In this document: in pieces, positions 1-64,000 of the stretch
Layout of the letters: the number at the start of each line of letters is the position of its first letter
Position numbering within the stretch: position 1 is the first letter of the stretch
NCBI GenBank assembly: GCA_951406725.2
Contig: OX597825.1
Span: 56,668,001 to 56,732,000, forward strand
Direction of reading: 5' to 3'
From: Octopus vulgaris
Lineage: Eukaryota
DNA length: 64,000 nt
Program-made: the position numbers and the translations under genes
Notes under the pieces: model-generated
What the model was told of the DNA's origin: nothing
Seen by the model: the letters and a program-made list of their open reading frames with translations, nothing else
Database searches by the model: none

Positions 1-118
1 ATACTAATTTTCTTTTTCTTTTGCTCATACAAGAATACACACACACACACACACACAATATAAATATATATATATATACATATAAAAACATACATATATG
101 TATACATACATAAATACG

Positions 119-189
<71 letters not shown>

Positions 190-207
190 ATGTTTATACA
201 TGTGCGT

Positions 208-243
<36 letters not shown>

Positions 244-312
244 ATATATGTACATATATATATGTGTTTATGCATATATATGCGTGTGTGTCTATATATG
301 TATGTAAGCATG

Positions 313-350
<38 letters not shown>

Positions 351-444
351 AATATATATATATATATATTGATACACACATGCGTTCATACATACATACA
401 TGCATACATACATACATAGGGAATGTTTGAAGAATCACCAATAT

Positions 445-660
445 TGATTATAAATTTTGGCACAAGGCCAGCAAGATGTAGGAGAGGGTTAAGTCGATCA
501 CATCGGCCCCAGCGCTCAATGGGTTTTTCTTTTATCGACCTCGAAAGAATGAATGCTAAAGTTGACGTCGGTGGAATTTGAACTCGGAATGTAAAGACGG
601 ACGAAATACCGCTGGGCATTTTGCCCGCGTGCTAACGATTACACCAGATTACTGCCTTAA
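445..660 (-). mobile_element. SINE family B (Deu/Nin-like domain); opposite-orientation copy at ~712-882
   Basis: GAGTTCAAATTCC B-box; ctttcat...ggtcgataaa domain. Confidence 0.7.
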
Positions 661-932
661 AGAGTAGTCAATATTACCAAAAACATTTTTGGATGACAAG
701 TTGACAATATCTTTAGCACGGCAGCTATAATCATTAGCGACATTTCGTCCGTTTTCACGCTCTGAGTTCAAATTCCGCCGAGGTCAACTTTACCTTTCAT
801 TCTCAGCTGAGTACTGAGGTCGATGTAATCAACTAAACTGTCCCTCGAAATTGCTGGCCTTATGCAAACATTTGAAACCACTATTGCTAAATGCAGTTAT
901 ATGCTAAAACCGCTTATATACAGATCAATATA

Positions 933-964
<32 letters not shown>

Positions 965-1012
965 TATGTATGTGTGTGTGTGTGTATGGTGAAGAAAATT
1001 GTTGCTAAACCC

Positions 1013-1523
<511 letters not shown>

Positions 1524-2317
1524 ATGTATATATATTTCTACACAAATTTTTGTGTGTGCGGATTTGTGTGAGTGAGTGTGTGTGCGGGTTTGTGTGAGTG
1601 AGTGTGTGTGCGTGTGTGCATGTGTTCGTCCGTATGTGTGTGTATGTGTGTTCGTGTGTGTGTGTGTGTGTGTGTATGGTGAAGCAAATTGTTGCTAAAC
1701 CCTTAATTATATATATATATATATATATATATTTCTTTTATTTGTGTGTGTGTATGTGTGCGTGCATGTGTGTGCACACAATTGTACGAAAAGTGTGCAG
1801 ATAATGAAAGCAAGGAGCTTTCAAACAAGGGAGACAACTCCAGACGTGTTTCGGTCTACGTGGCAGCTCTACCAGCTAGAAATAGCAGCCAAATCTACTT
1901 CAAATCACTATCTAAAAACAATGACGAATCGAGAAAAAGAGATGGAATAGTCATGACTGAATTGCCTTTGATTATAGGTCTATTTGCTCAAGGCCGATCT
2001 GTAGCTAAGTAAAAACAACAACGACTCTATCAACACTAATTGTATATTTAGTTCATGGCTTGAAGCAACGTCTGTATATATATACAACTAATGTTTATCT
2101 AATCAACATCCGCAGTTTTTGATGCTTCAATCAACATCGACGATATACAGCTACGTAATAATCAATATTTGATACAATCTGTATCAATACTGTCAACATG
2201 AAACCACTGTGACAAATCAATATCTAAAGACTATACTTCTCTACTCAACCTTCACAGTCGGTGTTTATCGTCTTCAAATGGATGCATAGGCAACATCCAT
2301 ACACTGCATCCCACAGC

Positions 2318-2404
<87 letters not shown>

Positions 2405-2421
2405 CATACATACATACCTAC

Positions 2422-2465
<44 letters not shown>

Positions 2466-2581
2466 TATTTATATATACATATATATACATATATACATAT
2501 ATACATATATATTCATATATGTATGTATATATATATGTACATGTGAGTGTGTGTGTACCTATTTATATATATCTATATATC

Positions 2582-2619
<38 letters not shown>

Positions 2620-2620
2620 C

Positions 2621-2683
<63 letters not shown>

Positions 2684-2722
2684 TATATGTATATATATAT
2701 ATATATATAGATATATATATAT

Positions 2723-2888
2723 AGGCGCAGGAGTGGCTGCATACTAAATAGCTTGCTTCCCAACCACATGGTTCTGGGTTCAATCCCACTGCATGGCACA
2801 TTGGGAAGGTGTCTTTTACTATATCCTCGGGCCGACCAACGCCTTGTGAGTGGATTTGGTAGGCGGAAGTTGAAAGAAGCCGGTCGCA
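2723..2888 (+). mobile_element. SINE family A, 5' half
   Basis: aggcgcaggagtggctg...gggttcaatcccactgc...gaaagaagc. Confidence 0.8.
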
Positions 2889-3119
2889 TATATATATATA
2901 TATATATTTCAATAATAATAAAACGGTAAAATTAATTAATTAATATTTTTTACCAAGTAGTTCGGTACGTTAAAATTAACCATTTTAGGTAAAATTATAC
3001 AAACATTCTATAATTATAAACATAATTATAATCAGGGGTCAGCTAATTACTTCATCATTCACCGAATTTAGAAATAGGAGTTAAAAAGCCTTTTCATTCT
3101 TTAGGGATCGATAAAAGTT

Positions 3120-3335
3120 CACAGGGGCTAAACACAGAGGGGACAAACAAGGACAGACGAAGGGATTGAGTCGATTATATCGCCCCCAGTGTGAAACTGG
3201 TACTTTATTTATCGACCCCGAAAGGATGAAAGGCAAAGTTGACCTCGGCGGAATTTGAACTCAGACCGTAACGACAGACGAAATACCGCTAAGCATTTGG
3301 CCCGGCGCGCTAACGTGTCTGCTAGCTCGCCGCCA
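3120..3335 (-). mobile_element. SINE family B
   Basis: Reverse complement of ggcggcgagct...gagttcaaattccgccgaggtc...cctttcatcctttcggggtcgataaa. Confidence 0.8.
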
Positions 3336-3442
3336 TAACTGTGAATTTTATTCTATGTCTGTACTCTTTATTCTTCTATCTACTGTTTTATTCATTATAT
3401 ATATGAAGCCCGTCGTATATATCTATATATATATATATATAC

Positions 3443-3823
3443 ACTCTTTTACTCTTTTACTTGTTTCAGTCATTTGTAAGCCCAGTACTTGTTCTATCGG
3501 TCTATCGGGGACGTAAACACACCAGCATCGGTTGTGAAGTGGTGTTAGGGGACAATCACAAACACGTATATATATATACATACATATATATATATACATA
3601 TATATATACATATATATATATATATTATATATTTAATAAATATATACATACATATATATATATATATATATGCGACGTGGTTCTTTCAGTTTCCGTCTAC
3701 CAAATCCACTCCACTCAGAAGGGTTATAGTAAAAGACACTTGCCCAAGTTGCCCATTTGGGACTGAACCCGGAACCATGTGGTTGGTAAATAAGCTACTT
3801 ACCACACAGCCACACTCCATGCG

Positions 3824-3825
<2 letters not shown>
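3443..3825 (-). mobile_element. SINE family A (internally deleted)
   Basis: Matches the other copies' head and tail. Confidence 0.75.
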
Positions 3826-3879
<54 letters not shown>

Positions 3880-3892
3880 TAGATAGATAGAT

Positions 3893-4033
<141 letters not shown>

Positions 4034-4099
4034 GGTCCCGGGTTGATTCGGGGTTAACCACAGTAAGTAAGGTACTCAATACATAGCAGAGTAAAATTA

Positions 4100-4209
4100 A
4101 TTTATTATATAGAAGGAGCTTCTACAGGACTAGTACTGTTTCATTCAAGAGAAATCTTGATTTCTCTTGAATGAAACAGTACTAGTCCTGTAGAAGCTCC
4201 TTCTATATA

Positions 4210-4215
<6 letters not shown>
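4100..4215. repeat. Perfect 57-bp inverted repeat (2-nt loop) within a PLE-like fragment (~4030-4215) in (TA)n
   Basis: 4100-4156 is the exact reverse complement of 4159-4215. It contains GAAAC-agtacta-GTC, the 3' half of a hammerhead. Confidence 0.9.
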
Positions 4216-4269
<54 letters not shown>

Positions 4270-4766
4270 TGTATAGATATATAGATAGATACATATACAC
4301 ATACTGTATATATATATATACAGTATGTGTATATATATTCATAGCAATTACAAACAATACGGAGACTGGTATATGTTCAAATTTTTCTTTTAATTGAACA
4401 GTTAATTATACAGAATAATTAGTAAAAATGACAAGTATTTCTGCCTCATTGAGCATGTGCAGTTGCGCATACAACCCAAAGTATTCTACTCTTCACCTTC
4501 AGTCAGGGTCTTTCCACAAGTGTGCCTCGAAGCGAAATGTGTTTATTTATGCGCAGCTAGCTTATTTCATTATTCTGCTATGGTTTAAATTGTAAAAGGA
4601 ACGTGAAGGGGAGATGTTGAAATGTAATGTAGCTATAAAATTTACTTTCTATCCGACTGCATTTTAACTTTAGTTCCAGGACGAAACTGAGAGTTCTATA
4701 CATTAAATGAGGTCACATTTTATCTGAGTTTTCTCATATAGTTTCATCTATGTTTTAAAAGGTGTC

Positions 4767-5012
4767 GGCGCGTGGCTTAGTGGTTAGGGTGTCAGCATCA
4801 TGATCGTAAGATTGTGGTTTCGATTCCTGGACCGGGTGACGTGTTGTGTTCTTGAGCAAAACACTTCATTTCACGTTGCTCCAGTTCATTCAGCGGGCAA
4901 AAATGAGTAACGCTGCGATGAACTGGCGTCCCATCCAGCTGGGGAACACATACGTCATAGAAACCGGGAAACCGGGCCCATGAGCCTGGATAGGCTTTAA
5001 AAGGGCGCATTT
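4767..5012 (+). mobile_element. SINE family C (V-domain-like); second copy ~31170-31430 (-)
   Basis: tggcttagtggttag A-box, gtttcgattcc B-box, ctgcgatgaactggcgtcccatccag domain. Confidence 0.7.
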
Positions 5013-5053
5013 ATTTTTTTTATGTATTAAAAGAGATACCTGAGAGCTCTTCC

Positions 5054-5086
<33 letters not shown>

Positions 5087-5199
5087 ACAGACATACTGCT
5101 TACCTATCCAAACAAGATCTATACAAACCACCATGGAAGCTTCTTCCATAGAGCCATTTGACAAGCTAATAGTAGCACCAAAATCTCTTGCACCCTTTC

Positions 5200-5885
5200 T
5201 AGTGAATATCTACACACTATATCAATCCAATCACTGACTCTAACGACAATCCGGTCGACTTAATTTGCTATACCTATCCATAAACAATCTGTATGTAAAG
5301 TCATTCCGTGCAAGCTTCGTTTATCTTGTTATACCTACAATATGCATCGACTTAGTTATCAATATATTGGCTCAATGCATCCAGTCGACAACTATACACT
5401 GTGTCTATTCTATTAACATTTGTACACTGTATCTGTCGAAATCTATACATCGTATCTATTCGATCAACAATCATAAAGAGTATCTATTCTCTCAATATTT
5501 ATACGCTGTGTCTATTCTGTCAATAGTTAAACACTGTATCTAATTCACATATATACCAATCTATATACTTTATCTGATCAGTTGACATCTACTTACCTTG
5601 TCTATTCTGTCAATATTTATACATTGTCCTTATCCAGTGAACATCTATTCGCTATATCGATTCTGTCAACATACGTTCTATTTATCCATTCAGTATCTAT
5701 ATATCGTATCTATTCAGTCAAAGTTTATACACCGTATCTATCTAGTTGATATCTGCTTACCATGTCTCTTCTGTGACATTCATACGCCTTATCTAAAGTA
5801 TTGACACCTGTTGGCCATGTCAATTCTGTCAACATTTATATGCTGTAATTAACCAGCCAATAACTATACATGGTATTTATTCTCT

Positions 5886-5936
<51 letters not shown>

Positions 5937-6420
5937 ACATCTATTCTGTCATGTTTATACGATTAATCTAACAAGTTGACATCTCTATATTTATCTGTCA
6001 ACATCCATACACCGTTCTATCCAATCAAAATTCATACATTGTGTCTGTCCAGTCAATATTTAAACCATATGTATGCCTAGTTAACAGTTTACACCCTGTA
6101 TAAATTCAATCAATATCTCTCAACTGAGTCTATCTTAATCAATAATTTATACAACGTATATATCTAGACACAATCTACAAAACATGTCTATCTACTCAAC
6201 ATCTACATTTATACGTCGTGTCTAAATAATCAGTATATGCGTATTTAGAATGCTTATCTCTTTAATCGATATTTTCACACTTTATTTATCCAGTTCATAT
6301 CTACAGTTTTCATCTACCCGATAAACGTTAACACACTTCGGCTCTTGAGTTAACGTGTTCACATATATCCCATCAAACAAACACATTGCTATTATCAAAT
6401 CGATATTTATAAACATTATC
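5200..6420. repeat. Degenerate ~28-bp minisatellite
   Basis: Consensus ~TGTCAATATTTATACACTGTATCTATTC recurs. Similar text at ~2025-2320. Confidence 0.75.
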
Positions 6421-7081
6421 AAGATAGCCGATTTTTACAATCTAACATTGCCCTGCCATCGCCAAGAGGCTACCACTATCCACCCTATATCTATGTAATA
6501 AGCATAAATAGTTTTGTTTACGGAGTCCATGTATAACAAGCTATCTTCATCAACACTGGAATTACTGAATAAAAGGAAATATTCTAAGTAGATTTTAAAA
6601 TCTATTATTACATTAATTTGCTAACTGAACCATATATAATATTTGGTATTTGGTGAAACTAAATATTATCAAATAAAATAGGTCAACAATAAGAATTTAC
6701 CTTCGCTAAGATGTGTCTGCATTTGCAACGCCGCTAGCGTGGCCTCCGAACACTTCTAACATGGCTGACCTAGAAGTAGGTTTTTGCCGTTACTGGAATA
6801 TTTCCAAGATCACAGACATTGTGTGTAGCCTTGGGAGGAGAGATCTGTTAAGCGCTTGTTGAGTCTGGAGAATTTAATAGAACGAATAAGAAAATTATAA
6901 GAGATTGATTAGTGGTCGTTTGAAATTGGAAGTGGCGATAGAAATAACGGCTGGCTTTTGAATGATTACTTTCACTTAAACCTTTCAACCATGAGAAGTC
7001 GAATAGGATTTAGATGTGCAACAATGATGAAATACAAATCTTTTTCAAAGAGAATCTAGTATGCAAGTCGTATATCATTTG

Positions 7082-7114
<33 letters not shown>

Positions 7115-7400
7115 CAACAACAACAAGAACGAAATAATATTAGCAATAATAAGAATAAGAATAAGACCAAAACAGTAAAATAATGATAATGATGATGGTC
7201 TTTTTCATTATTTGCCCCAAGGGCTCGAAAAGATATAAGAAAATACGATGAACCTGAAGCAGATGTCTTGCAAAGAAGCGTGAGATGGAACACAATCTAT
7301 ACAAAGAAAAAAAGTTAAAATGGTGACAAGTTAAATACTAATAAAATGCAAATAATTGCACAAAATAGATTTTTTAAATACAATAAAACTTAATAATTAA

Positions 7401-7633
7401 CCCTTTTAACGCGCAAGTACGTTTTGGTGGGTACGATTTTGTTTGACTATTTTCCTATAGAGCACAAAAGCCGGTGACCACATGGTCTTGCATTTACAGC
7501 GCGTTTTCCTTAGCGGAACCATAGTTGCTTTCAGCCATAAACACAACGCCACATGGCCATCCTCTTTTGCGTATTCCAGGAGTGCACTCAAGCGAAATCG
7601 CACCCTCTAAAACGCATTAGCAGGTTCAAAGGG
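7401..7633. mobile_element. Possible piggyBac-type MITE
   Basis: TTAA|CCCTTT ... AAAGGG|TTA termini. Confidence 0.5.
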
Positions 7634-7634
7634 T

Positions 7635-8044
7635 TACGAGGTTCAGCTGAAAAGTTCATAGGCTGACAATGAAGGAGTGATGCTAAAGCTGTGGAATCTT
7701 GCATGCCTTCATTTCAGCTCTGTATTAATAACTGCTTTGCTTCTTTCCAAGTAAACTGACATCTTTCTGCTCAAACAACACTTCAAAAGTAACAAGTAGC
7801 AACTTTTCTTGAAAATGGACAAAATTTGGCATTATGTTGGTATCAAGTTCCTGAAGAAAAAGGATTTAGTCCCGAAGGAGTGGCTGTGTGGTAAGTAGCT
7901 TGCTTACGAACCACAAGGTTCCGAGTTCAGTCCCACTACGTGGCACCTTGGGCAAGAGTCTTCTACTATAATCTCCCGCCGACCAAAAGCCTTGTGAGTG
8001 GATTTGGTAGACGGAAACTGAAAGAAGCCCGTCGTATATATGTA

Positions 8045-8119
<75 letters not shown>

Positions 8120-9080
8120 GTGTACGTTTGTGCGTCTGTGTTTGTCCCCTCAACATCTCTTGATAACCGATGCCGGTGTGATTACGTCCCCGTAACTCGG
8201 CGGTTCGGCAAAAGAGATCGATAAAATAAGTACTAGGCTTACAAAGAATAAGTCCTGGGGTCGATCTGCTCGACTAAAGGCGGTGCTTCAGCATGGTCAC
8301 AGTAAAATGACTGAAGCAAGTAAAAGAGTAAAAGAGTATACTGACATCATTGCTACATTAGAGGATGGCTTTTCAGCTTCATCAAAAGTTCAAAAGTGAA
8401 CAGTTGAATTTAGGCGAAGAAGGAAGAATCTTGAAGATGACCCGAGATTTAGACGTCCTACAACTGTCACCACTGACTAAAACATTGATTGTGTTCACCA
8501 GATGCTGAGAGATGACAGGTGATTGACTATAAATCAAATACCCAATGCTATTAACAAATATCGTGAAACAAGAAGGTGATGACTTCTGTTTTGGGGGATG
8601 AAATAGGCATGGTGTTTATTGACTATCTTCAAGATCAGAACACCATCAATGCAGAGTACTATACCAATTTTCTGAGGCTATCAAGACCAAACAGCCAAGA
8701 AAACTGACAAAAGAGGTCTTGTTTCCAAGAGACAATGCTCCAACACACATGTTCTTGGTTACAATGGCTGCTGGGCGTCACTATGTCCTTAAACTTGCTG
8801 ATCACTGCCCCCCCCCCCACACACAACTACCACCACTACTCTTCTGATGTGGCCCCACCTGACTATCATTTGTTCCCTAACAGGAAAAAGCATTTGGCTG
8901 GAAACTAGTATCGCAGCGATGATGATGTCATATTTGCAGCTGAGGGCTTTTTTGACCAACAGGATAGAATCTTGTACATTAATGGGATCCAATCACTGCA
9001 ACACGAAAGGAAGAAGTGCGTGGACAGCAAAGGGGACTATGTTGAAAAATAAACCTCGTTTAATCACATTCCATGAGAGT
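7635..9080 (+). mobile_element. Mariner (DD34D) transposase fossil interrupted by a SINE
   Basis: TA-CGAGG start; LEDDPRFRRPTT, IDYLQ...TINAEYY, DNAPTH and [11 protein letters not shown] motifs with stops and frameshifts. Confidence 0.85.
7876..8338 (+). mobile_element. SINE family A, near full length, nested in mariner
   Basis: Head, core, (TG)n and the tail gtaaaagagtaaaagag. Confidence 0.85.
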
Positions 9081-9099
9081 ATCGGTGTATTACTCCTTT

Positions 9100-9614
<515 letters not shown>

Positions 9615-10789
9615 GCACAACCACCATATACACACGCTGCACATTGTTTTCGTTCCTGCACGATCTCGATACACACATATTCACACACATACACATATGC
9701 ACAGTACATTCTCCGTACACATACATACATACTCTCTATATATACATACATGTATGTATATATATACCTACATATATAACATGGAGCGCACGACTGCAGT
9801 GGTTATGGTTTTGAGCATCTGGCAGGTATACCAATCTGGGTTAGAGATTTCTGATCTCTCGGGGATAGACGGAACCCTGGCAGTTAATGTGTAAATGTCT
9901 CTTTTAGCAAAATGTCTTTATGTGTGCACGTTGCCACCACCATTCACTCATCTGTAGAAAGCATTGTACAACCAAGTTACTAAAGAAGATCTTTTGCCGC
10001 TGCTTTTGGATAACATCTACGCCTTCCGGATTGGACGTCAACCCAGTATTTCTAAGCTACGGTACCGCATTGGTGACTACTGGTCTATCTCATAGACCAG
10101 ACTTGCCTTCACATGGAGCCCTTGTGCCTCGGATACAGCTGAACATAGGGGTTTACAATCACCATTACAGTAGGATCTGACACTTCACTTTACTCATTCT
10201 GATATTGAACATGACTTTATCAATGGCAAAATTACACAGAGTATCCAAAGTAGCAGAAATTTTCAAAGGGGGACGGCATAGTATTACAAGTGAGACTGCT
10301 GTTTCTGCGGTCTCGGAGTTACATTATGATGTTTTCAGCCAACATGTTTCCAGAAATATTGGTCAACTCAGTAAAAAACCTTCTTGAGTAAGATATGCCA
10401 AAATCGTGATACATCCGGCCTCTGTCTTCCAAGTGGTACGAATTAAAACGCTTAGAGAACCATCATCGTCTCCTCCTTTTAAGCTTCATATGCCTGTGTA
10501 ACATTCAGCCGCCATTTATATATAAGCATCGAAAGCATATTTATGCTTGAATATTCTGCCATTGGCATGGATTTTCATTATATTTCCATCTTATTTGTTC
10601 ATTGATTTGGATACGCAGACATCGCTTGCGGCAACAATAACGTGTTCGTGTGTCAATGAGGTGTTGGCTACTATTTCTCATCCCTTTGTGGAAACTTTTC
10701 CTCTGTATTTTTTCTCCGTTTTTGATACACACACATACACACACACACGCACACACACACACACACATGTACTTATATATATATGTACT

Positions 10790-10844
<55 letters not shown>

Positions 10845-11325
10845 AACAGAAAATAGTGTATGCATACTTATATACATAAATACATATATACATACATACA
10901 TTCATACATTCGGATACATACATACTATACATACATACATGAAGCGATACATACATACATACATTCACACATGGTAAACTGCGTGAAGCATTGATAATAT
11001 TGCGTTCGTTTATAAGCACGCGAGACATTATGTTAGTCTGTGTGTGCATCTCATTGATTCGTTGTTTTAAATTGTAATTTGCGTGATGTTTCAGTTGGCA
11101 TTCTTCTTTCGTTATCTTTATCTATTGTTAACAAGACATCAGAAGCTTATTATGCTGACCACCAGTAATTCATTAAGTAAGACAGTAGATTCCGAACTTT
11201 GCTTCGGGATACCATTGCTCAAAAATAATAATCAGTGCCAAAATTCTCTCTCACAAAAATACCAGTCAACTCCCGTGTCAGTCACGAGTGAAATTTGAAA
11301 ATGACTTGTCACTTCTACTAGGAAA

Positions 11326-11377
<52 letters not shown>

Positions 11378-11396
11378 TGTATATATATATATATGC

Positions 11397-11527
<131 letters not shown>

Positions 11528-11961
11528 GATATAGTGTATATTTATACACATAAGGAATCCACTTAACGTGAACACGAGACAGGTAGCCTTGTTTGTCTCC
11601 TGTTGGATATGTTTTACCCAGTGGACCTTGCTGAAGAAAATCAGACATCGGGTGTATCCCTCTTCCCCTATAATTCTCCTTTCATTATCTCACACAATAG
11701 ATAATATCTTGTTAACTCTTTTCCGCTTACAAAAGCTGAATAGAGATCATGCTTACGAAACCGAATATGCACCGAAGTATTCACTGAGAATAACGGAATC
11801 GGCGATAACTATATTGAAAGTGTCGTACGAAAGCAATACCCTAAATTACGCGCTATTTCATTTAGCTGTTTACATAGATGTTATACATACTGCAAGTTTA
11901 CACTCAGATTTATAAACACTACACATTACATACACACATACACACACATATATGTTCGTGT

Positions 11962-12012
<51 letters not shown>

Positions 12013-12189
12013 GAGGCTATATATGTATATATGCACATTTAAACATATCTGTACCTACACATACACACACATATATGAGAGAGAGATAAAGAATACAGTA
12101 TTTATTAATGAGTATGTTACTGCGATACGTATAGATACATTTTGATTGAATATTTTAATTTTAATTAAATTCCATTTCCCTTTGATATG

Positions 12190-12234
<45 letters not shown>

Positions 12235-12287
12235 GTTTAAATATTTGTTGTGCAAGATTTTTTATGTGAAGTCGTGTGTTGAAACAG

Positions 12288-13258
12288 ATATTGTTGTATT
12301 TAGGAATGGTATTTTGCCAGTTTAGCCAATAAAAACACACGCACTATATATTTGGTGTTACTTTGCTTCAGTGTTATTTATTTTTTACATTAATCTTAAT
12401 CTTATTTCGGCCAGAGTTCTTTCGTCACACTCCTGTGACCGCATCAGTGGTCCTTTGTTTTCTTCTTACTTATTTGTGTCTCTCCTTACTAACCGTCAGC
12501 CATTTTGTATTTCTATTGTATGTCTTCATTTGCGCATGCTTATATCTCTATGTGCCTTTATGTTTATTTAGTGTGTGTATGTGGGGGATGCCTGTAATAT
12601 TTGTATCTTCTGTTTATATATGTTCATGTAATTTGTAATTTTATATGTTCATCTAATTTGTTCATGTAATTTGTATTTTGTATTTTGTTTTTTGTTTTTT
12701 GTTTTGTTTTTTTTGTTTTTGTTGTTTTTGTTTATTCTTATTTTGTTCATGTGTTTACATCCACCCATTATTATCATTACATATGCTTGTGTGTATGTAT
12801 GTATGTATAACAACAATACTAGTAATAATAATAATAAATTGAATCGAAAAAAAGACAAAACAAAAAACAAAATACAAACCACAAATTACATGAACAAATT
12901 ACATGAACATATAAAATTACAAATTACATGAACATATATAAACAGAAGATACAAATATTACAGGCATCCCCCACATACACACACTAAATAAACATAAACG
13001 CACATAGAGATATAAGCATGCGCAAATGAAGACATACAATAGAAATACAAAATGGCTGACGGTTAGTAAGGAGAGACACAAATAAGTAAGAGGAAAACAA
13101 AGGACCACTGATGCGGTCATAGGAGTGTGACGAAAGAACTCTGGCCGAAATAAGATTAAGATTAATGTAAAAAATAAATAACACTGAAGCAAGGTAACAC
13201 CAAATATATAGTGCGTGTGTTTTTATTGGCTAAACTGGCAAAATGACCATTCCGAAAT

Positions 13259-13269
<11 letters not shown>
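12288..13269. mobile_element. Inverted-repeat PLE-pLTR-like insertion (~400-bp arms)
   Basis: 12288-~12700 is the reverse complement of ~12850-13269 with a few substitutions. Near-identical ORFs lie at 12363(+) and 13192(-). (TA)n flanks. Confidence 0.85.
13102..13146 (+). ncRNA. Hammerhead-like motif with variant core; inverted copy 12409-12453 (-)
   Basis: GGACCA-CUGAUGCG-GUCAY(aggagu)GUGAC-GAAAG(aa)CUC-UGGCC. CG replaces the canonical A9. Confidence 0.55.
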
Positions 13270-13308
<39 letters not shown>

Positions 13309-13551
13309 GAAGGTTTGGAGATGATGTACAGGTATTATATATTAGAAAAATTGAGGTAATCAGATCAGATGGTTCATATTTGTAGATATTTATTTATATA
13401 TTACATTTTTTACATATATATCATATCATTCGGATTAGCGCTTGCTCCCATTCTAGTGGGTTTTCAAATCAAATCAGTTGTGGGTAGTTTGAACCTTTTT
13501 ATAGTTTCGTAGTAGTGGGTGAGGAGGAAGTGAGACAGAGAGAAAATATGT

Positions 13552-13627
<76 letters not shown>

Positions 13628-13831
13628 ATTTATATCTGAGAGTGAAGAAGTGTTATTTCCGTTGGTCTGCTGGACCCCCTGTGGTTTTATAAGAACTTTG
13701 GCTGTCCATTTCAATGTCACTGAGTGTGTGTTGTGCATAGGTTGGCCTGGCAAATGTCATTTGGGGTCACACTTTCTATGATCATTCTGTGGAGGTGTGT
13801 GTGTGTGTGTGTCTCTGTGTGTCTGTGTGTG

Positions 13832-13870
<39 letters not shown>

Positions 13871-14396
13871 TGTGTGTGTCTGTGTGTTTGGAGAAGGGGA
13901 GAGAGACAAAAAGAGAAAAGGGAAAATAAAAATAATAATAATAAAAATAAAAATAAAAAATTAAAAAAATTAAAAAAAATAAAATAAAATAAAAACAAAA
14001 AATAAAAAAATAAAATAAAAAAATATAAAGAATAAATAAAAATATAAAGAATAAAAAATAAAAAAATAAAAATAAAAATAAAAATGAAAATAAGGGAGGA
14101 AGTGGAGAAGAAAAAATATTTTTGTGTGTTGATATTTATACCAACACATATATATACACACACACAGACTTATACATAAAATATTTGAAAAAACCTTTTT
14201 ATCAGTTCAAAATGAACAACCAAATTATACCATCTTGAAAGTTGTATGTCATAGGAAAGTTAAAATTAAAGTGACAATTAAAGGGTAAAGATGGAAGTGA
14301 ATTATAAAGATAATAATATAATATGATGTATATAACAGGCAATACACACATCTACACACACACAGATTTTTCCTTCAATGTATGTTGAGTAAAGTT

Positions 14397-14485
14397 TCAG
14401 CCATTTAATTTGGGGGAGAACTTAGCTATGAAATGTTTTTCCATATTCCTCCTGAAGGGGGTGTCATTCTTCGGACACTTGTATA
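14397..14485 (-). pseudogene. PLE GIY-YIG endonuclease C-terminal remnant
   Basis: YKCPKNDTPFRRNMEKHFIAKFSPKLNG* matches the R..E..FI....P.LN terminus of PLE ORFs. Confidence 0.6.
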
Positions 14486-14556
14486 TATATATGAATACAC
14501 CGGAGTAAACACATAAATGTGAAACAACGTGGAAAAAAGAGTACTCAAATACCAGT

Positions 14557-14705
14557 GCTTTATTTAAAAGCAGCAGAAATCTAGCAAAAGGTGTTACTCG
14601 GAATTTCACGTTCCCGTTCGTCGGACAATTTTGTTAAAAACGGAACGTGAACGTGAAACTCCAAGTAACAGCTTTTGTTAAATTTCTGCTGCTTTTAAAT
14701 AAAGT
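14557..14705. mobile_element. Short inverted PLE-like insertion with a hammerhead-like motif (14592-14628, minus)
   Basis: Arms gctttatttaaaagcagcagaaat / atttctgctgcttttaaataaag. Composite core UGU-CCGACGA-ACG(ggaa)CGU-GAAAC(uccra)GUA-ACA. Confidence 0.65.
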
Positions 14706-14712
14706 ATATATA

Positions 14713-14786
<74 letters not shown>

Positions 14787-14799
14787 TATATACATATAC

Positions 14800-14836
<37 letters not shown>

Positions 14837-15094
14837 CGTATATACTGTATATATATGTACATTTTTATGTATTACGAATGTACGTATGGCTGAGTGGTAA
14901 GAAGCTTGCTTCCCAACCGAATGGTTTGGGGTTCAGTGTGGATTTGATAGACGGAAAGTAAAAGAAGCCTGTCGTATAGATATATATATATACAGTCACA
15001 ATGAGGATATTTAAACCTCTTATAAGGATATTAACCTAAGATACATTGGTTCAATATATTATATTTTAAAAAGGAGAAATGGCATGCATATTTC

Positions 15095-15308
15095 TAGTGT
15101 TCCTGTGTTTGTGAGTTGTTTTGTTGTATTAATGAATCGATACTGTCATACGTAGGATGTGAGCTCTTTCTGGCAGGACTATTTTTGAGATAGGGCGTAG
15201 TGTTGAGGAACCAGGTATAGCTTCTAGGTTTTCCTTCATATGTTTTTTATCATGCCCAATGCTCCAACTATTATTGGTATTGTTTTTACCTTCATACTCC
15301 ATATCTTG
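15095..15308 (-). mobile_element. R4/Dong-like RLE C-terminal fragment
   Basis: KIWSMKVKTIPIIVGALGMIK...RAHILR. Confidence 0.7.
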
Positions 15309-15565
15309 ATATTAATTGAAGGTAAAAATATTTCTACGATCCCACTTCTAAGGAAGTTATATCAACGAGAAATAAACGAACATCTTTTTTTATTCATAAA
15401 AAATGTGACGTTCGTAACAACAGCCAAAGGGAGGATTTCATTATGATTTAATGTTGGAATGTTTGGAAAGCATGTTCAATCATCGATATTATAGTATCTT
15501 CTTCATCTATTTCTTTGAGAGAAATAAAGAAGAGCTAAGAACATTCTTGAATATTCCTAAAGAAC
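15307..15565. repeat. ~260-bp near-identical inverted duplication (partner 18881-19138)
   Basis: Direct reverse-complement comparison shows only a few mismatches. Confidence 0.9.
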
Positions 15566-15594
15566 ACCACACTTCAATTTCGAGGCTATTTTTC

Positions 15595-15641
<47 letters not shown>

Positions 15642-15659
15642 ATTATTATTATGATGATG

Positions 15660-15745
<86 letters not shown>

Positions 15746-16090
15746 TGAGTTAGGGAGCAGTGCATGCCATCAAACTTAACGGGGTAAAATATACGAAGCC
15801 CAGTATATCCATCTGATAAGGGTACATCATAGCCATATGTGCCTGAACGAAACACTCATGTTTCCAAACTCCAAAGAATTGCTCCCAACACATGTCTATG
15901 ATGCTCCCCCACTACTTCTGCTCGAGATTAGAGATGCACATATCGTCAGCCACTAAGGGACATGCTCAACTGGTTAAGGTCAAACAACTGACAAGCAAAT
16001 TTGTAGTATAGAGGAGAATATTTGCTGTGGCCCATCTTTCATACCAAGACAAAAGAACATACATGATAACACACCCAATTAGTTAAGATT
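15746..16090. repeat. Dispersed repeat beside (TAT)n; second copy 51995-52425
   Basis: Shared gggtaaaatatacgaagcccagtata...gcacatatcgtcagcca.taagggacatgctcaactggttaaggtcaaacaactg. Confidence 0.75.
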
Positions 16091-16152
16091 ATTGTTTTTT
16101 TATTTATGTTAGCCCTTGTGGCCAATAAAACAAGAATTTTTTATTATTATTA

Positions 16153-16287
<135 letters not shown>

Positions 16288-16419
16288 CTATGCTACAACA
16301 TAGCAATGGTGTTTTATCTGGTATAATTATGCTTCCTATCGAAACACCGTTTGTAATCTAGAAGGCAAACAGTTTATACCTGCTATATAATTTTTTTTTC
16401 TGCTCTCATATCTGTTCTA

Positions 16420-16875
16420 TCTTTGTATTAAGAACTTTCCAGATAATTTTTGCTAAACCTAGTAAATATGTTTCTGCACCGTGCCCATTCCTAGATTAAG
16501 ATCAAATTTTCCAAGGTCTACTCTCAAAATTTTGTCGCTGTTTCCAAAGCCCTAATAATAGTTGTCAAGATTATGTTCTTGATAACTTTTCTGTTCCAGC
16601 ACTTGGGAATTTCATACTTCAGTACGGTACAATACGCCATTTTTTTTCTTCTTTTTTTACATTAATATCAAAAGGTCATGCTATGTTGATTACAATACAT
16701 AGTTTCTTATTCTTCTCACCGACTACAATATCCAGCATGGAGTGTTCTTTCAGTTTGTAAAGCAAAGTGCCATAACAAACTGACTCCACCATTTTCGAGA
16801 ACTTTCATTCATATTATTATTCTTATATGTTTGACTTTTGCTTTGTATTTGTACAAGTTGACTCCAAGTCTCATC
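16420..16875 (-). mobile_element. R4/Dong-like fragments beside (TAA)n
   Basis: Degenerate RLE-like text. 16826-16873 matches the 3' tail of the 57.3-kb element. Confidence 0.55.
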
Positions 16876-16935
16876 TATTATTATTATTATTATTACCATC
16901 ATCATCATCGTCGTCGTCGTCATTATTATTATTAC

Positions 16936-17008
<73 letters not shown>

Positions 17009-17016
17009 GTTATTAT

Positions 17017-17222
17017 TAAGGCAATGAGCTGGCAGAATAGTTAGTACGCCGGACCAAATGCTTGGTAGTATTTCGTCCGTCACTACGTTCTGAGTTCAAA
17101 TTCCGCCGAGGTCGATTTTACATTTTCGGGGTCGATAAAATAAGTACCAGTTGCAGACGGGTCAATGTAATCGACTAACTCCTCCCTCAAAATGTTTGCC
17201 CTTGTGACAAAATTTGTAAACA
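17017..17222 (+). mobile_element. SINE family B in (TAT)n (older copies ~54730-54960, 55140-55520, 60062-60180)
   Basis: taaggcaatgagctggcagaa...gagttcaaattccgccgagg. Confidence 0.8.
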
Positions 17223-17239
17223 TTATTATTATTATTATT

Positions 17240-17610
17240 ATAAAAATGCAGGTCTTCATGCAAAATACGCCATACCGATCGATTACCGATGCCAAATTCA
17301 GTGGAATGCCTCCGAGCAGAGCAATTCGAATTCCGTATCAAAGCTTGTCTGACGCGTTCCTCATTTTCTGAGATCCGTACCGTTCGCGGCGCCCCCACCG
17401 GTCCTCTGTCCATTAGTGTACCTCGAGTTCGAAGTGCATTCACCCAACGTAAGATTGTGCTACGTGTGGGAACAGCCTGATTGCGGGGAATGTTGAAGTG
17501 GCGCCGAAACTCACGCTGGACAGCTGTGATGGACTCGTTATGATTCACGTAACTGTCTTAGGCAAACACGCGATGTTCTATCGTCCACAGAGCCACGGCT
17601 TCACCTGAAA
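17240..17610 (-). mobile_element. Tc1/mariner-superfamily transposase N-terminus (DUF4817-like HTH) remnant
   Basis: SITAVQREFRRHFNIPRNQAVPTRSTILRWV...RTVRISENEERVRQALIRNSNCSARR...VWRILHEDLHFY. Confidence 0.8.
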
Positions 17611-17782
17611 AGAAAAAATGCTTAATCCACTATATCACAGGGTGATTTTCTTGCGATCTCTTGTGTGATGGTTTGTGATCTTTCTGCGATTTGTTGTATC
17701 ACTGTTTAGGATTTTGTTGTGATATATTGTGCTATATTCAGTAACACTGTTGTCCTGTAACCTGTGTTGTTTTTTTTTGCTA

Positions 17783-18181
17783 TACTCTTTTACTCTCTTA
17801 CTTGTTTCAGTCATTTGACTGTGGCCATGCTGAAGCACCACCTTTTAGTCGAGCAAATCGACCCCAGAAATTATTCTTTGTAAGCCTAGTACTTATTCTA
17901 TCGGTCTCTTTTGTCGAACCGCTAAGTTACGGGGATGTAAACACACCAGCATCGGTTGTCAAGCGATGTTGGGGGGACAAACACAGACACACAAACATAT
18001 GCACACACACATACATATACATATATATACATATATACGACGGGCTTCTTTCAGTTTCCGTCTACCAAATCCACTCACAATGCTTTGGTCGGCCCGAGGC
18101 TATAGTAGAAGACACTTGTCCAAGGTGCCACGCAGTGGGACTGAACCCGTAACCATGTGGATGGTTAGCAAGCTACTTACT
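17783..18181 (-). mobile_element. SINE family A
   Basis: Colinear reverse complement of 7876-8338. Confidence 0.85.
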
Positions 18182-18710
18182 ATTCAATACTTTTACATTT
18201 TTTTTAGCATTTCTCAATATTTGATTAATGTTCTCTTTTTATCATGTAAACCTTCTCAAAATTGATAACTTTATGCCCACCCTTTGTGAACAAATATCCC
18301 AACTGTTCTTTCACACCATATTTGATTGATTCGTTTGGGTTGGATCTAATAACGAAAAAAAAACACTTTTACAGACTCTCAATATTTACTACTTGTGAAT
18401 TTGTTTCACACGTTTGTTTCTTTTGTGATTCATTATTGTCTAAATTTAGTGCAACGTATTCAGCGCTCTCCTGTGAAAGAGGTACCTCACGACTCTACCA
18501 CTGCAACACTTGTAGGAATAGTGGGTGGCGAAAATGGATGGATGGTATGGATTGATAGATAGAGAGAGAGAGAGAGATTGGGTGATAGGCCGATAGATAT
18601 GGATATAAAGAAGAATGAACATATATATATATGTGTGTGTATATATATGTATATGCATGTATATCTATATATGTGTGCGTATACATACATATATATATAT
18701 ATACACATAT

Positions 18711-18750
<40 letters not shown>

Positions 18751-18794
18751 AATACATATATACCTATACATATGTATACATATATATATATATA

Positions 18795-18837
<43 letters not shown>

Positions 18838-19217
18838 TTTCTTTTTATCCTTCATTACGTTTATAATGTATGTGCGCGTTGTTCTTTAGGAATATTCAAG
18901 AATGTTCTTAACTCTTCTTTATTTCTCTCAAAGAAATAGATGAAGAAGATACTATAATATCGATGATTGAACATGCTTTCCAAACATTCCAACATTAAAT
19001 CATAATGAAATCCTCCCTTTGGCTGTTGTTACGAACGTCACTTTTTTTATGAATAAAAAAAGACGTTCGTTTATTTCTCGTTGATATAACTTCCTTAGAA
19101 GTGGGATCGTAGAAATATTTTACCTTCAATTAATATCAGTACCATTGTTATGATTACTCACACATCATTCTAACTACCCTCACATTGTTAGAACTGCCAC
19201 TCAAACATTATTAATTA

Positions 19218-19325
<108 letters not shown>

Positions 19326-21153
19326 TATTCACATATTATTCCTATATTTTACCTCCAACACTTTTTCATATTCAGTTATATTAATTCAAAGCTGTATCTT
19401 CACAAACAAATCGCTACTTCAAGTTTTGAGTTTATAGATATTTGGTTAATAATTTTTGAGATAGATAGATAGATAGATACATACATACATACATACATAC
19501 ATACATACATACATACATACATACATACATACATACATACATAAGAAAACTGAGCTAAGAGAGATAACTCAGGATGGCCATGTATGTGAAGAACATAAAT
19601 AAATACACGTATAGCAAATAGCATACAACATAAATTCTTGATGTATTAAAACCACTTCGGCCCCTAGAAGATATAAGAGGGTTACCAAATTGCAACCGAG
19701 AATAGCTCCATGAGTAGGCAAGTTATATGGCTTCCAAGAGCCGGAGATTAGATTTATCATCGTACGCAGGAAGTCGGCAGATACCAGGCTGGTTTCTATG
19801 GATACTTAGAGATCAAACTTTCAGAAAATGGTTATGTTAGTTATTTGGTGGGGGGTGTATTTTTTTCCTGAGAATAGTAGCTTATGCGTCCATTGTAGCT
19901 CTGTGAAACCAGTAGACCGTCGTCTTTGTACGGTCCTATTCTATTTATCGAACAGGTGGTGCGCTGTGCGTGCAGAAAATTCGTGAAGTTACGGGTGAGA
20001 AGTAGGTTCCAGGTGGGAGAAAATAGACGAGCTGTCTCGAAAAAGAATTTGCTGCACTCCATCGGAGGTTGGTGTCCATCTCTGACACCCTTAACTTCAT
20101 ATTGATATCAACTGATTTCTCCCACACTCGTGGTTCTTTATAACGATTCCACAGCTTCCTTGCGAATCTGACGCAAAGTTAGGAATAATTGTATTTTTGA
20201 TAGATATACTTGACATTCTTCTTAATTTCTGTTCCATGCTGTACTCCATGCCTTTCCGACAGCTGCGCAAATTTGAATACACACGCATATGTATATATAC
20301 ATACAAATACACGGATGTATGTATGTATTTATCTATCCGTGAGTGTATATATTTGTGTGTGTGTGTACGCATCTTTTGACAAAAAACATATCTGCGTTTG
20401 TGTGTGTGGGTGGTGACAGAATATTTATATATCCTAGCGAATTTGCAAGTTCAACTTTGTTTCTTCTCCCATCTTCCAAGTTCTATTTACACACCTACCC
20501 CCACCGCACTGACTCTCTCCCCTCTATCTCTCTATCTCTCGCTCTCTTTCCCTCTTTATCTCTCTCTCACACACACACGCACGCGTAGATGTATATATAC
20601 AATTATACGTTCGTCAGAATTACTCTCTTGGGAACTGAATGTACGATAGTGTGTGTATGTTTGTATGTGTCTTTGAGTGTGTATGTGTGTGTGTGTATGT
20701 GCACTTACATATACACCCCCGAAAATGTAAACAACATACAGATGCAAACGCTAATGTATATTTATTCATATATGCATACGCATATATTATTTACATTTTG
20801 CTGGCGTTACCCGCGCACACCTAAATATATACCTACATACATACACACACACATACGTACATACACATGCGTACACACACGCGCGCACATACACACACAC
20901 ACATACACACATACATACATACATACATATATACATACACACACAATACTTACATACATACATACATACATACATTTACATTTTGCTGGCGTTACCCGCG
21001 CACACCTAAATATATACCTACATACATACACACACACATACGTACATACACATGCGTAAATATATACCTACATACATACATACATACATACATACATACA
21101 TACATACATACATACATACATACACACACACATACATACATACATACATACAT

Positions 21154-21188
<35 letters not shown>

Positions 21189-21276
21189 TACATACATACA
21201 TACATACATACATACATACATACATACATACACACATACATACATACATACATACATACATACATACATACATACA

Positions 21277-21307
<31 letters not shown>

Positions 21308-21644
21308 GTATAAAGGAAAGCTGACATAGATTAGCTGTTATATGTATCAGGTATCACGTCTATTTATTACCTCCCTTGAGCTTTTCCTTCTAGTTGTATT
21401 TCAATTGAGCGTACACCGTTTCGTACCTCGTAAATGTAAAACAGCACTGAATGAAATACCTGACGTATATCTGTTTTCTATGATTCACTTACTGCTAAAT
21501 CAGGCATCCTCACAAGTATGTTACAGCTTGTTTCACAGAAAACGTATACCATTAGTGTTTACGGTCGATATGCACTGATACTTACTTGCAGCCATGCATA
21601 TATGCATGCTTACAGGCATACATACATATCTGCATGTATGTATG

Positions 21645-21682
<38 letters not shown>

Positions 21683-21689
21683 TATATAC

Positions 21690-21767
<78 letters not shown>

Positions 21768-21790
21768 ATACATACATATGTATATACATG

Positions 21791-21832
<42 letters not shown>

Positions 21833-21835
21833 CGC

Positions 21836-22241
21836 TTTACTCTTTTACTCTTTTACTTGTTTCAGTCATTTGACAGTGGCCGTGCTGGAGCACCGCCTAT
21901 AGTCGAGCAAATAGACCCTAGGACTTATTCTTTGTAAGCCTAGTACTTATTCTATCGGTCTCTTTTGCTGGACCGCTAAGTTACGGGGACGTAAACACAC
22001 CAGCATCGGTTGTCAAGCGATGTTGGGGGGACACACACAGACTCACAAACATACACACACACATATATATACATGTATACGACGGGCTTCTTTCAGTTTC
22101 CGTCTACCAAATCCACTCACAAGGCATTTGTCAGCCCGAGGCTATAGCAGAAGACACTTGCCCAAGATGCCACGCAGTGGGACTAAACCCAGAACCATGT
22201 GGTTGGTAGGCAAGCTACTTAACACACAGCCACTCCTGCGC
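21836..22241 (-). mobile_element. SINE family A (further partial copies at ~14884-14976, 22311-22600, 30138-30356, 36603-36820, 57762-57866)
   Basis: Colinear with the other copies. Confidence 0.85.
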
Positions 22242-22597
22242 ATATATATATATGCACGCATGTATGTATACACACATAATATATATATTATTATTATATA
22301 TATATCCGTGTTTCAGGAACTAGATGGCGGTCATGCTGGAGAACTGCCTTGAAGTAATATGTGTGGTATCGATTTCTTTTGCCGAGCCTGTAGTTTAGTG
22401 GCACGTAATATCGCTAATATCGGTTGTCAAGAGGCGGTGGGACAAAAACACTGATAAAAAGACACACTCACACCAACAAATATATATATATATACACATA
22501 TATATAGAGAGAGAGGGGGAGAGAGAGAGAGGGAGAGAGAGAGACGGGCTTCTTTCAGTTTCCGTGTACCAAATCCACTCATGAGGTTTTGGTCAAC

Positions 22598-22652
<55 letters not shown>

Positions 22653-22959
22653 GAGAGATGCAAATAGATAAATAGTATTTTTTTATTCTTTACGTGGCAT
22701 TATTTTCTTCTATAGTTCTCATCTCCTAAAATATTATTTTTTCTTGAGTGTATAAGTAATTATTGTCTTATGTGAATCATACACCGTACATTCGAATCCA
22801 GTTAAAGATCAATATTCTTTACTGCGTAAACATAGATGTTTTCCCTTTTTTATCTCCCCATATTGCACGTCTTAAATATACATCATACAGTCAAGTTTCA
22901 AATCTAATTAATACTGAGGATTATTAAATTTCCGTTGCACATTTTTTCCATCATCTCTC

Positions 22960-23280
22960 AACAAATGTTTCGATATAATTATATCTCCTCAATGCAGATG
23001 AAAGAGGTGATGTGGGAAGTTTGCAGGATATGTTCACTGTGCGGCGGATAGGGCTTACTAGCCATGTGCTTCTATTACCGCAAGAGAGACATGCCACTAT
23101 GGTGATGGTGTGGACGCCGTGAGAAGGAAAATGACCGAGAGAACATGACACAGTACGTTATGGGACGACATGATAGCAATGGGAGTTGACCAGAGTGGAG
23201 CCAGGATGAAGGAGGGTAATCAAGATGTCTGGGGAAGGCTTTCTGTTTGTGCCAACAGTACTGGAAGATCTAAGAACTAA
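22960..23280 (+). mobile_element. Probable RTE LINE 3' remnant
   Basis: Degenerate R..GH..W.P..G.R C-terminal RTE pattern. Confidence 0.4.
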
Positions 23281-23770
23281 AACCTAAGCTGTTCATGGAC
23301 GGCATTTATAATTATTAGTGTTATAATTAATGCGATAATTATTAGTGAATTCAAATCAGTGTTTTACTGGGAAACTGAAATCAGACGAGAGCGATGTTAA
23401 GTAGCCTTGTTACATGTTATCTTAAGGGGATGTACCCTTAAAATATGAAGTTAATGGGAGCACGGAAAGTAAACTATAAGAAATGGCATAATTATAATAA
23501 AATTTATGATTATATATGTCACAAATCCACCATTACGTAATTACTAGCTAATTATTATTTATCAGCATAAACCCTATAAATCACTAAATTTTTAATGTTC
23601 CGAAACTAAAAATAAAATGAAATCTTGCTCTCGATTAAATTAAATTTTAGACATTTTCAAACCTTGACATAGAAGGGACATTAGAAGCAATATAGACCTA
23701 GGTTCCTACCAGACATTACATGATCCCTAAACAACAAGGAATATAAAAGGAGATAGCGTTGGTATAATGA

Positions 23771-23833
<63 letters not shown>

Positions 23834-24389
23834 GGGAAATGCATAAACAAATATGTAAACATTACACTGACAGCTTAATTTAAATAGACATAAACAACCC
23901 ATTATCAGCTGCTCCATACATATAGGATACATACATGAACTTATTTGCAGAATGGACAGTTAAAACGTATTTTGAGAACGGATGGTATCATGGACGCACC
24001 AGATACGATTAAGAGTTGGAAATGCAATTTTTATGACCAACAACTCTTGTCAAATGCTAGCTACAGAAATCATATGAAATCACACAGTAATTTGTAAAGT
24101 CAAAATGCGACGATAATGAATTACTACATTTTTTTTTCATGGTAGAGTAAATACTATCAGACTGACTGGTTTGATAAGGCACATGAATGTGCATACAATT
24201 TCCATACAACATGTAAGCTATTTAAACCCTGTAGAAATTTTGCGTCTTATCTATTATATATGTTTGATGACACAGGAGGTCAAATGCGCTGGTCTGAAGA
24301 GTCACCTCAGAATACACAGACATAATGCAGATTATCAGGATGATGCCGATATTAATTGATACGGCTATCATCAACCAAGTTGAAGTGAT

Positions 24390-24459
<70 letters not shown>

Positions 24460-25583
24460 AAACACACATACGGACAACGAATACAGAGACAGGGAGAGAA
24501 GCATGCGTACGGGCAGAAACAAATATTTATGTAAGGATGTAAGGACAAAGGTCAACGGAAGGTATGTTCCATAACAAATCTGAAGACAAGTGCGTGTTAA
24601 TAAGATTCTTGCAAAAGGCGAAGCATCTGAAAAGATAAAATGTCTGTTTTCATTCAGACACGAAACGAAACTAACCGCATTTAAAAACCTATACCAGTAT
24701 AGACGTACACAAAATCAACTATATATTACTAGATAGATAGATAGATAAACACACATACACACACACACATATATATACATATATATATATACATATGTGT
24801 GTGTTGAGAGAGACAGAGTGAGAAGAAGAGAGAGGAGAATAAGTAAATAGAAATAGTTTTAAGTATTCAAGAAGTATGCATGCGCAAAATAAGTAGGTAT
24901 ATTTAATCTTCAGCAGAAAGACACTTATGTGTGTGTGCGCGCGCGTGCGTGTGTGTGTGCAAGTCTAAGTGTATATAGTGTATATACACACGCATATATG
25001 TATTCACAATCACACACAGACATTATCGATCTTAATCTCTAAACATCGCTAAAATAACTCCCAAAAACGTTTGTAATAACACAACTTAGCCTAAATATTT
25101 CAAAAAAGAAATTAATTCGATGAAATAGAATAGCAATATTCATGTTGCAATGTAAAAATGCAGATGTTGTGGAATCTAGGAATATGTGCCGAAATATAGT
25201 GGTTAGGTATTGCATAGGATTATAAGAGGCTTGAGTAGGAGTTTTACGAGACCGACAGTTGTTGGTCCACAATAATGGTTGTAGATTGATTCCATCATCA
25301 GATACCAGCAGCCTCCATCTTCAGGCAAGAATTTTACATTTGAGGTGTTCACAGAATGGAGATTAAAGATGGACTGATAATGTGGAGAACTAAGTGTATA
25401 AGAAAGAGTAGTTGAGGAGTGTTTAGACAGAGAGTAGTGGGAGGAAGGCGGAAGGGTGGCTTAGACAGTATATGAAAGACGACCATCGTGTTAGTTTGTA
25501 TGAAGGCGTAACTCTAAAGCCTTCATAGAAGCAAAGCATTATAATGGTCATCGGTGGCTGTTATCGCGCCTATATATATATAT

Positions 25584-27510
25584 AAATTAGAGAAAAAACC
25601 CACTATTATGCAATTCAAACAATGATAGACATAAAATAAATCATAAATAAAAATTATATTTTTATAAAACATATAACTAGATCACAAAAAGTATAAAAAT
25701 GAATAATCAATATATAAGTAAATAAAACTACGTTTCATGGCTATAATTAAATTCGAATTACAATTAAATTTAAATTTAATCGAAAATCAATTCAATTTAA
25801 GATTATAGTCACTCTTCAGGTTAATAATACTAGTTAAATAAATAAGCAAATAGAGTTAAACAGTATTTATTAGAAAAAAAAATAATAAATAGAATAATGA
25901 TTTTTCTTATAGAAGAAACTCCATTAACTAAATTTGAAACTTAAAATATTAGGATCAGTTTCCTACAATACATTTAGTATGTAAATATTTAAGGTAAAAA
26001 ATAAGAGTAAATAACTAGAAAAATGTATTTATCTGTGAAATTATGATAATTATAAAATAATAAATACATAAAAATAATTTTCATTAACAAATAAAAAACT
26101 TATAAATTCATGTATAACAATCAATACTTATATAGAGTACAATAATATTTTTTTCTGTGAAAGCTAAAATATATTTGTAGTTTTCATTGACTAAATGTAT
26201 ATTTCCATCTGTTTCTTCTATTTCTTCAAGCAACGTAATTTCACGAGTAATTTATAAACGCTAAATAATACGTTTTCGTTTTGAAATTTTTTAGTTAATA
26301 ATACGCCTTTTGGAGAGATAAGTAACCTTTTTTATTTAAGAAATATTATTGTACTATATATAAGTATAGATTGTTAAATATGAATTTATAATTTTTTATT
26401 TGTTAATGATAATTTAGATTTGTACATTTATTTAATTATTATTATTTTATAATTATTATATCTGAACGTAAATTTTAAGATATTAGTTAGTCACTTTGAG
26501 ATCTAGATCGTAAAAATGTTTTAATTTAAATATAAGTTTCTTATTATATTTCAAGTCATATCATGTTTCTAGTACTATTACATTTAATAATAACAGTAAT
26601 AATAAGTATTTCATAAAGATAGGTTATACGTTTTTACTTTGGAAATTTTCAATTCTTATTTTGTATTTCATAAATATTTTCTAAAGATATCTATAATATT
26701 TATGTAAGTAATAAAGGACAAATCTATTTATTGTTTATATGTTTATTGATAGAAAAAATATAAAATTTTCATTACTATATATTTGTTGATTATAATTTAG
26801 ATACTTATTTTTATGTATTTATTATTTAATAATTATTATATGCGAACTAAAATCTAAAATTATTAAGAGTGATTGTTTTGTAAAATAGTTTGGTAATTAA
26901 ATATTAGAGTATAACTAGGTTAAAGATATTCTATAGTTTATTAATGTTTTTTATTAAGCTAAATTATATCTTCACAGATAAATACAGTTTTCTATCTATT
27001 TATTCTATTTTTACCTTAAATATTTACATAATAAATGTATTGTATGAAACTGATTCTAATATTTTAAGTTTCAAATTTAGTTAATGGAGTTTCTTCTATA
27101 AGAAAAATCATTATTTTATTTATTTTTTTAAAATATTATCTAACTCTGCTTATTTATTTAACTATTATTATTAACCTGAAGAGTGACTATAATTAAATTG
27201 AATTGATTTTCTACTGAATTTAAATTTAATTGTAATTCGAATTTAATTATAGCCATGAAATGCACGTAGATTTTTTACTTATTACATCTTGATTATTCAT
27301 TTTTATACTTTTTGTGATCTAGTTACATACTTTTTAAAAATATATTATATTTTTTACTTATGATTTGTTTTATGTCTATCATTGTTTGAATTGCATGATA
27401 GTGGGTTTTTTCTCTAATTTATATTTTATATATTTAAATTGTGAAATTTGATTTAATACTAAATTGAATTTTTCCCTGTAAGTTTGGAGTTATACTCCCT
27501 GATGTCATTA
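25584..27510. mobile_element. Extremely AT-rich inverted PLE-like insertion in (TA)n
   Basis: 25584-~26040 is inverted at ~26970-27421, and ~26040-26155 is inverted at ~26340-26460. Both arms carry hammerhead motifs. Confidence 0.75.
25726..25822 (-). ncRNA. Hammerhead motif with very long AT-rich stem II; inverted partner at ~27173-27272 (+)
   Basis: AAC-CUGAAGA-GUGACUAUAAU...AUUAUAGCCAU-GAAAC-GUA-GUU. Confidence 0.7.
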
Positions 27511-27530
27511 TTATATATATATATATATAT

Positions 27531-28054
27531 ACAGTAAAGTGAGTATTCACATCAACGTGGCAGATGAATGTTACTACTAGCCCTCATCCTAACCCCAGGC
27601 AGATTCTCCGCCAGCTAGTTTTCGGGGCAAGCTCTGCATCCTTTATGTAGAATACGTCGCTAGCAGGGGGAGCGATTCCCTACTACCCTCCTGGATCCTG
27701 ACTGTATCGCTGGACCGGCAAGTTTCGAGCTATTTGGCTCTCATCAGCCGCACACACCTGCATTACTCCTCTGTCTCTTCTTGAGATTTTATAACTAGCT
27801 ACTTTGCTTGTTGAAAATCAGTGACCGGTGGTCACTTTGTTTATAATATATCGCTGGCAGAAGCGGATCTTAGTTAAACTCCACAGCGCAGGTGTGCGCG
27901 ACTGTTAGCCAAATAGCTCGAAACCGGCCGGTCCCGCGATCCCCTTAGCGATGTATTGGGCTTGCACCGAAAACCAGCTGGTGGAGAATCCGCCTGGGGT
28001 TAAACCAGTAGTAACATTCATCTGTCACTTTGATGTGGCTACTCGCTTTACTGT
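27531..28054. mobile_element. Inverted PLE-pLTR/retrozyme-like element flanked by (TA)n
   Basis: 27531-27762 is a diverged inverted copy of 27888-28054 (acagtaaagtgagta...gatgaatgttactact vs agtagtaacattcatc...ctcgctttactgt). Confidence 0.75.
27709..27751 (-). ncRNA. Minimal type I hammerhead motif (PLE-type), with a degenerate inverted partner at 27896-27938 (+)
   Basis: GCGG-CUGAUGA-GAGC(caaaua)GCUC-GAAAC(uugccg)GUC-CAGC. The partner retains GCUC-GAAAC(cggccg)GUC-CCGC. Confidence 0.8.
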
Positions 28055-28109
28055 TTAGTATACGTTACTACTCTATCGCTTCTCGAGATTTTATAACTAG
28101 CTATATATA

Positions 28110-28600
28110 TACTGGGTGCGGTGAATAAACTATCGTCTAAATTACGCAAAAATGGAAATAGTACTCACATCTCATTTTACCAAAATTACATAAAAATATC
28201 TTGAAATATTAAAGAGTAAATTTAGCCAATAGAATCGCTATTGGCTTCAACTGTAGCCTCAGACTATTTTGGAATCTCCTGCAACTCTTCTGGACGGTCT
28301 CCTTGTTTAAATTGGCGAATGCTGTCATAATCCTTGCCTTCAGTTCATCTTTTGTTGGTCTCTCGTTCAACTGCGCCCCACGAATAATAATCAAGGCGGT
28401 CGCAGTCTGGGGTGATAGGTGGACAGATGTTAGGGGTGATGTGCAGCATCCTCTTCACTCCATGTGCTTGATGTCGGCCACCGTGTTGAATCTGAGGCCA
28501 TGTAGGAAGGTAAATGGAGGCATAACGTCGCCATTATTGGTGATCACTCCAAATACCATGGTGTTGACTGGATGTTTGATTTTTATCACTTTCGATACAT
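28110..28600 (-). mobile_element. maT (DD37D)-like transposon remnant
   Basis: MVFGVITNNGDVMPPFTF...; ELKARIMTAFANLNKETVQKSCRRF; terminus TACTGGGTG. Confidence 0.7.
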
Positions 28601-28606
28601 GTCCTC

Positions 28607-28652
<46 letters not shown>

Positions 28653-28663
28653 ATATATATATG

Positions 28664-28699
<36 letters not shown>

Positions 28700-28709
<10 letters not shown>

Positions 28710-29867
28710 TACGTATAGGTTAGTTGATTTGGAAATTAAAATAACTGTCTAAGGGATAGAAGTATCTATTGCACTACTGGTATATTACCTATGTTTAACC
28801 ATGGGCATGCATATGCAAACATATTATGCTCATAAATTATAGGTAAAGACAAGGATAAACATGGGTTTATCATGAATCAAAATTTAAAGAAAACAGAAAA
28901 CGGAGAAATACTGATGAACAACAATTGACTTACATCAATTCTTATTTATTAATTCAATGCAAATAGACTACATCCCATCTCACAGCTGTTTCTGCTTCCA
29001 ATGTTGTATGGTATTGCCATCGATATGCAAAAGTAAGTAAAAAGATTGATCATATTTGGTAATAAAACCGATCTGAAACAAGGAGTTTCATCAGAGTGAA
29101 GAATAAATAAAGAAGAGCAAAGAGAAGAAAAGGAGAAAAGTTGAATATGGTTGTAATCATACCATTTTGCTTGTCTCTTTGCGATGTTAAGTAAAAGACT
29201 AAAACAAAATAGCAATTGGTGGATTAATCTTTTGTACAGGTGTGGGGTGGATAAGATGGATAAATAATTAAAAAAATAATAGAAGGATACGCCAATAGGT
29301 CTTAGTCGGAAAAGGTTTTAGCCAATAGGTTTTAGTCGGAAAAGAGTAAGGTTTTATATTAATCATGATAATTTATAATAATTTGTAGTACTAATTAATA
29401 GTATTAATCATAATAAAGTGCTCATCGGTTAAATGCAATTTTATTTATTTACTAGTAGGTGTTAAGCCCGTCCACCTGTTGTTCGAAGTGAGATAAGGAC
29501 AAGGTCAAACGTCCGATGTAATTAGTCAGTTGAAATTTGAAAATAAAAGACCAGCTATTGAGACTATTATACGGGGTAAGATAAATAAATAAATGAACAG
29601 CAACTAAATTTAAAAAATAATATTATGGAATAAATATTAAGATAGGAACCTATTCGGACATTTAGAAAGTAAGATGGTTAGGGTTGGAAATCGTCCAACA
29701 GCTTGTTTATAAGAAAGTGAAATTAGTAAAGACATTGAAACGAATTTATTCCGTAGGAAAGTTATGGAAATATTCCTGGTTAACGGGAGGTAATAACTAT
29801 TTGCATTGAATTAATAAATAATAATTGATGTAAGTTAACTGTTGTTCATCAGTAATTCTCTATTTTC

Positions 29868-29870
<3 letters not shown>
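28700..29870. mobile_element. PLE-like fragment with an inverted terminal segment
   Basis: 28895-28966 is inverted at 29797-29870. Degenerate CUGAUGA...GAAACAGCUG on minus (~28975-29096). (TA)n on both sides. Confidence 0.5.
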
Positions 29871-29934
<64 letters not shown>

Positions 29935-30132
29935 GTAACAAAGCAATATTAAATCTCTGAGTGAGGTATAAACAGTAGCTGCACGACATCGTGAAGTAAA
30001 TTTTTAGATTAAATGTGGTTAACCCTTGAGGGTCGATGCTACTGTAGCTGGTAGCCCCAGGAAGACATCTCCTCCAGCTGGCTATTGACGCATTTTCTAT
30101 GACCTATCAGTATTTGCAAAGGGAAGTCATCC
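29935..30132 (-). mobile_element. Diverged truncated copy of the 352-bp unit family
   Basis: Colinear with the unit (gatgctactgtag...tagccccagga...ctcctccagctggc...tcagtatttgcaaagggaagtcatcc). Abuts (TA)n and is cut by a SINE. Confidence 0.85.
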
Positions 30133-30743
30133 TTTTATGGGACATAAACACACCAGCATCAGTTGTCAAGCGATAGCGCGGGGTGACAAAAAACCGGCAC
30201 ACACACATACGACAATTTCCTTTCAGTTTCCGTCTACCAAATCCACTCACAAGTCTTTGGTCGGCCCAAGGCTATAGTGGTAGTCACTTGCCCAAGGTTC
30301 CACGCAGTGGGACGGAACCCAGAACCATGTTATTGGGAAGCAAGCTTCTTACCACATTGTATATATATATGTGTATTTGTATGTGTGTGTGTGTCTGTGA
30401 ATGTGTAAAAGTATATACATATATCTACGTATATATGTACATACACCTATGGCTCATATATATATATATATATGAGTATATATATATCTATGTGTGCATA
30501 CACTCACACTTACAGCTACCTCCCTCCCCCACACACATATATATATATATATATATATACATATTTGTGTGGGGGTGGGGAGCGTGTGTGCCCCGAAGCT
30601 TCTTACTTCACTGGTATCGTTACTGTTGTTATATATTAGGTGAAGATATACCTTCGTCGTATTTGAAAACGAAAGTCGAACAATACTTATCCTTCTTTTT
30701 TATCGAATCTTCCACCACCTTTCTCTCTGTTTAACTCTCTATC

Positions 30744-30780
<37 letters not shown>

Positions 30781-31786
30781 CCCTTTCTCTCTCTCTCACA
30801 CGTACACGCTTTCTTTTCTTCTGGCATGCCTACAAGCAAATAAGCACGGTACATGAAGAGAAGCCAGATGCATGGATAAGTAAATAGATACATTCATAAG
30901 GGTTATAGATGCATAAGTAATTAACATTAGGATAATTAGAGATAAACTTCGGGATAATTTCATACAGAACTTCGATATTAATTGCAGATTAATTAGAAGG
31001 TAGATTATTAGTATAGGTGAGAATGCTAAATGACTACGTTGCTATAGTCTTGGAACATATTTGGGAATATGATTATCTATTCATTTCCATCTCGTAATAA
31101 ATCATATCATGGCTATGTAATGGAATGTGTGTATCTGCAAGTTTTGAGTATTCTGTAGTTGCAAGGAATTAAAGGTAAAAGTAAAGTTTCTTTCTCGAGT
31201 CATACCGACTCATAAGGGTCCGTTTCCCGGTTTCCGTACTGTATAAATTACCCACCCGGACGCGACGCCGGTCCGTCGCAAGATCACTCATTTTTGCTAG
31301 CTGAGTGGATTGGAGCGACGTGAAATTAAGCGTTTTGCTCAAGAATACAATGCGGCGCCCGGTCCAGGAATCGAAACTACAATCTTTCGATCATGAGTCC
31401 AACGCCATAACCACTAAGCCACTCGTTTCCACTTGCAAGAAATTGTTGTTTGTTCCTTCTCGGAGCCACGCCTGGCTTATAGAGCCGGTTTCCTGGTTTC
31501 CTTGTTACCACTTTCACCCTCCTCAAAATATACCAAATTTTATTTAATTTGCTTTGCGGGAAGGACTGTTTCAACGAAGTCGTGTATTGTCCTTGCCTTC
31601 GGGAACGTGGAGTATTTGAAACAGGGACAACTGATGAAGGGAAATATTTTTTATGTTGCATGTCTCGTTCCCTGTCTTTTCATTGTTCGAATAAAAGTTC
31701 GTTTTCTATGTTTTTGATTTTATGTTTTCGTTTCTCATTGTGTTCAACGTTTTTTTTAATGTCCTGTACCCATATATGCATATATT

Positions 31787-31817
<31 letters not shown>

Positions 31818-31969
31818 GTGACGTATATTTGCCATCTCAATATGGCTACCCCTAAGGGTGGATGCTACTGTAGTTTTTAGCCCCAGGAGGACACACTCCT
31901 CCAGCTGGCCATAGACACACTTTCTGTGTCCTGTCAGTATTTGCAAAGGGAAGTCATCCTTCCCGTCTT

Positions 31970-32039
31970 CAACTTATGATACACACGGACTCGAGTTTCG
32001 AGGTATTGACCTCTCGTCAGCGTGTGACAATCATAGTTG
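31970..32039 (-). ncRNA. Type I hammerhead ribozyme, copy 1 of 5 on minus (others 32322-32391, 32674-32743, 33026-33095, 33378-33447)
   Basis: Minus strand reads CACACG-CUGACGA-GAGG(ucaaua)CCUC-GAAAC(ucga)GUC-CGUGUG: full CUGANGA/GAAA/NUH core with stems I-III. Stem I extends via UAUGAU/AUCAUA and CAAC/GUUG. Confidence 0.92.
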
Positions 32040-33572
32040 TCGGCGAGAATTAGATTTCCTTCACAAATACTTATACTTTTTCCAGCGTCCACTGTCGCTG
32101 ATATTGAAAAAGTGAAATCAAACAATGATAAATATCAAAGTGAGTTATATACAGTAGCGGTAACACATCGTGACGTATATTTGCCATCTCAATATGGCTA
32201 CCCCTAAGGGTGGATGCTACTGTAGTTTTTAGCCCCAGGAGGACACACTCCTCCAGCTGGCCATAGACACACTTTCTGTGTCCTGTCAGTATTTGCAAAG
32301 GGAAGTCATCCTTCCCGTCTTCAACTTATGATACACACGGACTCGAGTTTCGAGGTATTGACCTCTCGTCAGCGTGTGACAATCATAGTTGTCGGCGAGA
32401 ATTAGATTTCCTTCACAAATACTTATACTTTTTCCAGCGTCCACTGTCGCTGATATTGAAAAAGTGAAATCAAACAATGATAAATATCAAAGTGAGTTAT
32501 ATACAGTAGCGGTAACACATCGTGACGTATATTTGCCATCTCAATATGGCTACCCCTAAGGGTGGATGCTACTGTAGTTTTTAGCCCCAGGAGGACACAC
32601 TCCTCCAGCTGGCCATAGACACACTTTCTGTGTCCTGTCAGTATTTGCAAAGGGAAGTCATCCTTCCCGTCTTCAACTTATGATACACACGGACTCGAGT
32701 TTCGAGGTATTGACCTCTCGTCAGCGTGTGACAATCATAGTTGTCGGCGAGAATTAGATTTCCTTCACAAATACTTATACTTTTTCCAGCGTCCACTGTC
32801 GCTGATATTGAAAAAGTGAAATCAAACAATGATAAATATCAAAGTGAGTTATATACAGTAGCGGTAACACATCGTGACGTATATTTGCCATCTCAATATG
32901 GCTACCCCTAAGGGTGGATGCTACTGTAGTTTTTAGCCCCAGGAGGACACACTCCTCCAGCTGGCCATAGACACACTTTCTGTGTCCTGTCAGTATTTGC
33001 AAAGGGAAGTCATCCTTCCCGTCTTCAACTTATGATACACACGGACTCGAGTTTCGAGGTATTGACCTCTCGTCAGCGTGTGACAATCATAGTTGTCGGC
33101 GAGAATTAGATTTCCTTCACAAATACTTATACTTTTTCCAGCGTCCACTGTCGCTGATATTGAAAAAGTGAAATCAAACAATGATAAATATCAAAGTGAG
33201 TTATATACAGTAGCGGTAACACATCGTGACGTATATTTGCCATCTCAATATGGCTACCCCTAAGGGTGGATGCTACTGTAGTTTTTAGCCCCAGGAGGAC
33301 ACACTCCTCCAGCTGGCCATAGACACACTTTCTGTGTCCTGTCAGTATTTGCAAAGGGAAGTCATCCTTCCCGTCTTCAACTTATGATACACACGGACTC
33401 GAGTTTCGAGGTATTGACCTCTCGTCAGCGTGTGACAATCATAGTTGTCGGCGAGAATTAGATTTCCTTCACAAATACTTATACTTTTTCCAGCGTCCAC
33501 TGTCGCTGATATTTTCCAGCGTCCACTGTCGCTGATATAAAGTATTTGTGAAGGAAATCTAATTCTCGCCGA

Positions 33573-33642
33573 CAACTATGATTGTCACACGCTGACGAGA
33601 GGTCAATACCTCGAAACTCGAGTCCGTGTGTATCATAAGTTG
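33573..33642 (+). ncRNA. Type I hammerhead ribozyme, copy 1 of 3 on plus (others 33925-33994, 34276-34345)
   Basis: caactatgattgtcacacg CTGACGA gagg tcaata cctc GAAAC tcga GTC cgtgtgtatcataagttg. Predicted cleavage after 33624, 33976 and 34327. Confidence 0.92.
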
Positions 33643-34535
33643 AAGACGGGAAGGATGACTTCCCTTTGCAAATACTGACAGGACACAGAAAGTGTGTCTA
33701 TGGCCAGCTGGAGGAGTGTGTCCTCCTGGGGCTAAAAACTACAGTAGCATCCACCCTTAGGGGTAGCCATATTGAGATGGCAAATATACGTCACGATGTG
33801 TTACCGCTACTGTATATAACTCACTTTGATATTTATCATTGTTTGATTTCACTTTTTCAATATCAGCGACAGTGGACGCTGGAAAAAGTATAAGTATTTG
33901 TGAAGGAAATCTAATTCTCGCCGACAACTATGATTGTCACACGCTGACGAGAGGTCAATACCTCGAAACTCGAGTCCGTGTGTATCATAAGTTGAAGACG
34001 GGAAGGATGACTTCCCTTTGCAAATACTGACAGGACACAGAAAGTGTGTCTATGGCCAGCTGGAGGAGTGTGTCCTCCTGGGGCTAAAAACTACAGTAGC
34101 ATCCACCCTTAGGGGTAGCCATATTGAGATGGCAAATATACGTCACGATGTGTTACCGCTACTGTATATAACTCACTTTGATATTTATCATTGTTTGATT
34201 TCACTTTTTCAATATCAGCGACAGTGGACGCTGGAAAAAGTATAAGTATTTGTGAAGGAAATCTAATTTCGCCGACAACTATGATTGTCACACGCTGACG
34301 AGAGGTCAATACCTCGAAACTCGAGTCCGTGTGTATCATAAGTTGAAGACGGGAAGGATGACTTCCCTTTGCAAATACTGACAGGACACAGAAAGTGTGT
34401 CTATGGCCAGCTGGAGGAGTGTGCCTCCTGGGGCTAAAAACTACAGTAGCATCCACCCTTAGGGTAGCCATATTGGATGGCAAATATACGTCACGATGTG
34501 TTACCGCTACTATATAACTTACTTTGATATTTATC

Positions 34536-34580
<45 letters not shown>

Positions 34581-34644
34581 CACACAATCATACTTACACA
34601 GACGTGCGTGTGCTTGTCTGTATACAGATAAATTAGTTACCCGT

Positions 34645-34695
<51 letters not shown>

Positions 34696-35631
34696 AGAGT
34701 TCATAAGGGGCCTACTTTTCCATACTAGATTTACTCACGTCGCCCTCTTTTGCCGCATAACAATACACACGCATTTTTACATATTCACATTTTTCTGTAT
34801 GTATATATATATTGCTATTTTAGTCTATTTAATTCTTTTTCTATGCTACTCTCTTTATGTTATCTGGCGTTATTTATAATATTTTAGGAGTTATTTTAGC
34901 CCCTTTTTAAAGCTTTACTTTAGTTCGATAATCTATAGATATGCCTGTGTATCTTTTGAAACTGAATATATCAACGTATTTTCCGCGTATATACTCTGTG
35001 ATTATTTATTTAGTTTTATACAGTTTTATTTATCTTCATATTTTTATACAAGATGAAATATGTTTCTTCTCCGGTACAATGATGCTTCTTCACTCACCTA
35101 TGCTAATGAAAATATATAAATATACACATGTATGCAACATATTGCAATACGCAGAGGCTTACATACATTCAGGCAAACATACATACATATATACAAACGT
35201 ACGTACATACATCTTTGTGTGTGCGCGTATGTAGGTGTTTTTCTTCCCACTTACAATACGTACACACACGTATATGATTGTGTCTCTATTTGTATGGATA
35301 TGAAATAACTAAATATCTGGGTTTTCGTGTTTGAATAAAAACCTAGATATTTTGTCGTTTGTGGTGCTTCGTCTTTTGTCAGAATCTAACAATGAACGAA
35401 CACCAGCATTGAGATGTGTTCGGGAAAATGCTGTGCGTTGACTTTCGAACCAGGCGGTTGTTTGTATGGTTGGTTGGATGGATGGATGATAGATGTGTGT
35501 GCGTGTGCGTTTCCTTTGTGTGTATATATATATATATAAAAGTATACATGTATTTAGTATGTAAATATGTATATACGTGTGCGTGTATGAATGTATATAA
35601 ATGTGTGTGCCTCTATGTATATGGGTACATA

Positions 35632-35735
<104 letters not shown>

Positions 35736-37189
35736 CGTGTGCATGTATATTATTTGTATAATTATATGACTCTTGATTGGACAACACTGGTGCCAGACTT
35801 TGTTAACCTTTCCTTGCCTTTGAAACAGCATCATTGAGGCGCTGACTGAAGACTTGTTTTATGGGCAACTGGTTTTTCCATTAAACATACTTTGTCCATG
35901 CCTACGCCGAGAAGAGAGAGAGGCTTTCTTGCTCCTAGTTAAATACATAATCAATAATGAACAACGGAATTGTTAGAGGATTTTCAGTGTCTTAGCTTTT
36001 GTGTAACTGGAATTAAACTATCCGATATTTTTAATACATATTTGGTTGCCTCTCAGTAGGAATTTCACAGCATATTTCTATCTGAATTGCTAAAAGTTGA
36101 AACACTGGTGTATTCAAAAATATATTGGTATTCATATATTTTATCATGGCTTCCCAATAATCTTTCTGCATTTTATCGACGAGAGAATGCGTAAGGCCCC
36201 GAAACCGTGCGAATTCTTTCTTGATGACCCCAGAAACCTTCTGGCATCCGGTATGCGGAGCTTTTGACTGACTGCACTTGCACAAGAAAGTTGTATCCAA
36301 GTTCCTATTTGGACTGCTAAAAATTGAAACTCTAGTGTATTTAAATATATATTTACATTCATATATTTTGATATCAAAGCTTCCCAATAATCTCCCTGCG
36401 TATTATCCACAAAAGAAACTGTTTTTAAAAGCAATTTTCGCTGCTTTGTACTACTCTATTTTCCAGTGTACAAATCCTCATTTTTGACACCAAAACTTCG
36501 GGTCAAAAAAAGTAGAATCGACTCACATACCAAAAACTTCATGCGAAATACAGCAGGATTTGGAAGGATCGTGCCATACTTAAATTTTTAATCTTTTAGC
36601 TTTTATCTTTTATTCGTTTCAGTCATTAGACTTCGGCCATGCTGGGGCACCAACTTGAAGAATTTTTAGTCGAATAAATAGACTCCAGGACGTTTTCGTT
36701 TCTTAAGCCTGATACTTATTCTATCGTTCTCTTTTGCCAAGCCGCAAAGTTACAGGCACGTAAATACACCAACACCGGTCGGTTGTCAAGCGGTGGTGGG
36801 GGACAAACACAGACACAATCACTCACACACACACGTGTATATAGATATATACACACACACACACGTATATATAAATATATATACACACACACAGACGCGT
36901 ATATATAAATAATCACACACTATACGCCACGTCAACTTGCATGGCAGAAAAAAAACGTTATTCTCCGTTACATACTTTCGAAAAGGGCACTTTTTTGTCT
37001 AAAATAGACCGCCTTCATTCATGGAACTTAATGCGACGGGTGTTAAAACACTTGAAAGTCATAGACAGGCAAGACAGCAAGCCTCAAATCCCATCCAGGA
37101 AGTTTCGCTATTTGTAATGGTGCAGTAACGTCTCGCTCCCGGGCTGGTATAACTGCAGATGCCAAAGAGTTTCACATTAGCCCCTTTAG

Positions 37190-38130
37190 GATTTCAATAT
37201 GTATCTCCCCGTAGATCTTTCCCTTTCTGATGTAGCACCGTTGAACTGTCTTGAGTACCGCTATTAAAGTGACACTGTGGGGTGACCATGGTTGAGAGTA
37301 ATAGTCCAGAAGTTTTTTGGTCCCTTAGTCTGAAAGTCCTCAGAATCCATCCGCCCATTCTTCCGCACATTATTAAAATCTTATAGATATGTACATGAAA
37401 CGGTGCATCGTTGCTCATATCAGTTCCGAAGTTCCGCATTCTGGTTAACTCTGGAATTACCGCTCCTTTTGGTCCAAGGTATTTTTGTTGGACTTGTTAG
37501 TAGAAGCTGGCTGATAGCGGGCCTTGAAATTTTCCTGCATTCATTTGCATCTGAAATCGAGGTCATTCTACTGATTATTAGCATCAAGTGGATTCTTGAC
37601 TACTTTTGATATTTTTGTGCCTTTGACATAGCTAGTAAAATTGGCCGCTTTGTAACTAACGGCATGCTTGAGGGGACCCCCTCAAACAGCAGTGGCCCTA
37701 AGAAGTTCTCTGAGGCACTCTACTCACTATTTATGTCTCTTTGGAGAGACTTTCATTGGCTACTTCAGTCTGGCTTTTGTCTTTTAAGAAGTCGTGTAAC
37801 CACTCTCCCAGATTTCCAACATTGCTGAATTTTCGCAGCCTGTGATATATCATCCATAGATCACCTAATCAAAGGCGTTTACAAAATCAAGATGTATCAC
37901 ATCCGTGTTTGAGCGATTCATAAGTTGTTTCAACACGCAGTCATAATGCTGCAGAAGCTGTGTAAGACAGCTCCTTCCTGAGCGGAAACCATGTTGAATG
38001 TTATGAAACAGGTCATTACCTTCCAAGAACTTGATCAGCTTCCTTCTGACAATTCGTTCCATGTTTTACTGACATGTAAGGTTAACGAGACAGGCCAATA
38101 AATTTTAACATTTGCTCTGCTTCCTCCTTT
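37190..38130 (-). mobile_element. CR1/L2-group LINE reverse-transcriptase remnant
   Basis: MERIVRRKLIKFLEGNDLFHNIQHGFRSGRSCLTQLL...DVIHLDFVNAFD. Confidence 0.85.
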
Positions 38131-38275
38131 GTGGATAGGATATGTAAAATGCTTTCATTTGACTTTATGTGTGTGTCTGTATGTATATGTATGTATGTAT
38201 GTATGTATGTATGCATTATATACATACACACATACATATATACATATACATACACACACACATACACAGACACGC

Positions 38276-38335
<60 letters not shown>

Positions 38336-38633
38336 TAAGACATGAGGAACTTTCGTCAGGATGAATCAAACTAATCGGCATGCACTCTGAGTGCTCAATT
38401 TTGTTTTGCCACTAAAACTCCGGTTTGAACTGCAGTTGAACATGTGATGATGCGACTGCCTTTCTGAAGCGGTTGGGGGTGGCTTCTCTTTGAGCAGATA
38501 GGTATAGATTAAAACAGAACTGGAACGGTAAATCGTTTTGCAAAACTTTCAAGTACAATTAGTATACCTTTTTATTATATATCTAAATTATTTGTCTTTG
38601 TAAGTTTGGCCAAACGGTTTGCCTTTTCCTTTC

Positions 38634-38756
<123 letters not shown>

Positions 38757-38889
38757 TATATTTATATATATATATACACATATACATATATATATTTATA
38801 TATATACATATATATACATATATATAAACACGCATACACACGCATATGGTTTTCGGGCTAAATTTGACAGTTGGCATTAAAAGAAAAGC

Positions 38890-40090
38890 AAACACTATAT
38901 CCGGTCCAAAAATAAAAGTATTTTAAAAATCTCAAAAATATATAAAATATCAACTTCATTATGGCTGGGAAATACCAGTTTTCTTAAAATAGCCGCCCTC
39001 AGTTTCCACCTCGGTCTCAAGACGGCCCCGGAACTTGACGCATGCGTTCCTTACTGTGTCCCTAGAAAGATCTTCGAACACTTCTTTGATCTTGGCCACC
39101 AGTTCGGCCTTGGTGTTACAGAGCGGTTGGAGTCTTTCTCAACCGCGTCCCACGCAGCAATCCATAGGATTACAATCGGTGGAATTATAAAGCAAGAAAT
39201 TGGGGCTGAAAAAGTATCAGAAATTCTCCGACAGTCACTACTGACTCCTTTTGGATGTATGGCAAGGAGCCGAATCCTGCTACATACATATGGATTTCCA
39301 ACAGTAATCCTCTCCAGGCAGAGTTTGACCATAGTCTCCAGCAGCTTCACATAGCCGTCTGAACTGAGCTAAAGGCTTTGTTCAAATATGTGGGGTGGCA
39401 TGACGTCTCAATTACTGGAGACACTCAAAGACCATCAACATTTTAGGTAGCTTTGTTTTCGTGGTACGTGGGATTTCTGCAATCTCGTGGATTGTTAGCA
39501 AGCCACATGTTGTTCATGACATTGAGTAACTGGTCCTGAGAAGTTTTTGACGTTGGGGGACTGGCCCATTAAAAGTTCTTTTCATCTGAGAAGAACCAGA
39601 TCATCACCGGCTCTCCACGATGCTTCAGCTTGTTCGTGAGCTTCTTTGACTTCGTCAAGCGGTTCCCCTTACTCTTGGCATAGGCTATCAGAAGTTGTCC
39701 CTTGCGCATCATATGCGAGTGGTAGAGAAGGTCCTCATCCATACGCTAGCTTCATAGTGGTGACTCCGGCAACCATCTCTCTCGTCAAAGCCCAGATTCC
39801 CTTGCTTGGATCTTCCACCACCCTGTCATGTAGTTATTGGAGTAATTTTTACGTGCGGGTGCAAACAGAATGCCTATTCTACTGGCCACGGCTGCTTAGT
39901 CTCCTTGTCACGTCTTACAGCTTAACAATGTTCACAGAATATTGAGCAGCAGTCATGTTTGCGCCGACATTTTGACACCCGGCACGAATCATTATCATAC
40001 AGGTAACAGTTTTCCAATATTCAGATGGCTTCCAGTCCTACTTGTCAGCTGACTTTTTCTCAGCTACGAGTTTAATTTTTATGCTCTCCA
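38890..40090 (-). mobile_element. maT (DD37D)-like transposon remnant
   Basis: WFFSDEKNF and QQDSAPCHTS motifs. Confidence 0.75.
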
Positions 40091-40415
40091 AATCCGTTAA
40101 TCGTTCATCAATACACCAAGTTGTTCCTGAAATAGAAAGGCATACATATACACACAAACAACATATATAGAAAGACAGAAGAAAATAGGGGAAGGATAGA
40201 GACAAGGATACAGACAGATAGATAGAGAATGAGAGAGAGACAGACAGACTGACAGACAGACAGACAGACTAAAAGAGGAGAGATAAAAGTTCCTCAGATT
40301 TAACACGAACATCCTGCTTATGTATATGTGTGTGTGTCTGTGTAAAAGGGACCTATATATATATTGTATATTACGTATGTGTATATATATGTATGTATAT
40401 ATATATATATGTATA

Positions 40416-40493
<78 letters not shown>

Positions 40494-41424
40494 AGTGTAT
40501 CTTTTGAAGATTATATCAACTGATTTTGCACATGTATGCTATCTGGATACTTACATAGTGTTTTACATACTTATTTTCAATATAACTTAGAACGTTTCTA
40601 CCTTTGTACAATTATTAATCGCTTGGCTTCTTTATGTTTATAAATAAACTTATACAAACCTATGTATATGTGTTTGTGTGCGTGTATATGTATATGTGTT
40701 ATTTGTGTATGTATGTGTGTATGTGTGTGTATGTAGTGTTGCTATTGCTATACGTTCAGGAATATATATATACATTGGAATCTGTTTGTTTACGTATTTG
40801 TATGAACAGGTAAGCATGGTTAGTTTTGCAGATATTTGGTCGTTTGAGGTGCTTCGTCATTTGCAAGAATGGGGACAGCGATGTCACATTAATACGCATA
40901 TTTCTCGTATAAATCCAGTACCTTGTGTGTACATATATGCTTAGCGACAACGTTCTCGGGGAAACTCTGGTCTTTTCCGGAGGACTATCGGGTCGAGGCT
41001 TAACGATAATTACCAGGAATTGCCGGCCTGGCAGTGTTACCGGGGAGCTCTACAGCTTTGAGACAAGCTCTACATGAGACAAGCTCTACATGCATGGAAA
41101 TTCAATCGGTTGAACCTATCCGAAATGTGCCAGTGCGATGACACTTGTATGCATGAACTCGTCCAGAGTCCGGGTATCACTTACTTGTGGAGCTTACCGA
41201 ACAGCTGTTGACGCGTGTAAGACGGATCCAGTTATCAGCAGCATATTGTGAGAATCGCCCCTCCGTCTTCTTTTTGCCGAGAAAAGAAAGCAGTTTTCAT
41301 CCTTCTCGTGGTTATAGCGAAAGAGGTAATGTGGTGGATGAGGTTGAAAGGACTGCAGATAGATGCTTTCCTCTTCGGCTATGCCCTGGTCGATTTTTTC
41401 AAGTTCCACTTGAAAAGAAAAGTT

Positions 41425-42200
41425 AGGGTAAAGTCGAAGTAAATGGTCAACAGTGTCTTCACACTGCTTCGATTCATTTACGCTTTCTTTGGTCTCGGAG
41501 AGGTCGGGAGTCTTCCACTGCGAAGACTAAGTCTTTGTTTCTGGATCATAGCCATAGACCTACGATTAATCACCCATTATGACCGCTTTCAAAAAGTTTT
41601 CATCGTTCTCGACACAATCAAGGAGATCTTGTGCAAGTGAAGCCCAAGAGTCTTTTTGGTCAGCTGAAAGCAGTTTTAGCACAAACTTGGCAGACATGTG
41701 TCTCATACCCAAATCTTCAGTGATAATGAACTGAACTGAATTGTAACTAATCTGCACATCTGATAACTCACGATTTCCTGGTAATTCGACGATTTCCTCT
41801 CATAGTTGCACACACATCTGGGGTGCTTTTCTCAGTTCTGCTCGTTGCGGGTCTCCTAGAACGTTTGTCACTATCGATGGTTTTCTTTTACTATCTTGGA
41901 AACGTCTGAAGCACTCGTACGCTTGTGTGCGGCTCATACACTCCTCTCCATACACTTTCTGCAACTTTGCGTAGGAGTCAGAGCAGGTATCGCCAAGCTT
42001 TTGGCAAAATTTGATGCAGATTCCCTGCTCAACTTTCACTGCTATGGTCAATGCGACGACCACACGCTACACACCTTCCTTCCGGGCATATGTACATACA
42101 TATACATACGTCGTCATACAAATATGCAGCTGAAGGGCGACTTGAACTCGGTGATGTGTTTGATTTGTGGTTCGTTGTCACTGGGAAATTTTGTTCAAAC
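41425..42200 (-). mobile_element. Mariner transposase fossil
   Basis: EQGICIKFCQKLG...LQKVYGEECMSRTQAYE; EDLGMRHMSAKFVLKLL...FLKAVIMGD; VYGYDPETK. Confidence 0.88.
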
Positions 42201-42397
42201 ACACACATACAAAGGAATACACACACATACACGCATACGTGTTTATATATGTGTGCATATATGTATGTATACATGCATAAATATACGTGTATATATGTAT
42301 ATTTATTTTTACAGATTATATCCTTTTATACATATGAATATAGAAACACACACAAGCATATTATCTATACGTTAGTGTGAGTCTATGTATATAGACG

Positions 42398-42447
<50 letters not shown>

Positions 42448-43057
42448 TGTGTGTGTGTTCTGCCAACGACCTCATTGCTTTTTTAACGTTTATCTGTTTT
42501 CGGGCTTCTTCGAGATGGTGGTGACGATGGAGATGATGATGATGGTGGTGGTTGAGATGGTGATGGTTGTGGAGATGGTAATGGCGATAATGGAGATGGT
42601 GGTGATTGTGGTGGTGGTGGTGGTGGTGGTGGTGGTGGTGGTGGAGATGGAGATGGTAGTTACCAACAATTCTTGTAAGTAGTCAAAGATTTTCCTGTTT
42701 ACCTTTCTTCTTATTTTTTTGTATATTTTGTTTCCTTGCTTTTTATTTATTTATTTATTTTTTCATTTTCTAACCACTTCCAGTTTCTTTTTTTGTTTGC
42801 AAAAACATTTTCGCAAATTTCTTCTTCAGCCTGATTATCCTTTTGCATAGTCATCATCATTTTCATCACCATAATCATCTGCACTACTACTACTACTACC
42901 ATACTACTACTACCATACTACTACTACCACCAACACCACTATCATCATCATTATCATCATTGCCATTGTCATTGTCATCACATTCATGATCATTATCATC
43001 TTATTATCATTAATATCATCTTCCTTGTCGTCGACGTCATCGTTGTCGTCGTCGTCG

Positions 43058-43090
<33 letters not shown>

Positions 43091-43203
43091 ACATCATCAT
43101 CATCATCATCATCGTCACCACAACCTCCACAGCATCAGAGGAACCATATCTTATACTTTTATGTTTATTAGACTTTAGATTTTGTCTTAAATATAGCTAC
43201 AGC

Positions 43204-43264
<61 letters not shown>

Positions 43265-43723
43265 ATTGTTAAGTTGTTATTGTTGTTTACACTTGTCGAA
43301 ACTCCAAACATACACTATTTACTGTCTTTGATATTCATTCTCCTTTCGTTCGTTCCTAACCATTTCTCTGGTTCTAAGACATTCCACCTTAAACTGCCGT
43401 GCCAATTACCTTGTAATGGACCTTTTAAAGTGAGAGCTAATTGTTATGATGTTATCAGGTAATACGTACGTGTGTGTGTGTGTAAGTATGTGTGCGTGTG
43501 TGTGTGTGTGTATGTTCGTGTGTGTGTGTGTGGATGTGTGGATGTGTGTACGTGCGGGTGCGCCAGCGCGTGTGTATGCATGTGTGTAAATATATACGTA
43601 GATTCTAATATTTTTCTGCAGTTTGTACATTCATATATGTGTGTGTGTGCGTGTGTGTGTATATATATATATATATGTATTCAATTTATAAATATACATA
43701 CATAGGTATGTATAAGTATCAAG

Positions 43724-43795
<72 letters not shown>

Positions 43796-43969
43796 ATATA
43801 TAATATATACAGAGAGAGGTGGGGAAAGTGTGATGGATGGTAGAAATAGGTATATATATATACATGTATTTCTATATATATGTAATATACATGTACACAT
43901 AGTTCGATACATATACAGTCAGACTGACAGAAGGCAGACAGTCGCGCAGACATTAATACAAACAAACAC

Positions 43970-44270
<301 letters not shown>

Positions 44271-44565
44271 TCTTTTTTGGAACAGTGGATCTCGTAGCAG
44301 ATTAATCTATAAATTAGAGTGTATAACTATTGAATTAAAAACTCAAGATAGAAGAAATCGAAGGCTGCATTCGGTTTTTACTATCCAAATGTTCTCTTAA
44401 ACCAATATTCACATGCTATTATTTATAATAGCTTTACCTACTTCGAGATCTACAATTCCAAAAGGAAACAGAATTATTTCACGTTCTCATGAAGTTAATA
44501 AATTTTTATATATGCATCTATATATGTTTGTGTGTGTTTGTGTGTATATGTATGTACGTGCATGC

Positions 44566-44601
<36 letters not shown>

Positions 44602-45599
44602 GCACATATATATGTTTGCATGTATTTCTGTACATAGCAAGCTGCCTACATACATATATACATATAGACAAGTAGACAAACACAGACTAAAACATACACA
44701 TGCATACGCATTTTCATTGAAATTTTTTGCTGGATCCGTACGGCACTGAAGCAAAGTCCATCTACTTCGCTGGTTTTATAACACGATAAAAAGTAATATT
44801 AAGAGGTCAGCTTTACATGCAGTGACACAAAATAACACTACTGGCGATATAGATCACAACCACGAAACCTTCTAAACCGATTCCATATAAATAGTAGAAG
44901 ATAACGCCATGCACAATTACCCTATCACCACAAACTGTAGCACGAGCATTGTAAGAATGGAGATATGCAGTGGTTCGCTTTCAAAAACACGGCTTCATTC
45001 AATCTTTTACTCCATTGTTATTCTCGACTGTATTGCCATTGGAGTTTATGATCTTTTTCTTCATCACGAGTGTAATTTTACTTGATAACCTTTTGTGATT
45101 TAACTATATGTCCTTCATGTAGTATAATTTTTGGCTGCGGTGCAGTAAGGGCCCTGCAAACGGTTCCAATGGAAATGTGTATATTGGTGTATATTTGAGT
45201 CATTATATATACTCGAAAATCTACCCATCTCCGATAAAGGCATAAAATAAGGGAGGGAAGTCTCAACAGAAGTATGTATTGAGAAATGTGTAAATGGATT
45301 GATAGATTACTGGATGATGTCTTGGAGAAGATGTCTTGGGGATACAGCATTTTGTTGCAACTATATGATGTATTTGCGAGTAAGTAACATGTGATGACGA
45401 TTCACTCCCGAACTGAAGTAGGCTCCCAGCCTCTTAATCTTATATGGTTATGTGGACCACTCCTAACGTAAGCCAGAGCTTCCTTCAACCACTACATAAA
45501 AAGTATTAGGGAAAAAAATGTTATTTAGATATACTTTTATTTTTGTTGTTTACATTATTTTACGCTTGCTTGTACTCTTACACATTCAAAGTTCACAAA

Positions 45600-46000
45600 T
45601 TTCCCTATGCCATATATGCAGCGTGCATTCCTTTCGGATAATTAGTTGATAATTCTTTCTGTAGTTAATTGAATGGACAAAGATTCTTCAGAGCACAACC
45701 CACACCACCTGGAAAGTAGGATGTATGGTTGAGCGTGTCTTATATGTGTCCAGGACAGTTCATAATTAATGTTGTCTGATTTTAATTACCACAAAATTCC
45801 GACAGCGATGTTACACGTCTCTTAGTTACGTTTTTTAAGCTTGAGATATGGTTGCGAATCTTTTCTTAAATGTATAGACCATTGTACCTATATACACATA
45901 TGGGCCTCCTCGTATGTGTACAGTGCATTTATATACGAGGTTACGACTCGTACAGAGGTTACACAACGGGCATCTTAATTTATCCCACACGTTGTTATAG
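45600..46000 (-). pseudogene. Degenerate PLE GIY-YIG domain with Cys motifs
   Basis: CPLCNLCTSRNLVYKCTV...YIGT..TFKKRF, then after a frameshift LW*LK..INYELSW...AQPY...CGLCSEE...IN*LSE...C. Confidence 0.75.
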
Positions 46001-46229
46001 AGACATACTGTTATTCCCGGCCAGTCTGCTGTTCTCGTTGCATCTCGGTTCCTGTTTGCTATACTGTTGTTATGCAGACTCGCAGAGTTATTTAGGATTT
46101 GGTTGTTATTATATCTGAACTGGTTAGTGCTGTGGGTTGCTGCTTCATACACGGCCTTTTGACTTCAAAAGTTCATACCTGCACCAATTGAACCTTATGT
46201 CGTGTCAGATATTGAAGTATTCCCTACAA

Positions 46230-46500
46230 GTTTTAGGCATAGTTGACAGTTTTGTTCACACGAGCAGCATCTAGTCGAAAGATGGCTCCCTAGATGAAGA
46301 AATACAATTACATATTGAGAAGACATCCGTAACACTTGGGAAGCTTGAAAAGAGAGTCTGAGCAAATAGCAGTATCACCACAAACTGAGGGTCTACAAGG
46401 CTTGCGTACTAATGAGTCTATTGTACTCCACTGGAACATAGTGCACCGTGAATATTGAAAGTTATTCACTTAGATTGTATTGAAGATATATAAGAGTGCA
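46230..46500 (+). mobile_element. RTE-clade LINE remnant
   Basis: Degenerate DGSLDEEI...LGKLEKRV...KLRVYKACVLMSLLY. Confidence 0.6.
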
Positions 46501-47729
46501 GTTAGAACGGTGTTATAGAAAAGACTGCCACGTATGGTGTTGTTAAGCTTTGTTTTGAGCACATACTTGACTTAAATGCCTTCTATCCTGCCTTTATTCT
46601 CTTTGGAAAAACGATTTAAGCATTTCGGTCGAGATGGAAAAGAATAGCGCAATCAAAACGGAATTGGAAGCGCATTGTGACTAGCAGCATAAACAGCATC
46701 TGATGGTCTGGTCGATACTGTAATATTGTGATATATGCTCTACGCGTATTGTGTAATTTACTTAATGCATCATGTTCCAAATATATTCTGTTAGATAATT
46801 TATTCTGGATGTATATATACATCACCTAACTCGAATCCTTCCATTCGTTAGGATCTGGAGTCTATAGTCGACGGTGGAATACGAGCTGTAAGTGTACCTC
46901 TGTATGACTTCGATGATACTTTGTGGATTCAGTCAGTTGTGAATATATGCATAACTGGAAGAACAAATCCTTATTTACTTTAGTAAGTATGTATATGTCA
47001 GTATACATGGTCGCTACACAGGTGCACTATCCCCGATTTTACCTTGGTGCTTTAACTATTTAAAGACCTGATTCATTTGAATACTGAAAAAAATGTGTGT
47101 GTGAGTGTGTAATGTTTTAACGGTTGTTCTAATGAAACAATTCCCATAAGCGCTAGGAAAGATAATTTGCAAAATGAATATAGATAAATCAATAACTGGT
47201 GACTTGTTAATGAGCATGACACGAGATTGGGCAAAATATGAACTGTTGAAATGATTACAAAGTTATAATTTTAATATCGCCGACTCCATTTTTCGACGTT
47301 TATTATATTTTAAAAAATATATATAATACACAAAAGTTTTGAGACGGGTTTTATTCAACAGAGTTCATGTTTGAGCTTTTAAGTAGGGATACAATTTTAC
47401 TGTTGGGGTTAATTGGTATGTTTGGTGTTTGCTTAAGTAAATTGTACTCAGTACGTATGTCTATATAGTATGCACTAATGTAAAAAGCATAGTTTATGAA
47501 AATGTTTTTCACGTGATATTCAATTGTAACTGTTTATGTTCATTTGGTTTTCCTGGCACATGAACAATAAATACAATAACTAAAACATTTACAGCAATGA
47601 AACCAACTTTGTTATAATATATTCTTCGTTGTGGTTCAGCCGTATTATGTTTGTTGATCTTTTGTTGTTTTCATCTTTTTTTATATATAATTTCACATCT
47701 AGAACAAAATACATGCGATACGTGTGTGC

Positions 47730-47809
<80 letters not shown>

Positions 47810-47936
47810 ATGTATATGTATATGTATATATATATATGTGTGTGGATGTGTGTGTATATATATGTATGTATCTATGTATGTATTGTATGTATGTATGTAT
47901 ATGTATATATATATATATATATAATATATATATATA

Positions 47937-48012
<76 letters not shown>

Positions 48013-48038
48013 CATGTATATAATATTATATTGTATTA

Positions 48039-48098
<60 letters not shown>

Positions 48099-48502
48099 CA
48101 CATACATTATTGCGTCAAGCTTGATTGTTGCCCTTTTTATCAACGTAACAACAGTAGCTATAATGTAACAACGTAAATTTAATATGGCTTTGTGTATGTG
48201 TGTATGTGTGTTTTATTGTTTTGTTGAACACAAGAACGATTACTACAACAGCAATAACATGACAATAACTATACACAATTTTGTTGTATGCCTTGTATGA
48301 CTTTTATTATTGTTAGTTTATCGACACAGAAATAACTATGTGACTGCAACAGCTACAGAAACAATAACAGAGTTTAAACATAAATTGTTGTGGTTTCGGC
48401 GAGCTTGTTGTTTTTTTCACAAAGCAACGGCTACCACCACTAACACGGCTGTTACTACTACAACTATTACTGTTGCTGCTGCTACCGCAACCACTACTGC
48501 TT

Positions 48503-48556
<54 letters not shown>

Positions 48557-49036
48557 TTACTACTACTACTACTACTACTATTACTATTACTACTACTGCT
48601 GCTGCTGCTGCTACCACTACTACTACTACTATAATAACAAGAACATAATCAACAAAAGTTCTAAGAACATGGCTACAGTATTTGTTATGATCTGTCTGTG
48701 AGGACATAAGTTATGTGTGTACGCGTGTGTGTGTGTGTGACTGTACGTATGTATGTGTGTGCAGTTTATATTGATGTGGACACATACACACACACACACA
48801 CACACATACTACATATCCACACATATATATAATATACGTATATTATATTATATATATAAAATTTGTCTTTGTTGCATTTTCGTTTAGATACTTTTTTATA
48901 TTTTATTTTATTTTATTTTTTAGTTTGCAACACACCACAACTCCTTCAACAACGTCGCCAGCTACCCATTGTATTTCGCAATCATCATTATCAACACCAA
49001 TATTATCCTTAACATCCATTTTGTTAGCTGTTGTTG

Positions 49037-49115
<79 letters not shown>

Positions 49116-49176
49116 CATCATTATTATTATTATTATTTTTATTATTATGATTATTATTATTATTTTTATCATTATG

Positions 49177-49212
<36 letters not shown>

Positions 49213-49694
49213 TCACCTTTTTTTAATTATATTTTTATATTATGGGTTTTCTTTTTCTTCTTTTATCTTTCTTCATTTGACTTTATTTTTAGTTGTTTGT
49301 TTTTGTTTTCAATTTTTTGAGGGTTTTTTATCTTTATCTTTTCATTTATGTGTTGCCGCCAACATAAAACATAATCGTGACACGGTCCTGCAGTGGACTT
49401 GAAAAAGGTGATCAATGGTTGGGGAGTTGATCTCCTATAATAGATGAGGTGTGTTCCATCGTGACTGATGCTCACCATTTCATTATGATCAACTGGAGAG
49501 TCTCTTCAATTCATAAGTGAGTGTATTGCCAGCATTTTAATTTGAAGTTCGTGATCACATCACTATACAAACTGAACCAAAATTACAGAAGTGTGTCATA
49601 GATATTATCAAAGATTGGCGGGCTTTTGTTGGCCATTTTCTTTACCAATTTTTTCATCTTATTTCATTTTTTATTTTCATTTCTTTCAGTTAGA

Positions 49695-49757
<63 letters not shown>

Positions 49758-49849
49758 CAGTAGTAGCTGTAGTAGTAGTAGTAGTAGTATATTTAAGTTA
49801 TTACTATGATAATAATATTTTCAAGTTACTACTATTATTATTATCGTTA

Positions 49850-49910
<61 letters not shown>

Positions 49911-50041
49911 GTTTTGAAGTTGAATTTTGCTTTTTTTCTTTTTGTTTTTAATTTTCTTCCTACATTTTTTTTCTTAAAATTGCTTCAACCGCTTTCATAT
50001 CGACAGCAAAAGGAAGATGTTATAATAATAATAATAACAAC

Positions 50042-50128
<87 letters not shown>

Positions 50129-50840
50129 TAATGATGATGATGATGATGATGATGGAAGAAAGACAGAAAGAAAGAAAGAAAAAGAGCTTTCCTAAAAATT
50201 CTACACGAAACCATTTCTTTCCGCTTTCTGTATGTGCATGTGTTTATATGTGCATATGTGTATGTATGTATGTGCGTATGTATGTATGTTTGTGTGCGTG
50301 CATGTATTCGCAATCTTTTTCTTTCGTTCCTTGCTATTTTCCCCCAGTTAATAATCAACATTTTTCAATGATTCCAGAAAGAAATAAAAGAAAATTTTCT
50401 GTGACTTCAAATGAAAAGCATAATTCGATGGATCAAAATATTTGAGAAATATTTTTTTTTGAAATTCCAGAAAAAAAATTAGGTGCATGTGCGCATGCGC
50501 ATGAATATGAGTGTGTATGTGTGTCTGTGTGTGTGTGTGTGAGGTGTAATGATCTTTACAGAAGTTGGCTCACCAAGTGGTTGAGGCTTGGACCAACATC
50601 GTATGTCATGGGTTCAATCCCAGTAATGTTCCTGGCTGGGTCGTTGTAGTGGTGTTTCTTGGCTTAACGCTTTGTTCTACATAACCCATCTCCTTTACGC
50701 TTAGATTTCGCTTGGAACAAATATATTGGCCCTGGACTGACCTAACTAAGAAATCCACAGACCCGGTATCAGCTCTAACACCAAGGACACACCCTACAGG
50801 TGTATGCTTAGAAACGGTCCCATCTATTCTTGCCATTTTC

Positions 50841-50898
<58 letters not shown>

Positions 50899-51039
50899 AG
50901 GCGGCGAGGTGGCAGAATCTTTAGATTGCCAGGATATGTGAGAGAGGGGGAACGAAAGAACGAAGAGTGGAATGAACGAAGTAAGTGTGAAGGGGCTGAT
51001 AGAAAGAAGGAAAGAATGAAAGAATAGAAAGAATAATAG

Positions 51040-51760
51040 AATCGTACAAAATTTAGATATATATATATAATTACATATAAGAGACCAAAGTGTACGTACG
51101 CCGCTATATTTTATATATAAAAAATACAAAAATGGGACAAGAACGCAAAACATCCAGACAGATAGGTGATACAAAAGAGGGATAACAAAACATCCAGACA
51201 GTTAGGTGATACAAAAAGGGACAACAAAACAGTTGATGTAAAGAAAACAAGGACGGGTCATCCGGAGTTTTCTTTCTTCAGTCGAGTTCCAGTTTATCTT
51301 TGCAATTTCGGCTGGTTATACTCGAGATTGCTCTAATCTGGCCAGCCCCAAGGAAAAACTAAGCTAAGAGCACTAGATTCCTTGGAAGAAAGCAGCGAAT
51401 GTATACGAAAACAAGGACGGAAAAAAACTGAGAAATTGTACACAAATACAAATAATAGGACATAACAACAGGTGTCTTTCGACTAAATACGAATTAAATT
51501 AAGCTGGCGTGTATGGAAGTAAAGCCTTACAGCAGGCTCATAAGATTTGACAGGTACAGGGAGGAATATAGATGTTGCACGGATAGTAGTCGAGCCAAGA
51601 AAGAAAAATGAGGTTTGGCCGAACACCGGTCACGTGGGGAGAGAAGAGAGAGAAGTGGAAGCAGAGGGATGAAGAATTAAGGAGGGGCGAGAAAAAATGA
51701 AAGGAACAGAGTGAAGTGAAAGAGGAGGGAAGGTGAGCATGAAGAGAAGGCCAGATGTTC
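51040..51760. mobile_element. Probable PLE-like repeat with an internal ~41-bp tandem duplication
   Basis: caaaacatccagacag.taggtgatacaaaa occurs twice (~51146-51230). Minus strand has GGCUGG...CCAGCC-GAAA, a hammerhead-like remnant. Confidence 0.4.
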
Positions 51761-51784
51761 ACCTCCTTGAATTTATTATTATTA

Positions 51785-51822
<38 letters not shown>

Positions 51823-51823
51823 T

Positions 51824-51855
<32 letters not shown>

Positions 51856-51872
51856 GATGTTGATGTTGATTA

Positions 51873-51925
<53 letters not shown>

Positions 51926-52482
51926 GGTCCCCTCCCCCAAAATGTTAGGCCTTGTGCCTTCAGTAGAAAGGATTATTATTATTATTTTTATTTTTGAGTG
52001 AGAGAGCACTAGGGTAAAATATACGAAGCCCAGTATACCCATCATGATTACTTCTCTGATATCGGTACACCAGACACATGCATCACAACCATATGTGCGC
52101 GACATGGTGATCTCATATCAAGATAAACAGCGCATGAACTTGCAGGTGGGGACCCAGTTAGAATTTTCTTCTGGTCGAGTAGCCCATCCCACTCAAAAGG
52201 TTCCTAAATAATGGTTGATTAAGGATGTTGAACCAAACACCCATGTCTCCAGAGGTGAATTATCCAAATCCCAAAGAACTCTTCTCGACCCATAGCTATG
52301 ATACTCAACCATTACTTCTGCTCGTGATCAGAGGTGCACATATCGTCAGCCATTAAGGGACATGCTCAACTGGTTAAGGTCAAACAACTGTGGTATTGAG
52401 CAGAATATTTGCCCGTCTTTTATACCATTATCATTATTATTATTATTATTAGTAGTAGTAGTAGTAGTAGTAGTAGTAGATT

Positions 52483-52564
<82 letters not shown>

Positions 52565-52568
52565 TGTT

Positions 52569-52604
<36 letters not shown>

Positions 52605-52624
52605 TTTTCTCTTTATCTCAGTTT

Positions 52625-53325
52625 TTGTTGGAGCTTCTGGAGTCTTGCATGCGTAGCGGGCAGCCTACGGTACCATGCTATTCATTCTTTTCAGCCATCT
52701 AGTACCTTCCTGATGATCCTGGCCGTGCCCAGAAGGCAAATCTTTTGTAACAGTTCTACTGGTCACTCTATTCCAATTTACTTGATTTTCCTCTTCTGAT
52801 ACTGTCCCCAAGGACCCAACAAAAATTGGCCTTATCCTCACTTTCTTCATTTTACATAGCCGGGCTATTTCGTACTTAGGAGGGTTTTATCTATCTATCT
52901 TTATGCCTTCCTTCTTGACTATTGTGGGTCAAAGGGGCATGCAGCTATAACTATATAGCACCTGTGGTGCATCTTGTCGACCACCATTATGTCTGGTCTG
53001 CATTGCTCTAGCACCTGATCTGTTTAGATTGGGAAATCCCAGTGGGTTTTGCTGGTCTCCGACTCCACCACTCTCTGCAGTTTGTGCTCATACCACGTCT
53101 TGCCTCTCTATAGTCCCCACTTTTCGCACAGTTTCCAATGTAGCACTTTCGCTACCTGGTCGTGTCGCCACAACTCGTAGTGGTTTTGGGCATGTCTAAT
53201 GGCGTTCGGTCGTGATATGGACAATGGTTCCATCTACTCTGTTGCAGATGCAGCACATCGGAGACACTTGCTCATTCCTAAGATTAACCCACCGGTTCGT
53301 GGCCAAAGCTTGGTCTTGCGAATTG
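52625..53325 (-). mobile_element. R4/Dong-like LINE remnant (zinc knuckle + RLE)
   Basis: RHDQVAKVLHWKLCEKWG..WYEH...WDFPI*TDQVLE.CRPDIMVVDK and PIFVGSLGTV. Confidence 0.8.
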
Positions 53326-53344
53326 TTATTATTGTTATCATTAT

Positions 53345-53390
<46 letters not shown>

Positions 53391-53436
53391 AACATTATTA
53401 TTATTATTATTATTGTTAATATTATTATTATTATTA

Positions 53437-53509
<73 letters not shown>

Positions 53510-56500
53510 CCGTACCAACCGAAGACGTCTTTTCGCTCGTGAGAGTATTGCTTTAATTTCTGTCTCCAAAAGTTGTTGTTTTATTAAAACGATTATTAAA
53601 TCCACCACCAGTGTATAGGTGTGGTTTGTTTGTTATTTTGTGCTCCTTTAAGGTGTCAATTTCGAAAAGAAAATATTCATTTTGTTTTGGAAAAAAAATT
53701 TTATAAACAATTATTGCGTCGACCTCCTAGCTAGCAGACATAGAGGGAGTAAGAGGTAGCTTTGATAGTGAGTTGCAAGACAAGTTATAGTCCCCCGCTT
53801 TCTACCCTTAGATGGAAGGGGAGGTAAGCACTCACAAAGTTTAAAGTACAGCGGACCACTCTTTAACTATGATAAGAAATAGCAACATCAACAACAACAA
53901 CAACAGCACAGCACGGAAATTTAATTCCAGTTATGAGACAGAATTTCCCTCAGTGAGATAATAGCAAAGACATCAACTAATAGCGACAACAAGACTACGA
54001 GCTCGGCTACACCAACTCCACCACCACTAACACCACTGCAACGACATAAATTATGATAGCGGAAAAAACAAAAACAACAGTTACCCCCAACTTAAACAGC
54101 AACAATATTTCCATTGTGAATAACAACATCAGCAACAATAATAATACATTCACAGCAACGGCTGCAAAAGGCACAGTGCTGTACAGGATGGACATCCTTC
54201 AGAAGAATATATGTCTGGTCCAAGCGATCAAACTGATAAGGCAGGAAAAAGCGCAGATGTACATTGCCGCCACACCTCACCAAGGTGTTGGAAGAAACAC
54301 AAGAAAACAGTAATTTATAAATGTATTCCTATAAACACAAAGCAGCCGGAGACAACTAGTCAAGCAGATGTGGAAGGTCACTGAAGGAGATAATGCCCAA
54401 CATTCAGCATATCTTGAGAGCTAAGCAGTTTGTAGGCAGTGCTCTTCAAGACGGAAGTTCTGACCATCAAATACTCCGTGGTTCCCTGTCGAATGGAAAA
54501 ACATATGCTCCATCCATCGAATTTAGGAAGGAGGACGGCGAGGATAAAGAAATCAGGAATTCCATCGGAGGTAAACTTATGGTGGATTTTAGCGTGCATT
54601 GTTTTGGACGGGAGTAACAGCCTCCTGAAGGTGAAGCAAACTCGTCGTAAAAGTGTGTCTCGGATCAGTGTGGAGGCGCTACTCCACATTAAACCAGACA
54701 TGATCCACAAGATCCCAGAGCTCATTCGCCTGGTGGTGGTGGTGGTTTTGGAATGAATTTCCGATTCATTGAACTGTCGGAAAAATTACGTTGTGATATT
54801 TAGTTACGACTCGTTATATTCTAAGATCGATTCCCATCGTGGTCGGCTTTGCCTTTCATCCCTTCGAGTCAACGAAATAGAGTATCAACCATAAACTTTA
54901 TATACAATAGAATACCAACCATTCTTCCTAAAATTGCAGACCTTGTACCTTTGAAACCATGATTGTTATACTCAATCGATAGCGCGCCAGACAAAGCAAC
55001 TCAGCGTTTACTTTTGAGCTTCTCGTTTTTATTTCAAATTCGTCATTGTTGTTCTTTTTTCGATGTTTAGTTAAATATATGCCAGTCATATGATGGGATT
55101 GAGTAAGTCAGGTTTACTCTATCTTGCGCCCATATAAAATGCCTTGCGGTATTTCTGCCGTTCATCTTCTGCGTTCAACTCCCGCAGCGCTCAACTTCAA
55201 TTTATATCTTTCCAATCAAATACTGATGGTAGTATCGACTGACGCTTTCCCCTCAAAATTGCTGGCCTTGTACCTACATTAGAAGCTCCTGTGGGGAGGT
55301 GATACGGCAGAGTCGCTAGAAGGTAGAAAAACTGTTTAATTGTATATGTTCTTGCTGTTTATGTTTCGAGTTCAAAAACTTACTCAGTTTTGCCATTCAT
55401 CTCTTCATACCTCCAGAGTCGATAAAATAAAGTACCTGTCAACTGTGAGAATGATGGAATCGAAAAAACCCCCGCTCAACTCACTCAAAACTTCTGGTCT
55501 TGTACCTAAATTAGAAACCATTATTATAAGAAGTAGTAATAGTGGTGCTAGTAGTCAGTATTATTATTAGCTGTAGTAATGTTGGTGGTGATGTCTTAGC
55601 GGAGACTGGATCTTTGGATTAGTTTTTTTTGTTATATTTCTAGAGATGTGCTTTCTTCCACTGGTTTTTCTTTAACTCCTAAACGAGTACAAAGCAATGG
55701 AGAAAGCTAAATAACGAAGACATTTGTTCTGAGAGCCTACAGTTTCTACCTAACGCCCTCTCCTTAATAAATAATTGTGATTTATTTCCACCAGGCACCA
55801 GATCAATGTTTGTAAGGAGGTAGTGTTCAGAAGTGTATGTATTACTACAAACTATTCCTTCGAATCTTCAAAGAAATGCAAGTTCAAAGTTCGTCTTTAC
55901 TGAGATTTAACACAGACTTCAGTGCATCGAGTCTATATTCCTGTCTATTGTTCCTAGATCTTGTTAAAACACTGCTTTCTGTTAAATGTCTGACAGTGGG
56001 TGTCGTATATAAAATTATAATTTTTCAGAATAATCTTTAGAGTTAAAAATATTTTTTTATAAATATTTAGTAATATTGCGTTTCGAGTGATATGACACCT
56101 GTTCTTACTACATTCGCATTTAGGATGTACCAAACAATATAAATCAACCTCAGCACATAACTGGTACTTTCTTTTACCGAAAGGAAAAATTCAAGCGATT
56201 CTGCCAATCAACTTTATTTCCGAGCAGTGTCATCTTCATTAGATTAAAAATAGAACTTTCTCGTGCAAATCCAGTATACTACGTATATACAGACAAGGTG
56301 AATGTCCATAACTTTATATTTTATGGACTTTCAGATGATCTATATGACTTCAATGTTGACTTTCAAACTTCTCCATTCAGAATAAATATTTCCAGATTGT
56401 AGATTTTTTTTTTCTTTTTTACAATTCTTCGCATCTGTCGACTTCGAATGTTACTGTGCCGTTCCCTGCCTCCTACATTGTTTTCTCAGTTGCTGATATC

Positions 56501-57212
56501 GATTTTCACATCTCAAAGTTGGCTTTTAAGATATCTCTCATTACCTTCTGTTGTCCACCTCAATTTCCTAAATTTCTTTAGTCTTCTTTGAGCTAAATCT
56601 TGGAGATTTTCTTCCGCAGTTGCTTGTCTTTAATCTGAACGACACGACCACTTCATCTTAGTGGATTCATAATAAAGAAACCTATTGTTTTTGCTTCATT
56701 TACTACACTAATGTTGTTTCATTTTCTGACAGCCTTATATATTTAAGATATTTTGAAGACATCGTCGATGGAATATTTTGAATCCCATTAGACGTTATCC
56801 AAATTTCGGATGCCTACAGAATCATCGGAATCACCTCTGCTCTCTACACTAATATTTTGGCACGTCTACGATGCCTCGATCATGAAAGCCTTGACCAGAG
56901 ATATCCAAAAGCTGTTCCATTGTATTTAAGACAAACTTACAAGCTGCACTCTGTGCGGACTTTTAAACTAGCTCCTGCGGATGGTTAATTGATCCTGTGG
57001 CCCAAAACTACAGGGAGCAATATTAATAAAGCATTTATCGGTACCCTACCAGTATGGTATTACTTTAAATTCAGTTTAAATGAATAACTTGTAAGTTCAC
57101 AAATTTTGGGAGTTCTTTTAAAATTTGAATTTTCAACTGTTAGCATATAGCAAATCTTCATTCAGACCTGATCCCAATGATGGATGTTCAAGAACCACAC
57201 ACACACACACAC

Positions 57213-57289
<77 letters not shown>

Positions 57290-57291
<2 letters not shown>

Positions 57292-57702
57292 TAAAGATCT
57301 TGAAATAGAAATCAGCAAAATGTGGAAGCTGAAGACTAAAACAATACCTATTGTCATAGGTGCCCTGGGAATGATAGCAAAAGGGGCAGATAGCTACCTA
57401 ACTCAGATACCAGGAAACCCCAAAATGGCAGAAATTCAAAAGATAGTGCTCATGGGAACTGCTCATATCCTACGCAAAATACTTTCTATGTAATCTCAAG
57501 GTTTAAAACAAACATAATTTTCGGTTTAAAAAAAAAAAAAAAAAATTTTTTTTAGACATTCATTAGTACAACACCCCCACCCCCCAAATATATGGCACAC
57601 TAGGCATAACAACAACATGAACTTCCAACCCTGTTGTCTCTTGAGGTCTCTGGGTGAGACTTGGAGCCAACTTGTACAAATATAAAGCAAAAGTCAAACA
57701 TA

Positions 57703-57705
<3 letters not shown>
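57290..57705 (+). mobile_element. 5'-truncated R4/Dong-clade non-LTR retrotransposon in (TAA)n
   Basis: Open frame 57290-57493 YKDLEIEISKMWKLKTKTIPIVIGALGMI...IQKIVLMGTAHILRKILSM* (RLE C-terminus), then a 3' UTR. (TAA)n on both sides. Confidence 0.85.
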
Positions 57706-57751
<46 letters not shown>

Positions 57752-58189
57752 TTGAGGGAAGCCTGATACTATAGTAGAAGACACTTGCCCAAGGTCCCAC
57801 ACAGAGGGACTGAACGCAGAACCATATTGTTGGGAATCAAACTCCTTACCACGCAGCCACGCCTGCATATTAAATTTTCTAAAATATAGTTTTTATATAA
57901 GGAATTTTTTATAGTTTTAGTGTTTTAATGTATACTGTATCTACAAGGTATTTTAAAATAAAATGAGTGAGAAGTATGTATGTGTGTGAAAGGGAGAAAG
58001 AAAGAAAGAATTCGTGTGTGAAACAGGAAGAGAAGGATAGATGTTTATCATTTCATTACAACTAACCTTCTTTCGCCATCTTTTTTCATCGATTCTCTCT
58101 GTTTTACCTTTAAATTATTCCGGAATGATTTGGGATTCGTTAAGAAATAATTAATTTGTTTCACGACAGACATTTCATAAAAGGTAAAG

Positions 58190-58984
58190 GAAACGATATA
58201 CCTTCTAAAAATAAAAGTATTTTTAAAAAACAAAAGATGACAACACTGTGGCTAGGAGATAACAGTTTACTCAAAATAGCCGCCCTCAGCTTCCACTGAG
58301 AATGGCTCCAGAACCTAATGCATATGACCCTCGTTGAGTCTCTGGGAAGATCTTCAAATATCTCCATGATCTTGGCCAGTAGTTCGGCTAGATATTGTAT
58401 GCAGAGTGGTTGGTGTCACACACATATTAATCCATGAGATTAAAATCGGAGGAATTAGGAGGCCAGAAATTGGACCTGGTGATGTCGTAGAAATTCTCTG
58501 ACAATCACTTCTCACTCTTTCCAGAGTTATGGCAAGAAGCCGAATCCCACTGCCACACATATGGCCTTCCAGCAGTAACTCTCTCCAGCCAGGGATTGAC
58601 CACATATTGATCTGAATTCAAAGATGTGAGTATGAAGTCAGGCGTGCAGATGCAGTCAGAACACCTGCTGTGTCCCTTTCTGCTGGCCATAGTTTGGTAA
58701 TCTCCACTGCAGCTGTCCATGTCACATTTTACAGCCTTTACAGAGTTCACAGAGCATTGAGCAGCAGTCATGATGTCGGCATTTTGATACCCACACGAAT
58801 CATAATGCATCACATAACTTTTTTCCAATATTCAGATGGCTTCCAATCCTCCGTATCAGCTACATTTTTCTCAACAAAAGCTAAAATTTATGCTCTTCAA
58901 CACCGTTGACTATTCACCAATACTTTAAGCTGATCCTAAAAACAGGAGACATAAAATCGTCAAATATAACCCGGACACCCTGTA
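58190..58984 (-). mobile_element. maT-like remnant related to the 38.9-kb copy
   Basis: WLERVTAGRPYVWQWDSASCH; shared aaaatagccgccctcag; end TACAGGGTGTCCGG. Confidence 0.75.
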
Positions 58985-59046
58985 TATATTTATACATGCA
59001 CTTGCGTACAAATGAATACAGTTATGTTTGAATGTATGTATGTATG

Positions 59047-59080
<34 letters not shown>

Positions 59081-60239
59081 TGTATGTATGTATGTATGTA
59101 TGTATGTATGTATGTATGTATGTATACATGCATGCTTGTATGTATGTATTCTACTTGTGTATGAGAAAGTAAAACTATTGCCTTATAATTTTCTCTTCAC
59201 TTTCATTGTCTTCTTTCAGCTATGACTGGACGTATTTTCCTGATTCACTATTTTAAACACGTGATCTTTGTTAAATCGTTCTCTGCTATGGTAGCTATCA
59301 GAAATCCCATGCGCCTTAAAGAGTTCAGTGAGTGTTCCTGCCAACAAGTTTATTTATCTAATAGAAAAACGTTACATTAGAACATTACGTTCAGAAATTT
59401 TATATTTAAAGATTAGTTCAAGAATGGTTTTTCTTGAATTTTAGACCAAGCCCTTGATCGCTCAAATGCACTTTCTGACTTAATACAACGCGTTAATGTT
59501 GTATTTTTATCAGAGAATATGACATCATTGGTGCAACCAATGGATTAAGAGTGAGAGCTAACTTTTGTTCAGACTATTGAAAACAGGTTGAGAGCAAAGG
59601 CTATTAAACTTCAACAAAGAATTCATTGGAAAATATTAATGGCGCATGGTACGAGATATAATTCTTTATTGCGCAAATAATTTTTGTGAATTTCAGGTTG
59701 AACTTATAGAGGTCAGAGCAGAAATCACTTAACATGGTTTATATTTGGGAATGCCAGATAATCGCAGGTCTTCTATGGTGTGAACCCGAATAACAAAAAC
59801 TTTTTACTTTAAACGCCTCAACGTGCATATGATATGGATGAAGCTGCGATGAAAATTAAAAGATTCTCACTAAAGATCCAATGCAATTTTTAAAGCTTTT
59901 GGGGGATGAAACCAGGCTATAATGGATATTGACACAAATGCATAGAGGGAGAAGTAAATCAAAAGACAAGCTAAAATTTCACTCGGTCAGAATAGGGTTA
60001 TGCACCAACGGAAGGAAAACCTGAAACAAACATTGCTTTTACAATCTTAAGGAAACAAATACGGCGAGCAGGCCGGACAAAATTTTGAGTTCAAATTCCG
60101 CCGAGGTTGCCTTGGGCTTTCATCCTCTCAGTTTCGATAAAATAAGTAGCAATTGAACAATGGAGTCGATATGATTAACTCTCTACTCAGGCATTTTGTT
60201 TTGTTTCATTTTCTTTTCACCTTTGCTGATATCATTAGA

Positions 60240-60624
60240 CTAGCAGTATCGCCCGGCGTTGCTCAGGTTTATAAGGGAAATAACTATAAAGCATTTTTAG
60301 AGAGTTATAGCCAAAAAATACCAAAAAAATGGAAAAAAAATGATGGTAAATTTTTTTTGAGAGTTAAAAAAGGTGGAGTTGCGTCCCCTAGACGGTCTGT
60401 GGTTTGTGTTTCTGATTCTCGACCCCATGTCGAATTTATCGATTTTTTTCAGAACTGGGGGAACTTTTCAAAATTTTCGCTGTGTTAGTTTTGAATTATG
60501 ACATTGGGCTATGTGTGTGTCAAGTTTCATCAGAATCGGTTGAAAGCCGTGGTCTGGGTGAGGGTACGAGAAAACAGACACACAGAAACACGCACAGACA
60601 AACTGCCGTTTATATAGAGAGAGA
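60240..60624 (-). mobile_element. Non-autonomous Helitron (Lep1-like)
   Basis: Minus strand A|TC...CTAG|T, GC-rich subterminal segment, internal CAAGTTTCATCAGAATCGG on plus. Confidence 0.7.
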
Positions 60625-60679
60625 TACATTCATCAAACATAAAACTGCGTGCGATTCAGCACTTCGCTATTTATTTATT

Positions 60680-60734
<55 letters not shown>

Positions 60735-61100
60735 TTTCTTTCGCTTGACTTTTCTGTAGAATATTTCGAAACTTTAAAAATTTAAGGGTTTTTAAGTGGT
60801 TTTAATTTGTATTTGTCTTTATTTATTTTAATTCAAAATCTAGACATTAAGTGGCGGTTTTATATGTATTTATATATTTGAATATATTTGAATATTCCGT
60901 TGAATATCTGTGGCCTTCATCTGTGACCTCCATCTGTGGCCGTCATCAGTCTGGAGTAGCATGGCCTCCTAGTTGGAGATGCCTATCTAGCTCACTGCAT
61001 ATATCTCCGTGAGATATTTAGAAATATATTATTTCTATTTTTGTAATCAGTGGATTTATTTCACTGGAATTCTTATATGTTTACAAGAGCTAGATGCTAT

Positions 61101-61143
61101 TCCAGACTAATGACGAGCAAAGACTCAGAAACTAGTCTCTGGA
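61101..61143 (+). ncRNA. Degenerate minimal hammerhead in a diverged relative of the 352-bp unit
   Basis: UCCAGA-CUAAUGA-cGAG(caaaga)CUCa-GAAAC(ua)GUC-UCUGGA. The inverted partial copy at ~60938-60995 keeps the canonical CCAGA-CUGAUGA. Confidence 0.65.
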
Positions 61144-61362
61144 AGCAGACTTAGCTGGGTAGAGGTACTTATATCCCCCTTGTAAACATAAGGACACAGG
61201 AAATGTGTCAAGGCCGACAAGAAGCGTTGCTGCTTCCTAGGGCTAAATAGCAGTAGTGTGATTCTCTTCATAGGACTGTCACATTAAGTTGACGGTATAC
61301 AACTACTCTAACGTACCACTTCTGCATAAATCTCTCTGAGATATTTATAAATGTATTATTTA

Positions 61363-61434
<72 letters not shown>

Positions 61435-61438
61435 CGAA

Positions 61439-61528
61439 AGAGCTACTAATAGTTTCATGGTATTATGATACTTGAATAGGCATATTTATAAAATACGCCA
61501 TGTACTTTAAAGCAGTCATTCAGGCTCT
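61439..61528 (-). ncRNA. Degenerate hammerhead-like motif next to (TA)n
   Basis: AGAGC-CUGAAUGA...GAAAC(uauua)GUA-GCUCU. Stem II is poorly paired. Confidence 0.4.
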
Positions 61529-61868
61529 GTCTATGCGTTATATACAGGGCAATGGGGAACTTCAACAGTAGATTGATAGAGTGCACATATAGGAGAGGAT
61601 ACCATCTGCAGGGCGTAATTTTCAGACAATAATACCTTAGATTGCTGGTTATTAAAAGGCGTTATTTACTTTCTGTCAACAAAATATTTTTGTTGGATTT
61701 GGATTTTGTTTCTATTTTTTATTGGGTTTCTCAAAAGTACCATTTTATGGAGTCACCTGTATAATTTTTTTAAAAAGCAAGGACGCTGGACAGTAAGCAA
61801 ATAAGAAAAACGTGGAGAAAACGTGAAGAAGGTTGGTGCAAAAACTAGAATACAAAAAAAGAAACGAA

Positions 61869-61899
<31 letters not shown>

Positions 61900-62208
61900 T
61901 GTATGTATGTATGTATGTATGTATGTATGTATGTATGTATGCAGGTTTTCCCTCAATCATATTCACAACTTCCACAAGTTAAGGACCGAAACATTTGCCT
62001 GAGGTAGGTTTCTTCTCTGATGACCTTTCTGCTGTTCAGCTCTCTTGAGAATTTCTTACCACTAAAATCCATTAATCAGCTTCTTTGCATGCTAAATATT
62101 CTTAAAGCTTTAATTTGTTTGCGTATGTTCTCCAATTAACTCCGCTCACTGATGTGTTTTTTTTTCTTTTTCTGAATCTTTGAAATTGTAATGATAATTT
62201 CTGGACAC

Positions 62209-62254
<46 letters not shown>

Positions 62255-62275
62255 TTATATTTATATTTATATATT

Positions 62276-62317
<42 letters not shown>

Positions 62318-62447
62318 CATATACATATATTGATACATATGCATATACATATATGTATGTACATATACATACGTGTTCATATAACGCACTTTAATAGAAA
62401 CATACGTGCGTGAACATACACACGCACGCGCACACACATACACACAT

Positions 62448-62496
<49 letters not shown>

Positions 62497-63807
62497 TGTA
62501 GATTGTTACATATCTATAAGAAAGCATTTATCGTACACACCACTTGAATATGAAAGCATTTATCGTAGGCAACACTTGAATTGTTAGTTTAAGTTAATAT
62601 CGTGTGGCAGGTATGGAAATGGATGATTTCCATAGTCGTAAGTAAGATGGAAGTAGAGATGTAAAATTAATAGTCAGTCAGGCAGTAGTAGAGTTAATGG
62701 TAATGTGAAGACGTGAAAGGAACTTATTCTTATTATGTTAAATATATTATATAACGAGAGATGATGGCTTCTTGCCGAAGTCTGTGCTAAAAGGTGGAAT
62801 GGTGACGAAGATAGCTGATGGTACAGAAGATAGGGAAATAGCGGGGGTAATTGAGTGAATGAGAGACTGAGATAGATTGAATATTGCAAATAGATATGAA
62901 ATAAATATATACATACATGCACACACACATACTCACAAGTACACACACATACACACAGACACATACATATATCATCTGTTCTTGACCAGTTTCTTTCCTG
63001 TTTATTGAGCTCTCTAGCAAAGTAATTTGCGCCAAAGAAATATTTCGACATATTGGGAAAGTGTTTATTCTTATAATTCGTATAACTGCTTGGGGTCACT
63101 TCATTTTTATCCTTTTTTCTCTTTTTTTCTTTACCTTAATTTCCAGATTCGAACATATTTGTAAAGGCAAACGTAACGTGTTTGTGTCTTGCAGATATTT
63201 CTACCCTTATGGAATAGTCTGAAGAGAATATACAATATATTACGATTTTTTCTTTATTCTTTAATATGTGGTTTAATATTTTGTGCAACCTCAATGGTCA
63301 GAACAATCTGTATAGAACAAAGAAACACAGGGGAGATAACCATAAAATTTAACTTGAAATCAATTAAACATGGAATACAGTGGAGTAGGAGTATATTTTT
63401 AGGTGAAAGAGTAACAACTATGGACAGGTTTCTATGTTATTACACCTCATCTAAAACAACTGATGCGATTTAATATGAACAGAGCATGTCTGTAGCTGGC
63501 ACCTTACCGCGAAAGTATATACTTACGTGAAACTGCACCCCATTTTTACTTTTAATCAATTTGAATTTCTCAAACATCGTCCACTGCGCTCCCGCCTATT
63601 TTTCATTGTTTTTATGTAGCAGAAATTCATGGACCATTCTTAAAAACGTGTGTCTATCTCTGTGTGTATGTAGGTACTAGTGTGTGTATCTTGTGCGTAT
63701 GTGCATGTGTCGGTGTGCTGGACTTCAGGCTTGAATTCATAAGGACTTTTGGTAATGGGCTTATCCAATCTATAGTGGGTATACGTTCCATTCCTTCTAT
63801 CAATCTG

Positions 63808-63875
<68 letters not shown>

Positions 63876-64000
63876 CCTATCTATCTATCTATCTATCTAT
63901 CCTTCTACCTATCTATCTTGCATTCTGTCAAATATCTGTGTCTACCTTTCTGTTTGTTTGTCTGTCTGTCTATTTATCTGTATACAAATGGTCAACAACG

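Follow-up and report, generated by a model that had tools for sequence, protein, structure and literature searches.

The window analysed here, a stretch of 64,000 nucleotides of the Octopus vulgaris genome (contig OX597825.1), carries a genuine head-to-head insertion of a 352-base ribozyme repeat inside a TA microsatellite. The insertion is young, its element is a non-coding hammerhead retrozyme with a 352-nt unit, and the locus is made up of the following parts:

31772..31817, no strand: left (TA)n target, formed by the TA-rich terminus of an older dispersed repeat (flank-repeat paralogues 87-91% identical)
31818..33513, minus strand: left arm of 4.82 units of 352 nt, all identical, its RNA 3' end falling at unit 255 (short site A) and its 5' end at unit 320
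33390..33434, minus strand: innermost left-arm hammerhead, computed from the identity of the arm to the unit
33486..33511, minus strand: first copy of a 26-mer at the inner end of the left arm, unit 347 to 322, exact duplicate of 33512-33537
33512..33538, minus strand: second, templated copy of the 26-mer, with TT microhomology at 33512-33513, halting again at unit 321
33539..33539, no strand: single A at the strand switch, fitting neither arm
33540..34538, plus strand: right arm of 2.84 units, beginning in RNA sense at unit 1 (5') and ending at unit 301 (3'; long site B)
33586..33630, plus strand: type I hammerhead ribozyme (RF00163, 32.2 bits, E 3.3e-06; gathering score 34)
34268..34520, plus strand: outermost right unit, lacking six bases through five deletions and carrying one substitution, the other units being identical
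34495..34538, plus strand: one-sided "tail" of the right end (unit 256-301), which the left end lacks
34539..34577, no strand: right (TA)n target, flanking the right arm

The whole 2.7-kb insertion consists of 352-nt units alone and holds no RT plus GIY-YIG reading frame. Against 33540-33891 (+) as the reference unit, the reverse-complemented left arm shows zero mismatches across 1696 nt, and the first two units of the right arm match exactly. The initial annotation had the arms meeting at their RNA 5' sides and reaching (TA)n at different unit phases, neither of them at the cleavage site. All of this is borne out, with inner ends at unit 320-321 (left) and unit 1 (right), outer ends at 255 and 301, and cleavage predicted after unit 85. 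The left flank has no second copy in the assembly that could serve as an empty allele, and five paralogues of the left-flank repeat do not run on into the right flank.

It is very improbable that the junction is an assembly or fold-back read artefact. The junction is known from the assembly sequence alone, and the many deletions in the outermost right unit (34268-34520) resemble long-read consensus errors and are possibly just that. Against an artefact, the arms are unequal and end at two different family sites, the flanks of the insertion are not inverted copies of one another, and 28 other inverted loci are of the same design. Contigs from four DNA-type runs lack cover at 33520-33532, a gap that is uninformative; an insertion this young may be private. 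The outer left arm of another locus, L050, is likewise deletion-rich, and consensus errors in a palindrome are possible there too.

Elsewhere in the window, at 12234-13265, an unrelated second head-to-head insertion lies between two (TA)n tracts. Its arms pair with 97% complementarity across 398 nt, the outer end of the left one reaches about 60 nt further than that of the right, and a hammerhead-like core can be recognised by eye near 13106-13150; it looks like another Penelope-type insertion with a tail. An inverted 242-nt pair (15325-15566 / 18880-19121) is 99% complementary and 3.3 kb apart, with an interior that matches common repeats.

The hammerhead spans unit 47-91 and has a palindromic helix III, a form described in part of PMC4209133 as acting as a dimer. 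Cleavage is predicted after 33624; a second right-arm copy lies at 33938-33982, and identical left-arm copies occur every 352 nt down to 31982-32026. At the Rfam gathering threshold there were no matches in the window, and the hammerhead surfaces only at the E-value threshold. The unit has a GC content of about 0.43 and the monomer is predicted to be strongly self-paired, with a linear fold z of -5.79 and a circular fold of -117.4 kcal/mol (z -5.95 vs 60 shuffles). It shares these structural features with non-LTR retrozymes: tandem units between 150 and 450 bp long that each carry a type I hammerhead, a strongly self-paired monomer, a dispersed, non-autonomous and multicopy distribution, and GC below 50%. 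The family's insertions contain nothing but unit sequence.

A search with the unit returned 180 matches from the best 40 of 3081 candidates, and the family has many young copies. The 55 loci analysed comprise 40 distinct sites from this search (window included), which were chosen as best full-unit matches and are therefore a biased sample, and 15 from an 80-nt query without length selection. Overlapping duplicates of one site were excluded (L004-L009, replaced by the window, and L017, L021, L027 and L030), L019 and L020 were merged, and repeats of known sites were removed from the 80-nt set. L166 was left out of the haplotype, diagnostic-site and mosaic counts, and L087, in which an inverted repeat is present with its second end not located, was left unscored.

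Across these 55 loci, 84 arm 3' ends were placed: 50 at unit 253-258 (A), 31 at unit 297-306 (B) and three elsewhere. The two windows, about 46 nt apart, make up 4.5% of the unit and hold 81/84 ends. The phases 255 and 301 seen in the window are therefore fixed family-wide sites, and the permuted ends that had been read into them are refuted, in substance by the criterion that the initial annotation had itself set; with them falls the argument for rolling from permuted ends. Retrozyme relatives of 74% and 82% identity terminate near the same two sites, and contigs from other samples pass from unit 301, 304 and 255 into TA-rich sequence. A TA-like 16-mer adjoins 93/110 ends, and where the target is not pure TA, target duplications were seen (about 10 bp at L001, 12-13 bp at the inverted L034). 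The 5' ends are unclustered (Rayleigh P 0.15), with 0/84 at unit 84-88, although a stretch of 5 out of 352 positions is too small for this to count as depletion.

The best TA match of the unit (274-280) never serves as an end, so the sites are probably not set by annealing but by RNA structure or protein. This bears directly on a model in which reverse transcription rolls around a circle from free, permuted starts given by chance annealing to (TA)n. Arms of up to six units, 151 clean passes across the cleavage site, the lack of 5' ends there and the stable circular fold would all suit such a model, but with starts fixed in 81 of 84 cases, and in the 74-82% relatives as well, and with the best TA match unused, it is hardly credible.

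A head-to-head arrangement was found in 29/55 loci, the inverted copies being 5'-truncated. Every classifiable inverted locus pairs one A end with one B end (26/26, with no A+A or B+B pair; binomial P 1.5e-8 for p=0.5), the remaining three having one odd end each. The count becomes 25/25 if L165 and L166 are taken as a single event; these mirror-image copies, seemingly of a single insertion, are separated by about 1 Mb of contig C1, which suggests segmental duplication. Of the 29 longer arms, 15 are A and 14 are B. Within each inverted locus the arms agree at all shared diagnostic sites (28/28), while 588 of 752 cross-locus control pairs are discordant. In 6/29 inverted loci neither arm contains the other, which excludes fold-back copying of a target-bound first cDNA at those loci. 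The other 26/55 loci are single-armed (23 A, 3 B), so that a second priming event would be non-obligatory or its product lost.

The reading that we prefer, at a probability of roughly 70%, is that the two arms were primed from both nicked strands of the (TA)n tract on one RNA, by a Penelope-like RT-endonuclease acting in trans. The enzyme would nick both strands, and each nick would prime one cDNA on the same RNA, one from site A (unit 255-258), its partner from site B (unit 301-305). Both would extend a variable distance, often over several units, before the cDNA ends were joined via short microhomology or templated patches, the 26-bp duplication being one such patch. Of the earlier proposal of priming from both (TA)n strands with joining on the 5' side, the core is thus supported by the pairing rule, the same-haplotype arms and the non-nested arms, while its free, permuted starts have to be given up.

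Self-priming would lead to much the same layout by a different route: a palindromic intermediate would form by fold-back, and the endonuclease would trim one end at A on integration, leaving a one-sided tail. Self-priming has been published for Adineta Penelope elements (a section of PMC3846280), and "EN-mediated resolution" is named in part of PMC8557442. It predicts same-haplotype arms and A+B pairs and, with trimming, permits the six non-nested loci; an extrachromosomal hairpin trimmed later at A would likewise yield A+B, same-haplotype, non-nested arms, which counts against double priming. However, the inner ends are neither palindromic nor close. They show no small-loop bias (KS P 0.73), their phase distances are uniform over 1-176 nt, and the arms within inverted loci differ in length by up to 1.5 kb. 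Furthermore, both sites are direct RT starts in vitro (PMC11167929), and 23 single-arm loci end at A without a partner arm. Self-priming is accordingly considered unlikely.

The duplication at the junction, 33486-33511 repeated at 33512-33537, is exact and 26 nt long, as first reported. The TA microhomology proposed for the switch fared less well: a 2-nt TT is present at the duplication, but A33539 matches neither arm, and microhomology at the switch point emerges solely when one extra A is allowed. The left arm halts twice at unit 320-321, which is a bulge in the predicted hairpin, and pausing or slippage of the RT at this bulge may account for the repeated stop. Templated patching by end-joining repair would give an identical 26-bp pattern. 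Among the junctions of the 29 inverted loci, 16 have 1-4 nt of microhomology, one is blunt, six contain inserts of 1-27 nt and six, the window locus and five others, carry an extra templated segment of at least 20 nt. Because such segments recur at other junctions, the duplication is ordinary for the family; it had been taken as a footprint of double-primed rolling reverse transcription, and is instead a common by-product of joining in this retrozyme family that is not diagnostic of a circle.

The form of the template has to be judged from the units themselves. The longest arms have six units, and none of the 151 passes across the cleavage site has an indel within 5 nt. In 35 loci, 86 substitutions are fixed through successive monomers (seven of these variants are private to one locus, one of the seven being known from two copies only), and 39 loci carry 18 internally uniform haplotypes. 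Some step must therefore copy one monomer repeatedly. A circular monomer template is plausible, at about even odds, and its combination with double priming at two fixed sites is a little less probable than that. Seven of 42 multi-unit loci are mosaic and four of these are register-consistent (M019, L032, L036 and L039). In M019, L032 and L036 both arms share the mosaic pattern in register from the 3' end, which points to both arms beginning in the same monomer, and the single-arm L039 mixes haplotypes; such mosaics point to multimeric or changing templates. Multimer length would thus likely come, in some loci, from one monomer copied over and over, most simply as a circle, and in the rest from templates that are multimeric or that change.

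A linear cleaved monomer jumping at the cut site was also considered and is disfavoured, with 5' ends and indels both absent there. Contigs from four runs, only guessed to be RNA, span the whole unit and wrap round, as tandem DNA would do likewise. In these runs (X13, X16, X19 and X20; query 33625-33976) the sole contig over unit position 30 carries G. This position is mixed in the genome, and the G in the guessed-RNA runs may mean that few donors are expressed.

Double priming could also have relied throughout on linear transcripts of donor arrays, multimeric and uncleaved, with no circle involved. The register-consistent mosaics speak for this, as do ribozyme mutants that had no effect on insertion in vitro (PMC11167929). 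The window units belong to the commonest haplotype, a ranking that the query itself biases, so a homogeneous donor would suffice, and at this locus a linear transcript of a uniform donor array looks the same as a circle. The monomer-fixed variants and uniform haplotypes, on the other hand, demand repeated copying of a monomer, and we regard an exclusively linear template as somewhat doubtful. It departs from the preferred reading of two arms primed on one RNA in template form alone, and confidence in the two overlaps. A more specific version of the preferred reading, held tentatively and at slightly better odds than the linear template, has a Penelope-like RT dimer on one retrozyme circle, each strand primed at its own fixed site and both subunits rolling by strand displacement. 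If true, the strict A+B pairs, the same-haplotype arms and the monomer-fixed private variants would be genomic proof that Penelope inverted repeats, tails and retrozyme multimers stem from one reaction.

The same genome carries intact elements with RT plus GIY-YIG that are inserted in (TA)n. They were sought via GIY-YIG (6136 candidates, 150 scored), and both autonomous families examined have (TA)n ends at two fixed points about 30-40 nt apart. Inverted copies bear the tail on a single arm in 5/5 cases (L098, L168, L169, L170, L179) and 1/1 (L086). One very young family (L131-L160, L168-L180) has a 775-aa frame, and its 76 scored copies are about 100% identical; some copies lie in tandem with a spacing of about 4.27 kb (L171, L172), and others form large head-to-head pairs. 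In 93 Penelope-like loci, most from two families, the unit showed no similarity to the pLTRs. Its sole matches there were to 74-82% relatives, and two that were viewed are separate from the element. These older retrozyme relatives lie at L091 235-505, L098 5076-5313 and L146 4001-4198, and two of them end near 258 and 301. Because the examined pLTRs share no sequence with the unit, it is from insertion anatomy that we infer mobilisation of the retrozyme by a Penelope-like protein.

Metazoan non-LTR retrozymes, as far as they are described in the relevant parts of Cervera and de la Pena 2020 (PMC7229834) and 10.64898/2026.07.22.740005, share with the octopus family non-coding tandem units between 150 and 450 bp in length, each with a single type I hammerhead, a GC content below 50%, dispersed multimers and a stable predicted circular fold. 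The same parts propose that they spread via circles copied by LINE or Penelope-like RT, and circles have been put forward as templates for more-than-unit cDNA in sections of PMC7229834 and PMC4209133. Head-to-head arms and fixed 3' ends are seen in the octopus family and do not feature in the consulted portions of these retrozyme descriptions. The preprint of Li et al. 2026 (10.64898/2026.07.22.740005) ties retrozymes to Penelope pLTRs, in contrast to the octopus unit, for which no pLTR homologue occurs among the 93 loci.

The layout matches that of endonuclease-bearing Penelope-like elements, which, in the parts of PMC3846280, PMC8557442 (Fig. 2) and PMC11167929 that bear on their structure, have head-to-head copies, random 5' truncation, two fixed 3' ends, a one-arm tail, (TA)n or AT-rich targets and occasional target duplications of about 10-13 bp. 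An inverted 5'-truncated copy with a one-sided tail is given as typical of them in passages of PMC8557442 and PMC3846280. In vitro, a purified Penelope-like protein cleaved both strands and extended them, initiated at two internal RNA sites that bound the tail, and had uncleaved RNA as its main substrate, RNA cleavage being unnecessary; the protein is predicted to dimerise, and inverted copies are not discussed in the main text of that work (PMC11167929). The origin of tandem and inverted Penelope copies with a one-sided tail is named an open question in part of PMC8557442, and the enzyme mobilising animal retrozymes has so far been inferred from co-occurrence and homology. The octopus family ties both questions together through insertion anatomy alone. 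It provides counts that any model must satisfy, namely one arm per start site and one template per insertion, and, with a 352-nt RNA whose two start sites are mapped, it offers a small substrate for the in vitro assay already in use. In the open-access literature, supplements aside, we found no statement of strict two-site double priming (twin priming) for Penelope, or of inverted retrozymes.

The locus is thus a new member of its family, with the published Penelope-like layout and a junction that is itself ordinary. It differs from Penelope-like elements in having no ORF, a tail of about 46 nt vs the usual 30-40 bp, a canonical rather than minimal hammerhead, and arms that are multimers of a short unit. 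In L1 twin priming, two target-primed cDNAs on one RNA are likewise joined at their 5' sides by microhomology, and the joins carry small duplications or insertions; there, however, the internal site to which the second primer anneals varies, and the arms are non-overlapping. In the octopus retrozyme both starts are fixed, 46 nt apart, the arms fully overlap and there is no poly(A).
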